This document shows positions 1 to 64,000 of a stretch of 64,000 nt of DNA, in pieces; position 1 is the first letter of the stretch; each line of letters starts with the position of its first letter. Below the pieces are notes generated by a model that saw nothing but the letters and a program-made list of their open reading frames with translations, searched no databases and was not told the DNA's origin. The stretch is from an uncultured bacterium. Lineage in GTDB: Bacteria; Patescibacteriota; Minisyncoccia; Phycocordibacterales; GWA1-40-21. The translations under genes were made by a program, and so were the position numbers. Location of the stretch: assembly GCA_903823865.1 (NCBI GenBank), contig CAIJUJ010000021.1:6732-70731 (forward strand). Reading direction: 5' to 3'.

Positions 1-252
1 CTGTTACATACAATTTCTTCCGCTACAATTGCATTGTTTATTAGTTATAATTTTTTTGACAAAAAAGTTGAAAAAACGGTTTATACAGTTTTAGGTATTA
101 TTGTAGCCGTTTTTGTACACGGGGCATTCAATTATTTTATGCTGGGGAACCAAGGTGCATCTGTTACTGCATTGGAACTTATTTGGATTGCTGTTATAAT
201 AGTTCTTATAGCCTTTGAAAAAATTAAGAAAATTAAACTCGAAAAAATTTAA
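1..252 (+). CDS. C-terminal fragment of a multi-pass membrane protein (possibly PrsW/CPBP-like intramembrane protease); reading frame is open from base 1
   Basis: Frame-1 ORF runs from the window edge with no stop; hydrophobic segments; 'FVHGAFNYF' His-containing C-terminal motif. Confidence 0.3.
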   Translation: MLHTISSATIALFISYNFFDKKVEKTVYTVLGIIVAVFVHGAFNYFMLGNQGASVTALELIWIAVIIVLIAFEKIKKIKLEKI

Positions 253-285
253 TTTTATATTTATTAGATTAATTATTTTAAATAA

Positions 286-735
286 ATGAAGAAAAAATCT
301 TTTTTTGAAAAACTGACTGGGATAATTAGAGTTGATGATGATAAACAAGAACTTGAAGCCGAAAGTGATATCGAAAATGAACTTCTAGATGCTGAATCAG
401 AAGAAGAAGGTCAACTCGCTGTTGATATGTATCAAACTCCATCAGAAATAATCATAAAAACGATGATTGCAGGTGTTAAACAGGAAGATTTAGACATTTC
501 TATTACAAGAGATATGGTTGTGATAAAAGGACATAGAGAAGAGTCAAACGACACACTCGGGAATGATTATTTTCACAAAGAATTATATTGGGGTTCATTT
601 TCAAGAACAATAATTCTTCCACAGGAAATTAATGTTGATGAATCTGAAGCGATAAATAAAAATGGTTTACTTGTAATAAGGATGCCAAAGATAGACAAAC
701 ACCGACAAGCGAAATTAAAGATAAAAAGTGCGTAA
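286..735 (+). CDS. Hsp20/alpha-crystallin family small heat-shock protein
   Basis: ACD-like C-terminal half with 'GLLVIRMPK' and acidic N-terminus; followed by a terminator. Confidence 0.85.
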   Translation: MKKKSFFEKLTGIIRVDDDKQELEAESDIENELLDAESEEEGQLAVDMYQTPSEIIIKTMIAGVKQEDLDISITRDMVVIKGHREESNDTLGNDYFHKELYWGSFSRTIILPQEINVDESEAINKNGLLVIRMPKIDKHRQAKLKIKSA

Positions 736-737
736 AA

Positions 738-771
738 TAAAAACTCCCCGTAACTTACTGGGGAGTTTTAT
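738..771. terminator. rho-independent terminator (bidirectional)
   Basis: ctcccc-gtaacttact-ggggag hairpin flanked by an A-run and a T-run. Confidence 0.7.
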
Positions 772-773
772 AT

Positions 774-1220
774 TCACCATCCAAAACGTTTTTTATGATT
801 TTTTCTACGAGCATTTTCATGCTTTTTACAAAGTGTGGAAAACCAGGAATAAATTTCCACTGTTTTACCCGGCTTACCGCATTTTTCGCATGTTTTATAA
901 GAAAGACCCTCTGCCTCACGGACGTATTCTTCGAATTCTTCTGGGGAGCATGTCGTATAATATCTTAGCCCGCCATATTTTTCCTTTATATCTGTAACGT
1001 TGTACATTTCGTACCGCTCAGGATTTTTGTCGTACACGGCTTTAATTTTTGTACACATATCCCATATTAACTTATACCAGCCCATTCCAACCAAAGGATA
1101 GTAAAATTCGCGAGATTTCCATATTTTTTTACCACCTTCCAACACAACATATTCCCTGAACCATGGAAATGTATTAACGAGCTTTGTCCACTTCTTTGTT
1201 GCGACATCAATTCTTTTCAT
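774..1220 (-). CDS. hypothetical protein with C-terminal CxxC motif
   Basis: 148-aa ORF; 'CEKCGKPG' near the C-terminus; no family recognised. Confidence 0.45.
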   Translation of the reverse strand: MKRIDVATKKWTKLVNTFPWFREYVVLEGGKKIWKSREFYYPLVGMGWYKLIWDMCTKIKAVYDKNPERYEMYNVTDIKEKYGGLRYYTTCSPEEFEEYVREAEGLSYKTCEKCGKPGKTVEIYSWFSTLCKKHENARRKNHKKRFGW

Positions 1221-1371
1221 TTTTCACCCCCCTATTTTTTAATTACTCATGACAATGCGTAGCATTACGTCTGATTTAAGATTACAATAAATTTAAAATA
1301 GTGCAATATAGAATCAAAGCAGTTTGTTTGACTTTCTTATCACAAAAAATAATGCGAAAGCGTTATTTTTG

Positions 1372-1563
1372 TTGTGCCAAGGGCCGGAATCTCTCCTTCA
1401 CCTTTCATTTCATCGCCACTCAATTCGGGCTAGGCACCAGTTCATTCACCCCGCAAGCTTGCGGGGTATCATTCCGCTGTTCTCGTCCGGACAGAAGCAA
1501 AGCAGTTTGCTTCCTCCCTCAAGCCAATTTTAAAAACACCAAATGTTGGTGTTTTTAAAATTG
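1372..1563 (-). mobile_element. tRNA-3'-linked miniature element, family I (Phe copy): terminator + GAAGCAAA-GCAG-TTTGCTTC hairpin + inverted T-arm copy + 17-nt direct duplicate of the tRNA-Phe 3' end
   Basis: 'ttgtgccaagggccgga' at 1372-1388 duplicates 1561-1577; hairpin 1494-1513; terminator hairpin 1532-1556; 'gttctcgtccggac' is an inverted copy of the T-arm. Confidence 0.5.
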
Positions 1564-1636
1564 TGCCAAGGGCCGGACTCGAACCGGCGACCACATCCTC
1601 TTCAGGGACATGCTCTACCAACTGAGCTACCTTGGC
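1564..1636 (-). tRNA. tRNA-Phe (GAA)
   Basis: Manual cloverleaf: acceptor GCCAAGG/CCTTGGC, D GCTC-AGTTGGTA-GAGC, anticodon loop CUGAAGA, T GCCGG-TTCGAGT-CCGGC. Confidence 0.9.
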
Positions 1637-1707
1637 AATGACAATTTGTTTAATTGTTATTTTAGATATTACACTATTTAGTAGAAAAATTCTAGGGTTA
1701 AATCAAT

Positions 1708-1974
1708 TTATTTTATTATATTCGTTATAGAAGTAGGAATTTTACTTGTTACCGATTTAACACTATTTATATTACCTTGTAAGTTCTGGTATGCTTTAAG
1801 CGCAGCATCTAAATACGGTTGAATGAAATTATATGCGATGACTGCTACGACAATAATTATTATCCAATAAATAATCCTGAGGATTGAAGACCAGCGATTT
1901 GCTCGTCTCATCCCCTTGAGCATATGGTTGTTTTCTTTTACTAAATCGTAAATTTCTTTTTCGTTTGGGTTCAT
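1708..1974 (-). CDS. small membrane protein, hypothetical
   Basis: 88-aa ORF with one strong TM helix. Confidence 0.4.
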   Translation of the reverse strand: MNPNEKEIYDLVKENNHMLKGMRRANRWSSILRIIYWIIIIVVAVIAYNFIQPYLDAALKAYQNLQGNINSVKSVTSKIPTSITNIIK

Positions 1975-1997
1975 AGAAAGATTATATCATAAAGTTG

Positions 1998-2069
1998 TGC
2001 CGCCAGTAAGAATCGAACTTACATCTATCCCTTAGGACGGGACTGTTCTATCCATTGAACTATGGCGAC
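1998..2069 (-). tRNA. tRNA-Arg (CCT)
   Basis: Manual fold: acceptor GTCGCCA/TGGCGGC, anticodon loop GUCCUAA, T GTAAG-TTCGATT-CTTAC, A73. Confidence 0.75.
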
Positions 2070-2103
2070 AGGCTATGAGAAATATAGCACAAAATAACTA
2101 ATC

Positions 2104-2149
2104 AAAAAAACCGCCTGCCTGCGCAGGCAGGTTTTTAGGCGGTTTTTTA
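2104..2149. terminator. bidirectional rho-independent terminator
   Basis: ccgcc-tgcctgcgcaggcag-...-ggcgg nested palindrome with an A-run and a T-run. Confidence 0.7.
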
Positions 2150-2150
2150 T

Positions 2151-2390
2151 TTATTTAATTTCTAGCAATTCCCTCAATCTGTCTTCATCAAAACCCTTGA
2201 CCATTTCATCATCAACAAATATTACTGGAACGCCCATCTGTCCACTCCTTTCTACCATTTCTTTTCTTTTAACTAAATCTGTTTGCACGTTAAATACTTC
2301 ATAAGAAATATTGTAATCATGAAAAAAATCCTTTGCTAAATTACAATAATGACAAGTTGGTGTTGAATACATTACTACTTTTTTTTGCAT
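2151..2390 (-). CDS. glutaredoxin-like protein (NrdH/Grx family, CHYC active site)
   Basis: 79 aa; 'TCHYC' redox motif in the N-terminal beta-alpha unit; thioredoxin-fold size. Confidence 0.8.
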   Translation of the reverse strand: MQKKVVMYSTPTCHYCNLAKDFFHDYNISYEVFNVQTDLVKRKEMVERSGQMGVPVIFVDDEMVKGFDEDRLRELLEIK

Positions 2391-2460
2391 ATTTTTATTT
2401 ATTAACTTATAACTTTTTTATTATATCATAAGTTTTAAAAAGCAATACTTAATTTTATTA

Positions 2461-2603
2461 TGTGCGAGTGGCGAGAATTGGCTATTACTTAGCCAGGTGC
2501 TTTTCCGCCTCACTTCGCTCGTATATAAAAGCCTTTCGATTCTCGCCCACAAGCAAAGCAGTTTGCTTGTTCACTCGAATTTAAAAACTAATCGTTTTTA
2601 AAT
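2461..2603 (-). mobile_element. tRNA-3'-linked miniature element, family I (Gly copy)
   Basis: 'tgtgcgagtggcgagaat' at 2461-2478 duplicates the tRNA 3' end at 2604-2621; hairpin CAAGCAAA-GCAG-TTTGCTTG at 2550-2569; 'ttcgattctcgccca' is an inverted T-arm copy; body homologous to the Met copy at 57243. Confidence 0.5.
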
Positions 2604-2605
2604 TG

Positions 2606-2676
2606 TGCGAGTGGCGAGAATCGAACTCGCGCCCGATGCTTGGGAAGCACCAGTTCTACCACTAAACTACACTCGC
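2606..2676 (-). tRNA. tRNA-Gly (CCC)
   Basis: Manual fold: acceptor GCGAGTG/CACTCGC, anticodon loop UUCCCAA, T GCGAG-TTCGATT-CTCGC. Confidence 0.85.
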
Positions 2677-2814
2677 CCGGTAGTAGAATTTGGCATCAAA
2701 AAGTTTTTCAACCAAATTTTTCTACAATTATCTATTCAACTATCAAACTACCTTATAACAACATAAACATCAATATATAACTTTTTAAAAACAATGCCAA
2801 ATTTCACTACGGGG
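2677..2814. mobile_element. MITE-like element with ~20-bp terminal inverted repeats, immediately upstream of tRNA-Gly
   Basis: CCGGTAGTAGAATTTGGCAT (2677-2696) and ATGCCAAATTTCACTACGGGG (2794-2814) are inverted repeats; AT-rich ~100-bp interior; second copy at 6933-7072. Confidence 0.45.
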
Positions 2815-2823
2815 CTCACATGA

Positions 2824-3201
2824 TTATTTAAAAATACTCCAAAAACTTGCCCAAAATCCTTTGTTCCCACTACTATTCTGGCTGGAAGTACTACTGCTGC
2901 CATTTATAACAACAACGACAGTTTCCCCCGGTTTTGCCACATTGAACTTACTTCGTATTTCTTCCTCCACTCCGTTGTCAGTTTTTAATCTGCCTATTTC
3001 TGAATTTAGCATATCCTTTCGTGCATTCAAACTGTCATACTGCTTTTTTATGGTTGCATAATTTTCTGCATTTAACTTGTATTTTTGATAAATATTGTAA
3101 GTTGCTTTTGCTAAAAAAATAATGATAATAAACAAAATTACCAATGTAAATTTTGAATACAGAAACTTATTTAGTTTTTTCTTTTGTTGAAAATCTATCA
3201 T
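2824..3201 (-). CDS. FtsB/DivIC-like septum-formation initiator (TM + coiled coil)
   Basis: N-terminal TM helix, coiled-coil heptads, Ser-rich tail; size typical of the family. Confidence 0.45.
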   Translation of the reverse strand: MIDFQQKKKLNKFLYSKFTLVILFIIIIFLAKATYNIYQKYKLNAENYATIKKQYDSLNARKDMLNSEIGRLKTDNGVEEEIRSKFNVAKPGETVVVVINGSSSTSSQNSSGNKGFWASFWSIFK

Positions 3202-3477
3202 TTTGGTGTATAGTTAGTATATAACATTTTAAAAGAATAATTAACCAATAAAACTTGTCCAGTTAAAAATTCAATGGATGTGAATAAAAAGAGAAATATT
3301 ACTAAATAGTAAAATGTAAATGAGTCGAAATAGTTTAATAATTTAAAATTTTGTACTGGGATGCTTTTCCACAAAAAAACTAGAAAATTTATGAAATATG
3401 CTTGGATTGTAATTGGAGCTTTACTAATTCTAAGTATGATTGTGCTTTATTCTCCTTTCTTGAGGTAGTTTAAATTC

Positions 3478-3507
3478 AAAAGGCGGGCCGTAAACGGCCC
3501 GCCTTTT
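3478..3507. terminator. rho-independent terminator downstream of lepA
   Basis: aaaaggcgggccg-taaa-cggcccgcctttt. Confidence 0.8.
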
Positions 3508-3511
3508 GAAT

Positions 3512-5323
3512 TTATTCACTCTTCATCATCTTCAAAAATACATCCTGTGTTATATTTACTTTTCCTCTTTCTTTCATTCTCTTTTTTCCTTTCTTTTGCT
3601 TTTCTCTCAATTTCATTTTTCTCGTAATATCACCTCCGTACAAATAGTCCGTAACATCTTTTTTCATTCCAGAAACAGATCTTGATGCAAGAATTCTTCC
3701 CGTGGCTTTTGCCTGGATTTTAAAATTAAACATTGTTCTTTCAATTGCTCCATGAAGTTTTTCAACTGTTTGGTCAGCTTCCTCTTGCATTCTTCTTCTG
3801 GCAACTATTTTACAAAATGCTGGAACTGGTTCATCCGCAACTAAAACCTCCATTTTTACTACATCGGCTTCCTTCATAGGCATTGCTTCATAAGAAATTG
3901 ATGCGTAACCAGAAGTCATACTTTTTAATTCGTTGAAAAAATTTCTCATAAGTTCTCGAAGTGGCATTTCAAGCGTAAGTGATGTTCTATTATCTCCAAA
4001 ACTTTCAGAATCTCCTATTACAGCCTCGTGCTCATAAAGTTGCTGCATTATCGCACCTATATACTGTCCTGGAGTTATAATTCTTACCCTTACCCATGGC
4101 TCCATAACTTTGGCTATCATATGGTCCTCGGGAAATAATGATGGCGAAAAAATCATTTCTTTCTTTCCATTATTAAAAGTTACTTCATAATTTACGCTCG
4201 GTGTTGTGACAATGAGTTGTAAAGTAAATTCTCTTTTTAATCTCTCAACAATAATTTCCAAATGAAGCATTCCTAAAAATCCACATCGGAATCCTCTTCC
4301 TAATGTTCCGGAAGTTTCTTCGTCAAAAGTAAAAGACGAATCTGAAAGTCTAAGCTTTCCTAGTGCAAGTTTTAACATTGCAAAGTCATCAGCACCTTCT
4401 GGATAAATAGAAGCCCAAACAACTGGTGATGGTCTGAAATATCCATGTAGTGGTGGTTGATTATCATTCACATGAGAAATAGTATCTCCAACAGAAGCAA
4501 TGTCTGATTCTTTAATTCCGGTAGTAATATATCCTATCTCACCTGCAGATAAAGTTTCTGTTGCTAGCTCAGATGGGGAAAAAATACCGACTTCTGTTGC
4601 AGTAAATGATTTTCCAGAAACCTTAAACGTAAGTGGAGTATTTCTTTTTGCTTGTCCATTAAAAACGCGCACAAAAACTGTGACACCACTATGATTTGAA
4701 TATTTAAAATCAAAAACTAAAGCTCTAAAAGATTTTTCATTTATTTCTAATTTATAATTTTCTTCACCAAATTCCCCACGTGGTCCAGGAATTTTTTTTA
4801 TAACTTCATTCAAAAGTTCGGAAACCCCTTCACCTGTTTTTCCGGAAACTTCTAAAATCGTGCTTACATCAATATTTAAAAGTTTTGCAATTTCTTCTTT
4901 GACTTCAGCTGTTCGTGCAAGTGGTGAATCAGTTTTGCTAACAACAGGAATTATCACGAGATTTGATTCTCGTGCCATGTTTAAAGTGGTTAAAGTTTGC
5001 GCTTGAACTCCCTGAGTTGCATCCACTAAAAGTATAGATCCCTCAACGGCTTTTAGTGCCCTAGAAACCTCGTAGGAGAAATCAATATGCCCAGGCGTAT
5101 CAATGAGGTTCATCACATATTCCTCGTTATTTAGGTGCCATTTCATGCGAACTGGCTGCATTTTAATGGTTATTCCACGCTCTCTTTCAAGCTCCATACT
5201 ATCAAGAACCTGGTCCATCATTTTGCGTTTTTCTATGGTGTTTGTAATCTCAAGCATACGATCTGCTAGGGTCGATTTTCCGTGGTCTATATGCGCTATA
5301 ATACTAAAATTGCGTATATTCAT
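3512..5323 (-). CDS. lepA: elongation factor 4 (LepA)
   Basis: 603 aa; G-domain 'AHIDHGKST', 'DTPGHIDF'; LepA-specific C-terminal domain. Confidence 0.95.
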   Translation of the reverse strand: MNIRNFSIIAHIDHGKSTLADRMLEITNTIEKRKMMDQVLDSMELERERGITIKMQPVRMKWHLNNEEYVMNLIDTPGHIDFSYEVSRALKAVEGSILLVDATQGVQAQTLTTLNMARESNLVIIPVVSKTDSPLARTAEVKEEIAKLLNIDVSTILEVSGKTGEGVSELLNEVIKKIPGPRGEFGEENYKLEINEKSFRALVFDFKYSNHSGVTVFVRVFNGQAKRNTPLTFKVSGKSFTATEVGIFSPSELATETLSAGEIGYITTGIKESDIASVGDTISHVNDNQPPLHGYFRPSPVVWASIYPEGADDFAMLKLALGKLRLSDSSFTFDEETSGTLGRGFRCGFLGMLHLEIIVERLKREFTLQLIVTTPSVNYEVTFNNGKKEMIFSPSLFPEDHMIAKVMEPWVRVRIITPGQYIGAIMQQLYEHEAVIGDSESFGDNRTSLTLEMPLRELMRNFFNELKSMTSGYASISYEAMPMKEADVVKMEVLVADEPVPAFCKIVARRRMQEEADQTVEKLHGAIERTMFNFKIQAKATGRILASRSVSGMKKDVTDYLYGGDITRKMKLREKQKKGKKRMKERGKVNITQDVFLKMMKSE

Positions 5324-5485
5324 AACTATGGTTTAATTTGAAAAACAGACTCAAAAATTGAGATGCTTGTCCCGTAGCTAACTTTTTCCTTCAAAAAAGT
5401 TATGGTACTGGGATGGGCAATAATACTGAAGTTTCGAATATTCATGTTTGTCCATATTAGCAGAAAAATAGTGAAAAATGAAATG

Positions 5486-5516
5486 AAAAAAGCCCCAGCG
5501 CGTGGACGCTGGGGCT
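5486..5516 (-). terminator. rho-independent terminator for ORF 5530-6042
   Basis: agccccagcg-cgtgga-cgctggggct hairpin followed by a T-run on the minus strand. Confidence 0.65.
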
Positions 5517-5529
5517 CGAGTTTGAATCT

Positions 5530-6042
5530 TCACTGTTGGAATATTGATACTGTGATATCATACAGAGCTTCAACAACTTGTTTATTGTATTTTAAGTTCG
5601 GATATTTTCCGAACTTATATTCCTTGAGTTTGGTGTCAAGGATACTATAATACTTCTTGGATATTCCATCTCTATTAAAATGGAATTCTCCTGTTCTTAA
5701 ACAATAAAGCAGGGAGTTGATAAAATATCTTCCCTGTTCTATGCTTCTTGTTACATAATCGAGTTTGTCTTTATGGTTGTGAACTTTAACAATTACTAAA
5801 TCTGAATCGTAATTTTTTGTTAAATCTGTCCCATCTCTTGAACCGATTGAGACAGCCCACTCTACGTCATTTACTTTAAAAAAAGCTACTTTGCTATATA
5901 TCATGAAACCTATACTTCCATGATATACCGTGACGACTTCTTGAACCGCCGTCACATTTACTTCTTGGAAATTATATCTCTTTTTTAATGATTGATACAG
6001 TTTTTCCAGTACCTCTCTTGCTGTAATTCCTGACTGCTCCAT
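5530..6042 (-). CDS. hypothetical protein
   Basis: 170-aa ORF with its own terminator and an upstream palindrome; no family recognised. Confidence 0.5.
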   Translation of the reverse strand: MEQSGITAREVLEKLYQSLKKRYNFQEVNVTAVQEVVTVYHGSIGFMIYSKVAFFKVNDVEWAVSIGSRDGTDLTKNYDSDLVIVKVHNHKDKLDYVTRSIEQGRYFINSLLYCLRTGEFHFNRDGISKKYYSILDTKLKEYKFGKYPNLKYNKQVVEALYDITVSIFQQ

Positions 6043-6136
6043 TTAATCCCCCTATTTTTATGCCTTGGATTTGATTTGTCCTTTTGGGACTTCCAAAGCG
6101 AGAACACCTAATCATTTTATAGCATGAAATAAGTTT

Positions 6137-6178
6137 ATTGCAAAGTCTTAATTTTTTTCAAAAGGTTAAGACTTTGCA
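6137..6178. promoter_or_regulatory. perfect 14-bp inverted repeat (TTGCAAAGTCTTAA-N14-TTAAGACTTTGCAA), candidate operator upstream of ORF 5530-6042
   Basis: Exact palindrome arms read directly from the sequence. Confidence 0.4.
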
Positions 6179-6179
6179 A

Positions 6180-6215
6180 CAAAAAACCAGCCGTTGAAAT
6201 TATCTCAGGCTGGCT
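6180..6215 (-). terminator. rho-independent terminator for ORF 6223-6762
   Basis: On the minus strand: agccagcc-...-ggctgg followed by tttttt. Confidence 0.6.
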
Positions 6216-6222
6216 TAATACT

Positions 6223-6762
6223 TTAAACCTTTTTTATATTGGAAAGAGCACTCTTGCTTTTGGAAATGTCTTCAGATATTTCATTTGTTCTTTTTGCGGC
6301 CGCTTCTAGAGTCTTAGACAACATGTCTAAGAAAAAGAAAAAACGAGGGTCGGCTGGATTCTCAGCGAATTCTTTAATATAAGCTTTCGTGAATTCTTCG
6401 CCGAGCTCACGGTACAAAATGTCTATAGCTTTTCCACAGCATTCTTCAATTACTTGCAGGCCTAGAACTCTGTTCACTATGTATGATTGGTCTCTTCTTT
6501 CAGGGTGATTTGTTCCACAAAACTCACATGTGACAGGACCGTATGTTCCATGAGCATCGTTATTCCACCCAAATCCGCCTTCAGGTATTTCACTTTCCCC
6601 AAAAGGTTTAGAAACGATCGGTGCTTTTATATGCATATTGGACCTCCGTCCATCAGAATTTTGAGCTTTAACTTCTAATGAAAGTAAAGCATAGTTAATT
6701 TGGTAAATCAAGAAATTGACGGACATAAAATTCGGGTCCATCACATAAGTGCATCCTAGCAC
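6223..6762 (-). CDS. hypothetical protein (true start possibly Met at ~6636)
   Basis: ORF with 'CEFCGTNHPERRD' Cys/His cluster; the N-terminal 40 aa overlap the tRNA-Tyr terminator region. Confidence 0.45.
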   Translation of the reverse strand: MLGCTYVMDPNFMSVNFLIYQINYALLSLEVKAQNSDGRRSNMHIKAPIVSKPFGESEIPEGGFGWNNDAHGTYGPVTCEFCGTNHPERRDQSYIVNRVLGLQVIEECCGKAIDILYRELGEEFTKAYIKEFAENPADPRFFFFLDMLSKTLEAAAKRTNEISEDISKSKSALSNIKKV

Positions 6763-6773
6763 TTACTCTGGAC

Positions 6774-6812
6774 GCACAAAAATAAAAACGCCATAGAAGC
6801 GTTTTATTTTTG
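6774..6812 (-). terminator. terminator hairpin directly following tRNA-Tyr
   Basis: gcacaaaaataaaaacgc-catagaa-gcgttttatttttgtgc; the stem includes the tRNA 3' nucleotides. Confidence 0.6.
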
Positions 6813-6894
6813 TGCGCCGGGAGGGACTCGAACCCCCGAAGGCCGAAGCCGCAAGATTTACAGTCTCGTGTAATTGCCACTATACGACCGGCGC
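6813..6894 (-). tRNA. tRNA-Tyr (GTA), long variable arm
   Basis: Acceptor GCGCCGG/CCGGCGC, anticodon loop CUGUAAA, variable-arm hairpin GCGGC-UUCG-GCC, A73. Confidence 0.85.
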
Positions 6895-6903
6895 AGTAAA
6901 AAC

Positions 6904-6931
6904 ATAGTATCATTTATTTTTCAGAATTTCA
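6904..6931 (-). promoter_or_regulatory. candidate sigma70-type promoter for tRNA-Tyr (TTGAAA-16-TACTAT)
   Basis: -10 ends ~9 nt before tRNA +1; lies between the MITE-like TIR and the tRNA. Confidence 0.35.
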
Positions 6932-6932
6932 A

Positions 6933-7072
6933 ACCCAGTAGTGAATTTTGGCATTATTTTTTAAAAAATATTTTGTATTCTATTTCTACAATAAAACGTT
7001 TGCAAATATATTAAAAAACAGATTATTTTTGTGAATAAAAAATATTTTTGATGCCAAAATCTACTACAGGGC
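6933..7072. mobile_element. MITE-like element with ~21-bp terminal inverted repeats, upstream of tRNA-Tyr
   Basis: CCCAGTAGTGAATTTTGGCAT (6933-6953) and ATGCCAAAATCTACTACAGGGC (7051-7072); homologous to 2677-2814. Confidence 0.45.
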
Positions 7073-7077
7073 AAACA

Positions 7078-7116
7078 AAGAGGGGTTTCGCTTCGCGAAA
7101 CCCCTCTTTGTTTTTT
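7078..7116. terminator. rho-independent terminator downstream of clpB
   Basis: aaagaggggtttcg-cttc-gcgaaacccctcttt followed by tttttt. Confidence 0.75.
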
Positions 7117-7126
7117 GAATTGTATC

Positions 7127-9802
7127 TTAAACACTTTCAACTAATTGTCTTTCCAATATCATCCCCTTTCTCCCTTTCTTAACACTGAAAGACATCTCAT
7201 CATTTTTTATATCAACTATTACTGTTCCGCCTTTTAATATTCCTTCTGAAATAATAAGAGATGCGATGTGATTCAAAATTTTGTCCTGAATCAATCTTTT
7301 AAGTGGTCGTGCACCATATTGAGGATTGTATCCTTTTTCAGAAAGATATTCTAAAGCTTTGTCTGAAATTTGCATGACAATTTCTTTGGTTTGCAATCTT
7401 TCTTTGACTAAATTTATTTGTATATCAACAATTTTTTTAATAGCTTCTTTTGACAAAATATCAAAAATAATTACATCATCAAGACGGTTCATAAACTCTG
7501 GTCTGAAAAAATCTTTCAAGCTAGCAAGTATTTTTTCTTTGACTAAATTGTATTCATTTTTCTTTTCATCTTTTGCCGTAAAACCAATTTGCTCCATTTT
7601 ATCTATAAATTGAGCCCCAATATTTGATGTCATAATAATCAAAGTGTTTTTGAAATTGACCACTCTGCCTTTTGAATCAGTAAGTCTTCCATTATCAAGA
7701 ACCTGAAGTAATAAATTAAATACTTCTGGATGTGCTTTTTCTATTTCATCAAATAAAATAACTGAATATGGTCTGTGGCGAACAGTTTCTGTAAGTGCTC
7801 CACCTTCTTCATAGCCAACATATCCTGGAGGTGAACCAATAAGTTTTGAAGTAGAATGTTTTTCCATAAACTCTGACATATCTACTCTTATCAAAGCTCT
7901 TTCATCATCAAACATAAATTCTGCTAGTGCTTTTGTGAGTTCGGTCTTTCCTACTCCAGTTGGACCCAAGAAAATAAATGAACCGATCGGTCTGTTTGGG
8001 TCGGCAATTCCAGCACGAGATCTTTTTATCGTGTCAGCAATTTTTCTAACCGCTTCATTCTGACCAACAATTCTTTTTTCAAGCTCTTGTTCCATTCTAA
8101 CAAGCTTATGTGCTTCGCTTTCAAGCATTCGAGAAACTGGGACGCCTGTCCATTTTGAAACCACTGAGGCGACATCCTCTTCTGTAATTTCTTCTTTCAA
8201 AACTCTTCTTGAAGTTTGGAGTTTTTTCAATTTTTTAAGTTTTACATCCAATTCTTTTTCTGCTTCAGGGATTTTTCCATATCTAATCTCGGCAGCTTTT
8301 GAAAGATCTGCTTTTATTTCTGCATTTTCCGCTTCAATTCTCAAAACTTCTAATTGTTTTTTGAGAGATTTAATGCCACTCAAAATTTCTTTTTCAGTTG
8401 TCCATCTGAGCTCAAGATCAGAAGTTTTTTCTTTCAAATCAGCAATTTCTTTTTCAATTATCGCAACTCTTTTTTTAGTTTCTTTCTTTTTTTCTCCTTC
8501 AACTTCTTTTTTGAGTGCTTCTTTTTCAATTTCAAGTCGCATAACTTTTCTTCTTGTCTCTTCAAGAATAGGCGGCATATTTTCCAAAGATATTTTTAAC
8601 ATTGATGAGGCTTCATCAATGAGGTCCACTGCCTTGTCTGGCAAAAATCTATCGGTAATATATCTTGAACTTAAATTCACGGCAGACAAAATTGCATCAT
8701 CAGTAATTCTGACTCCGTGATAAAGTTCGTATTTTTCTTTGAGACCCCGAAGTATTGCAACAGCATCTTCTACTGATGGTTCGGCAATCATCACAGACTG
8801 AAAACGCCTTGTTAATGCGGGGTCTTTTTCGATTTTTTGATATTCCTTTATTGTTGTCGCACCAATGGTTCTAAGTTCGCCTCGCGATAATGCTGGCTTT
8901 AACATGTTTGAAGCGTCCATTGAACCCTCAGCAGAACCAGCACCAACAATAGTGTGTATTTCATCAATAAACAAAATTATTTTCCCTTCTGATTTTTCAA
9001 TTTCTTTTATTATTCCTTTTAATCTTTCTTCAAACTCTCCCCTGTATTTTGTTCCGGCAATAAGAAGTCCAAGATCAAGAGATACAAGCTCTTTGTCTTT
9101 CAAAGATTCTGGAACATCGTTTGTTGCAATTCTAATTGCGAGACCCTCAACGATTGCTGTTTTTCCTACACCAGCTTCACCAATAAGTATCGGATTATTT
9201 TTTGTTCTTCTAGAAAGTATTTGAATTATTCTTGAAATTTCATTGTCTCGCCCAATAACTGGGTCAAGTTTATTATCTTTTGCGAGCTTGGTAAGATTTC
9301 TAGTGTATTTTAAAATTGCTCGGTATTTTTTGGGCTGATCTATATCACTCCCCTTCAAAGTTTTTAATTCTGAAAGAATTTTTAATATGGTTGTTTTATC
9401 AATTTTAAATCTCATCAAAATATCTCGGGCAGAAGTTGGTGTATCAAGTAATGCCAAAAAAAGATGTTCAGTTGAAATAAATTCGTCTTTCAAATCTTGT
9501 GCTTCTTTTCCAGACAAATCCAAAACTTTTGCTAGATCCGGAGTTAAATAAATTTGATTTGCTGGAGAAAGGGTTGTTGAGCCAGTACTCGATTCGATTG
9601 CTTCAAGAATTGAATCAGTAAATAAAATTAAATCAATTTCTAATCTGTCCAAAATTGAAGAGACAACGCTTTCCTCTTGAAGTACAAGTGCTGCCAAAAG
9701 ATGTAAAGGATTTACATGATTTTGCCCACGTTCAATAGCAAGCTCATGAGCTCTTCTGATTACTTCTTTCGCTTTAGTTGTGAAGTTGTTAAATGGTGGC
9801 AT
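7127..9802 (-). CDS. clpB: ATP-dependent chaperone ClpB (two AAA+ modules, coiled-coil M-domain)
   Basis: 891 aa; N-terminal Clp-N repeats; two Walker A sites 'GEAGVGKT' and 'GPTGVGKT'; long coiled-coil between the AAA domains. Confidence 0.95.
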   Translation of the reverse strand: MPPFNNFTTKAKEVIRRAHELAIERGQNHVNPLHLLAALVLQEESVVSSILDRLEIDLILFTDSILEAIESSTGSTTLSPANQIYLTPDLAKVLDLSGKEAQDLKDEFISTEHLFLALLDTPTSARDILMRFKIDKTTILKILSELKTLKGSDIDQPKKYRAILKYTRNLTKLAKDNKLDPVIGRDNEISRIIQILSRRTKNNPILIGEAGVGKTAIVEGLAIRIATNDVPESLKDKELVSLDLGLLIAGTKYRGEFEERLKGIIKEIEKSEGKIILFIDEIHTIVGAGSAEGSMDASNMLKPALSRGELRTIGATTIKEYQKIEKDPALTRRFQSVMIAEPSVEDAVAILRGLKEKYELYHGVRITDDAILSAVNLSSRYITDRFLPDKAVDLIDEASSMLKISLENMPPILEETRRKVMRLEIEKEALKKEVEGEKKKETKKRVAIIEKEIADLKEKTSDLELRWTTEKEILSGIKSLKKQLEVLRIEAENAEIKADLSKAAEIRYGKIPEAEKELDVKLKKLKKLQTSRRVLKEEITEEDVASVVSKWTGVPVSRMLESEAHKLVRMEQELEKRIVGQNEAVRKIADTIKRSRAGIADPNRPIGSFIFLGPTGVGKTELTKALAEFMFDDERALIRVDMSEFMEKHSTSKLIGSPPGYVGYEEGGALTETVRHRPYSVILFDEIEKAHPEVFNLLLQVLDNGRLTDSKGRVVNFKNTLIIMTSNIGAQFIDKMEQIGFTAKDEKKNEYNLVKEKILASLKDFFRPEFMNRLDDVIIFDILSKEAIKKIVDIQINLVKERLQTKEIVMQISDKALEYLSEKGYNPQYGARPLKRLIQDKILNHIASLIISEGILKGGTVIVDIKNDEMSFSVKKGRKGMILERQLVESV

Positions 9803-10027
9803 TTACCCGAAAAAATTTTTACTGATAAAAGTTGTTTTGACCTTTATTACTAATTTAATATACTCTTTCTAAAAAATAAGTGCAAATATTCATATTTTGA
9901 GCAAAATAAACAACTTTTTTGCATTATGTGCTTTTTAAAAAGAAGTAATTTTTATATACTTATAGCTAATTATAAATATTTTTTGACTCCAAACACTAGC
10001 TACGCACATAATGCGTCAGTAAAAACT
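9803..10027 (-). promoter_or_regulatory. structured 5' leader/promoter region of clpB, homologous to the RNase J leader (blocks at 10004-10027, 9911-9933, 9803-9836)
   Basis: Three conserved blocks shared with 28524-28728; block 3 ends at the ATG; blocks 1/3 and 1/2 are mutually complementary. Confidence 0.45.
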
Positions 10028-10042
10028 TTAACGGGTGAAGGT

Positions 10043-10906
10043 TTATTGAGCTTTTTTCTGTGAGTCAGCAAGCGCATTTAGTGCATTTTGGATATCTAGG
10101 CTTGGAGTAAACAAATCTGACTTTGAACTATCCATATATATAGTCTTGATTCCGACAAGTTCTCCAGAAAGATTTAATAACAAACCACCAGAAATAAAAT
10201 TGGCAGGAACTGATGTTTCTATTGAGGATATTTTAGTAGTAACTGGTGTAGATGTAGAATTATCAGTCGGCTGGATTTGTTTAACAGATAATGTTGAGAC
10301 AATTCCTGTTGAAACTGAATCTTTTGATTCTCCTCCAATATAAATTACTGATTGTCCTAGTTTCAAATCATTTTTTGAAATAGAAACTGTATTATATTTT
10401 ACAGGATTTTTTTCGTCATTTTTAATTTTTAATAATGCTACTTGTTCTCCTGATACAGATCTTAAAACAGAAAGATCTATTAATTTATTATCTGAATTGG
10501 TAATAAAATATTTTCCACCATCTGAAATAAGATTATTATCTGTAGCAATCATGCCGTCTGTACTTATAATAACCCCTAATCCAACAAATACCATAGAATT
10601 TGATCCAGATGATGGATCTGTATTTGTTCTATAAATTCTTATCAAACTATTTTTATTTTTTTCTACAGCTCCAACTATTTGATCGTCTGTGCTTACTACT
10701 ACGGTTTCTTTAACAACTGTTTGGGTTTCTTTTGTTGGACCTGTGACTGTTTCAATTGTTCTTTCTACAACTTTATTTATTGTTTGAACCACTCCAACTG
10801 GAGCTTGGTTCATAAGTGCAACAGTAACAATACCCGTCGCAATAGACGTAACAAAACTTACCAAAAGCGCAAGTAAAATTAATTGTTGTTTGGTTAAATT
10901 CTCCAT
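10043..10906 (-). CDS. membrane-anchored trypsin-like (DegP/HtrA S1C-like) protease-domain protein, possibly degenerate
   Basis: N-terminal TM helix; 'ISGGLLLNLSGELVGI' resembles the HtrA GNSGGPL Ser region; no clear catalytic His; no PDZ domain. Confidence 0.5.
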   Translation of the reverse strand: MENLTKQQLILLALLVSFVTSIATGIVTVALMNQAPVGVVQTINKVVERTIETVTGPTKETQTVVKETVVVSTDDQIVGAVEKNKNSLIRIYRTNTDPSSGSNSMVFVGLGVIISTDGMIATDNNLISDGGKYFITNSDNKLIDLSVLRSVSGEQVALLKIKNDEKNPVKYNTVSISKNDLKLGQSVIYIGGESKDSVSTGIVSTLSVKQIQPTDNSTSTPVTTKISSIETSVPANFISGGLLLNLSGELVGIKTIYMDSSKSDLFTPSLDIQNALNALADSQKKAQ

Positions 10907-10954
10907 ACACTAATATTATATATTATTTAAAACAAAATAGAAACTTAAAAAAAA

Positions 10955-11287
10955 TTAAGAGAATCTATATAAAATACTCAAAGAAATTATGCCAAGTAAA
11001 ATACCAATAATTTCTATGGCTGATAGCTTCTCGTGAAAAATAAAAACGCTAATACCAGTGACCATAATAATACAACTTAGACCAAAAATGACTCCAAGGG
11101 TAGAAAGCTTCATACTTTTCATAACCAATACCCATCCGATTGCACTTATTCCATATATTACAGCACCAATTAACAAAGACTTATTCCAAATATTTGGAAG
11201 CTGAGATGCTTTTTTAATAAAATAATCTGCAAGCACTGCAATCGCCGATAATATTATTGCTGTAATAAATGCTAAGAATTTTGACAT
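10955..11287 (-). CDS. small 4-TM transporter (SMR/EamA-like, DMT superfamily)
   Basis: 110 aa with four hydrophobic helices; overlaps the next gene by 16 nt. Confidence 0.5.
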   Translation of the reverse strand: MSKFLAFITAIILSAIAVLADYFIKKASQLPNIWNKSLLIGAVIYGISAIGWVLVMKSMKLSTLGVIFGLSCIIMVTGISVFIFHEKLSAIEIIGILLGIISLSILYRFS

Positions 11288-12444
11288 AATTTTTTCAATG
11301 TATTTAGTAACTTTATTATATCACTTTTTTTTGTTTCCTTACCCATTGAAAATCGTAGGGTTGATTTTGCTCTTTCACTTGAACTAATTTTTTTTACAAC
11401 TTCAGATTCCCCACTGCCAGAAGCACATGCACTTGATGAAGAGCAAATTATTCCCGCTTCGTCGAGTCTAAATACCATCATTTCTCCATCAAATCCTGGA
11501 ATTGAAATATTTATATTATTTGGAAGACGCTCTTCCAAGTGGCCGTTAATAATTGCGTTCGGGACGAATTTTTTGACAGAGTCAAAAAATTCATCTCTCA
11601 TCTTTATCAATCTTTTACTTTCCTTCTGTTTATTTTTTTGCGCTAATTCAAAAGCATAAGCCATACCAACTATAAGTGGAATATTTTCTGTTCCACTTCT
11701 TCTATTATTTTCCTGACCACCACCAAATAATATTGGTTCAATTTTAATTCCATCACGAACAAATAAAGCACCGACTCCTTTTGGTCCATACATTTTTTGT
11801 GCATCTAAAGTCATAAGATCGACGCCTAGCTCTTCAACATTTACATTCAAATAAAGCCCAGCCTGTGAAGCATCTAGGTGCAAATATGGAAAATTAATTC
11901 CAGCTCTTTCAAATTCTTTTCTTTTGTGGCGAATTTCTTTTATTATTTCTTTGATTGGTTGTACCACGCCAATTTCGCTATTTGCATATCCAATTGAAAC
12001 GAACGCAGTTTCGGGTTTTATTAATTTTCTCAAATCTTTTGAATTTACAATTCCAAATTCATCAACTTTTAAATAATCTACTTTACATCCACCTGATTCA
12101 AGCTTTTTAAAACATCCAAGAATTGAGCTGTGCTCGATTTCTGTAGTAATCAAATGAATATCAGAATATTTTTTACCATTTTTAATTAAATTATTTACAA
12201 CTCCAAAAATAGCTAGATTATTTGCTTCTGTTCCGCCCGATGTAAAAACTATTTCCCTATCATGACCAACAATAATATCAGCAATAGTTTTTCTAGCTTT
12301 TTGTAAAGCCACTTTAGCTTTAACACCCATTGAATGAATAGAGCTTGGATTGGCAAAATCGATTGACCAATATTTGGCCATTTCGAATAAAACCTTTTTG
12401 TCTAAAGGTGTGGAAGCTGAATTATCTAAATAAATCTTTTTCAT
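11272..12444 (-). CDS. cysteine desulfurase (class V aminotransferase, IscS/NifS-like)
   Basis: 'FTSGGTEANN', PLP-Lys region 'DAQKMYGPKG', active-site Cys loop 'SSSSACASG'. Confidence 0.85.
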   Translation of the reverse strand: MKKIYLDNSASTPLDKKVLFEMAKYWSIDFANPSSIHSMGVKAKVALQKARKTIADIIVGHDREIVFTSGGTEANNLAIFGVVNNLIKNGKKYSDIHLITTEIEHSSILGCFKKLESGGCKVDYLKVDEFGIVNSKDLRKLIKPETAFVSIGYANSEIGVVQPIKEIIKEIRHKRKEFERAGINFPYLHLDASQAGLYLNVNVEELGVDLMTLDAQKMYGPKGVGALFVRDGIKIEPILFGGGQENNRRSGTENIPLIVGMAYAFELAQKNKQKESKRLIKMRDEFFDSVKKFVPNAIINGHLEERLPNNINISIPGFDGEMMVFRLDEAGIICSSSSACASGSGESEVVKKISSSERAKSTLRFSMGKETKKSDIIKLLNTLKKLCQNS

Positions 12445-12462
12445 CTTAAAAACTATAACAAT

Positions 12463-12987
12463 TTGAGCACCTTTTTACAACAATTAATAATTGCAAAAAA
12501 AACAAAAAAATATATAATTAATCTCATGAATTTTGAAATATACACAATTGTTGGAGTTGCTTTAATTATTTTATTACTATTAGTTTGGATTATTCGACTT
12601 GAAATTAAGCTGAAAAAACTTCTTGGAAGTAAAAATGGTTCAATGGATGATGTTATAAGTACTTTAAGAAAAGATACAGATATTTTAAAAAAATATGCGC
12701 AGAAAACAGTTGAAGAATTAGATATAGTAGATAAAAAGCTTAAAAAGACCGTGTCTGGAAATCAAACTGTAAGATTCAATCCATTCAAAGGTGACGGCTC
12801 TGGAAGTAACCAAAGTTTTGCTACAGCCCTTGTAAACAAAGAAGGTGATGGTGTTATCATATCTAGTATATATTCTCGAGATCATTTGAGCGTTTTTTCG
12901 AAGCCTGTAAAAAATATGTCTTCCGAATATGAACTTACTCCAGAAGAAAAAACCGCCTTGCAAAAAGCCAAAGAAAGCATTGTCTAG
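12463..12987 (+). CDS. membrane-anchored protein, DUF4446-like (start probably the Met at ~12523)
   Basis: TM helix then 'VRFNPFKGDGSGSNQSFATALVN...YSRD' resembling DUF4446. Confidence 0.4.
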   Translation: MSTFLQQLIIAKKTKKYIINLMNFEIYTIVGVALIILLLLVWIIRLEIKLKKLLGSKNGSMDDVISTLRKDTDILKKYAQKTVEELDIVDKKLKKTVSGNQTVRFNPFKGDGSGSNQSFATALVNKEGDGVIISSIYSRDHLSVFSKPVKNMSSEYELTPEEKTALQKAKESIV

Positions 12988-13025
12988 TTATAAGCTATCA
13001 GCTTTTAGCTGTTAGTAAAAACAAA

Positions 13026-13064
13026 TACAAAGACCGAGTTTCGCTCCGCGAAACTCGGTCTTTG
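13026..13064 (+). terminator. terminator hairpin
   Basis: acaaagaccgagtttcgc-tccg-cgaaactcggtctttgt. Confidence 0.5.
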
Positions 13065-13116
13065 TATTCCTAGAAGCTAACAGCTTGGCAAAATAACTGG
13101 TAAAAAGACCATTAAA

Positions 13117-14664
13117 ATGCTAAACTGGCAACCTATGCACAAAAAACTCTCTGAAAACTCAATAATCAAGCGCTCTCCTATTGTTTGTGTAATGGGTCAT
13201 ATTGACCATGGAAAATCAGCCCTCTTAGATTATATAAGAAAAACTAATATCGTAGATACCGAAGCAGGTGGAATCACCCAGAGAATTTCTGCTTATGAAG
13301 TTATTCATAAAATACCAGACACAAATAAAGATGAGAAAATTACTTTCTTAGATACTCCTGGACACGAGGCTTTTGGTGCAATGAGAACCTGTGGTACAAC
13401 CATTGCCGATATTGCAATTCTTGTTGTCTCTGCAGAAGAAGGTGTAAAAAAACAAACACTTGAAGCTTTAAAATGTATTACAGAAAGCAAGATACCTTTT
13501 ATTGTTGCTATCAGTAAAATTGATAAGCCGTCTGCAAATGTTGAAAAAGTAAAAAATAATTTGGTTGAAAATGGAATTTATATTGAAGGATATGGTGGTT
13601 CAATTCCGTTTGTTCCAATTTCTTCAAAATCTGGGGCAGGAATTCCAGAGCTTTTAGACATGATTCTTCTTGTCGCTGAAATGGAAGAACTAAAGGGTGA
13701 TAGTAAAAAACTTGCCGAAGGTTTAGTTATAGAAGCCAATCTTGATAAACAGAAAGGTATTACAGCAGTTCTTGTCATTAAAAATGGCCATATAGAAAAT
13801 GGAATGTATGTTGTTGCCGGAGATAGAATTGCTTCAACAAGAATGATGGAAAGTTTTTTGGGCAAAAAAATAGATGAAGCAATATTCTCATCCCCCATCA
13901 GGATTATTGGTTTTGATAAACTTCCAAAGGTTGGTGGTCCCTTTATGACCTTCAAAACAAAGAAAGAAGCTGAACAATATATTTCAGATGAAAAAGAAAA
14001 GGAGAAAAAAATTCCAATTAAAAATTATAATAATGATGCCTCTGCAGATGATGCGGATCTAAGCTACATAAGAATAATGATAAAGACTGAGGCGGCAGGC
14101 TCGATCAATGCAGTTGAGCATGAGATAAACAAAATAGTCAGCGATAAAGTAAAAATAAAAATTATTGGTGCAGGAATCGGAAATATTTCAGAAAATGACG
14201 TCAAACTTGCTTCCGGAAGAAATCCAGCAATCATACTTGGTTTTGATGTTGGAATGGATGGTTCTGCTAAAGAATTAGCCGAAAGATATAAAGTTGAAAT
14301 AAAAACTTTTGATATAATTTACAAAATTGCTGAATGGTTAAATGAAGAAGTCACAAAAAGGACGCCAAAAGTAATGGTTGAAGAAGTTACAGCTGAAGCA
14401 AAAGTTTTAAAAGTATTCAGTTCTATGAAAGACAAGCACATTATTGGCGGTCGTGTCGAGAAAGGAACTGTTTTTGTTGGTGAAGAGGTTAAGATAATGC
14501 GAAAAGATACAGAAATCGGGAGAGGAAAAATCCGCGAATTACAACAGCAAAAACAAAAAACTGGTGAAGTCCGTGAAGGTGTTGAATTCGGCTGTCAATT
14601 TCAATCTGAAATCACTCCAGCACCTGGAGATAAATTACAAATATTTAAGTTGATAGAAAAATAA
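13117..14664 (+). CDS. infB: translation initiation factor IF-2 (short form, G2-C2 domains)
   Basis: 'VMGHIDHGKSALLDYIR', 'DTPGHEAF', 'ISKIDK'; followed by rbfA. Confidence 0.9.
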   Translation: MLNWQPMHKKLSENSIIKRSPIVCVMGHIDHGKSALLDYIRKTNIVDTEAGGITQRISAYEVIHKIPDTNKDEKITFLDTPGHEAFGAMRTCGTTIADIAILVVSAEEGVKKQTLEALKCITESKIPFIVAISKIDKPSANVEKVKNNLVENGIYIEGYGGSIPFVPISSKSGAGIPELLDMILLVAEMEELKGDSKKLAEGLVIEANLDKQKGITAVLVIKNGHIENGMYVVAGDRIASTRMMESFLGKKIDEAIFSSPIRIIGFDKLPKVGGPFMTFKTKKEAEQYISDEKEKEKKIPIKNYNNDASADDADLSYIRIMIKTEAAGSINAVEHEINKIVSDKVKIKIIGAGIGNISENDVKLASGRNPAIILGFDVGMDGSAKELAERYKVEIKTFDIIYKIAEWLNEEVTKRTPKVMVEEVTAEAKVLKVFSSMKDKHIIGGRVEKGTVFVGEEVKIMRKDTEIGRGKIRELQQQKQKTGEVREGVEFGCQFQSEITPAPGDKLQIFKLIEK

Positions 14665-14665
14665 A

Positions 14666-14989
14666 ATGTCTGATAATAGATCTGATAAAATTATTAAAAT
14701 AATTAAAAAAGCCGCTGCTGAATTTATGCAGAAAGAATCAAATGGTGCATCACTCGTTACAATTACTGATGTGAAGCTTTCAAATGATGAAAAATATGCT
14801 AATATTCTTTTTACAGTTCTTCCAGAAGATAAAGAGGATGCAGTCTTGGAGTTTACCAAAAGAATAAGGTCTGAATTTCGACAATATATCAAAATCAATA
14901 CAAAACTTGGTAGAATTCCGTCATTTGATTTTCAAGTCGATTTGGGTGAAAAACATAGACAAAAAATAGACACTATTCCTCTTAAATAA
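14666..14989 (+). CDS. rbfA: ribosome-binding factor A
   Basis: Classic position after infB; 'LVTITDVKLSNDEKYANILFTV' KH-like core. Confidence 0.75.
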   Translation: MSDNRSDKIIKIIKKAAAEFMQKESNGASLVTITDVKLSNDEKYANILFTVLPEDKEDAVLEFTKRIRSEFRQYIKINTKLGRIPSFDFQVDLGEKHRQKIDTIPLK

Positions 14990-14993
14990 TATA

Positions 14994-15065
14994 GGCCTGG
15001 TTGCTAAGTGGTAAAGCATTCCTCTGCAAAAGGAATACGCGGGAGTTCGATTCTCCCCCAGGCCT
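14994..15065 (+). tRNA. tRNA-Cys (GCA)
   Basis: Acceptor GGCCTGG/CCAGGCC, anticodon loop CUGCAAA, U73. Confidence 0.9.
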
Positions 15066-15312
15066 CAAGAAATATCATGAAATGATATTTCGGGGAGAAT
15101 CGAAAGACGGAGTGAGCTTGGGTTGGGACCCAAGCGCAAGACCTGTGATAGTTTTATATGAGTGAAAGCGAAATATAAAACAGAACAGGTATACAGATTC
15201 TGTAAGAATCACGAAGTCCGTTTTCAGCAGAAAACGGGTGCGAGTCGGGGTCGAGAAAATTTGTGAGCGACGGCGAACAAATTATTCGTGACCGATTCAC
15301 AGTATTATTAAT
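15066..15312 (+). repeat. tRNA-3'-linked element, family II (Cys copy)
   Basis: Terminator 15069-15091; 'ggggagaatcgaa' is an inverted copy of the tRNA-Cys T-arm; conserved 'gaaagacggag..gagc', hairpin cgtttt-CAGCAG-aaaacg (15219-15236), 'tcgtgaccgattc'. Confidence 0.5.
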
Positions 15313-15396
15313 GCCTGGGTGGCGAAATTGGTAGACGCTAGAGACTTAAAATCTCTCGGTGGCAACATCATGTGGGTTCGATTCCCACCCCAGGCA
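15313..15396 (+). tRNA. tRNA-Leu (TAA)
   Basis: Acceptor GCCTGGG/CCCAGGC, anticodon loop CUUAAAA, long variable arm, A73. Confidence 0.9.
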
Positions 15397-15758
15397 CAGA
15401 TTAAAAGTGACCCATTCCTTGGGTCACTTTTAATTTGTCAGGTGGGAATCGAAAGACGGAGCGCGACGGCGCGAGTCAGGGTCGCGAGATTTTTCAGCAG
15501 AAAAATACTTGTGACCGATTCCCTAATCTTGCTTACGTGTGGGAATCGAAGAACCTTGAGTATATTTTTGAGCATGTACCCATGTGAAAAAATACGAAAG
15601 GTGTACCGTCCATGTAATGGAAGATAAGCGAAGCGGTCCCACCGTTTCTTTAATTTTATTCGGGGTGGGACCCAAATAAAATTTTGTCGAAAAATACTTG
15701 TGACCGATTCCCCAGTTTTAATTGATTTTCCTTCATTTTTCTGATATTTTATTGACAT
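15397..15758 (+). repeat. tRNA-3'-linked element, family II (Leu-TAA copy, two tandem units)
   Basis: Terminator 15402-15433; 'ggtgggaatcgaaagacggagcgcgac'; hairpin attttt-CAGCAG-aaaaat 15489-15506; 'gtgaccgattccc' twice; 'gaaaggtgtac', 'catgtaatgg', 'ggggtgggaccc' modules. Confidence 0.5.
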
Positions 15759-15831
15759 GCGTCCATAGCTCAGCTGGTAGAGCAAATCCCTCTTAAGGAT
15801 AAGGTCGTTGGTTCGACTCCAACTGGACGCA
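15759..15831 (+). tRNA. tRNA-Lys (CTT)
   Basis: Acceptor GCGTCCA/TGGACGC, anticodon loop CUCUUAA, T GTTGG-TTCGACT-CCAAC, A73. Confidence 0.8.
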
Positions 15832-15835
15832 CAAT

Positions 15836-15866
15836 TAAAAAACACCACTTATGTGGTATTTTTTAA
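15836..15866. terminator. bidirectional terminator
   Basis: aaaaaacaccac-ttat-gtggtattttttaa. Confidence 0.75.
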
Positions 15867-16225
15867 TCTTTAAAAGGTTTTTTAATAAAATTAGTTAAAC
15901 TATTTATTTTATCTTTCAAATCCTGTCTAAATTTTTCTTTTCTTTTTTCTTTCAAAAATTTTTCATTTAGTCTTTGAACTGCTTCTTTTGCCAATTTTGG
16001 TTTATTTTCATTAATATATTTAAATAAATCTTGCTTATCTATAAAATTATCATAGTCAATACTGTTCTTTATTTCTTCAGCAACTTCTAATTCTCTTTTG
16101 TAACTTAACAATCTTTGGTCAGGGGTCATAACCTCATCAGCAATGTTTTCTAATTCTTTTATAGAAATAGAATCATTGGAATCTTGATTTTTATTATATA
16201 AATTTGGTTGATTTTCTGAAAACAT
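15863..16225 (-). CDS. hypothetical acidic/coiled-coil protein
   Basis: 120-aa ORF with a terminator at its 3' end; no family recognised. Confidence 0.45.
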   Translation of the reverse strand: MFSENQPNLYNKNQDSNDSISIKELENIADEVMTPDQRLLSYKRELEVAEEIKNSIDYDNFIDKQDLFKYINENKPKLAKEAVQRLNEKFLKEKRKEKFRQDLKDKINSLTNFIKKPFKD

Positions 16226-16335
16226 ATGATTAATTAAATATTAAAATCCATTATATATGATAATTCTTTTTGTTTAAAAAAACAACCAAATTATTGATTT
16301 TAATGTTATTTCAGTATAGAATGCAATCCATAAAT

Positions 16336-16416
16336 GCACGGGTGGTGAAATGGCAGACACGCTAGCCTTAGGAGCTAGTGCCGTAAGGCATGGAGGTTCA
16401 AGTCCTCTCCCGTGCA
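16336..16416 (+). tRNA. tRNA-Leu (TAG)
   Basis: Acceptor GCACGGG/CCCGTGC, anticodon stem CTAGC/GCTAG with loop CUUAGGA, long variable arm, A73. Confidence 0.85.
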
Positions 16417-16690
16417 CAGTAAGAAAACGCCGATAGGGCGTTTTTCTGTGCGCAGGAGAGGACTTGAAAGACGGACTGAGCAAAGGCGAAGGAGCCGGGG
16501 TCGCGCAAATTTTCAGCAGAAAATTATGCGTGACCAAGTCCTCTTGTGAAATAGAAAAAATACGAAGACTATACTGACCATGTAATGACCAAGATTCCTC
16601 TCCCGTGTCGTGTATTTAATTTGGGGTGGGACCAAAATTAAATACTCGTGACCACATTCTATTTTATTTATGTTTTGACATTTAACCAAT
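16417..16690 (+). repeat. tRNA-3'-linked element, family II (Leu-TAG copy)
   Basis: Terminator 16423-16446; 'aggagaggacttgaa' inverted T-arm copy; 'gaaagacggactgagc'; hairpin aatttt-CAGCAG-aaaatt 16508-16525; direct T-arm/3'-end copies 'aagtcctct' and 'cctctcccgtg'. Confidence 0.5.
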
Positions 16691-16752
16691 ATTAATGTAT
16701 TGTCATTTCAGATTAAAAATTCGTACACCCAAAAAACAAGGAGGAACAAACT

Positions 16753-17226
16753 ATGTTAGGAAAAGGAAAGTGTGAAAAATGCGGTGTTATTAAAAAAGTA
16801 TACAGGAACAGAAAAACGGGCAGAATAATTTGCATGAATTGCGGGAAACGCTTAAAATATCACGACCATCTGACACACGAAAGGTGCGTAAGTTGTGGAA
16901 AAATTGCGCATGTACAAGGACGTGATAAAGATGACGAACCTTTGTGCGTAAACTGTTGTACAAAAAAATACCGAAATAATTTGGAAAAGCACCAAAAATG
17001 CTCAATGTGTGGAAAGGTTGCTCCTGTCATAGAGAGAAATGAAAACGGAGAACCTATATGTCAGAGCTGTTATTTAGATAAGTATGTAAAAAATGTTTCA
17101 AAGCATGAAAAATGTGTCATGTGTGGAAACATTTTACCAGTCCATACAAGAGATGAAAATGGGAAACCTCTATGTAATAACTGTGGTTTCCTATTCAAAA
17201 AAAATAAGAAAAAACTCAATGTCTAG
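16753..17226 (+). CDS. cysteine-rich protein with four tandem CxxC-x14-18-CxxC zinc-ribbon repeats
   Basis: Strong SD 'aaggagg' 8 nt upstream; four repeats 'C.KCG...C.NCG'; own terminator. Confidence 0.6.
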   Translation: MLGKGKCEKCGVIKKVYRNRKTGRIICMNCGKRLKYHDHLTHERCVSCGKIAHVQGRDKDDEPLCVNCCTKKYRNNLEKHQKCSMCGKVAPVIERNENGEPICQSCYLDKYVKNVSKHEKCVMCGNILPVHTRDENGKPLCNNCGFLFKKNKKKLNV

Positions 17227-17230
17227 ATTA

Positions 17231-17266
17231 AAAAGCCGTCGCTTGCGACGGCTTTCTTTTTTTTAA
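17231..17266. terminator. bidirectional terminator
   Basis: aaaaagccgtcgc-ttgc-gacggctttcttttttt. Confidence 0.8.
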
Positions 17267-17269
17267 ATT

Positions 17270-19543
17270 TTACACGACTTCACACGTTCCCCCCGCACAA
17301 GCCAACTCCTTTTTCATATCGGAAACATCTGTCTTTTCATAAGTAATGATTTTTGAAAAATCTATATTACCAATTTTCTTTACAAGCTCATTATATCTTG
17401 CTTCATTTATTTCTTCATAAGGGGCTAGCTGATATACATGATCATTTCTTGGTAAAAATGAAAGTCCGCCAATAATATCCCAATTGCTATAAACCCAATT
17501 TGCAACCTCAATCCATTCACTTTCACTAACATAAATAGTAACTGATGGATTGTGCTCTGTATAATTTACTTTTACCATTTTCCAAAATTCAAGTTGGTCA
17601 ATTGCAGAGATATCATTTTTAACTACCGCTCCTTTTGGTGCCCTAACTGGAAATTCAAAAACATAGGTTGTCGCATTTTCTTTTGATTGTCCTACTTCTG
17701 GTTGATAAGGAACCCCTTGGTCGCGAATCATTTTAAATAGTGAATCTGTAGCGGCAATTCTAATTCTTCGAATATAGTATGGTGCATATCTTGGATGCAT
17801 ACCTGATGCGCAATCAACTGTCTGGGAAACTGTTCCAGACGGCTTCACACAAGTGACACAAGTTGAAGGATTTATTTTAAATCTCTTTGCAAAGTTTTCA
17901 TTTGCTTTTATTGCTTCTTTTCTTAATTTTGCCAAAACTTTTTTATCACGAACAACGTGACAATCCCACTGTCCAGTAATAGATACTCCGAGTAATCGCT
18001 CTTTTTCACAATTATCTTTCCATTCTTTTGAAAGATATTGAAAGTTTGTAAGTGTTGCCTGATATGTTCCAAGAAGTGTAGCTAATTTAATTTTCCTTAA
18101 TAAATTAGATTCTGTATCATTTGCTCTTGCAACAACTTCAGAAAGATTACAAAACTGTTTTGATTGTAAAATAATTTCTCCACAAGGATTAGTACCAAGA
18201 TTTCCGATAAAACCTCCAAGTTTTTTCAGCCTTCTTTCTGGTAGTGACGTTGCTAAACTACCTCTATTAAATATCCCCCTTTCTCCTGAGCCTGATTTCA
18301 TAAGTGCAATCCATTCATCAAAAAACTCAGTAGCTGATGGTTTATGCATATACACAGCCGAATTGTTAGCTATACTTCTTTGTGGCTCTGTAAGGTAAAA
18401 TTGGCCCTTTTTTGCATCTCTCATTGCCTCATCATCCAAATCTGACAAAGAAATAAGGGCACTTCTCCTGACTCCACCAGCAACAACACAATCCCCAATT
18501 GCACAGATAATATCATGGGCATCTAGATTGGATAATCGTCTCCCCTGCTTTGCAAATACTTTTGTCCTTACCAAATTCATTAGTCTGATTAATGGATCAG
18601 GTCCTGAAGCTTTACCGCCCATTGTTTTTAATCTTGCGCCCGCTGGTCTGATTTGAGAATAATCAAATTCAACATCATTTCCATCATACCAAGTTTTTAG
18701 TCCAAAAGTTAAAGCGTCTGCCCAACCTTCTTTGCTATCCGCAACAATATGTTTTGCTAATTTTTTTCCAGTTTGAAATTTAATTTGTGGAAGCGACTGA
18801 ACATTTTGACTTTCGACTGAAAAACCAACTCCTGTTCCACACATTGAGATGTACATTATTTCTGCAAAGTCAGTTAACATTGATGGAGCAATAAAAGAAC
18901 AATTGTATGCGCAGACATTTGTTCTATCAACTGCTGACCCAGCAAATTGTAAGAGTCTCATTGACGGCATAACTTCCTGATTTAATATTGCTTCTCTCAA
19001 ATCATTGTATTCAGAATCTTTAATTAGCTTTCCAAGTTTGCCTTTCATAAATGACATATACCTATCTACGGTTTCAATCCATGTTTCTCTTCTGGACTCT
19101 GAATCAATCCACTTAGAATAAGTTCTATAATAAACAAATTCACCAAGTTGATTTTTAAAATATTTTTTACTGTCTGATGTAAGTTTTTTTAATTTTGCTG
19201 GCACTTGTATTCCAACGTTTCGAAGTTTTGCTCTTTCTTGTCTATAAATTATGTATTCTTTCGATGATTTTACATATTCACTAAGTATAAGTTCCCTCTC
19301 AACAATATCCTGAATACCTTCAACATCCGGCATGAAATCCTTAAATTTCTTAGCTATTTTTACAAGTTCAGCCAAAACTTTATTTGCAACAAGCTCTGCT
19401 TCTTCTGGTGACCCCTCTCCACAAACTGACATTGCTTTATTTATTGCTGATGTAATTTTTGACAAATTAAAAGGGACAATTTGTCCGTCTCTTTTTTTAA
19501 TGCTTGTTATAAGATTCGCTCGTCCACTTCCTGTTTTGACCAT
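17270..19543 (-). CDS. ribonucleotide reductase catalytic subunit with N-terminal ATP-cone; likely class II (B12-dependent), no NrdB nearby
   Basis: 757 aa; ATP-cone 'IKKRDGQIVPFNLSKI'; active site 'GTNPCGEI'; C-terminal redox tail 'CAGGTCEVV'. Confidence 0.8.
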   Translation of the reverse strand: MVKTGSGRANLITSIKKRDGQIVPFNLSKITSAINKAMSVCGEGSPEEAELVANKVLAELVKIAKKFKDFMPDVEGIQDIVERELILSEYVKSSKEYIIYRQERAKLRNVGIQVPAKLKKLTSDSKKYFKNQLGEFVYYRTYSKWIDSESRRETWIETVDRYMSFMKGKLGKLIKDSEYNDLREAILNQEVMPSMRLLQFAGSAVDRTNVCAYNCSFIAPSMLTDFAEIMYISMCGTGVGFSVESQNVQSLPQIKFQTGKKLAKHIVADSKEGWADALTFGLKTWYDGNDVEFDYSQIRPAGARLKTMGGKASGPDPLIRLMNLVRTKVFAKQGRRLSNLDAHDIICAIGDCVVAGGVRRSALISLSDLDDEAMRDAKKGQFYLTEPQRSIANNSAVYMHKPSATEFFDEWIALMKSGSGERGIFNRGSLATSLPERRLKKLGGFIGNLGTNPCGEIILQSKQFCNLSEVVARANDTESNLLRKIKLATLLGTYQATLTNFQYLSKEWKDNCEKERLLGVSITGQWDCHVVRDKKVLAKLRKEAIKANENFAKRFKINPSTCVTCVKPSGTVSQTVDCASGMHPRYAPYYIRRIRIAATDSLFKMIRDQGVPYQPEVGQSKENATTYVFEFPVRAPKGAVVKNDISAIDQLEFWKMVKVNYTEHNPSVTIYVSESEWIEVANWVYSNWDIIGGLSFLPRNDHVYQLAPYEEINEARYNELVKKIGNIDFSKIITYEKTDVSDMKKELACAGGTCEVV

Positions 19544-19812
19544 GTTAGTAAAAATTAATGATTAATAAAATTGTAGAATAATTTTACACCTAAAATGAAC
19601 AAAATAGAACAGGAAAACAACTTTTTTACAAAAAATAAACTAAAATTTATGAGCTGTAAAGCAGAGTGTTATTACATGCTTAAAAATATAGATGTTTTGA
19701 CACACAAAAATTTTTTTTAATTAATTACGGTTTTTTGTTTTAAAACAAATTTGAAAAAATTGCCTTTTAAAAGGGATTTTTATGAAAAATATTAGAAAAA
19801 CCATTAAAAAAA

Positions 19813-20331
19813 TTAATTTGAATTAAAAATAATTTTGTCACCAACTTTTATATTATTTTTATCACAAAAACTGGCAGAAACTTCCAAAACATACTTCGCA
19901 AAATATTTTTCTCCGAATGAGTTGGGGTATGTACTTGGCGAAAGAGATTTTTCTATGCCAACAATTTCAAAATTATCATTTATCCACAAAATATCTATCG
20001 GAAAATTCATATCTTTCATCCAAAAACCATGATTACCAGCTTTATCAAAAATAAAAATCATACCAGAGCTCGAAGCAAGACTATCTCTTCCAGAAAGACC
20101 GAGTTCCATATCATTTTTACTTCTGGAAACTTCAGCGTGTATTGTTGAACTTGCAAAAGTTATATCAAGATAACATCCTTTTGTTGGTTTTTCTGTGGAA
20201 GGATCCCCATGTTTAATCCATTCCCCATTTTTACATAACCAAGTATCTTCATTACCAGAAAAAATTCTGACTACAATAAAAATAATGACAACTATAATTA
20301 TTATTCGAAATATATTTTTAAAAATTTTCAT
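19813..20331 (-). CDS. DUF192 family secreted/membrane-anchored protein
   Basis: 'GMIFIFD...FWMKDMNFPIDILWI' matches the DUF192 core; N-terminal TM helix. Confidence 0.6.
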   Translation of the reverse strand: MKIFKNIFRIIIIVVIIFIVVRIFSGNEDTWLCKNGEWIKHGDPSTEKPTKGCYLDITFASSTIHAEVSRSKNDMELGLSGRDSLASSSGMIFIFDKAGNHGFWMKDMNFPIDILWINDNFEIVGIEKSLSPSTYPNSFGEKYFAKYVLEVSASFCDKNNIKVGDKIIFNSN

Positions 20332-20344
20332 AAATATTTAAAAA

Positions 20345-21154
20345 TTAATTACCAAAAGTCATAAAATTTGAACTTTCATATCTTCTAACTGCTCTATTAA
20401 AAATAAAAATGGAAAATATAAACCAAAATATTGTTAAAATAATTAGTAGTAGTAATTTATCCAAAGAAATATTTCTAACTATTTCAACAGGCAAAGTACC
20501 TATTAGAAGTGATGGAATAAAAAATGTAAAAACAAATCTCATCACCCCCTGAAAAGCACCTCCATGAAAAAGTGCTGGAGTAAAAAACAATTCAAATATT
20601 CCACTTGTCACTGTATTTGCATCTGTAAAGAAAAAACTTGTTGAGTAAATTAATATTATCATTGATAAAAAAGTAATCGTTGATATTATAAGCAATAATA
20701 GTACTAAAAATATTTGGGATATACTTGCACTTATAGCAAAAGAATAAATCACCATACATACAATTCCAAAAACAACGTCCCCGATTGCCGAAACACCAAA
20801 AGATGATGTCGCTATTCTTATGAGTAGATTTTTTGGTGAAAGCATAAAACGATCAAGTGCTCCAGACGCGGTATAGTCTGCGATTTTCCTTAGTCCATTC
20901 GCTGTAGAAAGGATAGTTCCATAAGACAGAGCAATAAATCCTTGTAAACCAACGATATCCATAGCAGTCCACCCACCAATCACCCCGACCGATTTAATTA
21001 GAAACATCCATATAATTATAAAAGCTATGTTATTTATAGCCATACCAACAATATTCATTAGAAAACTCGTGCGAAGCTCCGCACTGCTTTGAATATTTTT
21101 TTTTATTGCATATAATGCAAATTTTAGTTCTTTTTTCATAAAATTATCCTCCAT
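20345..21154 (-). CDS. ABC-2 family transporter permease
   Basis: 6-TM hydrophobic protein in an operon with the ABC ATPase. Confidence 0.7.
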   Translation of the reverse strand: MEDNFMKKELKFALYAIKKNIQSSAELRTSFLMNIVGMAINNIAFIIIWMFLIKSVGVIGGWTAMDIVGLQGFIALSYGTILSTANGLRKIADYTASGALDRFMLSPKNLLIRIATSSFGVSAIGDVVFGIVCMVIYSFAISASISQIFLVLLLLIISTITFLSMIILIYSTSFFFTDANTVTSGIFELFFTPALFHGGAFQGVMRFVFTFFIPSLLIGTLPVEIVRNISLDKLLLLIILTIFWFIFSIFIFNRAVRRYESSNFMTFGN

Positions 21155-21944
21155 TTACTGATACTTTTTGTTTTGCCTTTTTAAACATAAAATAAACAAC
21201 TAAGCCGAACAAAATAATCCAAAACAATTGAATGCCGACGAGCTGATACCAATTATTTTGCCAAGATTCATATACAGTGTGTGTTACAAACTGAGCAGCA
21301 CCAAAGGGGCTATATAAAGCAATCTTATACATAAAGGCTGGAAATAAAGCGACTGGAAGATATGATCCACCGAGAATCATAACCGCTTTATCAACAATCC
21401 AAAAAACTGGATTTATATCTTCTATCCAAAAAGACAAGAGACCAACAACTGAATATAAAAGCAGTGAAAGAATTGACGCACAAACAAAAGTTAATATTAA
21501 TGTTGGAATAAAAATACCAATTGTCATAGTTTCTGGAAATCCAATGATGAATCCGAGAGCAATTACAGCCAAGGTTGTTATAACAACGAAAGAATAAAGG
21601 CCAGAACCTATTTGCCACCATATCCTATAAAAAAGATAAGAGATCGGTTTACTAAATAAGACTTCAACATTTCCGGATTGAATATCTTGCATCATTAATC
21701 TTGAAATATCTCTCAAACGCAACACGGAAAATGAGAAGTAGAAAAAAATACTCCATGCAGCAAAAACAAAAGTCGTCCCGCTTATAACTCCGTTATTTAT
21801 TTTAAAAATATACCAATATAAAATTAGAAGTACCCCACATCGTGCAATAACACCAAAAGTATCTATAATAAGTCTGCTTGGATAATGCAAACAATCTTTT
21901 ATAAGTGTTTTGATTATTTTTTTTGCTAATCTAATTCCTTTCAT
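21144..21944 (-). CDS. ABC-2 family transporter permease
   Basis: Second permease, overlapping both neighbours. Confidence 0.7.
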   Translation of the reverse strand: MKGIRLAKKIIKTLIKDCLHYPSRLIIDTFGVIARCGVLLILYWYIFKINNGVISGTTFVFAAWSIFFYFSFSVLRLRDISRLMMQDIQSGNVEVLFSKPISYLFYRIWWQIGSGLYSFVVITTLAVIALGFIIGFPETMTIGIFIPTLILTFVCASILSLLLYSVVGLLSFWIEDINPVFWIVDKAVMILGGSYLPVALFPAFMYKIALYSPFGAAQFVTHTVYESWQNNWYQLVGIQLFWIILFGLVVYFMFKKAKQKVSVNGG

Positions 21945-22917
21945 ATATATTTCTTATAACCGTTTCTAGGTCAACATTATATACATCAATATCTTCAACT
22001 TCAAAAATGTTAAGTAATTTTCGCAAAGACTCTTGGATATTTATTTTTTTAATATTAACAACTACAATAATTTTATCTTTGTCCTTTAATGAATAACGTA
22101 TTCCCTCTGGTAACTCTGGAAAAGAGTTAAAAATGTTTTCTGGAATAAGGTCAATATATTTTTCATTTACAAAAGTTGTTGATAGCTCTTCAGTAGGCAA
22201 ATCTTTAATTACGACTCCATGATTTATAACGATTGTTCTTTCACACAAAAATTCAACATCACCTACGTCATGCGAAGTTAAAAAAATCGTTGTGTTTTCT
22301 TCTCTATTTATCTTTAATAACAAATCGCGGAGAGATTTTTTGGCAACAACATCAAGACCAATCGTAGGTTCATCCAGCAATATTATTTTTGGTTTATGTA
22401 TTAAAGAAGCAGCTACTTCAGCTCTCATGCGTTGGCCAAGTGAAAGTTTACGAACTGGCTGGTCAATAAATGAGCCGAGGTCAAATAATTTTATGAGTTC
22501 AGCAATTCTTTTTTTGATATCACTATCAGACAAATCATACATCACGCCAAAAAATTCAAGTGAGTCAGTCAGTGGAAGATTTGGAAAAAGTTGTGAACGC
22601 TGACCAAACACTGTACCTATTTGATACGCAAGTTTTTTTCTATCTTTTGTTGGATCTAAACCTAAGATATTTATTTTGCCGGAAGTTGGAAAAAGTATAC
22701 CAGTAAGCATTTTAATAGTAGTGGACTTACCTGCCCCGTTTGGACCAATAAATGCTATCCTCTCACCACTTTTAACGGAAAAGGAAATATTATTAACTGC
22801 AACAATTTCTTTTTTTTCTGGAAAAAATAAATTTTTAAGCCATCCAGAAGCTTTATTTTTAACTTGAAAGGTAAATTTCTTTGTAAGGTTAGAAACAATT
22901 ATTGAATCATTATTCAT
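21931..22917 (-). CDS. ABC transporter ATP-binding protein
   Basis: Walker A 'GPNGAGKST', signature 'LSLGQRMR', Walker B 'ILLDEPT'. Confidence 0.9.
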   Translation of the reverse strand: MNNDSIIVSNLTKKFTFQVKNKASGWLKNLFFPEKKEIVAVNNISFSVKSGERIAFIGPNGAGKSTTIKMLTGILFPTSGKINILGLDPTKDRKKLAYQIGTVFGQRSQLFPNLPLTDSLEFFGVMYDLSDSDIKKRIAELIKLFDLGSFIDQPVRKLSLGQRMRAEVAASLIHKPKIILLDEPTIGLDVVAKKSLRDLLLKINREENTTIFLTSHDVGDVEFLCERTIVINHGVVIKDLPTEELSTTFVNEKYIDLIPENIFNSFPELPEGIRYSLKDKDKIIVVVNIKKINIQESLRKLLNIFEVEDIDVYNVDLETVIRNIYERN

Positions 22918-22975
22918 AATAATTTGATTTTATCATGAAATCATTTTTTATAACAATCGACAAAAATATCACGCG

Positions 22976-23062
22976 CGGAGGGTAAGAGATTTGAACTCTT
23001 GATGGAGTTTCCCCCATACCACCTTTCCAGGGTGGCGCACTAGACCGCTATGCGAACCCTCC
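22976..23062 (-). tRNA. tRNA-Ser (GGA)
   Basis: Acceptor GGAGGGT/ACCCTCC, anticodon loop CUGGAAA, long variable arm, G73. Confidence 0.85.
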
Positions 23063-23109
23063 ATAAAAACAATTTCATATTACCTTAATAGAAATGTTTT
23101 TCAACTAAA

Positions 23110-24003
23110 TTAATTAATATTCATTCCAATAAGAGCTTTTACTCTTTCTTCAACTGGAGGATGTGTGCTAAATAAATTTGAGATTTTTCTGCCAGCTCCA
23201 CCAAAAGGATTCGCAATAAAAAGATGCGCAGTGGCATTGTTTGGATTTTTCATTGGAATATTTGCATTTGATATTTTTTGAAGCGCGGAAGCAAGACCCT
23301 CTGGATATCTTGTGAGTAATGCTCCTGATGCATCAGCAAGAAATTCCCTCTTTCTTGAAATCGCCAGCTGTATTAAAGTCGCAACTATCGGAGAAAGAAT
23401 TACAAAAATAATTCCAATAATCATAAATATACTACCGGCTTCATTTTTTTCTCTACTTCTGCCACCTCCAAGCAAACTTCCCCTCATAAATATATTTGCA
23501 AGGATTGAAATGAAACCAACAAGAACAACGACTACTGTGGAAAGCAAAATATCTCTATTTCCTATGTGAGAAAGTTCATGTGCGATTACACCTTCAAGTT
23601 CAGTTTTGACTAAAATTCTTAATAATCCAGTCGTCACAGCAACAACGGCGTGCTCTTTATTTCTTCCGGTTGCAAAAGCGTTTGGTGATGCATCATTGAT
23701 AATATAAACTTTTGGCGTTGGGAGACCGGCGGTAATAGAAAGATTTTCAACTATGTGATACAAATCGATGTAGTCATCACGATTGGCTTCTACAGCTTTC
23801 GACATGGACAAAACTATTTTATCGGAGTACCAATAACTCATTATATTCATGACAATACTAAATATCACAGCAAAATATAAAATTCCCGGGCTATTAAAGT
23901 AGTATGAAATAAAATATCCCAAAGCTATGACCACAACAAAAAACACGGCCATCAAAAACCAGGTTTTTGTCACGTTTTTAGATTGTTGAGTATAGAGTGT
24001 CAT
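23110..24003 (-). CDS. htpX: zinc metalloprotease HtpX (M48)
   Basis: 'HELSHIGNRD' HExxH in a 4-TM protein. Confidence 0.9.
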   Translation of the reverse strand: MTLYTQQSKNVTKTWFLMAVFFVVVIALGYFISYYFNSPGILYFAVIFSIVMNIMSYWYSDKIVLSMSKAVEANRDDYIDLYHIVENLSITAGLPTPKVYIINDASPNAFATGRNKEHAVVAVTTGLLRILVKTELEGVIAHELSHIGNRDILLSTVVVVLVGFISILANIFMRGSLLGGGRSREKNEAGSIFMIIGIIFVILSPIVATLIQLAISRKREFLADASGALLTRYPEGLASALQKISNANIPMKNPNNATAHLFIANPFGGAGRKISNLFSTHPPVEERVKALIGMNIN

Positions 24004-24015
24004 ATAAATTATTAT

Positions 24016-25689
24016 TTACCAACTACCTCCTCCGCCACCTCCACCGCCACCTCCTGCAAAACCTCCTCCTTTTGAGCCAGATGCAGCCGCAGTATTTGTA
24101 AATGATGAAAAATTATTAATACTATTTGCAAAAATAATTGCACTAAACATTGTCATTCTACGGTCAGAGTACCATTTTGGTTGCTGTGTGTATATTCCAT
24201 CAAATTCTTTTGCCCACGCTTTTTCTACTCCAAAAATCATTGCGTACGGTAATAGTTTCTCAAAAATTTCTGGTTTTTTATCTGGAGCATTGTTAAAATT
24301 TATTCTATCTTTTTCAGCAATATTTAAATATTCTTTTAGTCCTAGCAAATATTCTTTTGTTCTTAAGCCTTTTTCTGTCCTCGCAGGCATAAGAAATGAA
24401 AAGATTAATGCTATTACAGATGAAACAAACATACAAATTTTAAAAATCGGAAAAGTTAAAACCGAACTAGAGTCTGTAACTTTAAACCCAATAAACAAAT
24501 AAACAATGAAGAAAGCATAGCACATCATTACCAACTTATTATTATTTTTTAAATATTCGTTACTAACAAGCCTCTTAAAACAATTTTGAACAATATTTTT
24601 TATATTTTGATAAAATTTATTTTTTAATGACGACATTTTTAATTCTGTCGCATTTTCTGAATAAGAGTATAAAGAGTCCATAAGTAATTGGTCCGTCTCA
24701 TTTGTTGGGACTGAATTAGAAACTTTAGTTAATATATAATCGTCAGATTCAAGAAACAAACCTTTTGTTTCAGTTTTTTCTATTTTTAAATAACCATTTA
24801 TTGCCAAATATATTATTTCTGCTGAAATCGCTGTTCCATCACTAACACCTCCGATTATTTGTGCCGCCTCTATCGGAGTAAGATTATCGGGTACATCATA
24901 TTCCGCAATAATTGTACGATTTGATTTTGGATCTTTTCCATATTTTTTCCACTTTTTGAATAAAAACACAAAAGTTATAATCGGCACCAAAATTGGTAGG
25001 CATGCAAAAATTATAAAAATAAAATCCATGGAATGGTCTGGAAGTTGAACTATACCTTTAGTAAACCCGACAGCAATAGTCATACCATACCCCGGCTTTA
25101 ATTCGCTGTTGTAAAAAAAATTAGTATCTATGTTGTTTATGCATGATAATTTAGAATTTAATGGACCACAATAACTGGAGGTTTGGACTACACCTGCTCC
25201 ATTTGGCAAATGTATATATGCTTCAGTCTTTTCAATTGGAAATTGCCACTCATTTCCAGTAACATTCCAGTAAATCTCATCATATTTATCAAAATAACCT
25301 AGAGCGTTAGTAATTTTATATCTAATTACGTAGTCTCTATCTCCTACAAAAGTCGAGTTGGGATCACCAATTTTCAAGGAAACTGTATCAATTTGTTTTG
25401 TTTCAGTATATGGATAATTATTACCATTTATATCTGATATGGATATATCTGATATATGTAAAAATTGATTATCGTATGATTTAAGCCTAATGTTCCTAAA
25501 TATTCCGTGTTTTTCCAAACCACCAGAATTATATTTTATTGTTTCAACTACATTAATACTAGAGTCAGTGTTAATAGTAATATCAGAAATGAAAGAATTA
25601 ATTTTTTCGGAAGTTTGTGCAAGTACAGGCAAAAAGCTTAAACAAAATCCTAATACAACAAAAAATAAAACAAATATTTTTTTATTCAT
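24016..25689 (-). CDS. DUF2207 membrane protein (LemA partner), Gly-rich C-terminus
   Basis: Signal peptide, large ectodomain, multiple TM helices, 'GGGGGGGGGGSW' tail; immediately downstream of lemA. Confidence 0.6.
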   Translation of the reverse strand: MNKKIFVLFFVVLGFCLSFLPVLAQTSEKINSFISDITINTDSSINVVETIKYNSGGLEKHGIFRNIRLKSYDNQFLHISDISISDINGNNYPYTETKQIDTVSLKIGDPNSTFVGDRDYVIRYKITNALGYFDKYDEIYWNVTGNEWQFPIEKTEAYIHLPNGAGVVQTSSYCGPLNSKLSCINNIDTNFFYNSELKPGYGMTIAVGFTKGIVQLPDHSMDFIFIIFACLPILVPIITFVFLFKKWKKYGKDPKSNRTIIAEYDVPDNLTPIEAAQIIGGVSDGTAISAEIIYLAINGYLKIEKTETKGLFLESDDYILTKVSNSVPTNETDQLLMDSLYSYSENATELKMSSLKNKFYQNIKNIVQNCFKRLVSNEYLKNNNKLVMMCYAFFIVYLFIGFKVTDSSSVLTFPIFKICMFVSSVIALIFSFLMPARTEKGLRTKEYLLGLKEYLNIAEKDRINFNNAPDKKPEIFEKLLPYAMIFGVEKAWAKEFDGIYTQQPKWYSDRRMTMFSAIIFANSINNFSSFTNTAAASGSKGGGFAGGGGGGGGGGSW

Positions 25690-25720
25690 AATAAATATTT
25701 TACCACAAATTGATTAAACA

Positions 25721-25750
25721 AAAAAATCCGACTTTTAAGTCGGATTTTTG
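25721..25750. terminator. intergenic hairpin/attenuator between lemA and DUF2207
   Basis: atccgactt-ttaa-agtcggat with flanking A-run and T-run. Confidence 0.45.
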
Positions 25751-26305
25751 TTAAAATTTTACTTCAACCGGCTGTTTTGCTGCAGCTTCACCCTCATCCA
25801 GAGTGAAAAGTTCCATTTTTACAAAGTGAAAAATGTTTGAAATTATGTTGCTTGGAAATGAATCAACTGCAATATTCAAATCTCTAACATTTCCGTTATA
25901 AAATCTTCTTGCTGCTTGTATTTTATTTTCGGTATCTGAAAGTTCTGATTGGAGAGAAAGAAAATTTTGGTTTGCTTTCAAATCTGGATAAGCCTCCGCA
26001 ACAGCAAAAACAGTTTTTAAAGCGCTTGCTAACATATTTTCTGTTTTTCCTTTATCAACTATATTTTGTGCGCCCATCGCTTGGGCTCTTGCTTTTGTAA
26101 CATTCTCAAAAGCATCACTTTCATGAGTCGCGTAACCTTTAACAGTATTTACAAGATTTGGAATAAGATCATATCTTCTTTTTAATTGGACGTCGATATC
26201 TGACCATGCTTCTTTTGCTCTATTTATAAGAGTCACAAACTTGTTGTAGCTAAATACTCCCCACAAAACAACTACTATCAAAATAATTAACAATATTGTT
26301 CCCAT
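25751..26305 (-). CDS. lemA: LemA family protein
   Basis: N-terminal TM helix; 'WSDIDVQLKRRYDLIPNLV' LemA core. Confidence 0.85.
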   Translation of the reverse strand: MGTILLIILIVVVLWGVFSYNKFVTLINRAKEAWSDIDVQLKRRYDLIPNLVNTVKGYATHESDAFENVTKARAQAMGAQNIVDKGKTENMLASALKTVFAVAEAYPDLKANQNFLSLQSELSDTENKIQAARRFYNGNVRDLNIAVDSFPSNIISNIFHFVKMELFTLDEGEAAAKQPVEVKF

Positions 26306-26440
26306 TTTTTTAATTTTTATAACTAATAATTAAAAACGTTATTTTTTGTTTCGAAAAACAAAGAAAAGCTTTCAACATAATATGAAAAAGCTTCCTGTAT
26401 ATTATATCACAAAAAACTATCATAAAAAAGCAAAAACCTT

Positions 26441-26713
26441 GTGTTTTTTATCCATTTTGCTATACTCTTTCTCGTAATGACAGACCTAGCCACATATATA
26501 CCTTACATACAAATAATTCTTGCTATTCTTATAATAGCAGCTGTTTTGGTACAACAATCAGATGCTAGCTCAGGAGGTGCCTTTGGCGGTGCAGACAACT
26601 GGAATGCTGGATATCACACAAGAAGAGGTTTTGAAAAAGTTACATTTAATACCACAATCGTGCTCGGCGTACTTTTTGCATTATTCTCACTTTTAGCTAT
26701 AATTATTAAGTAA
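26441..26713 (+). CDS. secG: preprotein translocase subunit SecG (start possibly the Met at ~26477)
   Basis: 'LVQQSDASSGGAFGG' SecG signature between two TM helices. Confidence 0.65.
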   Translation: MFFIHFAILFLVMTDLATYIPYIQIILAILIIAAVLVQQSDASSGGAFGGADNWNAGYHTRRGFEKVTFNTTIVLGVLFALFSLLAIIIK

Positions 26714-26765
26714 ATTTGCTTTGTTGATTAGTCCTTGGTACAATATTTAGTATCATTTTTGACTC

Positions 26766-28523
26766 GTGAAAGAAAAGATTAAAAAAATTCTCAATAAAAA
26801 ATGGGAGATTAGATTTTTTGAAAATCTCTCAGATATGACAAAAAAATTCAGTATATCTGAAAAATTGTTATTTTATACCCTAAGTACAATACTAGTAATC
26901 TCCGGACTAGTCATATTAAACAAGGTTAATGATTCTGTTTCCGTACAGGTTCCAACGAACGGTGGGTATTTAAAAGAAGGTATTATCGGCACACCTAGAT
27001 TTATAAACCCAGTTCTCGCCGTTTCTGATGTCGACCACGATTTGGCTGAGCTTGTATATTCTGGATTACTAAAATTTGGACAAGACAATTCTATAATAAA
27101 TGATTTGGCTAAAAGCTATGATGTTTCAAACGACGGTCTTGTTTATACTTTCACACTTCGTGATGATATTTACTTTCACGATGGAACAAAAGTTACAACA
27201 GACGATGTTGAGTTTACAATAAATAAAATTCAGGACAGCACAATTAAAAGCCCAAAGAGACCAGGATTTTATGACGTAAAAGTTGAAAAAGTTGATGATG
27301 AAACGATTAAATTTATTTTGAAAAAACCATACTCACCTTTCTTGAGCAATCTTACAGTTGGAATATTACCCAAACATTTGTGGGACAACTTAACATCAGA
27401 TCAGTTTCCTTTAAGCCAGTACAACGTTGAGCCAGTAGGTTCTGGACCATACAAAGTGACAAAAATGGAAACCTTACAAAAAAACAGTTTGCTTATTCCA
27501 ACATATTACGAATTAAATGCTTTTGACGGATATGTTTTTGGTAAACCATTTGTTGAGCAGCTTATTATAAATTTTTATAAAGATGAAACTAGTTTAATCG
27601 ACGCATACAATAGACGTGAAGTAGAATCAATAAATTCAATTTCACCAGAAAAAATAATCAGCCTAAATAAAGATAATGGATCAAAAATAAATGTTTCTCC
27701 CCTACCAAGAGTTTTTGCAGTATTTTTTAATCAAAATCAATCGGAAGCTTTAACATACAAAGAAGTCAGGCAGGCATTAAATATGGCAGTAGACAGAAAT
27801 GCAATTGTAAACAGTGTTTTATCTGGCTATGGTAGCCCACTTTATAGCCCTATACCAGCGGGGTTACTAGACGATTCAAATAACAATATAACCGACAACA
27901 ACATTGATGGAGCTATAAGTTTACTTACAAAAGCAGGCTGGGTAAAAAGTACGAGCACGGGTATCATGACTAAAAAAATTAGCAAAACAAAAACAGTTGA
28001 ACTTTCATTTACAATTTCTACATTAAATAGTGACGACCTAGTAAAAGCTGCCCAGCTAATAAAAAGTGCTTGGGAAAAAATCGGCGCAAAAGTTGATATC
28101 AATCAATTTGATTTTGGAGATTTACAACAAAATATTATTAGACCAAGAAAATTTGAAGCACTTCTCTATGGAGAAGTTATTGGTAGAGATATGGACTTCT
28201 TCGCATTTTGGCACTCATCTCAAAGAAATGATCCTGGTCTAAATATCGCAATGTATACAAATGCAAAAGTTGACAAACTTTTGGAAGATGCAAGAACAAC
28301 ACTTGATACATCAGCAAGAATTACAAAATATAAAACATTTGCTGATGAAATTCAAAAAGATACCCCAGCAGTATTTTTATACTCACCAGAATTTATTTAC
28401 ATAACACCAGCAAAAATCCAAGGATTTACGCTTGGTACTGTTACACTACCATTCGAAAGATTTCTTGATATCAATAATTGGTATATTGAAACAAACAATC
28501 TTTGGAAGATTTTCACCCGTTAA
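26766..28523 (+). CDS. ABC transporter substrate-binding protein, family 5 (OppA/DppA-like), solitary
   Basis: 585 aa; N-terminal anchor; family-5 SBP architecture; no permease genes adjacent. Confidence 0.7.
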   Translation: MKEKIKKILNKKWEIRFFENLSDMTKKFSISEKLLFYTLSTILVISGLVILNKVNDSVSVQVPTNGGYLKEGIIGTPRFINPVLAVSDVDHDLAELVYSGLLKFGQDNSIINDLAKSYDVSNDGLVYTFTLRDDIYFHDGTKVTTDDVEFTINKIQDSTIKSPKRPGFYDVKVEKVDDETIKFILKKPYSPFLSNLTVGILPKHLWDNLTSDQFPLSQYNVEPVGSGPYKVTKMETLQKNSLLIPTYYELNAFDGYVFGKPFVEQLIINFYKDETSLIDAYNRREVESINSISPEKIISLNKDNGSKINVSPLPRVFAVFFNQNQSEALTYKEVRQALNMAVDRNAIVNSVLSGYGSPLYSPIPAGLLDDSNNNITDNNIDGAISLLTKAGWVKSTSTGIMTKKISKTKTVELSFTISTLNSDDLVKAAQLIKSAWEKIGAKVDINQFDFGDLQQNIIRPRKFEALLYGEVIGRDMDFFAFWHSSQRNDPGLNIAMYTNAKVDKLLEDARTTLDTSARITKYKTFADEIQKDTPAVFLYSPEFIYITPAKIQGFTLGTVTLPFERFLDINNWYIETNNLWKIFTR

Positions 28524-28728
28524 AGTTTTTACTGATGCATTATGCAATTTCCATATTTACTAAAGTAATAAAAATTAATTATTCATTGTTTATAAAAAAT
28601 AAAATAAGAAAAATAACATTGCATAATGCAAAAAAGTTATTTAAAAATATTATCAATAATAAATTTAAATAAGTTATAGAATTTAGTCACTCATAACTTT
28701 TTATCAGTAAAAATTTTCTCGGGTAAAT
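28524..28728 (+). promoter_or_regulatory. structured 5' leader/promoter of RNase J, homologous to the clpB leader (blocks 28524-28547, 28617-28638, 28695-28728)
   Basis: Same three blocks as upstream of clpB; begins at the stop codon of the preceding gene. Confidence 0.45.
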
Positions 28729-28738
28729 AAAACAAAAC

Positions 28739-30763
28739 ATGATATATAATCAACAAAATCAAAACAATCACGGTGGAAGAAAATTCATACCAAAAAGAAA
28801 TCCTTCTTTCGGACAAAACCATTCTACAACCCACCACACAAATAGTGGATCGTTTTCTGCTACTACACATGTGGTAAATACAAACACCAAATCTTTTGTA
28901 GCTGAAAATTTAAATAGACCAGAGACATTATTGGCAAATCAAACAAAAAAGAAACTCATCTTTGTAAGAAAAAGCCCAACGCACAACAACACAAATCAAA
29001 ATAACCCACAAAAACATACAGTAAAAAAACATGGCGTCAGAAAAGTAACATCTGAGGTTGCCACAAAAAAAGAACAAGTTATTCCAGCACTTGCCGAAGG
29101 AAACATAAGAATAATTCCGCTTGGAGGTGTTGAGGGTATAGGACAAAATATGACCGCCATTGAATACGGCGATGATATAATCGTCATAGACGCTGGTATA
29201 CAGTTTAAAACAGAAGAAACTCCTGGAATTGACTACATTCTTCCAAATACCAAATATCTCGAACAAAGAAAAGGCAAAATACGTGGTTTAGTAATAACAC
29301 ACGGCCACTTGGATCACATTGGTGCAATACCTTTTGTTATGGAGTCTTTGGGTAACTGCCCAATATACACAAGAGAATTTGGTGCGCTACTTATTAAAAA
29401 ACGACAATCAGAATTCCCCCACCTTCCAGAGTTAAATATAAAAATGATAGATAAAAATACAGATTTTTTACCTATTGGCACAAATTTAAAAATTAAGTTC
29501 TTTGGTATTACCCACGCTATTCCAGATTCAGCTGGCGTAATCATAGCAACACCGCACGGAGATATTGTTTGTACCGGTGATGTGAGAGTTGATAATACTA
29601 ATGGCACACCAAAAGAAAAGGAGTTCGAACAGTACAAAATGTTTAAAGACAGAAAAGTTTTATTGCTTATGATGGATTCTACTGGAATTGAAAAACCAGG
29701 TTGGGGTATATCTGAAGACTTAGTCATTTCAACAATTGATAATATTGTAAAAAATGTCACGGGTAGAATAATCATTGCTACTTTTTCATCTCAGGTGGAA
29801 AGAATTTTACATTTTATAAGAATGTCAGAAAAATATGGTAAAAAATTAGTCATTGAAGGAAGAAGCATGAAAAATAATGTGGAAATTATTAAATTTCTAA
29901 AACTTGCTGACACAAAACATATTATTGATGTAAAAGATATGCACGACTACCCTCCTCATAAACTCATGATACTTTCAACAGGGGCACAGGGTGAAGAGTT
30001 TGCTGGTTTGATGAGAATGTCAAATAACACTCACAAAGAAATTAAATTAAACAAAACAGACACAATTATTTTGTCTTCATCAGTTATCCCAGGAAATGAA
30101 AGAGCCGTTGCAGACTTGAAAGACAATTTGTACAGACATGATTCTAAAATAATTACTTATACTGACACGGATGTTCACGCTGGTGGTCACGGAAAAAGAT
30201 CTGAACTTGAATGGATTCATAGACAAATCCCCTACAAATTCTTCATGCCATATCACGGCCATCATTATATGCTTAAAATGCATGCCGAACTTTCAATGAA
30301 TATTGGTACTCCGAAAGAAAATATTATTGTACCAGATAATGGAAGTGTAGTTGAAATAGTAGAAAATGGTTCAAAAATAAAAATGTTAAAAGAAAAAGCA
30401 CCTTCGGGAATTGTGATGGTGGACGGATTCTCTGTTGGAGATGTTCAGGAAGTTGTTATTCGTGATAGACAAATGCTTGCACAAGATGGAATGTTTGTAA
30501 TTATTGCAAGTATAGATGTAAATCTTGGTAAACTAAAAAAATCTCCAGATATTATTTCAAGAGGTTTTGTTTATTTGAAAGAATCACAAGATTTACTGAA
30601 AAACACCAGAATTATTATTAAGAGAACAATTGAAGAAGGCGCTATTGGTAAACCAATAAATTTTGATATGCTAAAGGATGCGATTACTGATAATGTCAGT
30701 AGATATTTATTCCAAGAAACAGCAAAAAAACCGATGGTGATACCTGTGGTGATTGGGGTCTAA
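28739..30763 (+). CDS. rnj: ribonuclease J (beta-CASP metallo-beta-lactamase) with ~110-aa low-complexity N-terminal extension
   Basis: 'ITHGHLDHIG' MBL motif; beta-CASP region; N-terminus rich in N/Q/H/T. Confidence 0.85.
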   Translation: MIYNQQNQNNHGGRKFIPKRNPSFGQNHSTTHHTNSGSFSATTHVVNTNTKSFVAENLNRPETLLANQTKKKLIFVRKSPTHNNTNQNNPQKHTVKKHGVRKVTSEVATKKEQVIPALAEGNIRIIPLGGVEGIGQNMTAIEYGDDIIVIDAGIQFKTEETPGIDYILPNTKYLEQRKGKIRGLVITHGHLDHIGAIPFVMESLGNCPIYTREFGALLIKKRQSEFPHLPELNIKMIDKNTDFLPIGTNLKIKFFGITHAIPDSAGVIIATPHGDIVCTGDVRVDNTNGTPKEKEFEQYKMFKDRKVLLLMMDSTGIEKPGWGISEDLVISTIDNIVKNVTGRIIIATFSSQVERILHFIRMSEKYGKKLVIEGRSMKNNVEIIKFLKLADTKHIIDVKDMHDYPPHKLMILSTGAQGEEFAGLMRMSNNTHKEIKLNKTDTIILSSSVIPGNERAVADLKDNLYRHDSKIITYTDTDVHAGGHGKRSELEWIHRQIPYKFFMPYHGHHYMLKMHAELSMNIGTPKENIIVPDNGSVVEIVENGSKIKMLKEKAPSGIVMVDGFSVGDVQEVVIRDRQMLAQDGMFVIIASIDVNLGKLKKSPDIISRGFVYLKESQDLLKNTRIIIKRTIEEGAIGKPINFDMLKDAITDNVSRYLFQETAKKPMVIPVVIGV

Positions 30764-30773
30764 AAAACAAAAC

Positions 30774-30812
30774 AAAAGGCCGATTTGCTTCGCAAATCGG
30801 CCTTTTGATTTT
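30774..30812. terminator. bidirectional terminator
   Basis: aaaaggccgatttgc-ttcg-caaatcggcctttt. Confidence 0.8.
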
Positions 30813-31983
30813 ATAGTGTGTCTTTGATAGTTAAAGTATATCTTATGGCAAATATCATCAATAATCCTAAAATATAAAAAATACCATATATGGGCATAAA
30901 CATCATTAGAATAACAGCAATCAGTGGAGCAACAACGTACGCAAAAGAACCCACAAGTCTGTAAAAGTTTATAATGCTCAAGTTTTTATCATTAACCTGC
31001 TTGAAAAAATAGGTGTCATTCATGACCTCAACTATAGCAGCTCCAGTTCTTCCAACAAACAAAATAATTGTCCAAATTAGAATACTTCTATTGTGGACGA
31101 GCGGTATAATTGCAGTTGAAACCCCCATTAAAATATAACCCAGAGTAAGTAACTCTTTTTCGCCTAATTTTTTATCTGCCAAATAACCAAGCGGTATTTG
31201 AACAACAACGAATGGAATGAGTGCTATCGAAAAAATAATTCCACTTGTAACAAAATCAAAACCAACATAATGATTTAAATAAATTGTTCCGTAAATTACC
31301 ATCCAAGAGTAAAAAAACTGCAACATAAAACCAGAGGTTATAATATTCTTAATGTTTTTGTTCGAGCTAATACTTTTAATTGTTTCAAACATATTAAATG
31401 TTGTATAATCCGGATCTTTAAAATCTTTTAGACTCGAGGTGATAATAAAGAGTATCGGTATCATAATCAGTGCAACAATTAAATAAATCATTCTGAATGA
31501 AAATTGTTCAACGATAATACCGGCAAGCCATGGGGAAAATAGCCAAGCAAGATTTAAACTCGTTAAATATGTACCCCTTATCCCACCCGTTACCATATCG
31601 GGAGAATTATGTTCAATAAAGATATCAAAATTAAAATATATAGCTGTAGATAAAGCTCCGGAAATCAGGAAACAAAACAGTACAAGAAAAGTACTGTGGA
31701 AAAATGCTAGCCCCAAAAAATTTATAAAATACAATATTGATAAATAAAGGGTAATTTTATAATTGCCAAACTTTTTTAATAATTTTGGTATATAAATTAA
31801 AGCCACCAAAGAAAAGACGGCATTGAGTGCAAAAATAAGCCCCACTGCCTGTTGTGTCGTAAGACTTTGAATAAAACTGGAATTAATATAAGCTGGTATA
31901 GAAGCCGTAAAAGCAAAAATAAAACTTAAAATATACAAAATAAATAATTTTGATTTTCTAAAATTTGAAAAATTTATGCTCAT
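30811..31983 (-). CDS. MFS transporter
   Basis: 390 aa, ~12 TM helices. Confidence 0.75.
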   Translation of the reverse strand: MSINFSNFRKSKLFILYILSFIFAFTASIPAYINSSFIQSLTTQQAVGLIFALNAVFSLVALIYIPKLLKKFGNYKITLYLSILYFINFLGLAFFHSTFLVLFCFLISGALSTAIYFNFDIFIEHNSPDMVTGGIRGTYLTSLNLAWLFSPWLAGIIVEQFSFRMIYLIVALIMIPILFIITSSLKDFKDPDYTTFNMFETIKSISSNKNIKNIITSGFMLQFFYSWMVIYGTIYLNHYVGFDFVTSGIIFSIALIPFVVVQIPLGYLADKKLGEKELLTLGYILMGVSTAIIPLVHNRSILIWTIILFVGRTGAAIVEVMNDTYFFKQVNDKNLSIINFYRLVGSFAYVVAPLIAVILMMFMPIYGIFYILGLLMIFAIRYTLTIKDTL

Positions 31984-31990
31984 GTTTTTA

Positions 31991-32770
31991 TTATACTATA
32001 TTTTTATTTATTTTAATTGTCTCAATACACATAAACATTGGTATTTCCTTTCTAGCAACATCTTCAGCTTTTTGTCTTGGTCCATTTTGACTCTTTTTAT
32101 TGGAAATCCATTCTTCAAGCTTTGAAACAACAAAATGATTCTCATTAAGCGCTCGGAAATATGACTGCAGTGGCCTATGAAAAGATTTGGTGTATTGTTT
32201 AAATTTTTGTATCTTTTCTCCGGGGTTCATATCAATATTAATATTTATTTCTGACAAATATTTCTCAACTTTTCTAAATTGAACTTTATTTTTAACATCA
32301 TATCCCCAATCGCTCTTTTTTGGTACACGAAAAGCTGGATGATTTAACACGACAAATAATTTTCCGCTGTCTTTCAAAACTCTTGCACATTCTTTCACAA
32401 CAGCACTAAAATTTTCAATATTTTGAAGTGCTAAAACAATTGAAATCTTATCAATTGTTTTACTTTGTATAAAAAGCAAACTATCTGCAGAAGAAACAAA
32501 ATAAGTTTCATTCGTATTAGAGTTTTTCTTCGCAAGTTTAATAAGTTCCTCAGAAATATCTACCCCTATTACTTTTTCACAAAATTTTGCATATTCATGA
32601 GAGAAAAAACCTTGCCCACAAGCAAGATCCAAAACCGTATCGGTTTTATTAATTTCCATCAATTTTAACAAGTTTGGTAAAATTACTTGATTTTGATAAG
32701 TATTTTCTTTTTTAAGCAAATCATTATACCAATTTGATACATTCCCCCATGAAGTCAGCTGCTTTTTCAT
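31991..32770 (-). CDS. class I SAM-dependent methyltransferase
   Basis: Motif I 'VLDLACGQGFFS', 'VIGVDIS'. Confidence 0.8.
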   Translation of the reverse strand: MKKQLTSWGNVSNWYNDLLKKENTYQNQVILPNLLKLMEINKTDTVLDLACGQGFFSHEYAKFCEKVIGVDISEELIKLAKKNSNTNETYFVSSADSLLFIQSKTIDKISIVLALQNIENFSAVVKECARVLKDSGKLFVVLNHPAFRVPKKSDWGYDVKNKVQFRKVEKYLSEININIDMNPGEKIQKFKQYTKSFHRPLQSYFRALNENHFVVSKLEEWISNKKSQNGPRQKAEDVARKEIPMFMCIETIKINKNIV

Positions 32771-32772
32771 TT

Positions 32773-33222
32773 TTATTTTAATATTACTGGAATAAATATT
32801 GACTGGTCAAAATCTGGATTGCCAGATGGATTATCCTTATTCAAAACTAATAATGCTCTTCTGGTGCTTGTCGCTTTTGTATAAGTAAGTTCTGCATTAA
32901 AATTTACAAAATCAGTTGTCATCCAATCACTTTCTGCTTTTGCTGCCGTTGAAGCTAAAATATTTCCATCTGCATCAACAAGTTGGATTGGAAAAGATGC
33001 TTCAAAAAACCAGTTTCCTCTTGCTTTACCAACTATTTTTATTGGGTTTGAAACGACTTGGTTATCTTTAATATTATTCACAACAATCGGCATTTCAGTA
33101 GTTGAAGTTGAATTCACATCAATTTGTGATAATTTAGTTCCTCTTCTTCCCCAATCAAAAACGAGCACAAGCAAAGTGATGATAATTATAATTATTACTG
33201 TAAATATAATAAATCTTTTCAT
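32773..33222 (-). CDS. Gmad2-type immunoglobulin-like domain protein, membrane-anchored
   Basis: TM anchor; 'PIKIVGKARGNWFFEASFPIQLVDADGNIL' Gmad2-like core. Confidence 0.5.
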   Translation of the reverse strand: MKRFIIFTVIIIIIITLLVLVFDWGRRGTKLSQIDVNSTSTTEMPIVVNNIKDNQVVSNPIKIVGKARGNWFFEASFPIQLVDADGNILASTAAKAESDWMTTDFVNFNAELTYTKATSTRRALLVLNKDNPSGNPDFDQSIFIPVILK

Positions 33223-33236
33223 ATAAATATAACCAA

Positions 33237-33680
33237 TCAGTTATTCTTTGTTGTGGTTGAGTTTATTGTAGAGCTAGAGGAAATAATCCATGTCGGATAA
33301 CCTTGAATACCTTTGTCTATACAAAGTTGGGTATTGTCTGGACATTCAACATAGTTAATATATTTGAAAGAATCTCCAAAAGCAGCTTTCTGGTCTTTAC
33401 AGTGAGGACACCATTCAGCGCCATACATCACAGCACCTTTTTGAGTCAAACATTTAGCAAATTCATCATAATTTTTATTTGTTGGCAAAACACACTCTGT
33501 ACTTGATGCAAGTGTTTGCATTGTTTTTTCTCCTTCAAATCCTTCAATCCTAATACCATTATTTGATATAACGGGTTTAGAAGTTTTGTACAAAACAGCA
33601 AATATAAGAACAGCGATAATAACTAACACAGCAAAACTCATAATTATTATATTCCCCTTGCTTATTTTTTCGTCTTTCAT
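33237..33680 (-). CDS. membrane-anchored thioredoxin-fold protein (CPHC)
   Basis: TM helix; 'AEWCPHCKDQK' active site. Confidence 0.7.
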   Translation of the reverse strand: MKDEKISKGNIIIMSFAVLVIIAVLIFAVLYKTSKPVISNNGIRIEGFEGEKTMQTLASSTECVLPTNKNYDEFAKCLTQKGAVMYGAEWCPHCKDQKAAFGDSFKYINYVECPDNTQLCIDKGIQGYPTWIISSSSTINSTTTKNN

Positions 33681-33692
33681 TTTATTTTAATT

Positions 33693-34184
33693 TTATTTTT
33701 CATCACAACAATTCACGAGTTTGGCCATAATATCGTTCATCGTCATTGGTTTATTTTCGCTCGCTGTATTTGGCACATTAACTATTTTTAATCTTATCGC
33801 AAAAAACATATTGAACATTTTGTAAGCATTTTGAAACATTTCTTTTGCTTCTTCCTTTTTGTTATCAGATTGAAGTTTGGTGCCAACTTCCATAAGCCTC
33901 ATTGATGTCGCCAATAAATGTTTTGAAATACACCAAGCCTCACCTTCGGTTTTATCTATCATTCTTGCTAGAAGTTTCGCACGAAGAGAACGAATTTCCT
34001 GCAACATATCAAAATATTCAGGTTTATTTATTTTTGCACCAGTAAAGAAAAAATGCTCTTCGAGACTGATGAGATTCATAATGGCTATTGCCAAATCCTC
34101 TTCTGTAGAAAGATCAAGATTTTTACCTTGCTTAAATGCTTCAACCTTCTTCATTATTTCTTCATAATTCATTTCTTTTTTCAT
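33693..34184 (-). CDS. hypothetical helical protein within the thiol-disulfide cluster
   Basis: 163-aa ORF between the thioredoxin-like gene and ccdA; ends '...NCCDEK'. Confidence 0.4.
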   Translation of the reverse strand: MKKEMNYEEIMKKVEAFKQGKNLDLSTEEDLAIAIMNLISLEEHFFFTGAKINKPEYFDMLQEIRSLRAKLLARMIDKTEGEAWCISKHLLATSMRLMEVGTKLQSDNKKEEAKEMFQNAYKMFNMFFAIRLKIVNVPNTASENKPMTMNDIMAKLVNCCDEK

Positions 34185-34224
34185 AAAATTTTACTTTATA
34201 TACTTTCGACTTTCTAACTAATTC

Positions 34225-35013
34225 TTAGTTTATCATAAAAACCAACGAACCCAAAAGTATCATTATAAGTGCAATCCAAATTCTCGCTTGTTTCGTTTCT
34301 GCCTTTCTGATTTTATCCATCGTCTCCAAAACCTTTTTGTTTACAGCAATACCAAGGGCAACAAGCAAAGGTAAAACAAACATAAAATTATAAAACAAAA
34401 GATAAGCCGTACCTTTCAAAATATTATGCTGGTCATGCAAAAGTCCCAAAACAAATAAATATGGCCCACCGGTGCATGGGAATTCAAAAAGACCAACAAC
34501 AATACCAAGAATAAAAGATGCGGGTAAAGTTGCTTTTTCTATAAGCACTGAGATTCTCCCGTAAGCAAATTTTGGAATTTTTAGTTTGATTGGGAAACTT
34601 GGAAAAAATTCATTAATAAGTGCAACTAAACCAAAAAGGATTAAGGCAGTGGCACCAACTTTTGACATTAGGTTTGGAATATTAAATAGACTTAATGCTT
34701 TTAACAAACCCAAACCAATAAAAATATAAGTGGCGAATATTCCAAAAACATAAGCGAGTCCAGCCCAAACAATATCCCTTCTTTTTCTTCCAAGGCTAAA
34801 TAAAAAAGTTATAGTTAAAAATAAAACAGAAAAAGCACATGGATTTACGCTATCAATAAGTGCCGCGGAGCCAACAAGTGCCGGCATCCAACCTTTATAG
34901 GTTCTCATATCTGGGACATGAAGCTGAAAAACGCCCGAATATAAAAGTATTAGTCCAACGATAATTATAAGAAAAATTGCAACGGAAAAAATTTTGCGTT
35001 TATCAAAATTCAT
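34225..35013 (-). CDS. ccdA: cytochrome c-type biogenesis/thiol-disulfide transporter CcdA (DsbD family)
   Basis: 6-TM protein with 'NPCAF' and 'PCTGGPY' conserved cysteines. Confidence 0.8.
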   Translation of the reverse strand: MNFDKRKIFSVAIFLIIIVGLILLYSGVFQLHVPDMRTYKGWMPALVGSAALIDSVNPCAFSVLFLTITFLFSLGRKRRDIVWAGLAYVFGIFATYIFIGLGLLKALSLFNIPNLMSKVGATALILFGLVALINEFFPSFPIKLKIPKFAYGRISVLIEKATLPASFILGIVVGLFEFPCTGGPYLFVLGLLHDQHNILKGTAYLLFYNFMFVLPLLVALGIAVNKKVLETMDKIRKAETKQARIWIALIMILLGSLVFMIN

Positions 35014-35099
35014 AAAATGATTATAACATAATTTATTACTTTTCGAAGATGTAATATCAATTAATAGCTTTAGTTAAATATTTATATAAAAAAACCCCC

Positions 35100-35399
35100 C
35101 TATACAAACTGGGGGGCTCCTCTAACATAAGTATTAAGTTCGATGATAGCCATTCGATGTTCGATCGTAATCTCCGGTAATTTTACTTTATTTGACAGAA
35201 TATCGAGACAGTAATCCTCGACAAATTCTGGAACATCTGCAACAAACAAGCGTTTACTGCTATCTATTTCGCAAAATTCCAAAAAATATCCCATAATACT
35301 TTTTTGTGATATCTTTGGTACTTTTTTTTCAAATGCAAAATGAAAAAGGACAATTGGGTGAATGTTATATCTTATACAGACCAGTATAAACATTTCCAT
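35100..35399 (-). CDS. hypothetical protein
   Basis: 99-aa ORF, no family recognised. Confidence 0.3.
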   Translation of the reverse strand: MEMFILVCIRYNIHPIVLFHFAFEKKVPKISQKSIMGYFLEFCEIDSSKRLFVADVPEFVEDYCLDILSNKVKLPEITIEHRMAIIELNTYVRGAPQFV

Positions 35400-35511
35400 A
35401 TCACACCTCCCAATTCAGATTTTGAAACTAAAGCGATTACTATTTGTTCATCTAGTGATAATAATGTACTATTTCGATATTATTGTAAAGACGTGCATAT
35501 TATTAAATAAT

Positions 35512-35540
35512 AAAAAACACCCCACCGGGGTGTTTTTTAA
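35512..35540. terminator. bidirectional terminator
   Basis: aaaaaacacccc-acc-ggggtgtttttt. Confidence 0.75.
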
Positions 35541-35547
35541 AATACTA

Positions 35548-35664
35548 TTTAATTTTTCTCTTTCTATTTGCAATTCTTGCATTTTTTATTGCAAGTCGCT
35601 TTTTTGTTTTTTTAGAACGAGAAGCTTTATTCTTAGTATTTACTGCCATTCGTTTTGCCATAAT
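35548..35664 (-). CDS. very basic small protein (38 aa, Lys/Arg-rich), possibly ribosomal-protein-like
   Basis: 'MAKRMAVNTKNKASRSKKTKKRLAIKNARIANRKRKIK'; the longer ORF upstream overlaps the divergent aminotransferase, so the short form is chosen. Confidence 0.3.
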
Positions 35665-35743
35665 ACTCACATCATATACTAAATTCCTAAAAATAACAAC
35701 AAACATTGGTGCAAAAATTACAAAAAAATGATAAAGTTTTATT

Positions 35744-37045
35744 ATGCGAAACAATATTGTATATGAAGGTGCAGACCAGCTTACGTACGAAATACGCGAG
35801 ATTGTAAATGTTGCCGAAAAAATTGCAAAAACTGGCGTAGAAATCGCTTGGGAAAATATCGGCGATCCAGTAGCAAAAGGTGAAAAAGTCCCACAATGGA
35901 TTAAAGATGTCGTTTCCGATATTACCAAAAATGACGATAGTTCATACGGCTATTCCCCTACTCGTGGACTTTTGGCAACTCGTGAATATATATCAAAAGA
36001 GAGAAATCTTGAAGGTGGAATTCAAATAAAACCTGATGATATTTTATTTTTCAACGGACTTGGAGATGCAATTTCAAAAGTTTATACATATCTCAATTCC
36101 AAAGCTAGAGTCATTGGACCAAACCCAGCATACTCAACACACTCTTCTGCTGAAGCTGGACACGCGGACTCACCACACATTACTTACAGACTAGATCCAA
36201 ACAATCATTGGTATCCGGATTTGGAAGATTTACGTGTAAAAATAAAAGCGAACAAAGATATAAGCGGAATTTTGATTGTAAACCCCGACAATCCAACTGG
36301 AATGGTTTATCCGAAAGAAATTTTGAAACAAATAGTTGAGATTGCAAAAGAATTTAAACTTTTTATCGTTTCAGATGAGATTTATTCAAATCTTTCTTAT
36401 GGTGCCGAGCATTTTAAACTTGCATCTGTCATTGGTGATGTTCCTGGACTTGCACTTCGTGGCATTTCAAAAGAATTCCCTTGGCCAGGAGCAAGATGTG
36501 GCTGGGCTGAATTTTATAATTGTGATAAAGATGCAGATTTTGCACGATACGCAAAAACACTTTTGGATGCAAAAATGCTTGAGGTCTGCTCTACGACTTT
36601 GCCACAAAAAGTTTTGCCAAAAGTTATGAGTGATTCAAGATATTATCCATATTTAGCTGAAAGAGGGAAAAATTATCAGAAAAAAGCAGACATTGCTTAT
36701 GAAATATTTTCAAAAATTTCAGAGCTTATACTTCACAAACCAAATGGTGCTTTTTATATGACAGTGGTTTTTAAAAATAACGTTTTAAATAATAAACAAA
36801 AACTTTTACCAGCCAATCCCGAGGCTTGGAAAATTATAGAAAAAATTGGTGACACAGACAAACTTGATAAAAGATTTGTTTATCAACTTCTCGCCTCTCG
36901 TGGTATTTGTGTTGTTCCTCTTTCTTCTGGTTTCAATTCAGACTTATATGGTTTTCGCATAACTTTACTTGAACAAAATGAAGAAAAATTTAAGAAAATT
37001 ATTGAAACAATAGCAGAAGCGATAAAAGAATATATAAAAATTTAG
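35744..37045 (+). CDS. PLP-dependent aminotransferase, class I/II (alanine-aminotransferase-like)
   Basis: 433 aa; fold-type I aminotransferase layout. Confidence 0.8.
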   Translation: MRNNIVYEGADQLTYEIREIVNVAEKIAKTGVEIAWENIGDPVAKGEKVPQWIKDVVSDITKNDDSSYGYSPTRGLLATREYISKERNLEGGIQIKPDDILFFNGLGDAISKVYTYLNSKARVIGPNPAYSTHSSAEAGHADSPHITYRLDPNNHWYPDLEDLRVKIKANKDISGILIVNPDNPTGMVYPKEILKQIVEIAKEFKLFIVSDEIYSNLSYGAEHFKLASVIGDVPGLALRGISKEFPWPGARCGWAEFYNCDKDADFARYAKTLLDAKMLEVCSTTLPQKVLPKVMSDSRYYPYLAERGKNYQKKADIAYEIFSKISELILHKPNGAFYMTVVFKNNVLNNKQKLLPANPEAWKIIEKIGDTDKLDKRFVYQLLASRGICVVPLSSGFNSDLYGFRITLLEQNEEKFKKIIETIAEAIKEYIKI

Positions 37046-37047
37046 TC

Positions 37048-37614
37048 ATGAAAAAAGAAGTTGAAATATTAGTTGAAGTTTTTGATAAAAAGAAAAAAGC
37101 CATAAAAAAGCTCAGTATGTGTAAATTTTTAGGAAATAATAAAACCTTAGATATTTATATATTTGATCCAAAAAGTAATTCTTTGAAACCTGATAAAAAT
37201 GGACAGCTTAAAAATTGTCTACGTATCAGAAGTAAAAATAGAAAAACTTATGTTGCTTATAAAGTTGATTATTTTGATAAAAAAGGAATTTGGTTATATT
37301 CAGATGAACATGAAATAGAAACTTCTGATTTTAAAAACACACTACAAATATTTAAAAAATTAGGATACAAAGAATTAGTAAAAATAGAAAATATAAAATC
37401 AACATTTATAACACCTAAATATGAAGTGGTACTTGAGGATGTAAAAAACCTTGGTTATTTTATGGAAGTCGAAAGACATAATGTAAAATCTAATGAAAAT
37501 ATAGTAAAAGTAAAAAAAGAAATTTGGGCTTGGATACAAAAACTTGGTATAAATGTTGGATTAGAACTTAAAATGGGTAAACCGGAATTGATGTTGAGGA
37601 AAAGAACAAAATAA
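37048..37614 (+). CDS. CYTH-domain protein (CyaB/ThTPase-like)
   Basis: N-terminal 'EVEILVEV' ExExK-type motif; ~180-aa beta-barrel size. Confidence 0.55.
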   Translation: MKKEVEILVEVFDKKKKAIKKLSMCKFLGNNKTLDIYIFDPKSNSLKPDKNGQLKNCLRIRSKNRKTYVAYKVDYFDKKGIWLYSDEHEIETSDFKNTLQIFKKLGYKELVKIENIKSTFITPKYEVVLEDVKNLGYFMEVERHNVKSNENIVKVKKEIWAWIQKLGINVGLELKMGKPELMLRKRTK

Positions 37615-37622
37615 ATTTTATT

Positions 37623-37910
37623 ATGGCAAAATTAACTTTAGGTGGAAAAATTACGAATAGTCATTCATCTCTTACTGAAACCGCTGAAAAATTGGTTGTA
37701 AAAGCAGTCAAATTAGAACTTATCTCAAAAATCAGCATTTCAACAATTACGCATGTTGGCGGTGGAAGAAAAAGTTTAAAATTTCTCCCCATTACCGGTG
37801 GTGTTAAAGCTGTTGTTCGCGGTAGCGGTTCAGTTCAAGATATTTATATTTACACAACAAATCCAGAAGTTACAAAATTTGATTTGGAAAAAATATTCTT
37901 AAATATTTAG
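37623..37910 (+). CDS. hypothetical protein
   Basis: 95-aa ORF immediately downstream of the CYTH gene. Confidence 0.4.
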   Translation: MAKLTLGGKITNSHSSLTETAEKLVVKAVKLELISKISISTITHVGGGRKSLKFLPITGGVKAVVRGSGSVQDIYIYTTNPEVTKFDLEKIFLNI

Positions 37911-37999
37911 TTTTTGTGCGAAGCAAACTATGTTAGACTAATATAAAATATATTATGTCAAAAATAATAAAAAACCCATTAAAGAATTTTCTAAGAATT

Positions 38000-38111
38000 G
38001 GTCTTTGCGAGTAAAATGTGAGGAAGCAAAAGTCTTTGCTTCCGCAAGACCTTGAATGTTTTGTAATCAAAATGTGAAAGGTGTACAGTTCCTGTAAGGA
38101 ACAATCCAGGT
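38000..38111. repeat. intergenic repeat modules related to the tRNA-linked elements
   Basis: ggtctttgcgag...GAAGCAAA-AGTC-TTTGCTTC...cgcaagacc nested hairpin (38000-38051); 'gtgaaaggtgtacagttcctgtaaggaacaatccaggtt' shares 'gaaaggtgtac' with family II. Confidence 0.4.
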
Positions 38112-38127
38112 TAAATAAATAAACATT

Positions 38128-39240
38128 ATGTTAAAATTTAAAAAAAGTGAAAATTCACATAGGGCTAGTAAAAAAAATTGGCTTGTAATTAGTATTTCAT
38201 GTTTGCTGATTTTAATACTTTTCATTTTTATTTTTGGTAGAAGTACTTCTTATAAAGTTGATGCTGATGGGAATGTCATTAAAAAAATTTCCCAGCTTGA
38301 TGTAAAAGAATACGACAGAAGATTAAATATGCTTGCTCATATTGCTACAAGCACTGCAACGAGCACTCTTGCTTCAACGACGTCTGCAACTTCCACTGCA
38401 TCAACTACAAAAAAAAGTCTTTGGCCAGTAAAAACTGTTTACCCAAATGCTGGGGCAATATTACCCTTCAATCGCATAGTGGCTTATTATGGAAATCTTT
38501 CATCAAAAAGCATGGGGGTTTTGGGGCAATATCCAGAAGAAGAAATGTTAACAAGATTACAAGCAGATACGCAAAAATGGACTGACGCGGATCCAGAAAC
38601 ACCAGCAATTCCAGCACTTCACTACATCGCTGTAACAGCTCAAGGTCTTCCTGGCGTAGATAAAAAATATAGATTACGCATGCCCGATTCTGAAATAGAT
38701 AAAGTGGTAACGATGGCTAAAAAAATCAATGCTATCGTAATACTTGATATACAGGTAGGTTTAAGCACGATACAAGATGAACTTCCATTACTTGATAAAT
38801 ATATTAAAATGCCACAAGTTCATATTTCTATTGACCCTGAGTTTTCTATGAAAAATGGGCAGCGCCCTGGTTTTGAATATGTCGGAACATATGATGCGAC
38901 AGATATAAATTATATTATTGATTATTTGGCAAAAATAGTTGATGAAAATAATCTTCCGCCAAAAGTTTTAGTAATTCACCGCTACAGACAAGAAATGGTT
39001 ACAAATTATAAATTAATTAAAACTGTACCCGAAGTGCAAATAATTATGGATATGGATGGATGGGGTCCAAAAGATCACAAACTTGCAAGCTACACAAAAT
39101 ATATTTACAAAGAACCAGTTCAGTTTACAGGTTTTAAACTTTTCTATAAAAATGATTTGTGGAAACCAAGCACTGGTATGATGACGCCAGAAGAAGTATT
39201 AAAATTAACTCCATCGCCTATTTATATCCAGTATCAATAA
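38128..39240 (+). CDS. membrane-anchored extracytoplasmic protein, possibly TIM-barrel hydrolase-like
   Basis: TM anchor, Thr/Ser-rich linker, 270-aa globular domain; no confident family. Confidence 0.45.
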   Translation: MLKFKKSENSHRASKKNWLVISISCLLILILFIFIFGRSTSYKVDADGNVIKKISQLDVKEYDRRLNMLAHIATSTATSTLASTTSATSTASTTKKSLWPVKTVYPNAGAILPFNRIVAYYGNLSSKSMGVLGQYPEEEMLTRLQADTQKWTDADPETPAIPALHYIAVTAQGLPGVDKKYRLRMPDSEIDKVVTMAKKINAIVILDIQVGLSTIQDELPLLDKYIKMPQVHISIDPEFSMKNGQRPGFEYVGTYDATDINYIIDYLAKIVDENNLPPKVLVIHRYRQEMVTNYKLIKTVPEVQIIMDMDGWGPKDHKLASYTKYIYKEPVQFTGFKLFYKNDLWKPSTGMMTPEEVLKLTPSPIYIQYQ

Positions 39241-39246
39241 AAAAAA

Positions 39247-39272
39247 GGACGACCGCGAAGCGGCCGTCCAAA
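39247..39272. terminator. terminator hairpin
   Basis: ggacgaccgc-gaag-cggccgtcc with a flanking A-run. Confidence 0.6.
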
Positions 39273-39273
39273 A

Positions 39274-39567
39274 TCATAATTTCCACGCGCTAGGAGGAAT
39301 TTTTAATTCCCCCTTAAATTCGATTTTCACAGCTTGAGCGCCTAAAAAGGCGGCCACCAAACCACAAAAATACATCCAGCCTTGAGGCGTTAACCAGCTG
39401 TTCTGATCAATACACATCACGATTTTGACCAGAAAAAATAAGAACGCTAACACGGTAAACAAGTCGACAAAAAATCTTATCTTCTTGTTCTCATGTAGCA
39501 TTAATATTAAGGCCCCGGCTACTGTAGATATTGCTACAAATACCACGAATATAAGTGCTGTTTTCAT
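39274..39567 (-). CDS. small 3-TM membrane protein, locally GC-rich
   Basis: 97 aa; the ORF sequence is visibly more GC-rich than its surroundings. Confidence 0.45.
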   Translation of the reverse strand: MKTALIFVVFVAISTVAGALILMLHENKKIRFFVDLFTVLAFLFFLVKIVMCIDQNSWLTPQGWMYFCGLVAAFLGAQAVKIEFKGELKIPPSAWKL

Positions 39568-39645
39568 ACAGCCTCCTTTTATTTAGTTTTAACGTTCCTT
39601 CTCCCTTAATCTAATACATAATAAGATTTTTGTAAATAGACAATA

Positions 39646-39690
39646 AAAAGGACGGCTCGTAAGCGAGCCGCCCTTTGTATTTTTATTTTA
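39646..39690. terminator. terminator hairpin
   Basis: ggacggctcg-taag-cgagccgccc with flanking T-run and A-run. Confidence 0.55.
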
Positions 39691-39719
39691 CTAAATACTT
39701 TATTCTATATACTGTATTC

Positions 39720-40244
39720 TTATTTCTTCCCTTTCTTTTTAACAACTTTTTTTATTTCTTTTTTGGGTAAAGAAACTATCATGCTTTTAACAACTTCTTT
39801 TTTTGCTGAATGTGTTCCTGAAAGATTCTCAATGGAAGCAATAAGTTTGTCTAGTTTAAAATTCAATGATTCTAACTGCTTTTTTACATCGTTGTTTACT
39901 GGTGATGAATCATTTGCTGGGAAACTTGGTCGAGCTGGTCTATCATTAAAGTCTCTTCTAGGAGCTCTGTCTTGACCTGCGCCTTGGCTTCTAAAGCAAT
40001 CATTACAATACACTGGTTTGCCTGCTGTAGGCTTAAATGGGACCTCACAGGGCTTTTTACAAGCATCACATGTGACTTTTGTCATTGTGACTGGGCCTCT
40101 GTCTTCTCTTCTAAAACTTGGCCTCCCACCATCTCTTCTACCTCCAAAACCACCTCTATTACCACCGCCAAATCCTCCACCTCCTCGATTAAAATTTCCC
40201 ATCCCGTTAGAGATTAAAGCGTTATGTATTGGCACTTTAATCAA
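39720..40244 (-). CDS. Gly/Arg-rich (RGG-like) protein with CxxC-x16-CxxC zinc ribbon and Lys-rich tail
   Basis: 'GGGGFGGGNRGGFGGRRDGGR' then 'CDACKKPC...CNDCF'. Confidence 0.5.
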   Translation of the reverse strand: MIKVPIHNALISNGMGNFNRGGGGFGGGNRGGFGGRRDGGRPSFRREDRGPVTMTKVTCDACKKPCEVPFKPTAGKPVYCNDCFRSQGAGQDRAPRRDFNDRPARPSFPANDSSPVNNDVKKQLESLNFKLDKLIASIENLSGTHSAKKEVVKSMIVSLPKKEIKKVVKKKGKK

Positions 40245-40382
40245 ATTATTTTATAAATATATTATTGACTTGCTTGGCTCCAATAGTACAACGGAAATCA
40301 CAGATTTCCTATCTCTAACGGGACCATTTTTTTATAATTAGTTAATAATACTTAATACATAGAGTATGCAATATTTTTACAT

Positions 40383-40470
40383 AAAAAGCAAGCCGGGTAG
40401 TGATTTGTCTTTGCGAGGAACAAAGTGACAAAGCAATCCAGGTTTGAATTACCATGTCTTTGCGAGCAAA
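40383..40470. repeat. intergenic repeat modules (two 'gtctttgcgag' units, 'caatccaggtt')
   Basis: Shares 'GTCTTTGCGAG' and 'aatccaggtt' with 38000-38111. Confidence 0.4.
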
Positions 40471-40584
40471 GACACAATTTTTGACTAATACTCAATTAAG
40501 GATTACCTAAGCTGAAGGCAGGCATAACAAAGTAGCTCTCTTGATGAGTGCTTTTTTGTTGATTACTATAATAATTAGCACCTA

Positions 40585-40676
40585 TTGCATAATTATAACA
40601 GTCTATGATATAATACTGATATCACTACGAAAGAGACCCCGATACAGATTCGTCTGTATTGGGGGCTTTTTCTTTT
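40585..40676 (+). ncRNA. candidate short sRNA: promoter TTGCAT-18-TGATATAAT driving a ~50-nt transcript ending at an intrinsic terminator
   Basis: Extended -10 'TGATATAAT' (40606-40614); hairpin ccccgatacaga-ttcg-tctgtattgggg (40637-40665) + T-tract. Confidence 0.25.
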
Positions 40677-40710
40677 ATCACAGATTTAGAGCAAAAAGGT
40701 TTTTAACGCC

Positions 40711-41193
40711 TTACAGCTTATTTGAAAACTTATGATATAAGTCGTTTAAAAAAGTTATTTCAATATTTTTATTTTTTAATAAAATAGAACACTTTTTCTT
40801 ATCAGGTGCTATTATGCTTTTAATTGATTTTTTCTCCTGCAAAAACTCAACCAGACAACCAAAATCACCATCACCAGTTATTAACATGCAAGAAGAAAAA
40901 GATTTTTCATAAAAATCAGATACAGTCTTCAATACCAGTTCCGCATCACAATTTCCTTTGATTTTTTCTCCAATTGAAACTGTTTGTTTAAAAACTAAAA
41001 TATAATCACAACTTTGAAGATGCTCGTAGAATTTTACTCTCTCAGGCACAAGCCCAATAAATAAATAGACTAATGCTGGATTGTATTTCTGACGAAGCCA
41101 TCCTCGATATTTCTTATAATCAATTTCAAAACCCAGCTCTTTGGCTGAACGATATAAGTTATTGCCATCAATGTAAATATTTATTTTGTTCAC
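40711..41193 (-). CDS. NYN/LabA-like (PIN-fold) domain protein
   Basis: 'IYIDGNNL', 'ITGDGDFG' motifs of the NYN family. Confidence 0.7.
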   Translation of the reverse strand: MNKINIYIDGNNLYRSAKELGFEIDYKKYRGWLRQKYNPALVYLFIGLVPERVKFYEHLQSCDYILVFKQTVSIGEKIKGNCDAELVLKTVSDFYEKSFSSCMLITGDGDFGCLVEFLQEKKSIKSIIAPDKKKCSILLKNKNIEITFLNDLYHKFSNKL

Positions 41194-41269
41194 GTTAAGA
41201 TTATATCATGCAGTTATAATAAATATATTAACATAAAAAAATAAAATTTAATGTAGAAAAATACAAAAT

Positions 41270-41302
41270 GCGGGGCGACTTCGTCGCCCCGCCTTGCTTT
41301 AT
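41270..41302. terminator. bidirectional terminator
   Basis: aaaatgcggggcgac-ttcg-tcgccccgcc. Confidence 0.75.
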
Positions 41303-41347
41303 TTATCTACTTTTAACTTTCAAACTTGAAACTTTTAATCTATCTTC

Positions 41348-42976
41348 CTATTTCACCGGCAACTCCACAAAGAAAGTGCTTCCCTTTCCAGCACCAGCAG
41401 ACTCAAACCAAACTTTACCTTTATGTTTTTCAACAACACCTTTTACAAAAGCCAAACCATATCCAGAACTATTTACATTTATTTTTATTGATTCACTGCC
41501 AACACCACCTGCTTTAAATAATTTATCTTTGTCTTCTTTTTTAATTCCAACACCAGTATCTTTTACAGACAAAAGGACTTTTCCACCGGCTTGTTTCAAA
41601 CGAATTGATATTTCTCCACTTGGCGTATAGTGCATAGAATTTTCTATCAAGTTTCTGACTGCTTCCCCAAGTTGAATGCTATCACCCAAAATATTATATG
41701 CTCCATTTGCAATATCCACACTAAGTTTCAAACCTTTCTTTTCAATTGCTCCTTTTATTTTTTCTATAACAACGGAAACTATTTCTTTAAAATCAACTGG
41801 CTTCATATCAAAAGTAAGCGAACCGCTTTCGGCACTATCACCTCTCAAAATACCAGTAACATATTCCACTCCACCCTCAGAATTTTCCTTTCCTTTCATA
41901 ATTAAATCCTTTGCTTCTTCTGGGACTTTGCCATAATCGTCTGTCAAAAGTTCCGCAAATATGTTTCTGTTTATACCGAGATATCCTTTAATCTGGTGAT
42001 TCATAATGTGAATAAGATTTTTTTGCCCATCATTTGCTACTAAAAGTTTTTCATTCAAAATATCTTCTTTTTTTACAGAGCGAACAAGAATAAGACCGAG
42101 AATACTAGAAATAACTAAAGTAATTGATGTTAATATTTTTACAGTTAAACTAGAATCTTGTAAATAAAAGAATTGGGAACCAATTAAGATAACTGATGCC
42201 CAAACAAGAGCTTGTGCACCAATAAGTTTAATATTAAATGTTTTAAATTTGACAATGAGAATACTGATATAGATCATAAATATTACCATTCCAAAAAGTC
42301 CGTATATTTCAATTTCTGAATTTGGCAACACTCCTGTTTTTGTGAGATAAGTTGCAACAAATTCCATACCAAAAAAGGAAAAAAGAAACAATTCAATACC
42401 CGCCCCCATGAGAATTACTTGTTTTTTAAAACTAGAATCTGAGGTACGATATTTACGGATAAGCAAAATCAATATCCAAATCATAGCCAAAAAACCAAGA
42501 GAGCTTGCATAAGTTTTCAGCGACAGAGATTCAAAATCGAAAGCATCACAATTTGTTATGTTAAAACCGCCTACATTAAAATTAGTAGGTGCTAAAATTA
42601 AAATAGGAGCAAGCAATGTTAAAAAAATGATTTTAATTCGAACTAAAACATTTTTTTTATCCAAAAACACGTATATAAAATAAATACTGAATATGGCAAT
42701 AAGGCCAAGAATTAAATTGTAAAATGGCCAAACAAAAGCCATTAGACCTCCGTCATTACCAGCCCACACAATAAGTGTTGTAAATATCCAGAGCGAAAAA
42801 AGAATTGTGATTAAAAAGAGAAGACGATTTAATAATATTTTTTTGCCATTCAAAAAAATATAAAAGCCCAACAAAAGAGCTATTATTGTTGCTGGAATTT
42901 GAGCATAATACAATAATGCTGGAACATCATGAGAGAATAAAAGATATGTTGGTGCAGAGTATAAATAACAAATCAT
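41348..42976 (-). CDS. sensor histidine kinase with multi-pass N-terminal membrane domain (orphan, no response regulator adjacent)
   Basis: ~8 TM helices; H-box 'IMNHQIKGYL'; HATPase_c N/G boxes 'NLIENSMHYT', 'DTGVGI', 'GYGLAFVK'. Confidence 0.8.
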   Translation of the reverse strand: MICYLYSAPTYLLFSHDVPALLYYAQIPATIIALLLGFYIFLNGKKILLNRLLFLITILFSLWIFTTLIVWAGNDGGLMAFVWPFYNLILGLIAIFSIYFIYVFLDKKNVLVRIKIIFLTLLAPILILAPTNFNVGGFNITNCDAFDFESLSLKTYASSLGFLAMIWILILLIRKYRTSDSSFKKQVILMGAGIELFLFSFFGMEFVATYLTKTGVLPNSEIEIYGLFGMVIFMIYISILIVKFKTFNIKLIGAQALVWASVILIGSQFFYLQDSSLTVKILTSITLVISSILGLILVRSVKKEDILNEKLLVANDGQKNLIHIMNHQIKGYLGINRNIFAELLTDDYGKVPEEAKDLIMKGKENSEGGVEYVTGILRGDSAESGSLTFDMKPVDFKEIVSVVIEKIKGAIEKKGLKLSVDIANGAYNILGDSIQLGEAVRNLIENSMHYTPSGEISIRLKQAGGKVLLSVKDTGVGIKKEDKDKLFKAGGVGSESIKINVNSSGYGLAFVKGVVEKHKGKVWFESAGAGKGSTFFVELPVK

Positions 42977-43389
42977 ATATTTATATTATTTGAATCATTA
43001 ATAAGGTTAGTTTGGGTGTTTATTTGTGTATCCACTAGTGTCTGACAAGTATTATCATTATTACTGGTTACTTTGTTACAATATGTTATAGAACATTTAC
43101 GGTCAGTCGGAAGACAAATATTAGAAGTCGCGCAGTCTGTTATATCGATTCCACATTCTTTATATAAATCTGGTTCATATTTTTGCATTTTAGAATAATA
43201 GTCTGGCTTTGTGCATGCATCATCATCACAACTCATAAAACACTTCCCTGTAGCCGGATCACATGAACCATGATAACCAACGATATAATCATGCTTAACC
43301 ATAAAACGATGGTAAGAAAAAACAACAACAAAAAATACACCTAAAATAAGTATTAAAAAGAAGAAATGATCGCGAAAATATATTTTCAT
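42973..43389 (-). CDS. membrane-anchored cysteine-rich small protein (paralog of 47824-48228)
   Basis: TM helix then 'SCDPATGKCFMSCD..AC..YY..C...C...C..YCN' 8-Cys pattern. Confidence 0.5.
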   Translation of the reverse strand: MKIYFRDHFFFLILILGVFFVVVFSYHRFMVKHDYIVGYHGSCDPATGKCFMSCDDDACTKPDYYSKMQKYEPDLYKECGIDITDCATSNICLPTDRKCSITYCNKVTSNNDNTCQTLVDTQINTQTNLINDSNNINI

Positions 43390-43444
43390 AGAAGTAAATA
43401 GATTATATCAAATATAATTCATCACGTGAAGTTAAAATAAAGAC

Positions 43445-44359
43445 TTATTTCATAAAAAGTAAGTATGTTCCAATTCCTGTTATACAAATAGCAAAAATCT
43501 TCTGCCATAAATGTTTAGCTTGTATTTTTTCAGATGCTATATTTTTGAAAAAGACTGTTAGAAATATTCCTATAGCAAGCACAAAAACTGGTTGAAAAGA
43601 ATTTGTTAATAGAACAAGTGACACAGGAGCCATTATAACTACAAATGAAAAAATAACATTGCCAAGAACATACAAAGCTTCATTTAAAAAATTAAAAGCC
43701 CAAATTTTTTTTGAATTATTTTTAATTGCCAGTAAAAGGTTTTCTCGGTACTTGCGAATAAATATAAATATTAAGATTCCAACTACAGCTAATGTTAAAT
43801 TTTCCCAAAAAAGGGATCTAACGACATTCTCTTCAAGAGCAACCATTTTAAATACAGTTTCACCAGCTGCCCAAAAAAAAGCTGCCGCAAGCATTGGGAG
43901 AACTACTTTTCGGCGAAGTTTAAACTTATTATCTATATCTATCTCGAAAGAAACTATAGTGGTTCCAAAAATCACTAATGCCATAGCTATTAGTTGTAAT
44001 TTAGTAAGATTTTCCCCCAAAATTAAATATCCTAATATGTATGCAAATATAGGTACTAATTGATAAAACACAATTACAACTGATGCTTCATCATGTTTTA
44101 AAGCTATTAAATAAAACCACAACACTAATAAATGGAAGATAGCTACTACAACTAAAACCAACATATTACTTAAGCTAACGTTAAATATTGACGGGTCGGC
44201 TAAGAGCAAGAATGGAAGAGCCAAAACAGAAAAAATAGCAGAAAAAAGAAAAAGTGTACCTATTCCACCCTTAAAATACTTTTCTAGAAGTATTTTGTCT
44301 AAATGATTTGTGCAAGCGTAGAAAAATGTACCAATTAGAGCTATAAAAAACCAAGTCAT
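43445..44359 (-). CDS. DMT-superfamily (EamA-like) transporter
   Basis: 304 aa, ~10 TM helices in two repeats. Confidence 0.75.
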   Translation of the reverse strand: MTWFFIALIGTFFYACTNHLDKILLEKYFKGGIGTLFLFSAIFSVLALPFLLLADPSIFNVSLSNMLVLVVVAIFHLLVLWFYLIALKHDEASVVIVFYQLVPIFAYILGYLILGENLTKLQLIAMALVIFGTTIVSFEIDIDNKFKLRRKVVLPMLAAAFFWAAGETVFKMVALEENVVRSLFWENLTLAVVGILIFIFIRKYRENLLLAIKNNSKKIWAFNFLNEALYVLGNVIFSFVVIMAPVSLVLLTNSFQPVFVLAIGIFLTVFFKNIASEKIQAKHLWQKIFAICITGIGTYLLFMK

Positions 44360-44374
44360 GGTTTATATTATATA

Positions 44375-45313
44375 TTATTTATCAATAAAAGAAACCTTGT
44401 ATTTTTTTAGGAAACTTATTGGGCGATAACTTATTTTTGATTTTCTTAAATTTTCAATACCTAAATCTTGTTCCCAGTTACAAAATTCTACGCCTTCATT
44501 TTTTAAATGTTGGGATAGTTTTTTATTTAAGAAAACATTAATGTCCTTATACAAAGGATCAACTTTAGAAAAATGAGCTACAGCGTATTTTTGTGGCAAT
44601 ATCTCATCAATCTCAAAACCTATAAGATTATCATTTAAATAACAGGTAAAAATTACGAGGTTTTTATTTTCCATTTGTAATATTTTATTAAGCGCCTTTT
44701 TTTCACTCTCAAGACCTAGATTTTCTGTTTCAGAATTTGATTCTTTTCTTACTGTCAATTTTTGCAATAAATTAATAATATGCTCACGAACAATAGAATT
44801 TATGAAATTTTCAGATTTAAAAACTATATTTGGATACAAAGTTAAGCATTTATTTACCTCCTGTCTTTTTGTTTTATATTTTGCACCTCTAAAAATAGCT
44901 ATTTGTGAAGTTGAAAAAATATAATCAAAATTGTCTCTGTCCTCTTCAACTTTAAAATCGTGGCTTTCTAGTCCATTTATTGATTCTTCAGGTACAAATC
45001 GAAGAATCGGAGATATCCCAGATTTTTCAGCAAAATATATTAGTTCTTGCGCTGTTTCCTTGGGTTTGTTATTACCTAGAAAAGAAAAACAAATTTCACT
45101 TGTCTCATAATCGGTAAATCGTACAACTAGATTTCCATTCAACGTAGAAACCATACGTTTACCAATTACGTCCCACGCCCACAAACTCGTAAAATTAAAA
45201 TCCGAATAAGGCTTATACTGGTAGGTGTACGACTCGATGATTTTTCTATCTTCAATATCAATTTTTTTAAAATTAGGAAATGCAGGAATCATATTGTAAG
45301 GGTAATTAGACAA
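44375..45313 (-). CDS. DUF2156/MprF-C-terminal-like (GNAT-fold aminoacyl-transferase-like) protein
   Basis: 312 aa, soluble; weak resemblance to the lysyl-PG synthase C-domain family. Confidence 0.35.
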   Translation of the reverse strand: MSNYPYNMIPAFPNFKKIDIEDRKIIESYTYQYKPYSDFNFTSLWAWDVIGKRMVSTLNGNLVVRFTDYETSEICFSFLGNNKPKETAQELIYFAEKSGISPILRFVPEESINGLESHDFKVEEDRDNFDYIFSTSQIAIFRGAKYKTKRQEVNKCLTLYPNIVFKSENFINSIVREHIINLLQKLTVRKESNSETENLGLESEKKALNKILQMENKNLVIFTCYLNDNLIGFEIDEILPQKYAVAHFSKVDPLYKDINVFLNKKLSQHLKNEGVEFCNWEQDLGIENLRKSKISYRPISFLKKYKVSFIDK

Positions 45314-45319
45314 AAATAA

Positions 45320-45826
45320 TTAAATTAGATTCTTTAACGGATACCTTGTGCCGCGCTTAATAAAATTTGTTTCCGCATCTGATAATTTAAAAGCTTCGGT
45401 AAAATAGTCTATTATTGTTTTTGAATCTAAATTTGATTTACATGTATATACATCAGCGCTTATAAAAAGACGTTTCGGAAAAGTGTGTAATGATATATGA
45501 CTTTCTGCAATAACAACAAAACCACTCCATCCACCTGGATCATTTTTATCATTATCTGGTGCAAAATAGACTTCTGGTTTTGAGAGTTTTTTCATACCAA
45601 GAATTTCTGGTAAATCATTTAATACCTTTAATACTAGATCTTTATCATTCAGTCTATCAAAGTTTCCATTATATCCATCTATTGTTAAATGTTCTCCAAA
45701 ATTAATCGTTTTTGTTTCCATCCAACAATTATACACAAATATTTCCAAAAGAAAAACCACCAACTTTTTCAAGACTGGTGTTTTTTCTTTTGGAAATATT
45801 ACCGACATACCACCATATATAAGCAA
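45320..45826 (-). CDS. S-adenosylmethionine decarboxylase proenzyme (pyruvoyl-dependent, small SpeH type)
   Basis: 'AESHISLHTFP' processing/active-site motif. Confidence 0.75.
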   Translation of the reverse strand: MLIYGGMSVIFPKEKTPVLKKLVVFLLEIFVYNCWMETKTINFGEHLTIDGYNGNFDRLNDKDLVLKVLNDLPEILGMKKLSKPEVYFAPDNDKNDPGGWSGFVVIAESHISLHTFPKRLFISADVYTCKSNLDSKTIIDYFTEAFKLSDAETNFIKRGTRYPLKNLI

Positions 45827-45850
45827 AAACGAAGGGAGTCTCTTCGTTTT

Positions 45851-46438
45851 TTAAAATTTTTTGTTTTTAATTTCTTCTTTAGTATAAGAGCCCCTATTCC
45901 AACCACCATGGATTTTTGTGATAAATTTTTTCAATTCATCATCAGACATAATTTTAAGTCCTAATTCGGAAGCCACTACACCCATTTCTTTTAATGCTTT
46001 TGTTACTTCTTTTTTATTATTTACCATTATCTCCATCTCACAATGAAAACCCCAGCTTTGAGTATACTTGATTGCAAATTCAACATTTTTATACAAATAA
46101 TTGTGACGATTTTGATAAGAGTACATGTGATTAGTAAAACCAAGAAGTTTAAATATTTTTATTATTTTATCAGCGTCCTCACGAGAAAAGTTTACATCAA
46201 TTTCTTCAAAATCACTACCTATACCAATCTCTTGAAGTTTCAATGTGATTTTAGCATTATTTTTTGAAATGTTATCAGTAACTTTAAGTAATTTATTAGG
46301 CAAAATAAAAAAATGTGAATCTTTATGATCCTCACCAAGATATTTTCCATTTTTTGCCAAAAAACGATTTAATTCAATAAATTGTTTTTCATCTATCAAT
46401 GCTCTTAATTCAACCTCAATATTTTTATCTAGTTTCAT
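45851..46438 (-). CDS. CYTH-domain protein (second copy)
   Basis: N-terminal 'IEVELRALI' ExExK motif. Confidence 0.5.
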   Translation of the reverse strand: MKLDKNIEVELRALIDEKQFIELNRFLAKNGKYLGEDHKDSHFFILPNKLLKVTDNISKNNAKITLKLQEIGIGSDFEEIDVNFSREDADKIIKIFKLLGFTNHMYSYQNRHNYLYKNVEFAIKYTQSWGFHCEMEIMVNNKKEVTKALKEMGVVASELGLKIMSDDELKKFITKIHGGWNRGSYTKEEIKNKKF

Positions 46439-46446
46439 CTAGTTCT

Positions 46447-47808
46447 TTAAATTTTTGTAAGTATTTCTGTCACCATCTTTGGAACATCTTCAAAAGAAAT
46501 TTCAGTTTGTTCGCGAGATATGACATTTTTTATTTGCACAGTGTTTGTTTGTTTTTCTTTATCCCCTGCTATCAAAACAACTGGGATTTCTTGGGTCAAA
46601 GCATATGACAACTGACCTTTCAAATTTATTTCTTTTCCAAGATAAATTTCAGAATCAATATTATTTTTTCTCAACATTGTAACTATCTTCTGACAATAAT
46701 CTTCAGATTCTTTATCAAAATTTAGAACTATAGCTTTTGTAAGAGTTTTGCTCTTTTTTATTAAACCAAGTTTTTCCATTCCGACAAAAAGACGGTCAAC
46801 TCCGACAGAAGCTCCAACAGCCGGAAGATTTTGCGCGCTGAAACGAGAAACTAGGTCGTCATATCTTCCACCAGACAAAACACTCCCGATTGAAGGTAAA
46901 TCTGTAAGAACAGTCTCAAAAACAGGACCAGTATAATACCCAAAACCACGAGCAATTGAAAGATCTATCTGCCAAGATTTTTCTGGTACACCAAGAGCTG
47001 AAATATTTTTAGTCATTTCAATTAATTCATTTATTCCTTCCATCGCTACCGCTGAGCCACTCATTAACTCCGAAATTTTATTAATAGTTTCTGAAAATGG
47101 TAGAGAACGAAAATCCAAAAATTGTTTTAGTTTATCAATTTGACTTTCATCAAGCTTCACAACCTCTTTCAATTCTTTTACAACACCATTCCATTCAATT
47201 TTTTTTAGTTTATCAATGATGCGCAAAACATCAGCGTTTGATTTGCTGTCATAACCAATAAAATCACTTAGTCCGTTTAAAATTTTGCGATTATTTATTT
47301 TTATTTGAAAATTTTTCAATCCAAGAGCAATCATCACCTCATACATAAGTGCCACAATTTCGGCGTCCGCACTCATTCTGGCAGAGCCAACAATATCTGC
47401 ATCAAACTGTACAAACTCTCGAAAACGGCCGGCTTGTGGTCGCTCACCTCTCCAGCATTTACCCATCTGATAGCGTTTAAATGGCCTTGGAAGCTTGTCT
47501 TGATAAAGAGACACAACTCTGGCGAGAGGCACTGTAAGGTCAAATCTTAGGGCCAAATTTTCATCACCACCTTTTAGGCCAGCGCGAAAAATCTGCTTGC
47601 TAAAATTGGCGTCCCCACCTGTCAAAACTTCTTCTTTTTCAATACCAGGAGTGTCTAGTGGCAAAAAACCAAAACGCTCGAAAGTTGCACGAATTTTATC
47701 GCACATCATTTGACGGATAATCATTTCCTCTGGCAAATAATCTCTGAATCCGCTTTCTAATTCTAAATTTATGTTTTTTTGTTTGGTCATTTTTAATAAT
47801 TTACCCAC
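46447..47808 (-). CDS. hisS: histidyl-tRNA synthetase
   Basis: 'GFRDYLPEEM' motif 1 region; class II aaRS core; 453 aa. Confidence 0.85.
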   Translation of the reverse strand: MGKLLKMTKQKNINLELESGFRDYLPEEMIIRQMMCDKIRATFERFGFLPLDTPGIEKEEVLTGGDANFSKQIFRAGLKGGDENLALRFDLTVPLARVVSLYQDKLPRPFKRYQMGKCWRGERPQAGRFREFVQFDADIVGSARMSADAEIVALMYEVMIALGLKNFQIKINNRKILNGLSDFIGYDSKSNADVLRIIDKLKKIEWNGVVKELKEVVKLDESQIDKLKQFLDFRSLPFSETINKISELMSGSAVAMEGINELIEMTKNISALGVPEKSWQIDLSIARGFGYYTGPVFETVLTDLPSIGSVLSGGRYDDLVSRFSAQNLPAVGASVGVDRLFVGMEKLGLIKKSKTLTKAIVLNFDKESEDYCQKIVTMLRKNNIDSEIYLGKEINLKGQLSYALTQEIPVVLIAGDKEKQTNTVQIKNVISREQTEISFEDVPKMVTEILTKI

Positions 47809-47823
47809 CTAAATAACATAGCA

Positions 47824-48228
47824 TTATTCTGCACATTGTTCACCTTCTGCAAGCGTGGATGGATTACAATATGAATATGTGCAATCTTTCTCCCTTGTCG
47901 TGCAAGACAACTCTTCATTGCAGCCAATTTTTTCTGTGGTTTGTTCGCAAAGGAAAATTGTTTCGGCTTTTTTGCTTATATTTTTATAATATGTAATTCG
48001 TTCTGTAGTAGATGAGGCAGCAGAGCAAGCTTCGTCAGTTGTCGGATCGCAAATACTCATAAAACATTTTTCTATTTTTGGATCACAAGAAACCTGACTA
48101 ACAATTTGATAATTTTTCAAAATAACTATTTTTAAAAAAGTTACAGCAACAGAAAGAATAATGAGTGAGAACATCACTATATAGAATATCTTGTTTTTCT
48201 TGTCTGGTTTTTGTTCTGTGGTTTCCAT
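47824..48228 (-). CDS. membrane-anchored cysteine-rich small protein (paralog of 42973-43389)
   Basis: 'SCDPKIEKCFMSICD...AC...YY...C...C...C..YSYCN' aligned with the first copy. Confidence 0.5.
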   Translation of the reverse strand: METTEQKPDKKNKIFYIVMFSLIILSVAVTFLKIVILKNYQIVSQVSCDPKIEKCFMSICDPTTDEACSAASSTTERITYYKNISKKAETIFLCEQTTEKIGCNEELSCTTREKDCTYSYCNPSTLAEGEQCAE

Positions 48229-48264
48229 AGTGTTATTTTAACATAATTTAATATATTTATTAAA

Positions 48265-48756
48265 TTATTTTTTCTTATTCAATTCAACTGCTTTTTTCAT
48301 GATTCTGTCGCCAATTTCCTGCCAATAAAAATATTCTTTATAATCTTTTGGATCAATTAATTTTATTTCTGTGATATCTTCATCTGGATCAGAAACAAAT
48401 GGACCATACGGCTCAACAATACAAAACGAACGAGTTGTTCTTGTTATACCAGTTGGTTCATAAAAATCACAAAACCCGATAAGTTCTTGATGTAAGACTT
48501 TCATATTTGATTCCTCTTTTACCTCACGAATAACTGCTTCTTCATATGTTTCTCCTTTTTCTATGCCACCACCTGGCGGAGTCCACTTTTTTGTTTTATT
48601 CGCATAAACTAAAACAAATTTATCTCCACAAAAACAAAAAGCATGAACACCTTTAAGATTTCTGCCTTTTAAATCTTTCGTTGGATCAATCCCTTCATAA
48701 TAAATGTAGTCAATTTTTCTACCATCACTATCTGTATAAGTCGATTTAATTTTCAT
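48265..48756 (-). CDS. NUDIX hydrolase
   Basis: Nudix box 'GGGIEKGETYEEAVIREVKEESN'. Confidence 0.8.
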   Translation of the reverse strand: MKIKSTYTDSDGRKIDYIYYEGIDPTKDLKGRNLKGVHAFCFCGDKFVLVYANKTKKWTPPGGGIEKGETYEEAVIREVKEESNMKVLHQELIGFCDFYEPTGITRTTRSFCIVEPYGPFVSDPDEDITEIKLIDPKDYKEYFYWQEIGDRIMKKAVELNKKK

Positions 48757-48768
48757 ATGATTTTAATT

Positions 48769-49185
48769 TTATCTATCCGAACGGCCTAATAAAATTCTTG
48801 TTAAATAGTGTGCTAAATTTTCTAACTTTTCCAAATATAAATCATGCTTAGCTTTTGAAGCTTTATTTTTTATTAACTCATTTTCGCAAGATTTGTCATA
48901 ATCATATAGTAAAACGTGAATCAATTCATGAACAAGCGTGTATTCCTCATCTCCTCGAAATGGATTCCATGTCATGAGAATTGAAGCAGTTTTCTTCTTT
49001 GGATTTGCAATAAAATCTCCACTTTGGCGATAGTCTGTTCTTTTAAAATCAACTATCTGCAAATCAAGTTCCCAATCAGTCATCTGCAACTTTTTCTGCC
49101 ATTTATTTAAAAGTTTATTTAAATTTACTTTTGACTTACCATTTTTTTGTTTTATATCAAATATAATTTTTCTGTTTGATTTCAT
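48769..49185 (-). CDS. small HExxH (zincin-like) protein
   Basis: 'LVHELIHVLL' motif; 138 aa. Confidence 0.35.
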   Translation of the reverse strand: MKSNRKIIFDIKQKNGKSKVNLNKLLNKWQKKLQMTDWELDLQIVDFKRTDYRQSGDFIANPKKKTASILMTWNPFRGDEEYTLVHELIHVLLYDYDKSCENELIKNKASKAKHDLYLEKLENLAHYLTRILLGRSDR

Positions 49186-49209
49186 GAATTAATAATAACA
49201 TAAAAATAT

Positions 49210-49845
49210 TTAGTCCAAATGCGCATGGTCGTTCCAAATCCACAACCACCAAGGCGAATATTTTTGTTCTTTATCATAACCAAAAACTGTAATTCCAGTG
49301 TTTTCCATGTGAAGTTTATGAACAAATCTTGCACATTCATCTCCGGTAAGCTTTTTACCAAATAGTGCATATGCCATAACAACTCTCATAAAAAAACCAT
49401 GTGTAACAACAAGAATGTGTTCCTCGGGCATATCTTCTAATAATTTTAAAGCCTTCACTGCCCTTTTTTTCAAATCATCAAAATTTTCTTCATCAGAGTA
49501 GCGATAGCCTGGAAGATGAAAATTGGCAAAAAAAATTTTTTCTGCTTCTAGACCCTTTGGGTCATCTTTTGGTACATTGTATGCCTCTTTTGCTCTACGA
49601 CGTTCAACAAATAAATCTGAGTACTCAATCGGTTTCTTTGCTTTCTCCAAAATAATATCAGCGGTCTGTTTTGCCCGCACCATTGTGCTACATATAACAA
49701 TTTCAATTGGAAGTTTCGCACATCTTTTTGCAACAATACCTGCTTGTTTTTGCCCTTTCTTTGTAAGGGGTGACTCTTCTGATGAACGAATCAGGCCAGC
49801 GTTCCCCTCGCATTCACCGTGTCTTACAAAATAAATCTTTTTCAT
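49210..49845 (-). CDS. histidine phosphatase family protein (phosphoglycerate-mutase-like)
   Basis: 'YFVRHGECEGN' RHG catalytic motif. Confidence 0.85.
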   Translation of the reverse strand: MKKIYFVRHGECEGNAGLIRSSEESPLTKKGQKQAGIVAKRCAKLPIEIVICSTMVRAKQTADIILEKAKKPIEYSDLFVERRRAKEAYNVPKDDPKGLEAEKIFFANFHLPGYRYSDEENFDDLKKRAVKALKLLEDMPEEHILVVTHGFFMRVVMAYALFGKKLTGDECARFVHKLHMENTGITVFGYDKEQKYSPWWLWIWNDHAHLD

Positions 49846-50297
49846 AATAGATTTCGTGTTTTTGTATAATCTTTATAAATAACGTGTGGTTTATTATCAT
49901 TCGATAAAATATAGTCTTTCATAATTTTTGGTCTAATATCAGTTTTGGCAAATTCTGAAATGGGACATTCTACTAGCTTAAATTCTTTAACATTTATCTT
50001 TAGTTCATCTGGCACTTCATAAAAAAAACATATTTCATGAAATTTCTTTTCATTCTCAAAAACAAAAAAATTCTCAAGTGTGGTTTTGAAATTAACTTTA
50101 TCAACTTTAATACCTGTTTCTTCAAAAAACTCTCTTTTTGCAGCTTCTTCAGAAGTTTCATTTATCTTTATTCTTCCACCAACAAAATATAAATAACCAT
50201 CTGGATTTTTTTCAAACAAATAACCATTTTTTGTATGAGCAAGTATAACGACTCTGACATTTAATATAGAATCTTTTACTGAAATTGTGAGGTCCAT
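49842..50297 (-). CDS. NUDIX hydrolase
   Basis: Nudix box 'GGRIKINETSEEAAKREFFEETG'. Confidence 0.75.
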   Translation of the reverse strand: MDLTISVKDSILNVRVVILAHTKNGYLFEKNPDGYLYFVGGRIKINETSEEAAKREFFEETGIKVDKVNFKTTLENFFVFENEKKFHEICFFYEVPDELKINVKEFKLVECPISEFAKTDIRPKIMKDYILSNDNKPHVIYKDYTKTRNLL

Positions 50298-50354
50298 ATA
50301 TTTGGATAGTTTAGAAACGAATAATAACTTTTTTACACGATAAAAACAAGCGAA

Positions 50355-50861
50355 TTATTTAAATATTTTTTTATCTATAAAATCATTGATATCCTTAAAT
50401 GAAGATAGAATAATCAACTTATTTTTATAAGGCTTTATAACATCCATGTGAGTTGGTTTCCCTTTTTTGTAACTAAGCCCATATCTTTTATAAAAAACGT
50501 GCTTCATTAATTTGATGGTTGCTATAAAACTTTTATCATTTCTTTCGAAGTGTCTTTTTAAAATAGTAAACCATTGAGAAAAAATATTATTATATTTAAG
50601 ATAAATTATTATATCAGAAGAATTTAAACCTTCTTCCAACAGCCAATGTGTTGTCCCTTCGACAATCCATTTATCACCTTTATAAATCTGATTAATTTTA
50701 TTAACGGCTTCTTTTCTGTCCCTTGGTTTGGTAAATTTTATCTCATAATAAAAATCATCTGTTGAATAATTATTTATCCTGAGTTTTTTTGAAAGTTCCG
50801 AAGCTAAGGTTGTTTTTCCACGACCAGCATCTCCAATAATGATTATTTTATGATTAATCAT
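50355..50861 (-). CDS. P-loop NTPase/kinase (adenylate-kinase-like fold)
   Basis: Walker A 'GDAGRGKTT' at the N-terminus; 168 aa. Confidence 0.55.
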   Translation of the reverse strand: MINHKIIIIGDAGRGKTTLASELSKKLRINNYSTDDFYYEIKFTKPRDRKEAVNKINQIYKGDKWIVEGTTHWLLEEGLNSSDIIIYLKYNNIFSQWFTILKRHFERNDKSFIATIKLMKHVFYKRYGLSYKKGKPTHMDVIKPYKNKLIILSSFKDINDFIDKKIFK

Positions 50862-50932
50862 AATTTTATTTTAGCATATATTTTATTATTTGAACGAAGT
50901 GGTTTTAAAATATGTCATGAGTGTCTGTCCAG

Positions 50933-52360
50933 TTATATTTTTGATGAAATATTATTTAAATCAAAAGTTTTGTTAAGTTTTATTTTCTCAACAAAATACC
51001 TATCATGACTTACTACAATAAGAGTACCGCTGTATTTCCTTAGGCCATTCTCTAGTTCTTCAGTAGCTTCTAAATCGAGGTGGTTGCTTGGTTCATCAAG
51101 AATAATACAATTTGGTTTCATGGCTACAAGCTCAGCAATTATCAAGCGAGAATATTCACCCGGACTAAGAAAAGAAATATGTTTTTTTACATCTTCAGTT
51201 GTAATTCTGAATCTGTTAAGTAACTTCCTAGCCTCTGTCTCTGGTATTTTTGTTATTTCTAGAAATTCATTTATTACTTTTTTATCAGATCTATTCAGCC
51301 ACCTTTCCTGAGAAATATATCCAATTTTAATATTTTCTCCTTTTTCAACTGTTCCAGAGTCAGCTTTTATTTCTTCAGTAATTATTTTTAATAATGTGGT
51401 TTTTCCTGTTCCATTATTTCCAATAATATGAAATCTGTCACCATAACTAATTGAAAGATTTATTGGGCCAATTTTTCTTATACCAATTTTCTTTTCAGCA
51501 TCTTTGATATTAAATACCTTGACACCACCTTTTTCGTTATCAAATACAATCTTGAGGGGCAATTCGTATACTGGTTTAACTACATCGCTTGAATTTTCTT
51601 CATACCTTTTAAGTTTATCTTTCGTTATTTTAAGACGCCTTGCCGCTTTTCCATCAGCTCCTTTCCAGTGTACATTTGTGGAATCATCTTCTTTTGCTTT
51701 TTTACCTTTTTTCTGGGATTCTATTTTTTTAAGCCAGTTAGATTTTAATTCTATGTTGGTAGAAATTTTTTTTGTTTTATCAACCTTATCATTATATTCT
51801 TTCCATTGTCTTTCAATTTTTGCTTTTCTTTGCTCGGTGTAATTTGAATAGTTTCCTTCATAAATAAAGGATGATTTTGTAATAATATCTATCTCAACAA
51901 TCTTTGTCACAATTTTATCTAAGAAAGCCCTGTCATGAGAAACTATTAAAAAAGCTCTTGCGCTTTTATTGATGAAATTTTCAAGCATTTTTAATCCATC
52001 AAAATCAAGATTGTTTGTTGGTTCATCAAGAATAAATAGGTCTGCATCAGATGACATTATGGGTGTAAGGATTTTTTTTGCAATTTCCCCACCACTAAGC
52101 TTTTCACTTTCTAAATGTATTTGGGGAAGATATTTAATTTTGAGTTTTTTAGAATAAGAGATATCACCGTTATCTTTTTCTAAATTATTTGCAATTATTT
52201 TTAATAAAGTTGTTTTTCCAGAACCATTTGGACCAGTCAAACCGATTTTTTCATTTTTTGAAATAGTAAAAGATATATCCCTTAAGACCTCTACTAGTTC
52301 AAATTTTTTTGAGATATGACTACAGGAAAAAATTACAGATTGTTGATTTTTATTATTCAT
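50933..52360 (-). CDS. ABC-F family ATPase (two NBDs, no TMD; short inter-domain linker)
   Basis: Two Walker A sites 'GPNGSGKTT' and 'GNNGTGKTT', two LSGGE signatures, coiled linker. Confidence 0.8.
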   Translation of the reverse strand: MNNKNQQSVIFSCSHISKKFELVEVLRDISFTISKNEKIGLTGPNGSGKTTLLKIIANNLEKDNGDISYSKKLKIKYLPQIHLESEKLSGGEIAKKILTPIMSSDADLFILDEPTNNLDFDGLKMLENFINKSARAFLIVSHDRAFLDKIVTKIVEIDIITKSSFIYEGNYSNYTEQRKAKIERQWKEYNDKVDKTKKISTNIELKSNWLKKIESQKKGKKAKEDDSTNVHWKGADGKAARRLKITKDKLKRYEENSSDVVKPVYELPLKIVFDNEKGGVKVFNIKDAEKKIGIRKIGPINLSISYGDRFHIIGNNGTGKTTLLKIITEEIKADSGTVEKGENIKIGYISQERWLNRSDKKVINEFLEITKIPETEARKLLNRFRITTEDVKKHISFLSPGEYSRLIIAELVAMKPNCIILDEPSNHLDLEATEELENGLRKYSGTLIVVSHDRYFVEKIKLNKTFDLNNISSKI

Positions 52361-52498
52361 AGATAAAGATTCCGCTACGTAAATTAAATTAAATTATTAA
52401 TGTAATATTTATCTTTATATTTTCACTGACGTATTTTATTTTTTTAAATCAAACTTATTTTAATGTCTAAACGCACCAAAAAACTTTACGGTGAAAAG

Positions 52499-52569
52499 CT
52501 GCGGGACTTGGGCTCGAACCAAGATTCCATGCTCCAGAGGCATATGTCCTACCATTAGACGATCCCGCA
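52499..52569 (-). tRNA. tRNA-Gln (CTG) with U1-A72, G73
   Basis: Acceptor UGCGGGA/UCCCGCA, anticodon loop CUCUGGA, T CTTGG-TTCGAGC-CCAAG. Confidence 0.8.
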
Positions 52570-52631
52570 ATAAACTAAAGAATACTTGAAAAGTAGTAAA
52601 TATTCAAGCCTGCCTGCACAGATAGATTAAA

Positions 52632-52666
52632 AGGCATCTTGACTATTGAGCCAAAATGCCTTTTAT
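52632..52666. terminator. bidirectional terminator downstream of ftsX
   Basis: aaaaggcat-...-atgcctttt. Confidence 0.7.
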
Positions 52667-52678
52667 AATTAAGTAAAT

Positions 52679-53611
52679 TTAATTCTTCAAATACTTTTGT
52701 ACAGCTAGATAGCTTGCGATAGAACCAAAAATAATACCACCACCAAGAATTGAGCTAAATATGGCTAAGAAATGATTTAGATAATACGAAAATAAATCGA
52801 ATCCCATAAAATATTCGCCGTAATAATGATTAATTGTAAAAGTAATAAGAGCAAAAGCTAATAAAATAATTATTGCCGAAATAATGCCACACAAAAGTCC
52901 ACTTACTATAAATGGTCCTTTTACGTATGTACTTGATGCACCAACAAGTCTCATAACTGATATTTCATCACGGGCCATAAAGATAGTGAGACGAATTGTA
53001 TTAAAAGTGACAATAATCGAAATGAGAATAAAAATAATTGCAAACCAAATTCCCAAGACATTTACTGAATCAATAATTTTTGACAATCGGTCGATAACTA
53101 TTTTATTTTGAGAATAATTAACTTTATCTATAATATTGGAACCATTCTGAGAAAGAGTGTTATCACTTGCATCAGACAAATATTTTGCAATACCAGCATA
53201 TTGCGATGGGTCTTTGGCTTTTATATTTAAAGTTGCTCCAAGAGGATTTGCGCCCAACTCATCTAAAGCTTGCAGGGTAAGATTGTCATTTTGATGCTTA
53301 TCTTTGAAATTTACTAAGGCTTGGTCGCTTGAAATAAATTCAACAGATGAAACCTCTGGCAACGCTTCAAGTGATTTTTTAACCGACAAAATATCATTTT
53401 CTGATGCAGTTGTAACAAAATAAACATTTACATCAACTTTGCCTTTTACTTGATCCAAACTGTAGTTTAAAAAACCCCCGAGTAAAATGATTGATGTAAG
53501 TATAAAAAGTGTAACCGTCATAACTAAAACGGAAGACAGTGAAACAAAACCATTTCTTATAAAATTTTGTAATCCTGATTTAAATATTCTTTTTGTAGCA
53601 AGCCAAATCAT
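52679..53611 (-). CDS. ftsX: cell-division ABC transporter permease FtsX
   Basis: 4-TM with large periplasmic loop, downstream of ftsE. Confidence 0.85.
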   Translation of the reverse strand: MIWLATKRIFKSGLQNFIRNGFVSLSSVLVMTVTLFILTSIILLGGFLNYSLDQVKGKVDVNVYFVTTASENDILSVKKSLEALPEVSSVEFISSDQALVNFKDKHQNDNLTLQALDELGANPLGATLNIKAKDPSQYAGIAKYLSDASDNTLSQNGSNIIDKVNYSQNKIVIDRLSKIIDSVNVLGIWFAIIFILISIIVTFNTIRLTIFMARDEISVMRLVGASSTYVKGPFIVSGLLCGIISAIIILLAFALITFTINHYYGEYFMGFDLFSYYLNHFLAIFSSILGGGIIFGSIASYLAVQKYLKN

Positions 53612-53627
53612 AATTATATTATATCAA

Positions 53628-54344
53628 CTATAAAACATATTTGCCCGTCTTATCATCACGAACAACTTTACCCTTTTCCATTGTTATTACCCTTTTGCCA
53701 AGTGAATCTATAACTCCTTTATTGTGGGTTGTGAGAATAATTGTGGTACCAAGATCATTTATCTTTTTCAAAATCTGAATAATTTCATTTGTGTTTATTG
53801 GGTCAAGATTCCCTGTTGGCTCATCGGCGACGATAATATCCGGCTGATTCACAATCGCACGAGCTATCGCAACTCTTTGTTTTTCTCCACCAGAAAGCTC
53901 ATGAGGAAAATTATAAGACTTGTTGGTCAAATCCACCAAATTTAATACATGTGGGACATCAGCACAAATTTCATCGTCACATCTTCCAGACATTTCCATA
54001 GCAAAAGCTATATTTTCATAAACGGTTTTGTTTGGTAAAAGTTTAAAATCTTGAAAAACTGTGCCTATTTTTCGTCTAAAATGGTGAATTTCGTGCTTTT
54101 TTAGGTGATTTACGTTTAAAGATTCATAAAAAACCTTGCCTGAGCTAGGTTTTTCTTCAGATAAAAGCATCTTTACAAGAGTTGTTTTTCCAGCCCCCGA
54201 ATGGCCAACTATGGAAACAAATTCTTTTGGTTCAATAATCAAACTCACTCCTTCCAAAGCAATTGTGCCATCTGGGTATATTTTTGTAACTTTATCAAAA
54301 ACTATCATTAGATTCATTATATCACCCAAGACGTACTGAGACAA
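53628..54344 (-). CDS. ftsE: cell-division ABC ATPase FtsE
   Basis: 'GHSGAGKTT', 'LSGGEKQR', 'ADEPTGNLD'. Confidence 0.9.
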   Translation of the reverse strand: MSQYVLGDIMNLMIVFDKVTKIYPDGTIALEGVSLIIEPKEFVSIVGHSGAGKTTLVKMLLSEEKPSSGKVFYESLNVNHLKKHEIHHFRRKIGTVFQDFKLLPNKTVYENIAFAMEMSGRCDDEICADVPHVLNLVDLTNKSYNFPHELSGGEKQRVAIARAIVNQPDIIVADEPTGNLDPINTNEIIQILKKINDLGTTIILTTHNKGVIDSLGKRVITMEKGKVVRDDKTGKYVL

Positions 54345-54386
54345 GATAAAAGGCCAGCTTTGCTCTGAAAAACTAGCCTTTTATCT

Positions 54387-55262
54387 TTAATTCAAGCTTT
54401 TCTCCGCATCAATAAATTCATTGAGCTCACCATTAAGTACTTTGTCAATATTATTTGTTTCAATATTTGTTCTATGATCCTTAATCATTTTGTATGGATG
54501 AAAAACATAGGAACGAATCTGACTCCCCCATTCTATAGACATCGTTTTACTAATATGCAAACCTGCATGTCTGGTTATATTTTCTTCTTCTTTTAATTTA
54601 AATAATTTACCTTTGAGAATTTGAACTGCTTTTTCTTTGTTTTGTAACTGCGACCTCTCTGAGGCACCGCGAACAGATATTCCTGTGGGGATATGAGTAA
54701 TTCTCACTGCAGTCTCGCGTTTATTTACATTCTGTCCTCCTGGACCACCAGCTTTTGATGTTTCAATTTTTAAATCACTTTCTGGTATTTCAATATCTCC
54801 ATCTTTTTCTATTTTTGGTACTACTTCTACTAAAGAAAAAGAAGTTTGCCTCAAATTTTTTGAATTAAACGGAGAAAGTCTTACAAGACGATGAACTCCA
54901 GATTCGTGCTTTAATAATCCATATGCGTTTGGGCCTAAAATTTCAAGAGTAATATTTCGGTAGCCGCCATGGTCATTCTCTGTTTCGTCTAATATTTTAT
55001 AATCCCAATTATTTTTAATAAAATATTTTGAATACATTTCAAACAATATCCTAGAAAAATCTTCCGCATCATCTCCACCCGCACCAGAAAAAATTGTCAT
55101 TATGGCATGTCCTTTATTATATTTATCTTTACCAAGAATTTCAGATTTTAGAAAATTAAGCTCTTTCAATATTGCTTGTGCCTTATTTTTGTCAGCCCAA
55201 AAATCCGGAGCCTGCATCTCTTTTTCTAACTCTTGAATTTTTTTATTTATTTCCTCTTTCAT
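54387..55262 (-). CDS. prfB: peptide chain release factor 2, short form without N-terminal frameshift segment
   Basis: 'SPF' tripeptide, 'GGQNVNK' GGQ motif; 291 aa; ATG 2 nt from the tRNA-Thr 3' end. Confidence 0.85.
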
Positions 55263-55263
55263 G

Positions 55264-55336
55264 AGCCACCTCCCAGGATCGAACTGGGGACCCCGTCTTT
55301 ACGAAAGACGTGCTCTACCAACTGAGCTAAGGTGGC
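55264..55336 (-). tRNA. tRNA-Thr (CGT)
   Basis: Acceptor GCCACCU/AGGUGGC, anticodon loop UUCGUAA, U73. Confidence 0.85.
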
Positions 55337-55348
55337 ACCTCCCAGCAG

Positions 55349-55421
55349 AGCCATTGACCAGGATCGAACTGGTGACCTCGTCATTACCAATGACGTGCTC
55401 TACCGACTGAGCTACAATGGC
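55349..55421 (-). tRNA. tRNA-Thr (GGT)
   Basis: Acceptor GCCAUUG/CAAUGGC, anticodon loop UUGGUAA, U73. Confidence 0.85.
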
Positions 55422-55567
55422 TTAAACACAGCTGAATATTAAGCGATTTTTGCCTTTTTTGCAAAGAAAATATTATATTTGCACCCAACATATAAAAGTT
55501 ACCGTATTAATATTTAAGGTCAGACATAATCGATTGTCTACAGTTTATTAAAATAATATTTAAATTT

Positions 55568-56380
55568 ATGAGTAATAAAAAATATGTTTCTATTGGTTTG
55601 GTATTAGCGATTATTGGATTAGGACTAATTACAGCTCCAGCATTGGCAGCGACAACATCAACAAATACACCTAGATATGCTGGCCATGGAACTGGGCCAA
55701 GAGGAGTTGGTCAAGAAATAAAACCAACAATTGTTGGGACAGTTTCTTCCATAAGTGGCAATAGTATTATTGTAACTGGAAGACAAGGTTTTGCTTTTGG
55801 TCAAAAAAATAAAGCGACATCTACACAACCAGTTTCCAGTGTCACATATACTGTTGACGCATCAAGTGCAACTGTAATGAAAAGTAATGCAACAAGTTCA
55901 GTTTCAAATATTTCTGTCGGCGATACAATACTAGTTCAAGGTACAATTAGTGGTACAAATATCACTGCAACTTTAATCCGTGATGGAATTATTAATAACG
56001 GACAAAACAGAATGCAAAATCAAAATGGAGATCAAAGAAATTTTTCTTCATCAACAATTCAGGGAAATGGACAACCTGTAATTGCCGGGACAATATCAGC
56101 AATTAATGGCTCGACAATAACTGTTACAAACAAAAGCAACGTCACCTATACAATAGATGCAACAAATGCAAAAATCACGCAAGGTCAAAATATAGTTACC
56201 ATTTCAAATATTGCAGTTGGAAATAATGTAATGATTCAGGGAACAGTAAATGGAAACTCAGTCGTAGCATCTTCAATTATCACTCAGGTTAATCAGACAA
56301 ACACTAATGCTCCAGCAAAAAAGCCCGTAGGCTTCTTTGGAGCGATTGGTAATTTCTTTAAGAATTTGTTTGGGTTTTAA
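55568..56380 (+). CDS. secreted beta-rich repeat protein (three ~70-aa repeats, DUF5666-like)
   Basis: Signal peptide 'LAIIGLGLITAPALA'; repeated 'VxGTxSxIxGxxIxVT...TYTxDA' units. Confidence 0.5.
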   Translation: MSNKKYVSIGLVLAIIGLGLITAPALAATTSTNTPRYAGHGTGPRGVGQEIKPTIVGTVSSISGNSIIVTGRQGFAFGQKNKATSTQPVSSVTYTVDASSATVMKSNATSSVSNISVGDTILVQGTISGTNITATLIRDGIINNGQNRMQNQNGDQRNFSSSTIQGNGQPVIAGTISAINGSTITVTNKSNVTYTIDATNAKITQGQNIVTISNIAVGNNVMIQGTVNGNSVVASSIITQVNQTNTNAPAKKPVGFFGAIGNFFKNLFGF

Positions 56381-56404
56381 TTTGAGTTAAAAATTTATTA
56401 GATA

Positions 56405-56442
56405 AAAAATTCCCCAAAATTGAGCATTGGGGAATTTTTTTG
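56405..56442 (+). terminator. rho-independent terminator
   Basis: aaaaattcccc-aaaattgagcatt-ggggaatttttttg. Confidence 0.75.
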
Positions 56443-56466
56443 TAAGCCAATTTATAATAAAACTAT

Positions 56467-56934
56467 TTATTTGAAATATTTGATTAAAAAATCTTTTGTT
56501 TGTTCTGGCCAAATAGTTAGGTTTTTTATTTCTTTTACATCAACCCACATTGGATTATAAATATTTTTTTCTGATGCCCTTCCCACCTCAACGCTATCAT
56601 TTGCCAATTTTGGTACACCGGAAATGTATTTACATAAACAAATATGATGTGTTCTTCCATTTATGTCTATCAAAGAAAAGAGTTTTTTATCAAAGTCGGC
56701 CTTAATTGATGTTTCTTCTAATAACTCACGGGTTGTAGCATAAGCTAATGTCTCACCTTCTTCGACATGACCTCCTGGTAAAACATAATACTCATTATCG
56801 TTTTTGTGACGAAAAATCATTAAAACTTTATTATCCTTGTAAACAAATGCTGTGGCCCTATCGCCTATCATGAAAAAAATTATACCATAAATCATACGAA
56901 CCGGCTGGCCGGAGTTTCTAAGATTTCGAGTCAT
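56467..56934 (-). CDS. NUDIX hydrolase (start more likely the Met at ~56892)
   Basis: Nudix box 'LPGGHVEEGETLAYATTRELLEETS'; the annotated N-terminus runs into the family I repeat. Confidence 0.75.
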   Translation of the reverse strand: MTRNLRNSGQPVRMIYGIIFFMIGDRATAFVYKDNKVLMIFRHKNDNEYYVLPGGHVEEGETLAYATTRELLEETSIKADFDKKLFSLIDINGRTHHICLCKYISGVPKLANDSVEVGRASEKNIYNPMWVDVKEIKNLTIWPEQTKDFLIKYFK

Positions 56935-57117
56935 GCTGGCCGGAGTTTCTCCCTCGACTAAAGCCTCGTCTTCACTCGGCTTTGTCTGGGCACCAGCTCA
57001 TTCACCTCGCAAGCTTGCGAGGTATCATTCCGCTGTTCGAATCCGGACGCAAGCAAAGCAGTTTGCTTGCTCCAGCCGCGCAAATAAAAATAACCACTTT
57101 CGTGGTATTTTTATTTG
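56902..57117 (-). mobile_element. tRNA-3'-linked miniature element, family I (Asp copy), with an extra partial tandem duplication of its distal end
   Basis: 'gctggccgga' at 56904-56913 and 56935-56944 duplicates the tRNA 3' end at 57122-57131; hairpin GCAAGCAAA-GCAG-TTTGCTTGC at 57049-57070; 'gttcgaatccggac' inverted T-arm copy; body 'tcattcaccYcgcaagcttgcgRggtatcattccgctgttc' shared with the Phe copy. Confidence 0.5.
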
Positions 57118-57191
57118 CGCGGCTGGCCGGATTCGAACCGGTGACCTCTCCCGTGACAGGGGAGCGCTCTAACCAACTGAGCTACAACCGC
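57118..57191 (-). tRNA. tRNA-Asp (GTC)
   Basis: Acceptor GCGGUUG/CAGCCGC, anticodon loop CUGUCAC, G73. Confidence 0.85.
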
Positions 57192-57242
57192 ATTTATTGA
57201 CAAACAAAACAATAACAGAAAAATGTTGTTTCTACAATATTT

Positions 57243-57395
57243 TTCTTGTGTCGACGGGTGGAATCTGCTACTACATAGCCAGGTATTTTTCCACCTCGCT
57301 TCGCTCATACGGAAAAATCTTTCAATTCCGCCACGGAGTGAAGCAGTTCACTCCTCTCGCACTCGAATAAAAATGAATATTCATTTTTATTCTTG
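57243..57395 (-). mobile_element. tRNA-3'-linked miniature element, family I (Met copy)
   Basis: 23-nt 'ttcttgtgtcgacgggtggaatc' at 57243-57265 duplicates 57390-57412; hairpin GAGTGAA-GCAG-TTCACTC at 57336-57353 with compensatory stem changes; body homologous to the Gly copy. Confidence 0.55.
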
Positions 57396-57469
57396 TGTCG
57401 ACGGGTGGAATCGAACCACCGACCTTAGCTTTATGAGTGCTATGCTCTAGCCAACTGAGCTACGTCGAC
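57396..57469 (-). tRNA. tRNA-Met (CAT), elongator-type (or tRNA-Ile2/LAU)
   Basis: Acceptor GUCGACG/CGUCGAC, anticodon loop CUCAUAA, G1-C72 paired, A73. Confidence 0.75.
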
Positions 57470-57520
57470 ATATAAAAACCAAAATTAATATAACATTTTT
57501 TCGCCTAAAAACAAATGAAA

Positions 57521-57895
57521 CTACTTGTTTAGATAGTGTTTTAATTGTTTATTTAAATATTTTCTTCCAGAACCACCTTTTAGAAATTTCTCTCTACCAA
57601 CCGCATCATCTATATTCAAATATGCTTCATAATAAACAAGTTTCCAGTTGGTTTTATCTTTTGTAGTTCTACACCCCTTTCCTCTTAGATGGTCAGTGAT
57701 TCTTTGTTTTAGATTTGATGAATATCCAATATAAAAACTCTTATCTTCATTTTGTAAAACATATGTATAATACATTTGGTCATTATCACTTTTATACAAA
57801 AATAAATCAAATTTTTGGCCTGCCACGAGACAAAAACTACCTTGGCCGCGCAAAATAAATTGATTACAATTTATCGCCCGGCTCACGAAAAACAA
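57521..57895 (-). CDS. GIY-YIG nuclease-family protein (UPF0213/YhbQ-like; start probably the Met at ~57772)
   Basis: 'YYTYVLQNEDKSFYIGYSSNLKQRITDH...W.LVYYE' GIY-YIG core. Confidence 0.6.
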   Translation of the reverse strand: MFFVSRAINCNQFILRGQGSFCLVAGQKFDLFLYKSDNDQMYYTYVLQNEDKSFYIGYSSNLKQRITDHLRGKGCRTTKDKTNWKLVYYEAYLNIDDAVGREKFLKGGSGRKYLNKQLKHYLNK

Positions 57896-57898
57896 AAA

Positions 57899-57930
57899 CT
57901 ACCGATAAAATCAGTAGTTTTTGTTTTTCG
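57899..57930. terminator. terminator hairpin
   Basis: aaaaactac-cgataaaatca-gtagttttt. Confidence 0.65.
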
Positions 57931-58004
57931 TGGTTGCGGGGGCCCGAATTGCACGGACGTCTCCAGGTTATGAGCCTGGCGAATTACTGCTACTCTACCC
58001 CGCT
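57931..58004 (-). tRNA. tRNA-Met (CAT), initiator-like, with genomically encoded CCA
   Basis: A1xA72 mismatch; D GAGU/AUUC; anticodon stem CCAGG/CCUGG with loop CUCAUAA; T GUCCG-UGCAAUU-CGGGC; 3' A-CCA encoded; promoter-like TTGAAC..TAAATT upstream. Confidence 0.55.
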
Positions 58005-58085
58005 GTAATTTACATTACAACATAAAAGTTCAAAAAGCAAACAGTTAATAAATAACCAACATAGTAAACAAATAACTAATTTGAA

Positions 58086-58814
58086 CTATATTATTTCAAA
58101 CTCTTCAAAAACTGACTCGTACAATTTAATAACCCTTTTTGCCTCTCTTTGTGTTAGGAGAAATTCTGATCCTTGGTGAGCAATAGCATTTCTAATTTTA
58201 TGTGCTTCCCACGCCTGCTCTAAATGATTAAAATCACTAGGCTCAATCTTTTTTAATTTATCACCTATACTTTCACCATGTAATTGTAAACTTTCCAAAA
58301 GATCATTCAAAATAATATCTGCCTCTAGTATCGCAAGTCTCCACTTACTTGCATCATCGGAATTAATATGTGACTCAACTAATTTCCACTTAGGATTTTC
58401 TATAACAGCGTCTTCTAAATGAATCTTTACTTGTTCACCTTTTGGTAAGACTCTTTCCATAATTTTTTTTCTTATTTTATTTTCTCGAATTATATAAATG
58501 ATAACTAAAATAAAAAGAAAAAAACACAAAAAAACAGAGAAAATAACGAATCTAGCATAAAAATTAATAATGGCAAAAATAATCTTATCAAAAACTGGTT
58601 TCCAACTATCAATATTTTTTGTTACCCAATTATAGGCAATTGTCGCCATACCAACAAGCAAGGATAAAATTACTATAATTTCGAAGGCGGCTAGTGAAAG
58701 GCCTGATTTAATTTCTTTTTTTTCTGCCATATAGATATTATACCATTTTTTATAATTCTCCCAAGAAGTTTTTACCAACAAAAAATAGCTTATCTTCCCT
58801 GCTGTAATCAGCAA
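58086..58814 (-). CDS. membrane-anchored protein with C-terminal HepT-like HEPN domain (start probably the Met at ~58730)
   Basis: Two TM helices; C-terminal 'W..AHKIRNAIAHQG' matches HepT/DUF86 'W..I.g.RN.laH.Y' (Rx4H). Confidence 0.45.
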   Translation of the reverse strand: MLITAGKISYFLLVKTSWENYKKWYNIYMAEKKEIKSGLSLAAFEIIVILSLLVGMATIAYNWVTKNIDSWKPVFDKIIFAIINFYARFVIFSVFLCFFLFILVIIYIIRENKIRKKIMERVLPKGEQVKIHLEDAVIENPKWKLVESHINSDDASKWRLAILEADIILNDLLESLQLHGESIGDKLKKIEPSDFNHLEQAWEAHKIRNAIAHQGSEFLLTQREAKRVIKLYESVFEEFEII

Positions 58815-60246
58815 TAAATTGAATTCCTATTGGTAAGTCTTTTCCATCAATTTTTTTCGTTCCAGATGGAATTGAGATTGCAGGAACCCCAGCCAAGTTT
58901 ATAGGCACGGTAAAAATATCTTCAAGATACATCTGTAATGGATCATCAATTTTCTCACCAATTTTAAATGCAATTCCTGGTGTTGTTGGCGTAGCAATAA
59001 TATCAACCTTTTTAAATGCTTTTTTGTAATCTTCTTTAATTATTTCACGAACAATATTTGCTTTATTGTAATATGCATCATAATAACCAGAAGATAGAAC
59101 ATAGGTGCCAAGAATAATTCTTCTCTTAACTTCCCTACCAAGTCCAGCCTGTCTTGAAAGAAAATAGTCTTCAATTCCTGTAGCACCACTTACTCTTTTT
59201 CCATAACGCATTCCGTCATATCGTGCCATGTTTGAAGAAACTTCTGCTGGAACGATGACGTAATAAACAGCCAAAGAATATTTTAAATTTGGTAATTCAA
59301 TATCAACGATCTCATGACCGAGTTTTTTTAATTTACTTAATGAATCTTCAAAATTTTGAATTATATCTTTATCAATTCCACCAATCTTAAGAAAATCTCT
59401 TGGTACTCCAATTTTTAATTTATTAATTGATAGCTTTTCATCTTTTTTATCTGGAATGGTCGTGCTATCCATTCTATCTTGCCCTTTTATCACATTAAAA
59501 AGTATTTCTGCGTCTTCAACAGTTTTTCCAAACGGACCAATCTGATCAAGTGAAGAACCCATAGCCATTACACCATATCTTGAAACAGCCCCATAAGTTG
59601 GTTTCAAACCGACAATGCCACAAAAGCTTGCTGGCTGCCTAATAGAGCCACCAGTGTCAGAACCAAGCGCTACAAGAGCCATATTCCCAGCCACGGAAGC
59701 CGCAGAACCTCCAGAAGAACCCCCCGGGACTCTTTCTAAATCGTGTGGATTTTTTGTTGGTCCGTAAGCCGAATTTTCGGTTGAGCCCCCCATTGCAAAC
59801 TCATCCATATTTGTTTTTCCAAGAAAAACCACACCCTCTTTTTTGAGTTTTTCTATGACCGTTGCATCATAAGTTGCGACATAATTCTCTAAAATTTTTG
59901 ATGCTGAAGTTGCAATTTTGTCTTTTATTAAAATATTATCTTTAACAGCAATCGGGATTCCGGTAAGCATTCCAGCTTTCCCACTTTTTATTATTTCATC
60001 TGCTTTTTTTGCTTGTGGAATCACATCATTAAAAACAGAAAGATATGCGTGGATATCTTTATCGGATTTTTTAATCTGCTCTAAATATGCAGTTGCCAAT
60101 TCAACAGATGTGTACTCGCCTGTTACGAGTGAATCATGAGCTTTTTTTATTGTTAAATTTTTTAAATCAATAACCATATTATTTTTTTTCAACAAATCTT
60201 CCGTCATTAAGTTTTTCACATTCATTCCATTTATAAATTCTGCCAT
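58750..60246 (-). CDS. gatA: Glu-tRNA(Gln)/Asp-tRNA(Asn) amidotransferase subunit A (start probably the Met at ~60177)
   Basis: Amidase signature 'GGSSGGSAA', Ser-cisSer-Lys triad region. Confidence 0.9.
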   Translation of the reverse strand: MAEFINGMNVKNLMTEDLLKKNNMVIDLKNLTIKKAHDSLVTGEYTSVELATAYLEQIKKSDKDIHAYLSVFNDVIPQAKKADEIIKSGKAGMLTGIPIAVKDNILIKDKIATSASKILENYVATYDATVIEKLKKEGVVFLGKTNMDEFAMGGSTENSAYGPTKNPHDLERVPGGSSGGSAASVAGNMALVALGSDTGGSIRQPASFCGIVGLKPTYGAVSRYGVMAMGSSLDQIGPFGKTVEDAEILFNVIKGQDRMDSTTIPDKKDEKLSINKLKIGVPRDFLKIGGIDKDIIQNFEDSLSKLKKLGHEIVDIELPNLKYSLAVYYVIVPAEVSSNMARYDGMRYGKRVSGATGIEDYFLSRQAGLGREVKRRIILGTYVLSSGYYDAYYNKANIVREIIKEDYKKAFKKVDIIATPTTPGIAFKIGEKIDDPLQMYLEDIFTVPINLAGVPAISIPSGTKKIDGKDLPIGIQFIADYSREDKLFFVGKNFLGEL

Positions 60247-60670
60247 TCATAGCAATATAAACACCGTCTTCCAATAAATTTAAAGCTCCAATTGCAACAC
60301 CAATATTAAATTCCGCATCTGATTCTCTAAATTTGTATGGCTGAGAAGCACCGGTCAAAACAATTGCTTTGCCTTTTATGCTACTCAAAACTTTTGCTGT
60401 TTTTACCATTGTGTCTGTACCATGAGTTATTAATATTTTATTTTCAACAACACTTTTGCAAGATTTTTTTATAATTTGTCTATCGGCATTTGTCATATTT
60501 AAACTATCTTTTGCCAATAAACTTTCAACATCATAATCAAAATTTAATTTTATTTTTCCCCCAGCCATTTCCATAACGGCCTGCTTTCCAAAGGAAAAAT
60601 TCAATGTTCCCTTAACTTCTGAATACTCCTTATCTATAGTTCCCCCTACAGTAAAAATTTTTATTTTCAT
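60179..60670 (-). CDS. L-asparaginase/glutaminase N-terminal-domain-like protein inserted between gatC and gatA
   Basis: 'FTVGGTID' and 'ITHGTDTM' asparaginase motifs; 163 aa (N-domain only). Confidence 0.6.
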   Translation of the reverse strand: MKIKIFTVGGTIDKEYSEVKGTLNFSFGKQAVMEMAGGKIKLNFDYDVESLLAKDSLNMTNADRQIIKKSCKSVVENKILITHGTDTMVKTAKVLSSIKGKAIVLTGASQPYKFRESDAEFNIGVAIGALNLLEDGVYIAMNGRIYKWNECEKLNDGRFVEKK

Positions 60671-60681
60671 AATTTTTATTA

Positions 60682-60966
60682 TTATAATATTTTTTCAACT
60701 TTCAAATAATTATCTTGAGAATTTGGCATACCTGCAACAATATTTTTTGTGTTTGCTCCAGTTTCGTTTTGGTTTTCATCATTTCTTACAACGTTTCGTA
60801 ATTCACCAGCTTTTTTTTCTTCACCAATCTTAGAAACAATCTCTTTTAATTGGGTTACATAATCCAAAATTGGGTCTACTTCTTTAAGCAGTCTTTGCAT
60901 TTCCTCTCTAGTGAGTTCTATTCTTGCTAGTTTGGCTAATTTCTCTATATCTTTAATCTCTAACAT
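60682..60966 (-). CDS. gatC: amidotransferase subunit C
   Basis: 94 aa; 'LAKLARIELTREE' GatC N-terminus; position upstream of gatA. Confidence 0.8.
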   Translation of the reverse strand: MLEIKDIEKLAKLARIELTREEMQRLLKEVDPILDYVTQLKEIVSKIGEEKKAGELRNVVRNDENQNETGANTKNIVAGMPNSQDNYLKVEKIL

Positions 60967-61005
60967 AGAAATAATATAGCATTTTAGACGGCAAAAAGAA
61001 AATAA

Positions 61006-61413
61006 TTAAACCAATTGAACTTTGTCACCGTTTAAAGTAAACAACTCAGTTTCGATAGACAAATTTGGAAACTTTTTGAAAATAGTTAATTTTGCTTTTT
61101 TTAATTCTTCCTCATGAAATTCAATTTCTTGGTTCTGTGACTTAAATTTTTTGCTGCCACCATAAGCCCTACAATCTGTATGGTTTGTTAGAATTAATTT
61201 GTGTGGATGGTGTAATTTTATCGATAACCCGATGTTTTCTAATAAAGTAATTCTGTCCTCTTCTTCAAGTGGTGAGGTAATATTTTTACTAGAACCAGCA
61301 ATTTCAATCAAATCAAAATCACCATATTTTTCTTTTAAAATAGGTAGTGCTTGGGGCCAAAAACGATAATCAATACATAATAATACTAAAGATAAATTCT
61401 TGATTTGGTTCAT
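61006..61413 (-). CDS. short beta-carbonic-anhydrase-like protein
   Basis: 'CIDYRF' (CxDxR) and 'HTDCRAYGG' (HxxC) zinc-ligand motifs; only 135 aa. Confidence 0.4.
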   Translation of the reverse strand: MNQIKNLSLVLLCIDYRFWPQALPILKEKYGDFDLIEIAGSSKNITSPLEEEDRITLLENIGLSIKLHHPHKLILTNHTDCRAYGGSKKFKSQNQEIEFHEEELKKAKLTIFKKFPNLSIETELFTLNGDKVQLV

Positions 61414-61419
61414 TGTAAG

Positions 61420-62472
61420 TTATGGATGGAAAAAGAAAGCCACAGCGATAATAATATATGCCATTACAAGCTGAACCCCCTCAAACCAATTGCACTCACC
61501 ATCCTCAATGATTGCATTAACAATAAATACTGAAAAAATAATTGCGACAAGTTCAAAGGTATTAAAAACCAAACTCATATTGGTTGGGAAAAACAAACTA
61601 ATCAAAACAAGAGCGGGAGCAACAAACATAGCAATCTGGGTTGTGGAACCAATTGAAACTTGAAGTGCAAGATCCATTTTCCCCTTTATGGCCATTGTTA
61701 TCGCCGAGGTGTGTTCTGCGGCATTACCAATAATTGCGACAAAAATGACACCGATAAATAACTCTGTCCAGCCAAAACTTGCGACTAACGGCTCAATTGA
61801 GCCAACTAAGATTTCGCTCATAAACGCAACGGCAACAGTCGATATTAAAAGTATTATTATACTTTTTTTAATACTCCATTTTGCTTCATACTTCCCAACA
61901 TCTTCTGTGTACAAATGTTTATGCGTAAAAAGTGAGAATACCAAACTTGCCAAATAAGAAATAATCATGATGACAGCAATCAAGATACTTAGTTTTTCTA
62001 TAACTCCACCAGTTGCCGAAATTTTAGAAGTCTGAAAAAATATCGCTGGAATCACAAGTGCAATAACAGCCAAAAGTAATGTAGATGCACTGGCTTTTGC
62101 TGCCGTGCCATTAAATGTTTGTTTTGGTCTTTTTACTCCACCAAAAAAGATAGCTGTGCCCAAAACCAAAAGAAGATTTCCTAAAATAGAACCTGTAAGT
62201 GATGCTTTTACAACTTCCGTAAGGCCAGCCTGTAAAGCAAAAATACCGATGATTAACTCTGTCGCGTTACCGAAGGTGGCATTTAGAAAACCGCCCAAAG
62301 CTGGGCCGGTATAAACAGTCAATTCTTCCGTAGCCTCGCCAATATATTTTGCGAGTGGTATAATTGATATTGCGGATAAAATAAATACAAAAATTGCGGG
62401 TAAATTTAATAGGTGCGCGATAATTGTTATTGGTATAAATATTAAAAGAACATTAAAAAATTTATTTAGCAT
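61420..62472 (-). CDS. Ca2+/H+ (CaCA family) antiporter
   Basis: Alpha-repeat motifs 'GNATELII' and 'GNAAEHTSA'; ~10 TM helices. Confidence 0.85.
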   Translation of the reverse strand: MLNKFFNVLLIFIPITIIAHLLNLPAIFVFILSAISIIPLAKYIGEATEELTVYTGPALGGFLNATFGNATELIIGIFALQAGLTEVVKASLTGSILGNLLLVLGTAIFFGGVKRPKQTFNGTAAKASASTLLLAVIALVIPAIFFQTSKISATGGVIEKLSILIAVIMIISYLASLVFSLFTHKHLYTEDVGKYEAKWSIKKSIIILLISTVAVAFMSEILVGSIEPLVASFGWTELFIGVIFVAIIGNAAEHTSAITMAIKGKMDLALQVSIGSTTQIAMFVAPALVLISLFFPTNMSLVFNTFELVAIIFSVFIVNAIIEDGECNWFEGVQLVMAYIIIAVAFFFHP

Positions 62473-62583
62473 ATATAATTTTATTTGTTAATAATAAGTA
62501 AAATTATATCATAGCCAATATTTTAGACTAGACCCAATGTATTATATAAAACCGCAATAATTATAAATAATTAATAAAACACC

Positions 62584-62871
62584 ATGGAAATAAAGAAAAT
62601 TTATGCCTCAAAATATGGCCAGACTGTGCACACAATGAAACCCCAATATGAGGTAAGGGGTGATGCCGTTTATAGGACTATTTATCACCCGCTCGGTGGT
62701 AATGCAGCATTGCCAGATTTTAAAATAAGAGGTGATAAAATGTATACGACAGCCCACCACGAGGCAGGAGCTCAACCAAATGCTTGGTATACTATTAAGG
62801 ACGGTGCAATACATAATACTGGTTATCATCCTGAGGGAGTAAAAGCAAGGGCATCATTTCACCTAAGGTAA
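62584..62871 (+). CDS. small protein with three ~25-aa repeats ('RGDxxYxTxxHxxG'), locally GC-rich
   Basis: Repeats 'VRGDAVYRTIYHPLGG / IRGDKMYTTAHHEAG / IKDGAIHNTGYHPEG'; own terminator. Confidence 0.4.
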   Translation: MEIKKIYASKYGQTVHTMKPQYEVRGDAVYRTIYHPLGGNAALPDFKIRGDKMYTTAHHEAGAQPNAWYTIKDGAIHNTGYHPEGVKARASFHLR

Positions 62872-62875
62872 ATAA

Positions 62876-62903
62876 TAAATGGCGGCTTAAGGCCGCCTTT
62901 TAT
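62876..62903 (+). terminator. rho-independent terminator
   Basis: ggcggc-ttaa-ggccgcc + ttttatt. Confidence 0.75.
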
Positions 62904-63043
62904 TATTTAATGATTTTTATAAAATCACTTTCATTTAATATTTTTACTCCAAGTTTTTCTGTTTCGCACCAAGCTAATTCGCTTTCCATCTTAAGGGAGC
63001 GGGCTTGGTGCATGGACTCCGCTACAATGTGATTGTAATTATT

Positions 63044-64000
63044 TTATTGTTTAATTAGAGATATGAAATCTTTTTCTGAAAGAATCTTAACATTTAACCG
63101 CTCCGCCTTATCAAGTTTTGAGCCTGGATTTTCTCCACAAACTAAATAAGAAGTTTTTGAAGAAACTGATTCAGAAATATCTCCACCACGTGCACGGATT
63201 TCATCTTTTGCCTCATCGCGTGACATTGATGAAAGTGTTCCCGTAACAACAAAAGATTTCCCTAATAATTTTCCCGCACTCACCCCGAGGTTCAACCTCG
63301 TGATTTCTATTTTTACTTGTTTTAGAAGCCTATCAATAAGTTTGCTATTTTCTTTATCTAAAAACCAATCATAAACAGACTGTCCAACAATATCTCCAAC
63401 CCCATTTATTTTTTGCAATTCTAAAACATCAGCTTTTTTAATTTTATCCAGTGTGCCAAAATTTTTTGCTAAATCTATTGCTGTTTCTTCTCCCACTTGC
63501 GGAATAGAGAGTGAAACTATAAATCTGTTTAGGGCGACTTCTCTTGCATTTTCTATTGACGAGAGGAGGTTATCTACTGATTTTTCTGCAAATCTTGGTA
63601 ATGCTAGCAAATCCCCCTTTTTAAGAGTAAAAATATCATCAAAATTTGTTATAAGACCATTATCAAGCAATGCGTCTATTATTCTTGGCCCGCACCCATC
63701 CATATTAAAAGCTTTTTTTGAAACAAAATGATAAAACTTTCTTTTTTGTTGTGCAAATGAATTTTTATTTACACATCTCCAAGCAGCTTGCCCAGGAATT
63801 CTTTCTATCTTTCCATCTCCTCCACAAGCATCTATTTTTTTAGGAAAAACAAAGACTTTTTCTTTTCCCGAACGTAGCTCTTTCAAAACTTCCACAATAT
63901 CTGGAATAACATCACCAGCTTTTTGTAAAATAACTGTATCTCCAATTCTAATATCTAATCTTTTTATTTCATCTTCGTTATGAAGTGTAGCGCGAGAAAC
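63044..64000 (-). CDS. ligA: NAD-dependent DNA ligase LigA, C-terminal part (N-terminus beyond the window end)
   Basis: Reading frame open to 64000: '...ATLHNEDEIKRLDIRIGDTVILQKAGDVIP', Zn-finger 'CGGDGK...C', HhH and BRCT 'FVVTGTL'. Confidence 0.9.
   Translation of the reverse strand, partial: VSRATLHNEDEIKRLDIRIGDTVILQKAGDVIPDIVEVLKELRSGKEKVFVFPKKIDACGGDGKIERIPGQAAWRCVNKNSFAQQKRKFYHFVSKKAFNMDGCGPRIIDALLDNGLITNFDDIFTLKKGDLLALPRFAEKSVDNLLSSIENAREVALNRFIVSLSIPQVGEETAIDLAKNFGTLDKIKKADVLELQKINGVGDIVGQSVYDWFLDKENSKLIDRLLKQVKIEITRLNLGVSAGKLLGKSFVVTGTLSSMSRDEAKDEIRARGGDISESVSSKTSYLVCGENPGSKLDKAERLNVKILSEKDFISLIKQ

Follow-up and report, generated by a model that had tools for sequence, protein, structure and literature searches.

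Three plus-strand tRNA genes, for Cys(gca), Leu(taa) and Leu(tag), in a 64,000-nucleotide stretch of an uncultured patescibacterial genome (contig CAIJUJ010000021.1; the whole stretch is called the window below) are each followed by a hairpin, an inverted copy of part of the tRNA, a conserved body and a direct copy, and we find every one of these segments where an initial annotation, made from the letters of this DNA, had placed it (Table 1). The general layout runs from the tRNA through a hairpin, the inverted copy (X'), a core and the direct copy (X''), usually to another hairpin or terminator, and makes up a protein-less "tRNA-tail cassette" of ~85-230 nt without an ORF. X' adjoins the post-tRNA hairpin directly and is Watson-Crick complementary to a tRNA segment that starts at T54, takes in the acceptor strand and often goes on into the trailer; X'' repeats the tRNA directly from C56 onward. 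The core of these units, which we call family II, consists of GAAAGACGGA, hairpin P2, GAGUCGGGGUCG, hairpin P3, and GUGACC. The inverted copy had been described as a T-arm copy, which holds for the T loop and the 3' strand of the T stem, but after tRNA-Leu(tag) it reaches into the acceptor strand, and X' of other genomes extends through the 3' trailer up to the hairpin.

Table 1. Features of the locus (window coordinates; L numbers are our labels for loci elsewhere)
Feature	Position	Strand	Composition and basis
tRNA-Cys(gca), host gene of unit A	14994..15066	+	ARAGORN and Rfam tRNA
Hairpin after tRNA-Cys, gaaatatcat-gaa-atgatatttc	15069..15091	+	Ancestral at the site; also found in L132, L128, L182 and at the orthologous site of L124, which is empty
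Unit A	15092..15298	+	X' (ggggagaatcgaa) 15092-15104; family-II core 15102-15293; X'' (cgattc) 15293-15298; sequence, motif search, partial model R1 match 15202-15302, orthologs in L132, L182, L126, L006
Nested module in P2 of unit A	15113..15209	+	GUGAGC-hairpin-GCGCAAGACC and two hairpins, ~100 nt
tRNA-Leu(taa), host gene of unit B	15313..15397	+	ARAGORN and Rfam tRNA
Hairpin separating tRNA-Leu(taa) and unit B	15398..15439	+	19-bp hairpin in full-transcript fold
Unit B, minimal 66-nt core	15441..15523	+	X' (ggtgggaatcgaa) 15441-15453; core 15451-15516; X'' (cgattccc) 15516-15523
Unit B2, chimera	15537..15713	+	X' gtgtgggaatcgaa; family-IV core; degenerate family-II 3' half (GGGGUGGGACC..GUGACC); X'' cgattcccc
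tRNA-Lys(ctt), unoccupied site in this genome	15759..15832	+	Neither inverted nor direct copy
tRNA-Leu(tag), host gene of unit C	16336..16417	+	ARAGORN and Rfam tRNA
Terminator-type hairpin after tRNA-Leu(tag)	16418..16447	+	Sequence; tip of long X:X' hairpin in fold
Unit C1	16448..16544	+	X' (gtgcgcaggagaggacttgaa) 16448-16468; family-II core 16466-16535; X'' (caagtcctct) 16535-16544
Family-IV core remnant	16555..16607	+	Ends with direct tRNA 3'-end copy ttcctctcccgtg, 16595-16607
Degenerate family-II-like 3' half	16608..16653	+	Hairpin with GGGGUGGGACC, then CGUGACC; resembles 3' part of B2

Units B and C1 match model R1, and their fold energies are strongly negative (B: 96 bits, E 3e-27, -41 kcal/mol, z -6.1; C1: 89.7 bits, E 3e-25, -43 kcal/mol, z -6.5). 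The hairpin between tRNA-Leu(taa) and unit B recurs identically in L132 and nearly so in L126. The nested module in P2 of unit A is present in L128 and missing from the orthologous element of L132, L182, and L126. The tRNA-Leu(taa) element had been read as two tandem copies, but the second unit, B2, is a chimera of another core family (GAGUAUAUUUUU..AAAAAAUACGAA..CAUGUAAU) and a degenerate family-II 3' half; the whole of B2 was inserted after unit B and is missing from L006 and L126, the downstream spacer lying directly 3' of unit B there. Complete family-IV elements occupy the site of the family-IV remnant, at the same tRNA-Leu(tag), in L124, L127, and L006. The CAGCAG loop, thought to be invariant and in the same position of each body, is invariant within the window, but CAGUAG, UAGCAA, or CACCAG replaces it elsewhere, and the Cys unit carries its CAGCAG hairpin in P2 instead of P3. 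The ORFs called in the region are spurious, as had been suspected, because they overlap the tRNAs and are not conserved.

The tRNA-linked element family is real and far above chance: GAAAGACGGANNGNGC occurs three times in the window against 0.46 expected, with none of 100 shuffles giving three, and all three exact sites of TTTTCAGCAGAAAA fall within these units. An exact inverted copy follows 5 of the 15 tRNAs in the window (17% in an unbiased set of relatives), and some element lies downstream of 8 of the 15.

The Core Is a Conserved, Covarying Three-Way Junction

The family-II core is a three-way junction of helices P1, P2, and P3 with ~27 invariant bases and one invariant G.U pair. In the tRNA-linked units the closing helix, P1, is built from X' and X''. 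Paired cells reach 91%, compared with 73.5% after shuffling, double changes number 160 against 46, and RNAalifold independently recovers the same three helices. Covariation, earlier proposed for the hairpin stems, is found in all three of them, and both conservation and covariation of the core span Saccharibacteria to Paceibacterota. The plus strand folds better than the minus strand by 10-13 kcal/mol, and P1 has a variant with tandem G.A at its top. The invariant G.U pair fixes the tRNA-sense strand; because the core is a three-way junction containing such a pair, it works single-stranded in the tRNA sense, in all likelihood as RNA.

A further hairpin, H, sits at tRNA position 65/66, the acceptor/T junction, in every clean case. 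Kissing between its CUGC loop and the CAGCAG-type loops was considered and rejected, because inspection by eye reveals no covariation, H keeping CUGC where the other loops change or are missing. In full-transcript folds the Leu(taa) unit keeps the tRNA cloverleaf and forms P1 as well, and the lowest-energy structure of the Leu(tag) transcript pairs the 3' half of the tRNA with X'.

Copies Lie Downstream of tRNA and tmRNA Genes in Patescibacteria

The family is not confined to the window: a scan with the core pattern matched at least 120 loci, and among the matches listed ~110 are in Patescibacteria, 9 are chance matches elsewhere, and the copies confirmed by the model are patescibacterial in every case. 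Of 96 evaluable copies, 64 lie no more than 130 nt downstream of a same-strand tRNA (chance 1.5%), and none has an opposite-strand tRNA neighbor. The host tRNAs cover 17 amino-acid specificities, and tmRNA genes also carry downstream copies; one copy site has an Rfam group I intron match, from which we infer an intron-split tRNA. Four Saccharibacteria loci (L014, L064, L114, and L121) hold stand-alone copies, whose covarying P1 does not derive from a tRNA; only the copy at L014 is accompanied by a promoter-like TTGACA and by a terminator hairpin.

Comparison with Rfam 15 rejects a known RNA family, gathering and permissive thresholds alike being empty for the element. Over the window tRNAs alone reach the gathering score; at E up to 10 positions 14900-16800 give only chance miRNA and sRNA matches, and the four stand-alone copies give no match. 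Among the classes covered, none of which matches the element, are hammerhead, twister, pistol, hatchet, HDV-like, and every other known self-cleaving ribozyme class in Rfam, riboswitches, T-box, tmRNA, RNase P, and group I/II introns. A literature search that included the literal core motif found no description of these elements, and a paper on tRNA introns in Patescibacteria treats anticodon-loop introns only. The element is thus undescribed in Rfam or in the literature searched.

The core pattern has only two chance matches in IMG/VR, and blastn against INPHARED phages and PLSDB plasmids finds no match to the element, so a phage or plasmid origin is rejected for these three collections. A linked protein gene is likewise rejected: clustering of 426 ORFs within 1.5 kb of copies yields no common family beyond housekeeping neighbors (IF-2, RbfA, HU, RluD-like, and MiaA), and Pfam returns nothing relevant for four candidate neighbor proteins.

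The Arms Match the Host tRNA

The median pairing energy of X' is -21.9 kcal/mol with the own tRNA and -13.7 kcal/mol with other tRNAs, and the own tRNA is its best partner in 27 of 66 cases. The direct copy X'' is 5 to 38 nt long; its identity to the tRNA usually ends at the discriminator plus C and sometimes continues into the trailer or terminator (by 20 nt in L027; also in L124). At G.U or mismatch positions of the tRNA stem, the base in X' is complementary to the 3' strand in 16 cases and equals that of the tRNA 5' strand in 3, which rules out a degenerate tRNA duplicate or pseudogene. Reverse transcription of X'' from mature tRNA is without support, both because posttranscriptional CCA is no commoner in copies than in genes (5 copies have one that the gene lacks, while 3 genes have a CCA absent from the copy) and because the identity sometimes enters the trailer.

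The two arms do not decay alike: X' still matches the tRNA where X'' has decayed in 29 cases, against 1. In L126 the tRNA, X', and X'' are altered together. The arms in L002 misfit the adjacent tRNA and fit that of another lineage, so arms can move with an element instead of being written at insertion. In a subfamily found in L003 and L012, X' is nearly absent. No X'/X'' pair without an intervening core exists among 325 tRNAs (minimum gap, 54 nt), and a preexisting empty scaffold that was later filled by a core is rejected for the same set.

Sister Core Families and Turnover among Relatives

At least four core families in the window, not the two first proposed, share the layout with the inverted copy proximal and the direct copy distal. 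The idea that they follow the same logic at tRNA ends holds up, because several sister families have this layout, although targeting itself is something that we infer. Nor are their sequences fully unrelated, as had been thought: a GAA|AG start and a GAGCGA(N)GGCGAA-type mini-hairpin are common to the families, and the sister families also contain GNRA-capped hairpins.

In close relatives the same tRNA can be followed by a filled site, an empty site, or a different core family, and the tRNA-Lys(ctt) site that is free in the window carries family II, III, or V elements in relatives. Presence or absence varies even between relatives whose RbfA is 95% identical, and units are found nested, in tandem, decayed, truncated, and chimeric. 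The orthologous regions retain conserved structure, which does not fit plain drift of an ordinary intergenic spacer. Cores that are 94-98% identical lie downstream of seven different tRNAs in different species, and one spacer plus core follows both Lys-ctt and Arg-tct. Purely vertical descent, with cores tracking tRNA identity, is rejected: core similarity is only very weakly associated with tRNA identity (0.70 vs. 0.68), and just 9 of 63 cores have a nearest neighbor with the same anticodon. Losses as well as gains could explain the pattern of filled and empty sites, and the empty sites of L124 (Cys) and L132 (Leu-tag) may be deletions.

Discussion

We give about even credence to the reading that family II is a duplicative, nonautonomous tRNA-tail cassette that encodes a structured RNA and is found across Patescibacteria on the 3' side of tRNA and tmRNA genes. 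Cassettes would be copied between tRNA loci and between genomes, with the near-universal T-loop part of the arms serving as homology, and copy-back (template switching) at two palindromes, one the hairpin behind the tRNA and the other TTCGAA in the T loop, would write the arms from the local tRNA or correct them against it, giving an order X, X', X'' that resembles an inverted triplication. The unit may be transcribed by read-through from the tRNA promoter; P1 and the side hairpin H would mimic the acceptor/T minihelix, so that tRNA-processing enzymes could trim it, and the folded core may work as a ribozyme or serve a trans-acting factor as a handle. Several observations sit uneasily with this. 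We found no copy-and-paste event with an unambiguous empty ancestor and no mobilizing enzyme among neighboring ORFs; copies in the same genome are 70-80% alike, which argues against a recent burst; and a hairpin that is often a plausible terminator separates the tRNA from the element. Strong phylum-wide conservation of the core is also compatible with a host function, copy-back alone accounts neither for a conserved core at every X'/X'' junction nor for hairpin H at exactly position 65/66, and the misfitting L002 arms count against writing from the local tRNA. Rather unlikely, in our estimation, is a new kind of mobile element that has no genes and takes its specificity from its target, in which copy-back synthesis, set off by a nick or a stall in the T loop of a tRNA or tmRNA gene, would lay X' and X'' around a catalytic or factor-recruiting RNA core, or else a ribozyme core with X' as guide and X'' as spare part, whose substrate would be the 3' half of the cognate tRNA, which it might exchange, repair, or inactivate.

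The same conservation could mark a host-used small RNA family, a possibility that we take seriously but on balance doubt: functional structured cores, as a protein sponge or cofactor or as a ribozyme, would ride on strong tRNA promoters, a tRNA-like closing helix of P1 and H would let RNase P and RNase Z cut the RNA out, and copy number would be free to vary because copies are redundant. The invariant bases and the covariation from Saccharibacteria to Paceibacterota agree with this, as do the RNA-type motifs (G.U, tandem G.A, and the GNRA-capped hairpins of sister families), the stand-alone copies with the promoter- and terminator-like signals in L014, the further hairpin or terminator usually seen after X'' in the examples read, and the position of H, 65/66 being the sole place where an insertion preserves the minihelix. 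A host RNA would not, however, lead one to expect common decayed, truncated, chimeric, and nested copies, or presence that differs between relatives so close in RbfA; a processing helix need not match the neighboring tRNA; X' stays matched where X'' has decayed; and P1 pairs the discriminator and trailer too, both of which a true acceptor end leaves free.

Another reading is a cis-acting switch on tRNA maturation, in which X' pairs either with the tRNA 3' half, misfolding the tRNA, or with X'' to form P1, and the folded core, perhaps bound by a ligand or protein, picks the pairing, like attenuator segments 1:2 versus 2:3. Both pairings exist and are host-tRNA-specific, the full-transcript folds of the two Leu units yield one outcome each, and the concerted change of tRNA, X', and X'' in L126 is as expected. 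The usual layout of aptamers is a three-way junction closed by a switching P1. We nevertheless consider a switch very improbable: the intervening hairpin, with its U-rich 3' arms, should end many transcripts before X', a sensor role would be needed for each of at least four unrelated cores, no element follows some two thirds or more of tRNAs, the L003/L012 subfamily nearly lacks X', and arrays and remnants are unexpected for a regulator. Improbable, too, is a DNA-level explanation, either as a folded single-stranded attachment site for a recombinase encoded elsewhere, whose arms and hairpin would fold into a duplex copying the T-loop-to-3'-end segment of the tRNA gene, or as a functionless by-product of template switching at hairpins. 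Single-strand integration of a folded X/X' hairpin into the T loop would leave exactly the order X, hairpin, X', loop, X''; the first three of these make up one long uninterrupted palindrome, and the direct repeat sometimes enters the trailer or terminator. The T-loop-to-3'-end repeat and the use of tmRNA genes also match the classic T-loop sublocation of integrase sites in tRNA and tmRNA genes that Williams is said to have described in 2002. Against an attachment site stand the failure to find an integrase or HUH-nuclease gene nearby, the lack of matches in the viral, phage, and plasmid collections, and the small size of the implied circles (just 130-250 nt). The unpaired bases conserved at the junction, the tandem G.A variant, and stand-alone copies that resemble transcription units indicate RNA; a by-product leaves the conserved, covarying core unexplained.

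Relation to Known Systems

The cassettes resemble integrative elements of tyrosine integrases in having a direct repeat that begins in the T loop and reaches the 3' end of the tRNA, so that an intact tRNA is kept, in their use of tmRNA genes, and in generations that pile up in tandem. They differ in lacking an integrase or any other gene (no integrase cluster among the 426 neighboring ORFs) and in their size of 85-230 nt, as well as in the extra inverted copy, the folded conserved core between the copies, and the presence of the same core at many tRNAs. Like MITEs and REP/BIME, Correia, RUP, and ERIC repeats, they are short, noncoding, multicopy, hairpin-forming, intergenic, often placed after terminators, and nonautonomous, with nested and decayed copies. 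The terminal inverted repeats of MITEs are the element's own and identical, whereas those of the cassettes are copied from the neighboring tRNA and differ from site to site; the copy of 5-38 nt is not a fixed target-site duplication, and no common transposase gene lies nearby. Unlike MITEs and REP-type repeats, the cassettes keep strictly to the same strand just downstream of a tRNA and have a core of riboswitch-grade conservation and covariation. IS200/IS605 PATE/REP-RAYT systems have conserved subterminal hairpins, a fixed target of four or five nucleotides, and a Y1 transposase in the genome; in the cassettes the post-tRNA hairpin varies between sites, and no Y1 gene is present in the neighborhoods of copies.

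In the CTXphi attP site used by XerCD and in integron attC sites, as in the cassettes, a pair of inverted segments folds up into a duplex resembling the target in the chromosome, and single-strand integration of this type would leave the segment order of the cassettes; these, however, have no phage or cassette cargo and no recombinase among their neighbors, and their conserved junction bases, like their content of G.U and G.A, speak for RNA. With tRNA-like minihelices (mascRNA/MALAT1, viral tRNA-like structures, the tRNA-like domain of tmRNA, and RNase P external guide sequences) P1 shares an acceptor-plus-T coaxial helix built from the tRNA 3' strand and a complementary strand, with the side hairpin placed precisely on the 7/49 side of the junction, but the three-way-junction core replaces the T loop, the helix runs through the discriminator and trailer, and the 5' strand is a complement of the 3' strand instead of a copy of the tRNA 5' strand. 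Inverted triplications that arise when replication switches template at short inverted repeats (ODIRA and DUP-TRP/INV-DUP) have the same order of direct, inverted, and direct copies, the cassette junctions lying at the two palindromes named above; they differ from the cassettes in scale, here tens of bases, in having no conserved foreign core at one junction, and in recurrence, here at hundreds of tRNA genes. As in riboswitches and attenuators, the junction is conserved and P1 has an alternative pairing, since X' can pair with the tRNA or with X'', but the elements lie 3' of tRNA and tmRNA genes and do not form the 5' leader of a gene under regulation; no aptamer family of known ligand class matches. 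No RT-like cluster among the neighboring ORFs points to a retron or other RT-linked ncRNA. A class C group II intron, a type that inserts after terminators, is ruled out, the element being far too small and matching no group II model in Rfam; one report describes group II introns as absent from Patescibacteria (PMC13011429).

Elements of this kind give rise to spurious ORFs, they can mislead methods that locate genomic islands and prophage att sites by repeated tRNA 3' ends, and their long palindromes can disrupt assembly. Beyond these effects on annotation, a sizeable share of the tRNA genes in a radiation of tiny genomes carries a structured tail made partly from the tRNA's own sequence. If the elements are mobile, they would represent a route by which a protein-less element takes on the sequence of each target; if they are host RNAs, they would form a large phylum-wide RNA class tied to tRNA and tmRNA biology, with conservation like that of riboswitches and ribozymes.

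tRNA-linked units downstream of rbfA

In the tRNA cluster 3' of rbfA (see table), tRNA-Cys, tRNA-Leu-taa and tRNA-Leu-tag are followed in constant order by a hairpin, an inverted copy of the tRNA 3' part (X') placed directly after it, a conserved body, and a direct copy (X''); tRNA-Lys in the window is without an element. Starting at T54, X' reverse-complements the tRNA (ggggagaatcgaa, ggtgggaatcgaa, and gtgcgcaggagaggacttgaa for Cys, Leu-taa, and Leu-tag), and X'' ends the unit by repeating the tRNA from C56 (cgattc, cgattccc, and caagtcctct). The family II body runs GAAAGACGGA, hairpin P2, GAGUC(G/A)GGGUCG, hairpin P3, YGUGACC. Its conserved words are restricted to these units within the 64 kb: GAAAGACGGANNGNGC occurs at 3 sites against 0.46 expected, a count reached by none of 100 shuffles, and the 3 exact TTTTCAGCAGAAAA sites in the window each fall within family II units. 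Layout, copies, and conserved words beyond shuffle expectation bear out the initial annotation of tRNA-linked elements here. The inverted T-arm copy it described is present but can reach past the T arm, and the CAGCAG hairpin of the Cys unit exists but is located in P2, with a nested module of ~100 nt; the supposed second tandem copy after Leu-taa (unit B2) is instead a chimera with another core family.

A 136-aa ORF [15438-15848(-)] that the public assembly annotates as a gene (L001 1851-2258) is almost certainly spurious; it spans units B and B2 and tRNA-Lys in antisense. A hairpin module, UUGGGUUGGGACCCAA or GGGGUGGGACC variants, recurs within and beside elements (window 15120-15135, 15670-15680, and 16623-16632, and many spacers of loci L124-L182 from other genomes), and its stem acts as the closing helix in stand-alone copies. 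A 157-aa ORF [16753-17226(+)] with many CxxC pairs and only weak zinc-ribbon matches separates the Leu-tag elements from the ribonucleotide reductase gene and is missing at the corresponding site of the close relatives L132 and L124. Among window tRNA genes whose 3' end was read, encoded CCA is absent from all save an initiator-like tRNA-Met (57931-58004), and nearly all have C straight after the discriminator, mostly as N73-C-A.

tRNA genes and sister-family elements of the window
Feature	Position	Strand	Location
tRNA-Cys	14994-15066	+	3' of rbfA
tRNA-Leu-taa	15313-15397	+	3' of rbfA
tRNA-Lys-ctt	15759-15832	+	3' of rbfA
tRNA-Leu-tag	16336-16417	+	3' of rbfA
Family I element	2461-2577	-	after tRNA-Gly
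Family I element	57247-57364	-	after tRNA-Met
Family V element	56935-57082	-	after tRNA-Asp
Family V element	1373-1525	-	after tRNA-Phe
Remnant	6731-6778	-	after tRNA-Tyr

Arms copied from the host tRNA

The elements are bound to the 3' ends of tRNA and tmRNA genes, and their arms are copied from the host both ways round. Of the 96 family II copies whose upstream sequence was long enough, 64 lie within 130 nt downstream of a same-strand tRNA end (chance 1.5%), a further 10, in arrays, lie 131-600 nt downstream of one, and none has an opposite-strand tRNA alongside. The host tRNAs cover 17 amino-acid specificities. Some tRNA-less copies follow tmRNA genes (L084 2566-2958, L072 5892-6286) and have arms copied from the 3' end of the tmRNA; L072 has a further element, of another family, between tmRNA and family II element. 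Another, in L111, lies 3' of a site with an Rfam group I intron, its host probably being an intron-split tRNA missed by ARAGORN.

The median pairing energy of X' is -21.9 kcal/mol with its own tRNA and -13.7 kcal/mol with other tRNAs; the tRNA of the same site alone ranks first as partner of X' in 27 of 66 copies and is the best match of X'' in 33 of 66. Identity of X'' to the tRNA reaches 18-38 nt; it stops at the discriminator or 1-2 bases beyond in 18 of 28 long copies, and a few run into the trailer (L027 by 20 nt, L025 by 9 nt). Because X' abuts the post-tRNA hairpin, the two are continuous with the tRNA 3' half in a single long palindrome. At G.U or mismatch sites of tRNA stems, the base in X' is complementary to the 3' strand 16 times versus 3, which rules out a relic of a duplicated tRNA and makes X' a true inverted copy. 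In 29 cases the tRNA is a better pairing partner of X' than X'' is, and the reverse holds in 1, which argues that the coupling of X' to the tRNA is itself maintained, and not only the closing helix. The family II arms at L002 6273-6471(-) suit a tRNA-Asp like that of L093 (TTCAAGTCCCTTCGACTGCG), not the unusual tRNA-Asp adjoining them.

A conserved fold read in the tRNA sense

Family II is a conserved folded element that acts as a single strand, in the tRNA sense. Units B and C, after the two Leu tRNAs, fold as three-way junctions of -41 and -43 kcal/mol (z about -6; reverse complements -30 and -34), and unit A, after tRNA-Cys, folds at -76.6 versus -63.6 kcal/mol for its reverse complement. 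We aligned 29 short family II cores from different genomes and counted pairs on the structure: 91% of cells are paired, versus 73.5% when shuffled and 33-44% with partners slid, both sides are changed in 160 cells versus 46, and 19 of 30 pairs show compensatory changes, the covariation of P1 (the helix X':X'') being partly automatic since both arms come from one tRNA. P1, P2, and P3 are also found independently by RNAalifold, with the register ambiguous only for three invariant pairs at the P2 base. One G.U pair of P3 is present in 29/29 sequences and a second position varies among G.U, G-C, and A-U; on the opposite strand these G.U positions would be C.A mismatches.

The invariant bases are GAAAGACGGA, GAG-C-GGGUCG, and GUGACC. 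Copies examined have one YAGYAR-type loop (CAGCAG, CAGUAG, UAGCAA) and one mini-hairpin of GAGCGA(N)GGCGA or GCGCGACGGCGC type, which interchange between P2 and P3, as between unit B and its L126/L132 ortholog. In many Ser, Gly, and Arg copies, tandem G.A replaces the top two Watson-Crick pairs of P1 (X' ..GAUGA|GAAAG with X'' GAAUC..), a motif that is typical of RNA and cannot be obtained by simple DNA copying. No Rfam family matches the units or cores.

Sister families with other cores

The Gly, Met, Asp, Phe, and Tyr tails of the window have the X'-core-X'' layout of family II, with X' split by a hairpin with loop CUGC in four of the five; the Tyr hairpin differs. Family IV occupies the Leu-tag site in relatives and leaves a remnant in the window at 16555-16607, and all strict-motif matches of families I, IV, and V lie 3' of a same-strand tRNA. 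The proposal of two families that share a layout therefore holds across other cores; its description of their sequences as unrelated does not fully hold, given that GNRA-capped hairpins, a GAGCGA(N)GGCGAA mini-hairpin, and a GAA|AG start are common to them. The CUGC-loop hairpin, H, interrupts X' in many copies, and does so in all families; measured in family II copies, it sits in every clean case at tRNA position 65/66, the acceptor/T-stem junction, and thus P1 plus H is connected in the manner of a tRNA minihelix bearing a side arm. Close to a family I element, between the two tRNA-Met genes, lies a small ORF with a GIY-YIG nuclease domain [57521-57775(-); Pfam E 4e-15].

Rapid turnover among relatives

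Elements turn over on short evolutionary time scales, as seen in the rbfA-Cys-Leu-Lys-Leu cluster retrieved from 59 relatives. At the Cys site, an orthologous unit is present in the window, L132, L128, L182, L126, and L006; the site is unoccupied both in L124, whose RbfA is 95% identical and which has the same hairpin, and in the outgroup L129. The Leu-tag site has only tRNA and terminator in L132, family IV with the original terminator placed after X'' in L124, L127, and L006, and family II plus the family IV remnant in the window. The Lys site is empty in the window, L124, L132, and L129, and holds family V in L182, family III in L006, and family II in L127, L135, L136, L150, and L164. Such empty sites may be losses, not ancestral states. 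At Leu-taa, the window and L126/L132 have hairpin, X', and a private GAGUCAGGGUCG variant in common, with different P2 and P3 hairpins. In L126 the T arm of tRNA-Cys is altered, and X' and X'' are altered alongside.

Core similarity is hardly related to tRNA identity: in different species, cores sharing 94-98% identity stand behind Lys-ctt, Leu-tag, Leu-caa, Ser-cga, Asp-gtc, Glu-ctc, and Arg-tct, and one 64-nt spacer with core and GAAAGUGUACUCAC tail follows Lys-ctt in L003/L090 and Arg-tct in L012/L073, each copy closed by a host-specific X''. Elements often stand in tandem arrays, and nested modules and decayed fragments are frequent. We found no X'/X'' pair with fewer than 54 nt between its arms and no protein family recurring beside the elements. 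In two independent loci, L020 and L091, a transposon-right-end-like sequence (..tgtctactaaaaggggtacg) lies ~65 nt upstream of a family II core, with hairpin and X' between; a neighboring ORF in L020 appears transposase-like by eye.

Distribution across Patescibacteria

Scanning one genome per species with GAAAGACGGA..GGGTCG..GTGACC, we identified at least 120 loci matching the family II core pattern. A covariance model built from the 29-core alignment confirms copies in the Patescibacteria loci searched, among them Saccharibacteria, Paceibacterota, and Nomura-, Kaiser-, Wolfe-, Yonath-, Zambryski-, and Taylorbacteria, and none of nine matches from other phyla, among the matches listed. Searches of IMG/VR, INPHARED phages, and PLSDB plasmids returned nothing comparable to family II. 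In four Saccharibacteria loci [L014 2080-2390(-), L064, L114, L121] the core stands in ~300 nt of sequence away from any tRNA; P1 of these stand-alone copies covaries (UUCGGG, GUCGGG, CUUGGG, GUUGGG) and is not tRNA-derived. The copies have no Rfam match, and the one in L014 is preceded by a promoter-like TTGACA and followed by a terminator hairpin.

Nature of the elements

Among known systems, the closest are the att sites that integrases use in the T-loop sublocation of tRNA/tmRNA genes, which share the direct repeat, whereas the elements here have no integrase and add an inverted copy and a folded core. Next come MITE/REP-type repeats, which are also small, structured, and non-autonomous; the elements here, however, take their "inverted repeat" from each target. 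Features by which MITEs, integrative elements, group II introns, retrons, tRNA pseudogenes, and the whole set of Rfam families are recognized were looked for and are lacking in the elements. We place the elements among tRNA-site insertions or small, structured elements of intergenic DNA; their arm logic is unusual, and the literature searched holds no description of it; a categorically new sort of mobility or ribozyme mechanism seems unlikely.

There is about an even chance, in our judgment, that they are duplicative, non-autonomous cassettes whose arms are written or corrected from the local tRNA by copy-back. Such cassettes would spread among tRNA loci and genomes via T-loop-derived arm parts, and copy-back at two places, the post-tRNA hairpin and the TTCGAA palindrome within the T loop, would write, or correct, the arms. 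Copy-back at both palindromes would give the order X (the tRNA 3' part), X', X'', and would account for the fixed T-loop boundary with a variable outer one, for X' abutting the hairpin, and for three-way concerted change. A host small-RNA family, its tRNA-like helix serving for processing, is a less probable, tentative alternative. We think it improbable that the elements are DNA-level folded attachment sites or a pure by-product of replication, and least probable that they are cis switches in which X' alternates between tRNA and X'', a reading with which the full folds are consistent in that both pairings of X' are predicted to be thermodynamically possible. Copy-back, our preferred reading, fails to explain the constant core at the X'/X'' junction or the placement of H, and therefore the fold must matter, for propagation or for the host.

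Follow-up and report, generated by a model that had tools for sequence, protein, structure and literature searches.

A short RF2 gene abutting a tRNA-Thr gene in Paceibacteria: a candidate for leaderless mRNA formation by tRNA processing

Introduction

In animal mitochondrial DNA the tRNA genes punctuate the transcript. The mRNAs are excised by RNase P and RNase Z/ELAC2, and they are leaderless or have leaders of 0-3 nt. Co-transcription of tRNA genes with a translation-factor gene is found in the thrU-tyrU-glyT-thrT-tufB unit of E. coli, which includes tRNA-Thr; a spacer of ~100 nt with a normal Shine-Dalgarno (SD) sequence lies there between tRNA and ORF. Leaderless mRNAs can also derive from promoters, as in Mycobacterium, Streptomyces, Deinococcus and lambda cI. 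The geometry of such an mRNA is a -10 box 6-9 nt before the ATG.

RF2, the product of prfB, recognises stop codons with the tripeptide SPF, RF1 has PxT instead. An autoregulated prfB gene contains an in-frame UGA after CUU near codon 25, with an SD-like element before it. The factor PrfH is ~200 aa long, is without domain 1, has an altered codon-recognition region and is paired with rtcB. In a survey of 12,753 genomes the prfB frameshift was absent from all Actinomycetota, Mycoplasmatota and Thermotogota, and its loss was linked to high TGA usage; Patescibacteria go unmentioned in this survey (PMC12421855).

Actinobacteria and Deinococcus are well known for their leaderless mRNAs (PMC9031893). 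To be translated, such an mRNA must have a 5' phosphate, and its AUG must be close to the 5' end if not at it; translation declines as the AUG moves inward, and in model bacteria a short extension at the 5' end is enough to lower it (review PMC9031893).

Here we describe a bacterial prfB gene separated by a single nucleotide from a tRNA-Thr gene. As in mitochondrial tRNA punctuation, the tRNA is 0 to a few nt from the start codon, there is no promoter and probably no usable SD sequence between them and the 5' end of the presumably leaderless mRNA would come from tRNA 3' processing. The locus differs from the mitochondrial case in lying on a bacterial chromosome, where the majority of genes have a promoter to themselves; the arrangement is confined to some of the tRNA-gene junctions, and the cleavage is putative. 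The locus shares with the E. coli tufB unit the combination of tRNAs and a translation-factor gene, but its spacer is 1 nt.

Results and Discussion

Anatomy of the tRNA-prfB junction

The window, by which we mean the whole 64,000-nt stretch of DNA that was analysed, comes from a tiny-genome bacterium of the Paceibacteria/CPR, and the prfB unit is on its minus strand (Table 1). A tRNA gene directly flanks prfB. On this strand the discriminator of tRNA-Thr(CGU) (T/U at 55264) is followed by one C (55263) and then by the prfB ATG (55262-55260). The sequence across the junction is ...GGGAGGTGGCT-C-ATGAAAGAGG, a longer reading of it is ...CCTGGGAGGTGGCT-C-ATGAAAGAGGAA.... The Rfam match to the tRNA ends on the discriminator and ARAGORN ends it one base further, at 55263. 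The initial annotation had placed the prfB ATG next to the 3' end of tRNA-Thr(CGT), and both the Rfam match and the sequence bear this out.

Table 1. Features of the tRNA-Thr-prfB unit and the start of ftsE, in order of the minus strand
Feature	Position	Strand	Evidence and remarks
Putative promoter of the tRNA-tRNA-prfB unit	55436-55464	-	-35 TTGCAA 55464-55459, 17-nt spacer, -10 TAATAT 55441-55436; phylogenetic footprinting, candidate promoter role
tRNA-Thr(GGU)	55349-55421	-	First gene of the unit; Rfam 70.2 bits; ARAGORN
Inter-tRNA spacer, 12 nt, CUGCUGGGAGGU	55337-55348	-	Sequence reading; a promoter would not fit
tRNA-Thr(CGU)	55264-55336	-	Acceptor stem GCCACCU/AGGUGGC, discriminator U 55264; Rfam 63 bits; acceptor, anticodon and T stems co-vary in relatives
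SD-like GGAGGUG in T-stem and acceptor 3' strand	55267-55273	-	4 nt (GGAGG core 6 nt) before AUG
Single junction nucleotide C, tRNA gene position 74	55263-55263	-	Next base A is the A of AUG
prfB, short RF2, 291 aa	54387-55262	-	Two-helix domain 1, no +1 frameshift site, TAA stop; profile searches, alignment, AlphaFold model
Terminator-like hairpin	54343-54387	-	19-bp stem, 7-nt loop; begins at last base of prfB stop codon; fold energy -30.5 kcal/mol, z = -4.1
ftsE promoter and leaderless-type start	54308-54344	-	TTGTCT, 17 nt, TGaTATAAT, 7 nt, ATG 54308; scan 10/12 with TG extension

The prfB frame is shut upstream by a TAA (55301-55299) within the anticodon loop of tRNA-Thr(CGU), and there is no ATG, GTG or TTG in this frame between that TAA and the ATG at 55262. 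The in-frame TAA therefore rules out a prfB start further upstream, and no exon or frame that could encode a longer N-terminus was found there. The sole upstream ORF to end at the junction (55390-55259, ...GGC UCA UGA) is wholly inside the two tRNAs and is a by-product of ATGA holding both ATG and TGA. Its terminal UCA-UGA is not a +1 slippery site, it was rejected as a frameshift cassette.

Neither the sequence nor a promoter scan gave a promoter-like or terminator-like site at the tRNA-prfB junction. Upstream of the tRNA pair, the window and one related locus (L002) share a 31-nt block, TTGCAAAAAAGGCAAAAATCGCTTAATATTC (TTGCAA-N17-TAATAT), without any difference, and the flanks of this block are diverged; another relative (L001) has TTGAAA-17-TATTAT at the corresponding place. 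The candidate promoter in the window scores 8/12, which is under the threshold of the generic promoter scan, and hence was not flagged by it. Transcription would be expected to start ~8 nt before the first tRNA. Upstream of the tRNA clusters -10 boxes are found in 12 of 23 loci, a count that the AT-rich DNA makes uninformative. We infer that promoter, tRNA-Thr(GGU), tRNA-Thr(CGU), prfB and terminator form one co-transcribed unit.

The GGGAGGU found in the 3' T-stem/acceptor arm of the second tRNA recurs in the spacer between the two tRNA genes, which may reflect chance or a past duplication.

Conservation in related genomes

The comparison set consisted of 80 related genomic loci (L001-L080) and the window, 81 in all. 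The usual upstream neighbour of prfB in these loci is tRNA-Thr(CGT), and the prfB ATG is 1-13 nt past a tRNA-Thr discriminator in 23 of them, including one (L011) in which it follows the GGT isoacceptor. The abutting relatives have 56-88% protein identity. Six loci, with identity to the window down to 60%, share the junction GGCUC-AUG (the window, L002, L010, L021, L030 and L043), L039 has GGCUCCA-AUG and the remaining abutting loci have short A/U-rich spacers with no SD sequence. The prfB start is ATG in 23/23 abutting loci. The tRNA stems co-vary among loci, examples are GCCACCU/AGGUGGC, GCCAAAG/CUUUGGC and GCCGACC/GGUCGGC, which indicates selection acting on the tRNA there. Recurrence in 23 of 81 loci, the window included, argues that the abutment of tRNA and prfB ATG is not chance.

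The closest relative with a gap (L001, 125 nt) reads GGCTC-ATGGAA, followed by a 121-nt element (L001:2840-2960) and then by ATGGAA repeated. Its ends are inverted repeats of 14 nt that match perfectly (ATCCCGTACGAAAT / ATTTCGTACGGGAT), and a TATAAT lies inside it. The arrangement resembles a MITE-like insertion into a tRNA-prfB junction that was ancestrally abutting.

Other genes in the related loci are placed in the same manner. ORFs other than prfB, 112-334 aa long, have an ATG 1-7 nt past a tRNA discriminator in L012, L048, L073 and L078 (Thr CGT), in L028 (Thr GGT) and in L031 (Asp). Judged from these loci, the tRNA-then-ATG layout is not peculiar to prfB in the clade.

Leaderless geometry of prfB and of window genes

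A -10 box was defined as a match to TATAAT at 5/6 positions at least, 6-9 nt before the ATG for prfB loci and 5-10 nt before the start for window ORFs. Such a box precedes prfB in 31 of the 58 non-abutting loci and in none of the 23 abutting loci, the window included (Fisher p = 1.5e-6); the background for a box 6-9 nt upstream is 2.6% of all ATGs. Typical boxes in the non-abutting loci are TGnTATAAT or TATACT, several more loci have weaker boxes at the same distance, and an SD-like sequence upstream of prfB is essentially absent from the non-abutting loci. A promoter inside the tRNA was considered for the abutting loci and rejected, the last 15 nt of the tRNA contain no -10-like hexamer in any of the 23. 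The distance from the first Met to the xDFW motif has a median of 20 residues in abutting and 21.5 in non-abutting loci, and the median protein length is 294 aa in both. The two classes thus agree in the length of the N-terminus, which identifies the abutting ATG as the homologous start.

The same geometry is common in the window. A -10 box is found 5-10 nt before the first start codon of 18 of the 64 long ORFs, against a background of 5.3% (p = 3e-10). ATGs with a TATAAT-like box at the leaderless distance include those at 10906, 12444, 31983, 35013, 44359, 53611 (ftsX; TATAAT, 6 nt, ATG) and 54308 (ftsE). A strong SD sequence (GGAGG 8 nt upstream) was seen at two window genes only, at 16753 and 21139. 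These counts suggest that the organism makes heavy use of leaderless initiation and that its genes often have a promoter each.

The prfB genes of at least 31 related genomes, together with ftsE and ftsX, thus resemble the promoter-derived leaderless genes of Mycobacterium, Streptomyces, Deinococcus and lambda cI, which have a 5'-end AUG, no SD sequence and a -10 box 6-9 nt upstream. The window prfB differs from these in that its 5' end would be a processed 5'-monophosphate and not a triphosphate start, perhaps with one extra C.

An alternative arrangement to the prfB junction is seen at tRNA-Arg(CCT) (1998-2069). Its trailer CAACTTTATGATATAATCTTTCTATGAAC (1975-1997, minus strand) contains TGaTATAAT with an ATG 6 nt later, a promoter-type leaderless start packed behind a tRNA.

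The tRNA 3' end and its processing

A C follows the discriminator (C74) in 15/15 tRNA genes of the window and in 152/159 of the related loci. The window genes with C74 include those at 1564-1636, 15759-15831 and 57118-57191. The commonest pair at positions 74-75 is CA (92 cases), the full CCA is encoded in 41 cases only. This conserved N73-C-A trailer is unusual, and it may be a determinant of 3' processing. The smallest spacer between tRNA and prfB, 1 nt, is exactly what preserves C74, and in the string U-C-A-U-G that begins with the discriminator the A of the usual CA trailer doubles as the A of the start codon.

The initial annotation attributed the prfB mRNA to processing by RNase Z and RNase P. 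The comparison of loci supports processing of the tRNA, but RNase Z is just one candidate for the 3' cut. RNase Z cuts directly after the discriminator and a C at that place suppresses the Bacillus-type enzyme, whereas the Thermotoga and archaeal enzymes cut after CCA (PMC7479834). A search of the 64-kb window for the HxHxDH motif found no RNase Z gene, the sole match was RNase J. The latter is the only tRNA/mRNA nuclease identified in the window (28739-30763, plus strand, 674 aa). Its family match starts at residue 123, which leaves an N-terminal extension of ~120 aa.

A short RF2 with a reduced domain 1

The prfB product matches the PCRF (PF03462, E = 3.5e-40) and RF-1 (PF00472, E = 2.1e-36) domains. 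The best NCBIfam match is prfB (TIGR00020) at 357.2 bits, 120 bits over prfA. This is below the curated cut-off of 370 bits because the domain-1 segment (profile positions 1-108) is missing; the match spans positions 109-350 of 353 only. SPF is at residues S130-P131-F132 (54875-54867) and GGQ at G175-G176-Q177 (54740-54732), so that both motifs are intact as the initial annotation had stated, and they do not vary among 33 relatives. With these motifs the protein is a genuine RF2. Two other identities were rejected. PrfH scored 94.7 bits against a cut-off of 166.65, the protein has SPF and the neighbours of the gene are ftsE and ftsX, not rtcB; ArfB was rejected by profile search.

Aligned with B. 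subtilis RF2 (PDB 9fy1), residues 7-54 correspond to 31-78 and residues from ~44 onward to 117 onward. Domain 1 is therefore missing both the N-terminal ~24-30 aa and ~50 aa internally. Residues 1-44 alone precede domain 2, compared with ~105-115 aa in the full-length helical domain 1. In an AlphaFold model (pLDDT 71.7) domain 1 consists of two helices, residues 2-16 and 25-44, followed by the domain-2 sheet. The claim in the annotation that ~25 N-terminal codons are absent was thus right for the N-terminus but understated the loss, as profile and alignment show that a further ~50 residues of domain 1 are gone.

Domain 1 is cut to two helices throughout the clade. The short RF2 is a large family of ~290 aa proteins in Patescibacteria/Paceibacteria and is restricted to that clade. 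After clustering at 50%, few representatives have the collinear ~295-aa form and the remainder are 330-370 aa. Canonical RF2 proteins (E. coli, B. subtilis, T. thermophilus; PDB 1gqe, 9fy1, 4v5e) share with the window RF2 the PCRF and RF-1 domains, SPF, GGQ and 40-60% identity over domains 2-4. The window RF2 is ~75 residues shorter than these, with a two-helix domain 1 and no CUU-UGA frameshift. A search for an RF1 paralogue in the window and related loci, which would tell whether the reduction of domain 1 is general, found none. If this protein works as proposed, RF2 would function with a minimal domain 1.

Absence of the frameshift cassette

The window prfB is one uninterrupted ORF from the ATG. 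A segment homologous to the CUU-UGA cassette, the +1 frameshift site, is absent from the window and from all 80 related loci. The alignment with related RF2 genes that had been suggested at the outset thus finds the cassette missing in 81/81, and the claim that the autoregulatory segment was lost holds for every gene compared.

The frameshift-less lineages described before (Actinomycetota, Mycoplasmatota and Thermotogota; PMC12421855) share with the window a prfB that is in frame and has neither an SD-like sequence nor a slippery site nor a UGA cassette. In those lineages, however, the loss usually goes with high TGA usage, whereas here TGA is little used (5/54 stops, at 32.6% GC) and the whole N-terminal segment is deleted, not merely in frame. 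An RF2 that functions without frameshift autoregulation in a low-GC, low-TGA genome would run counter to the association of high TGA usage with loss of the frameshift that has been reported (PMC12421855). This low-GC genome with few TGA stops is an exception of the Mycoplasmatota type to that association. Taken alone the loss of the frameshift is ordinary, the interesting part is the conserved tRNA-AUG junction in a lineage with leaderless geometry.

A model for the prfB mRNA and its alternatives

The recurrent abutment of tRNA and prfB suggests that, in much the same way as in mitochondria, a leaderless mRNA gains its 5' end when the tRNA is excised. A promoter upstream of tRNA-Thr(GGU) would drive a precursor comprising tRNA-Thr(GGU), tRNA-Thr(CGU), prfB and the terminator. 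RNase P would cut the tRNA 5' ends, and an endonuclease acting at the 3' end of tRNA-Thr(CGU), after U73 or the conserved C74, would free the tRNA and make the 5'-monophosphate end of prfB together. The message would begin with pC-AUG... if cleavage falls after U73 and with pAUG... if it falls after C74. The mRNA would then be translated without a Shine-Dalgarno sequence by the leaderless route (5'-terminal AUG, 70S-type) that is seemingly used for many genes of the lineage. The tRNA processing site would in this way take the role that the transcription start 6-9 nt past the -10 box has for prfB in related genomes.

We consider it fairly probable that tRNA 3' processing replaces the transcription start and gives a prfB mRNA with a leader of 0-1 nt, a reading for which we infer co-transcription, cleavage position, enzyme and leaderless translation. 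It builds on what was observed, namely the anatomy of the junction and its conservation, the reduction of domain 1, the lack of a promoter or of another start, and a leaderless geometry both in relatives and in genes nearby. The precursor of two tRNAs and prfB, processed to a (near) leaderless message, was proposed in the initial annotation; the conserved abutment, the lack of a box in abutting loci, the equal N-termini and the leaderless geometry in the window lend this comparative support. Several points count against the model. Cleavage at N73 would leave leaders of 1-13 nt in the abutting loci, a C follows the discriminator and the window has no RNase Z gene, a 5'-monophosphate mRNA would be a substrate of the RNase J encoded in the window, and GGAGGUG is at ideal spacing in 5/7 of the spacer-1 junctions.

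The last point bears on the statement in the annotation that there is no room for a promoter or an SD sequence. This holds for the promoter, but the acceptor arm contains GGAGGUG (55273-55267), a perfect SD sequence 4-6 nt before the AUG. It might serve as the SD of prfB on the unprocessed precursor, so that tRNA and RF2 would be alternative fates of each transcript. The two window genes with GGAGG 8 nt upstream indicate that the ribosome is probably able to use such a sequence, and SD-like acceptors are weakly enriched at spacer-1 junctions (5/7 versus 15/54, p = 0.03, uncorrected and with loci that are not phylogenetically independent). We nevertheless regard this minor alternative as quite unlikely. 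The GGAGGUG would be sequestered, since it forms a strand of the acceptor stem, which has 7 bp, is G/C-rich and stacks on the T arm. The GCCACCU acceptor also occurs in 10 tRNA-Thr(CGT) genes that abut nothing. An SD-like sequence is missing from 17/27 abutting junctions (for example L021, CUUUGGCUC-AUG, and L051, L057, L059 and L068), and SD-like acceptors and abutment have no overall association (p = 0.59). The prfB genes of non-abutting relatives have no SD, and SD sequences are rare in the window. As an SD sequence the GGAGGUG is probably incidental.

Maturation and translation could also compete for the precursor. The tRNA 3' end would then be matured by a cut inside prfB and trimming by a 3'-exonuclease, destroying the message, and RF2 would come from escaping precursors through SD-independent internal initiation beside the tRNA. 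C74 is expected to hinder canonical RNase Z, and bacterial tRNAs with an encoded CCA are usually matured exonucleolytically (PMC7479834); CCA is encoded in the abutting loci L039, L057 and L058. However, an essential factor would hang on the failure of processing, and a folded tRNA right before the AUG would collide with the 30S subunit. A defined 5' end agrees better with a conserved spacer of the minimal length, 1 nt, and with starts that are ATG throughout, and relatives show a clear leaderless geometry for prfB. Such competition therefore seems unlikely to us. That translation starts at a downstream codon such as Met16, where there is a second in-frame ATG (55217), and that the tRNA-adjacent ATG is coincidental, is very improbable. 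One relative (L002) has no Met there (...ELESRIQSPDF), residues 1-15 keep their length and character across the family and neither a promoter nor an SD sequence precedes 55217. The N-terminal length is moreover equal in relatives in which the start is independently fixed by a -10 box, and the Met16 start was rejected on conservation. The genomes are metagenome-assembled, and an assembly or binning artefact might have joined a tRNA to a 5'-truncated prfB. The junction recurs, amid sequences that have diverged, in many assemblies made independently in different studies, and the short RF2 is a large family of ~290 aa, so this explanation is effectively refuted and its probability negligible.

The model in which tRNA processing makes the prfB 5' end can be extended to a joint reading, which we put forward tentatively and with less than even confidence. 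Paceibacteria might use a bacterial form of tRNA punctuation, possibly with the cut after C74, to make exact 5'-pAUG mRNAs for prfB and several other genes. Initiation would be mostly SD-free, RF2 synthesis would be coupled to transcription and processing of the tRNA, replacing the lost frameshift autoregulation, and RF2 would work with a two-helix domain 1.

A literature search found mentions of tRNA punctuation for organelles only. For bacteria it turned up no account of leaderless mRNAs generated by tRNAs, nor one of a dominance of leaderless initiation in CPR or of a short RF2 in Patescibacteria; the coverage of this search was incomplete and it makes novelty suggestive only. If the model is true, tRNA excision as a source of leaderless mRNA, which has until now been a mark of mitochondria, would also operate in a large free-standing bacterial radiation, and Paceibacteria would join the short list of lineages that lean heavily on leaderless initiation. 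For gene calling in CPR, starts that abut tRNAs or lie 6-9 nt past a -10 box would be predictable from sequence.

Neighbouring genes

Profile searches identify ftsE and then ftsX downstream of prfB. The FtsE profile match starts at the Met of the ATG at 54308, and the true ftsE start is the fourth candidate in its ORF. A divergent ORF (55568-56380, plus strand, 270 aa) has no NCBIfam match. It has a signal-peptide-like N-terminus and repeated segments rich in Ser/Thr/Asn/Gly, such as ...ISGNSIIVTG..., ...ISGTNITATL... and ...INGSTITVTN....

Follow-up and report, generated by a model that had tools for sequence, protein, structure and literature searches.

The inserts that follow the genes for tRNA-Asp and tRNA-Met in the 64-kb window (that is, in the whole stretch of DNA analysed here) raise the question of what such sequences are, how they came to lie behind their host genes, and why parts of them match the tail of a tRNA. 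Both inserts are copies of a widespread family of small, hairpin-rich, non-coding elements that occupy tRNA 3' ends in the ultra-small Patescibacteria and that apparently have not been described so far. The elements are approximately 100-350 nucleotides in length, contain no gene, and, read in the sense of the tRNA, display a common order of parts: the tRNA, a hairpin of terminator type, a stretch antisense to the acceptor 3' strand, a conserved hairpin (HP), a second stretch antisense to the T-stem and T-loop, a body that forms a three-way junction of type A, B or C (with one or more body modules per insert), and finally a direct repeat of the tRNA tail. The antisense of the T-stem 3' strand and T-loop, just after HP, was absent from the first-pass annotation of this DNA, while that annotation's element lengths (183 bp at tRNA-Asp and 153 bp at tRNA-Met), 23-nucleotide Met repeat, hairpins and coordinates were all confirmed. 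The two tRNAs scored 65.8-68.8 bits against Rfam, and the Asp locus is composed as follows.

57117/8-57191, minus strand: tRNA-Asp(GTC) (ARAGORN; Rfam tRNA, 65.8 bits)
57117-57137, minus strand: tail of tRNA-Asp, T54 to C74 (from the sequence)
57120-57131, minus strand: stretch of tRNA-Asp that is repeated distally, TCCGGCCAGCCG (from the sequence)
57082-57116, minus strand: AT-rich terminator-like hairpin, AAATAAAAATACCAC-GAAA-GTGGTTATTTTTATTT, part of the Asp element (fold and consensus scan)
57072-57081, minus strand: rcAcc, GCGCGGCTGG, perfect antisense of the tRNA-Asp acceptor 3' strand, discriminator and C74
57049-57070, minus strand: HP of the Asp element, GCAAGCAAA-CUGC-UUUGCUUGC (covariation)
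57036-57047, minus strand: rcT, TCCGGATTCGAA, perfect 12-nt antisense of the T-stem 3' strand and T-loop (tRNA positions 65-54)
56994-57035, minus strand: type C arm I, with helix CAGC/GCUG, internal loop GGAAUGAUA / UGAAUGA and hairpin P1 CCUCGCAAGCUUGCGAGG
56946-56993, minus strand: type C arm II, GGUGCCCAG, hairpin P2, then CGAGGGAGAAA
56935-56945, minus strand: proximal direct repeat of the tRNA-Asp tail, CTCCGGCCAGC, which closes the current Asp element
56902-56934, minus strand: stump of an older type C element, ATGACTCGAAATCTTAGAAA, with its own tail repeat CTCCGGCCAGCCG (56902-56914)

The type C arms were defined by a consensus fold of 7 type C copies, and the fold of the whole Asp element is more stable than that of shuffled sequences (z = -4.0). 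The acceptor 3' strand, CCAGCCGCGC, has an inverted copy, GCGCGGCTGG, as the first-pass annotation had described, and the two flank the terminator-type stem at 57082-57116; within that stem, positions 57093-57106 scored as terminator-like on both strands, in each case as a match to the consensus (a G+C-containing stem, then a T run). Several of these parts vary among relatives. A different hairpin takes the place of the terminator-like one in relative L210, which is 92% identical and in which P1 is swapped for UUUUUUCAGCAGAAAAAA and the proximal repeat site carries the full CTCCGGCCAGCCGCGC; the terminator-like hairpin is also missing from the empty site of L207; and the rcAcc of L212 displays two C>T changes that retain pairing as G.U.

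The distal end of the Asp element had been interpreted as a partial tandem re-duplication, marked by a repeat of 10 nucleotides that might vary between samples. The repeat is present and measures 11 nucleotides (CTCCGGCCAGC, at 56935-56945 and 56904-56914 on the minus strand), with the distal copy extending to 13 (56902-56914). The stump that contains the distal copy has a homologue in relative L209, is identical in 5 contigs of one strain from different samples (L202-L206), and is missing from L210 and L212. On that comparison the distal repeat is the 3' end and repeat of an older element, and neither a recent nor a variable duplication.

The Met locus differs in its body type, and its parts are given next.

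57395/6-57469, minus strand: tRNA-Met(CAT), elongator type (ARAGORN, Rfam)
57390-57412, minus strand: first copy of the 23-nt repeat, which begins at G57 of the T-loop and ends 5 nt beyond C74
57266-57389, minus strand: the insert, 124 nt (exact empty site in L209)
57368-57389, minus strand: terminator-like hairpin
57355-57365, minus strand: non-cognate antisense piece, CGAGTGCGAGA
57335-57354, minus strand: HP of the Met element, GGAGUGAA-CUGC-UUCACUCC
57321-57334, minus strand: rcT of the Met element, GTGGCGGAATTGAA
57281-57320, minus strand: type A arm I (type A fold and covariation)
57267-57280, minus strand: type A arm II, GGCUAUGUAGUAGC (type A fold and covariation)
57243-57265, minus strand: repeat copy 2, 23 nt, then the original terminator-like hairpin at 57217-57246

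Both copies of the Met repeat read GATTCCACCCGTCGACACAAGAA on the tRNA strand, and the piece at 57355-57365 is antisense to a tRNA-Gly-type tail rather than to that of tRNA-Met. The corresponding rcT is a perfect GGTGGAATCGAA in both L210 and L212, so that the copy in the window carries two later substitutions; the idea that the Met copy was unadapted to its host was partly withdrawn for that reason, since its T-arm antisense was perfect in those relatives. Outside rcT the Met element has 6 recent substitutions, every one of them in a loop; the 62 nucleotides that form stems have none. The fold of the Met element again exceeds that of shuffled sequences in stability (z = -2.95).

Two further copies of the family in the same window share their bodies with these two.

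1372-1562, minus strand: type C copy behind tRNA-Phe, with a terminator-like hairpin (1526-1562), rcAcc-like GGCTTGAGGG (1516-1525), HP (1494-1513) and rcT GTCCGGACGAGAA (1480-1492)
1372-1388 and 1561-1577, minus strand: 17-nt repeat of the Phe copy
2461-2604, minus strand: type A copy behind tRNA-Gly(CCC), with a hairpin (2578-2604), rcAcc CGAGTG (2572-2577), HP (2549-2570) and rcT (2535-2547)
2461-2478 and 2604-2621, minus strand: 18-nt repeat of the Gly copy

The division of these four copies into two sub-families was borne out: the string GAGCGAAGYGAGGYGGAAAA is confined to the copies at Gly and Met (0.01 chance matches expected), and AACAGCGGAATGATACC only in those of Phe and Asp (0.10 expected). 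The separate 'Family I' into which all four had been placed did not survive, as its hairpin is found, in other genomes, mixed with the bodies of the window's other tRNA-linked family (the one at Cys and the two Leu genes). Altogether at least 8 of the 15 tRNAs of the window carry a relative. Beyond the window, the same anatomy was recovered via HP in 63 loci, mostly from Patescibacteria, with many hits in Saccharibacteria; the HP sequence is found at 119 or more loci in other genomes, and the same units are present in several classes of Patescibacteria and in metagenome-assembled genomes of Elusimicrobia, Firmicutes and Campylobacterales, in a wider sample that was collected with one exact hairpin sequence and is biased towards that flavour. 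An 11-nucleotide antisense of the T-arm (with no more than one mismatch) lies within 200 nucleotides downstream of 58 of the 185 tRNAs in the hairpin-selected loci, where roughly 0.3 would be expected by chance (an approximation from 4^11 and the positions scanned). Of 54 tRNAs that lie near gatA in diverse relatives and form an unbiased sample, only 2 passed the strict test, which indicates that the elements are sporadic and no fixed part of tRNA genes. Tandem arrays are found at L016, L072 and L106; newer copies adjoin the tRNA, and older stumps lie distally. Mirror-image elements also occur, at the 5' end of tRNA-Ser genes.

Comparison of orthologous loci revealed exact empty sites at both genes. 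At tRNA-Met, L209 corresponds to the window minus exactly the 124 nucleotides and one 23-nt repeat, with flanks that are 97% identical, and the site is empty in L122 as well; at tRNA-Asp, the site is empty in L207 and is occupied in L209 by a type A element placed before the same old stump. Because of these exact empty sites, and of the different body type found at Asp, the elements are gained, lost and swapped; the empty sites themselves would fit excision or a pre-insertion state alike. At 92-95% identity, L210 and L212 display swaps of modules, in which bodies, inner hairpins and terminators are exchanged between copies and host-matched parts stay put, and in L212 the body is swapped exactly at the TTCGAA junction. 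Much of the apparent customisation of each copy may thus be simply resident at its locus.

The best explanation for these elements, to which we would give about an even chance, is that they are non-autonomous insertion cassettes that target the T-loop and 3' end of tRNA genes, fold on one strand, and are moved in trans. Insertion would correspond to recombination in the T-loop or tail, as it does for integrases with target sites in the T-loops of tRNA genes, and the machinery would be encoded elsewhere. The relevant form would be a folded single strand, of DNA or RNA, that mimics the tail of the tRNA, and the matching to the host would arise partly from the insertion step and partly from later selection for pairing. 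The exact empty sites, the module swaps, the matching to host tRNAs, and folds that covary and are more stable on the sense strand all count in its favor, and the lack of a recombinase in the window ORFs and the cargo scanned counts in favor of non-autonomy. The mirror-image elements at tRNA-Ser are unlike the products of T-loop integrases, and count against this explanation.

A distinct set of observations concerns the folded form of the elements. The compensatory changes that the first-pass annotation noted in the HP stem hold beyond the four copies of the window: across 22 distinct hairpins, 9 of the 9 pairs change on both sides, so that the stem differences covary and are not random, and 98% of cells are paired (a figure that is inflated by the choice of hairpins with at least 7 of 9 Watson-Crick pairs, as the both-sided changes are not). 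The covariation score of 0.861 compares with 0.221 in shuffles, none of 500 of which reached it, and slid controls are 29-43% paired. The loop, described as constant, is so only inside the window; across the family CUGC is found in most copies, and AGUA, CUAC, UAAAC, GGG, AGGG and GCAG are found as well. These patterns support the view that HP has been selected for structure and not for sequence. The helices of type A and type C bodies also covary strongly, and the antisense pieces can pair with the distal copy of the tail, which makes of the whole insert a self-closed structure. A DNA-uptake sequence or operator was ruled out, as the HP stem varies with compensation and HP is not scattered through the window.

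Such behavior raises the possibility that the elements act as RNA. A functional 3'-trailer RNA might be transcribed with, or just after, the tRNA and adopt a closed multi-helix fold, in which the antisense pieces would pair either with the 3' half of the tRNA itself or with the decoy copy of its tail; it could act in cis or in trans on the maturation, stability or fragments of the tRNA, or be excised by RNase P or an RNase Z-type enzyme as a stable small RNA, and its movement from one tRNA to another would follow, as a by-product, from recombination at the T-loop sequence that tRNAs have in common. All helices covary, as this proposal would have it; G.U wobble exceeds A.C pairs on the sense strand (19 versus 8); the tRNA-sense strand provides the more stable fold in 38 of 40 elements (p = 3e-6); recent substitutions spare the stems; and the antisense pieces have undergone three changes in L212, each of them C>U with a G.U pair kept. 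Unpaired motifs are strongly conserved (the loop UGUAA, the junction GUGUACUG, and GAGCGAAGCGA and GAGNCGGGGUCGCGAG), as is a G.U pair in type B helices, which together give the look of a working RNA and count against the insertion of cassettes; the loop and junction motifs are moreover conserved across phyla. The arrangement of tRNA-Gly(CCC), a type A element and a glutaredoxin gene is syntenic in three distant genomes (the window, L026 and L083), which suggests long retention and likewise counts against cassettes. Against a trailer RNA, orthologous tRNAs of close relatives lack the element, as do all but 2 of the 54 tRNAs that were sampled without bias; tRNA and element are usually separated by a terminator-like hairpin; stumps and tandem copies pile up; cargo of kilobase size may part the tRNA from the element; and the near-pure Watson-Crick composition of the HP stems (247 such pairs, 1 G.U and 2 A.C) is not what structural selection alone usually produces in an RNA helix. 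A trailer RNA is, in our judgment, possible, if doubtful. A functional RNA on the opposite strand was ruled out by the better folding of the sense strand.

The correspondence between elements and their hosts was quantified in the hairpin-defined sample of 63 elements. A perfect antisense of the element's own acceptor 3' strand (at least 6 nucleotides) was found in 22 of them, against 2.2 when tails were swapped among loci, and an antisense of its own T-loop and T-stem (at least 8 nucleotides) in 32, against 6.0 in the same control. Matching of the copies to their host tRNAs thus stands far above the swapped-tail control, and the claim that each copy is customised goes too far in view of the Gly-type piece at 57355-57365 of the Met copy. 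The acceptor antisense follows the living tRNA tail over the decayed repeat in 15 cases versus 2, and the T-arm antisense tracks rare variants of the T-loop (TCCGA with TCGGA in L083; TGCAA with TTGCA in L002); both of these patterns are also in favor of a trailer RNA. Of 58 tail repeats, 16 are perfect and 40 at least 70% identical; the repeat spans 12-47 nucleotides, most often starts at T-loop position 56-57, and ends 0-6 nucleotides past C74. The repeat boundaries vary at both ends, and therefore correspond neither to a fixed target-site duplication nor to a single crossover point; this again speaks against insertion cassettes, as does the Met copy, in which perfect repeats accompany non-cognate antisense, so that matching is not simply made at insertion. 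A T-loop intron, with the distal repeat as the true tail, was ruled out, since the distal copy decays and the proximal copy is intact.

The same repeats and antisense pieces might instead be by-products of repair or replication, for which no dedicated enzyme would be needed: the terminator palindrome would be the site of a break or stall, from which the 3' end would fold back and copy the tail in reverse, giving the antisense pieces; at TTCGAA, the palindromic core of the T-loop, it would then switch template to another element, copy the body of that element, and switch back into the tail, giving the direct repeat. The order of tail, antisense and tail is the topology of an inverted triplication, and HP-less copies with one contiguous antisense of the whole tail (at tRNA-Leu(TAG) of the window and at the Met gene of L146) agree with that route. 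Further points in its favor are the variable length of the repeats, which can take in the whole terminator (47 nucleotides in L076 and 46 in L087), the frequent extension of the palindrome through the discriminator and trailer, and the body swap exactly at TTCGAA in L212. The route leaves unexplained the precise placement of HP at the junction of acceptor and T-stem, as well as the conservation and covariation of bodies across phyla and the purifying selection that acts on stems; the Met copy, with its fresh repeat, lacks a cognate acceptor antisense; and donor elements must already exist. We regard it as very unlikely.

Searches for the enzyme and for known relatives gave largely negative results. 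No recombinase, transposase or reverse transcriptase of Pfam was detected in the 40 window ORFs scanned, and neither an autonomous partner nor, among the assembled contigs, a circular form of the elements was found; the missing recombinase, partner and circle count against the cassettes. The active targeting or copying mechanism for which the first-pass annotation argued is plausible as a proposal, with the reservations that no enzyme was found and that body modules swap around resident parts. At gathering score, Rfam returned tRNAs only from the whole window and 10 loci, and scans of both element regions at E<=10 returned weak, scattered matches, all far below gathering scores; known RNA families, including ribozymes, introns, tmRNA and omega/HEARO, were ruled out on the lack of an Rfam match. 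A primer-binding site for reverse transcription was rejected, as a complement to CCA is lacking and the phylum is reported to have no group II introns; the antisense piece runs into the genomic trailer (..GCAC|AA..) and not into CCA, and lacks TGG at its start. A paper on tRNA introns in Patescibacteria deals with group I introns of the anticodon loop, and a literature search that included the hairpin sequence as a query found no account of elements such as these. A link to a neighbouring GIY-YIG gene was rejected as well: homologues lie near elements in 1 hairpin-selected locus only, and the presence or absence of the gene is independent of the elements.

Direct repeats from the T-loop to the 3' end mark integration into tRNA genes at attachment sites of the T-loop type. 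Such repeats, the classic signature of the process (the general point is made in 10.1101/2022.07.05.498093), might suggest that the elements are scars of integrase islands or prophages, in each case an arm left over beside attR after T-loop integration and gene loss. In L049 and L112, co-oriented ORFs totalling 2.1-2.6 kb do lie between tRNA and element, and gene content just past the Asp repeat varies among close relatives. No recombinase domain was found in that cargo, however, and no integrase among the window ORFs scanned; HP has a single match in 2.9 million viral contigs, and blastn of both elements against phage and plasmid collections returned none, on which grounds a phage or plasmid origin was rejected. 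Dozens of independent copies with one modular, covarying architecture of 100-350 nucleotides are unlike random remnants of deletion, and an internal antisense of the target is absent from known attP arms. This origin appears to be a long shot.

A more elaborate form of the proposal that the elements are inserted as cassettes may be offered, though as it stands we consider it improbable. The antisense pieces and the distal copy of the tail would together constitute a single-strand-folded replica of the end of the tRNA gene, and serve as an attachment site that is defined by structure and can be re-programmed; a single trans-acting recombination machinery that recognises the universal T-loop (or, for the 5' mirrors, the D-loop) would insert empty or gene-carrying cassettes at any tRNA gene, in an integron-like system with no known integrase in Patescibacteria and some other phyla. 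More than half of the tRNA genes of this window carry such an insert. If the elements are mobile, some of the smallest genomes among bacteria contain in them a major component that has gone unannotated, and tRNA genes would serve as landing pads in a new way, for very small non-coding units that each bring along a folded copy of the target. That reading raises the questions of which enzyme reads the T-loop in trans, and of whether the choice of target can be reprogrammed via approximately 20 nucleotides. If they are instead trailer RNAs, they add a number of new RNA classes (types A, B, C and HP) that covary well and are tied to tRNA biology, in organisms with pared-down RNA processing. Either reading bears on the annotation of tRNA fragments, the detection of islands by tRNA repeats, and the prediction of terminators in these genomes.

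Among known systems, the islands and prophages whose tyrosine integrases act on the T-loop of tRNA genes similarly leave the target tRNA intact, place a repeat that runs from the T-loop to the 3' end and a few bases past it at the far border, and form tandem arrays through repeated use of one tRNA. They differ in extending over kilobases, whereas the present elements span 100-350 nucleotides with no gene and no integrase found in cis, carry an internal target antisense that is split by a hairpin, possess a conserved covarying body, and have no phage or plasmid relatives. MITEs and the REP, REPIN, Correia, RPE and PATE elements are likewise short, non-coding, hairpin-rich, multi-copy and intergenic, with polymorphism of presence and absence. 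Unlike the constant ends of MITEs, the inverted ends here consist of tail sequence from the host tRNA itself and change from each tRNA to the next; the flanking repeat is 12-49 nucleotides and variable at both ends, rather than a short fixed duplication; and the site is almost always a tRNA flank, with no parent IS found. The t-elements of plant mitochondria, mascRNA and 3'ETS-leuZ are structured RNAs encoded beside or behind a tRNA-type structure, as is predicted here, and the closing helix of the present elements similarly imitates the stack of acceptor and T-stem and ends in the acceptor 3' strand and discriminator. Here, however, the T-loop is paired with antisense and not preserved, there is no signal of the Rfam tRNA clan, and neither ARAGORN nor Rfam made a tRNA-like call on the elements; unlike a tRNA-like structure, the discriminator and C74 are often paired (as in Asp and L035), and the helix often includes bases of the trailer.

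The bridge and seek RNAs of IS110 and IS1111 also correspond to a structured, non-coding element of about 150-200 nucleotides with segments complementary to the insertion target. The present elements lack an adjacent gene for a DEDD/serine recombinase, form a closed three-way junction in place of a double internal-loop layout, and bear long flanking repeats; their complementarity is to a copy carried in cis, and the recent Met insert has a partly non-cognate 'guide'. Integron cassettes and their attC sites differ in that the R''/R' boxes (RYYYAAC / GTTRRRY) are missing here, where elements end ...GGATTCGAA and CGAATCC... and GTTCGAA misfits GTTRRRY; in that the anchor is a tRNA gene and the bodies bear conserved sequence motifs; and in that cargo is found on one side of the folded element in L112 and L049 and on the other in L210. 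No IntI was found among the 40 window ORFs scanned, and no attI was seen in the window. The likeness is one of architecture only: an imperfect palindrome that is defined by structure and variable in sequence, and that folds on one strand; complementary ends, one of which repeats the core of the insertion site; and units that are empty or carry a promoterless ORF, the newest of them beside the fixed site. The enzyme of integrons acts in trans, as is proposed for the tRNA inserts, and recombination of these inserts as single strands would be a conjecture.

The window is AT-rich (G+C 32.6%) and contains 15 tRNA genes, among which tRNA-Asp (57117-57191) and tRNA-Met (57395-57469) both lie on the minus strand, so that sequence downstream of them has lower coordinates. 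Each is followed by a small, hairpin-rich insert, the parts of which are listed below for tRNA-Asp, together with further copies in the window.

Parts of the Asp element (read on the tRNA strand) and additional copies
57117-57137, minus: tRNA-Asp tail, ending ...TTCGAATCCGGCCAGCCGCGC
57082-57116, minus: AT-rich hairpin with a terminator-like score on both strands
57072-57081, minus: perfect antisense of the acceptor 3' strand, GCGCGGCTGG, including discriminator and C74
57049-57070, minus: conserved hairpin (HP), GCAAGCAAA-CUGC-UUUGCUUGC
57036-57047, minus: perfect antisense of the T-stem 3' strand and T-loop (positions 65-54), TCCGGATTCGAA
56946-57035, minus: body, ~90 nt
56935-56945, minus: tail fragment, first copy, CTCCGGCCAGC
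56902-56914, minus: tail fragment, second copy, 13 nt
14994-16620, plus: multi-module arrays after tRNA-Cys, Leu(TAA) and Leu(TAG), starting with T-arm antisense and with other body types
about 6731-6811, minus: decayed copy at tRNA-Tyr

The same order of parts is found at the Met locus, where 124 nt lie between perfect 23-nt repeats (57390-57412 and 57243-57265), and the Phe (1372-1562) and Gly (2461-2604) copies share this anatomy. The first-pass annotation described these four copies accurately in its statements of sequence, apart from the Asp repeat, which measures 11-13 nt rather than 10, and it overlooked the T-arm antisense; the two sub-family signatures that it proposed each occur in their own pair of copies only. 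Elements are also present at other tRNAs, such that at least 8 of the 15 bear a copy. Modules of the Cys and Leu arrays, which occupy the entire interval to the following tRNA, begin with antisense of the host T-stem and T-loop (GGGGAGAATCGAA, GTGGGAATCGAA, GAGAGGACTTGAA) followed by AGACGGAG, and end with GTGACC plus a T-loop/T-stem copy, after which tandem type A modules appear. The Tyr copy retains a terminator-like hairpin, an imperfect acceptor antisense (GTGCGTCCAGA), a hairpin (GUAAGUGC-UAGGAU-GCACUUAU) and an imperfect T-arm antisense, and shows no clear distal repeat.

Two further sequences in the window stand apart from these copies. An intergenic type A copy without any adjoining tRNA (37990-38110, plus strand, before an ORF at 38128) consists of a hairpin (GGAAGCAAA-AGUC-UUUGCUUCC) with flanks GGTCTTTGC and GCAAGACC, then GGTGTACAGTTCCTGTAAGGAAC; and a lone degenerate hairpin, GTCAAACAAA-CTGC-TTTGATTC (1311-1332, minus strand), situated beyond the Phe distal repeat and original terminator (1342-1372), is probably what is left of an earlier element.

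The compensatory changes noted at first pass in HP were upheld across 22 distinct sequences, in which 9/9 pairs are altered on both sides; the covariation score is 0.861, versus 0.221 when shuffled (0/500 shuffles, in controls that ignore phylogeny and on alignments built, as for the bodies, from already recognised elements), and pairing collapses in slid registers. In the same sequences 98% of cells are paired, a figure inflated by the choice of hairpins with at least 7/9 pairs, which raises the percentage paired and leaves the both-sided changes unaffected. The stems are nearly all Watson-Crick (247 pairs, with 1 G.U and 2 A.C). The bodies are three-way junctions: in type A (21 sequences) the T-arm antisense and tail copy form a closing helix from which two arms extend, the second with a UGUAA-type loop, and 16/16 pairs covary, the observed value being matched by 0/500 shuffles on all five measures; in type C (7 sequences) 24/34 pairs covary. 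The Asp element has a folding z of -4.0, and in its predicted minimum-energy fold the distal tail copy is paired with both antisense pieces, acceptor and T-arm, and HP branches off between these. The tRNA-sense strand is computed to fold more stably in 38/40 elements (p = 3e-6), and type A helices contain 19 wobble versus 8 A.C pairs, and the sense strand, as RNA or single-stranded DNA, is therefore the one that folds. The motif GAGCGAAGCGA recurs in inner body loops and tRNA-element spacers at many loci (57296-57306 and 2510-2520 in the window), and contains GCGAAGC, known as a DNA mini-hairpin of unusual stability.

A scan for the 18-nt hairpin core over one genome per species identified at least 119 loci, mainly in Patescibacteria of many classes, with additional examples in Elusimicrobia, Firmicutes, a gammaproteobacterial MAG and Campylobacterales; many of these are MAG contigs that binning errors could assign to wrong phyla, an outcome that the number of loci argues against for Elusimicrobia (4) and Campylobacterales (12). 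Among the matches listed, 63/124 hairpin instances have a same-strand tRNA no more than 200 nt upstream and show the anatomy seen in the window, and their hosts span 19/20 amino-acid specificities. Of 54 gatA-adjacent tRNAs from diverse relatives, an unbiased sample, only 2 passed the strict antisense test, and the elements are therefore sporadic; frequencies outside that sample are biased, since the wide sample was found with one exact hairpin.

Where elements occur, many are matched to their hosts. An 11-nt antisense of a tRNA's own T-stem/T-loop lies within 200 nt of 58 of the 185 tRNAs in the listed hairpin loci, where by our estimate ~0.3 would be expected by chance. In the 63 elements defined by hairpin, a selection independent of complementarity, perfect antisense of the host's own acceptor strand (at least 6 nt) is present in 22, versus 2.2 with tails swapped among loci, and T-arm antisense (at least 8 nt) in 32, versus 6.0. 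Most elements end in a direct copy of the tail (in 16/58 without mismatch over 17-20 nt), which starts mostly at T-loop position 56-57 and stops 0-6 nt beyond C74; it sometimes includes the entire terminator hairpin and thereby reaches 46-47 nt. The acceptor antisense may be non-cognate, as in the Met copy, and tRNA-Phe and tRNA-Asp, which share 16/17 T-arm bases, also share the type C element, which suggests that the T arm is the recognised part. Opposite a host T-loop TTCGAGT (TTCGAAT in L016), the antisense repeatedly reads ..GACGAGAA or ..GATGAGAA rather than the perfect complement (window 1480-1492; L005, L091, L105 and L016 in other genomes), giving a tandem G.A/A.G mismatch between Watson-Crick pairs; this deviation is systematic, not random decay.

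Hairpins and bodies combine freely: the hairpin designated 'Family I' at first pass precedes, depending on the genome, bodies of type A (as in the window's Gly and Met copies), type B (as at Cys and Leu) or type C (as at Phe and Asp), and some copies lack HP and carry a single contiguous antisense tail instead. Such conserved modules are unexplained if the elements are products of fold-back and template-switch repair, an origin that would account for the tail/antisense/tail order and the variable repeats, and that we consider improbable.

Comparison with relatives revealed that elements are gained, lost and exchanged. Contigs whose proteins are identical represent one strain and do not vary; the Asp distal repeat, for which the first pass suggested a test of variability, is likewise the same in the different samples. 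In the relative L209, tRNA-Met is empty: an identical tail leads directly into the sequence that follows the window's second repeat (flanks 97% identical), and adding 124 nt and one 23-nt repeat to this empty site gives the window locus. In L122 tRNA-Met is likewise empty and the Asp element has a different hairpin and body; in L207, tRNA-Met bears an older homologous element with Met-matching antisense pieces and a decayed distal repeat, and tRNA-Asp, which is empty, runs directly into the NUDIX promoter region. At tRNA-Asp, L209 differs in carrying a type A element with another hairpin, followed by a stump homologous to window 56902-56934. What was initially taken for re-duplication of the Asp repeat therefore represents an older type C element, of which the 3' end is left; newer elements have entered between it and the tRNA. 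The existence of stumps, the sporadic distribution and the intervening terminator-like hairpin all count against a functional trailer RNA, a reading that conserved unpaired motifs, wobble pairs in the helices and an acceptor antisense that tracks the living tail (15 vs 2) would favour, and that we regard as unlikely, if less so than a repair origin.

Among close relatives (L210 and L212, 92-95% identity), the Asp element of L210 is still of type C, its inner hairpin P1 and terminator hairpin are different, and it has a full repeat without the stump; in L212 the terminator, antisense pieces and HP are retained, with three C>T changes that leave G.U pairing intact, and the body is of type A. The Met element is found in both and in the window. 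Its T-arm antisense is perfect in the two relatives and has since acquired two substitutions in the window; the remaining six substitutions all fall in loops, with 0 in 62 stem nucleotides (our count). The genes beyond the Asp repeat differ among all three, and the tail copy therefore marks a hot spot of gene turnover: NUDIX in the window (56467-56900), an unrelated 185-aa ORF in L210 (6380-7180) and none in L212 (4560-4650). The window strain has a small GIY-YIG gene (57521-57775, minus strand) between initiator and elongator tRNA-Met (loci cited: L202, L210, L212, L207 and L209). The five more distant relatives all lack it, and their two tRNAs are ~90-150 nt apart; the gene is an independent gene-sized indel on a tRNA flank, and a tie to the elements was rejected.

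Related forms occur in other genomes. In loci L049 (90-2432, minus strand) and L112 (reverse strand, tRNA-Trp to hairpin), 2.1-2.6 kb of co-oriented hypothetical ORFs, with no recombinase domain, separate the tRNA from its element, which is otherwise complete and runs from terminator through antisense, hairpin, antisense and body to tail repeat; in L049 the downstream flank is repeated internally. Mirror-image elements 5' of tRNA-Ser genes (L078, 2475-2745; L081, 2107-2212; also L082, L094 and L043) consist of a direct copy of the first 15-20 nt of the tRNA, a like hairpin and a body; the two loci that were read completely, L078 and L081, continue with a 5'-end antisense copy and, after a short spacer, the tRNA. 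One tRNA of L078 has elements on both its 5' and 3' sides, with near-identical hairpins that differ by one compensated pair. Campylobacterales elements (L006, L011, L015, L018, L023, L030, L042, L050, L064, L102-L104) share an identical 18-nt hairpin core and complementary flanks (...GAGAAGCG..HP..AGCUUCG...), are conserved across loci and lie mostly away from tRNAs; four scanned loci (L006, L023, L042, L050) had no Rfam match, and in L030 one such element lies between two 35-bp tRNA-Lys tail copies with its hairpin in opposite orientation. Short tandem units upstream of some tRNAs (L100, about 610-687, two units of 38 nt; L047, L099, L029) comprise the first 12 nt of the tRNA, then GTYTTGGT.., a mutated D-arm; lacking the hairpin, they are possibly a separate phenomenon.

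The window elements have no coding capacity and no Rfam match, and a scan of 40 window ORFs found no integrase, transposase or reverse transcriptase. Phage or plasmid sequence was rejected after searches of viral, phage and plasmid collections, as were a primer-binding site (the antisense continues into the genomic trailer instead of CCA) and a T-loop intron (decay affects the distal copy of the tail and spares the proximal one). The reading that we prefer, at roughly even confidence, is that the elements are non-autonomous insertion cassettes: tRNA genes would be their target, at the T-loop/3' end, their sense strand would fold into a closed structure, and something encoded elsewhere would move them. 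A recombination step would insert the cassette at that site; the folded sense strand, with a closing helix that mimics the tRNA tail, may have a role; and the antisense pieces would come to match the new host tRNA. No description of such elements was found in the literature, with the hairpin sequence itself included as a query. That they are scars of classical islands seems to us about as doubtful as a repair origin; partial tRNA copies are a well-known trace of integration into tRNA genes (10.1101/2022.07.05.498093).
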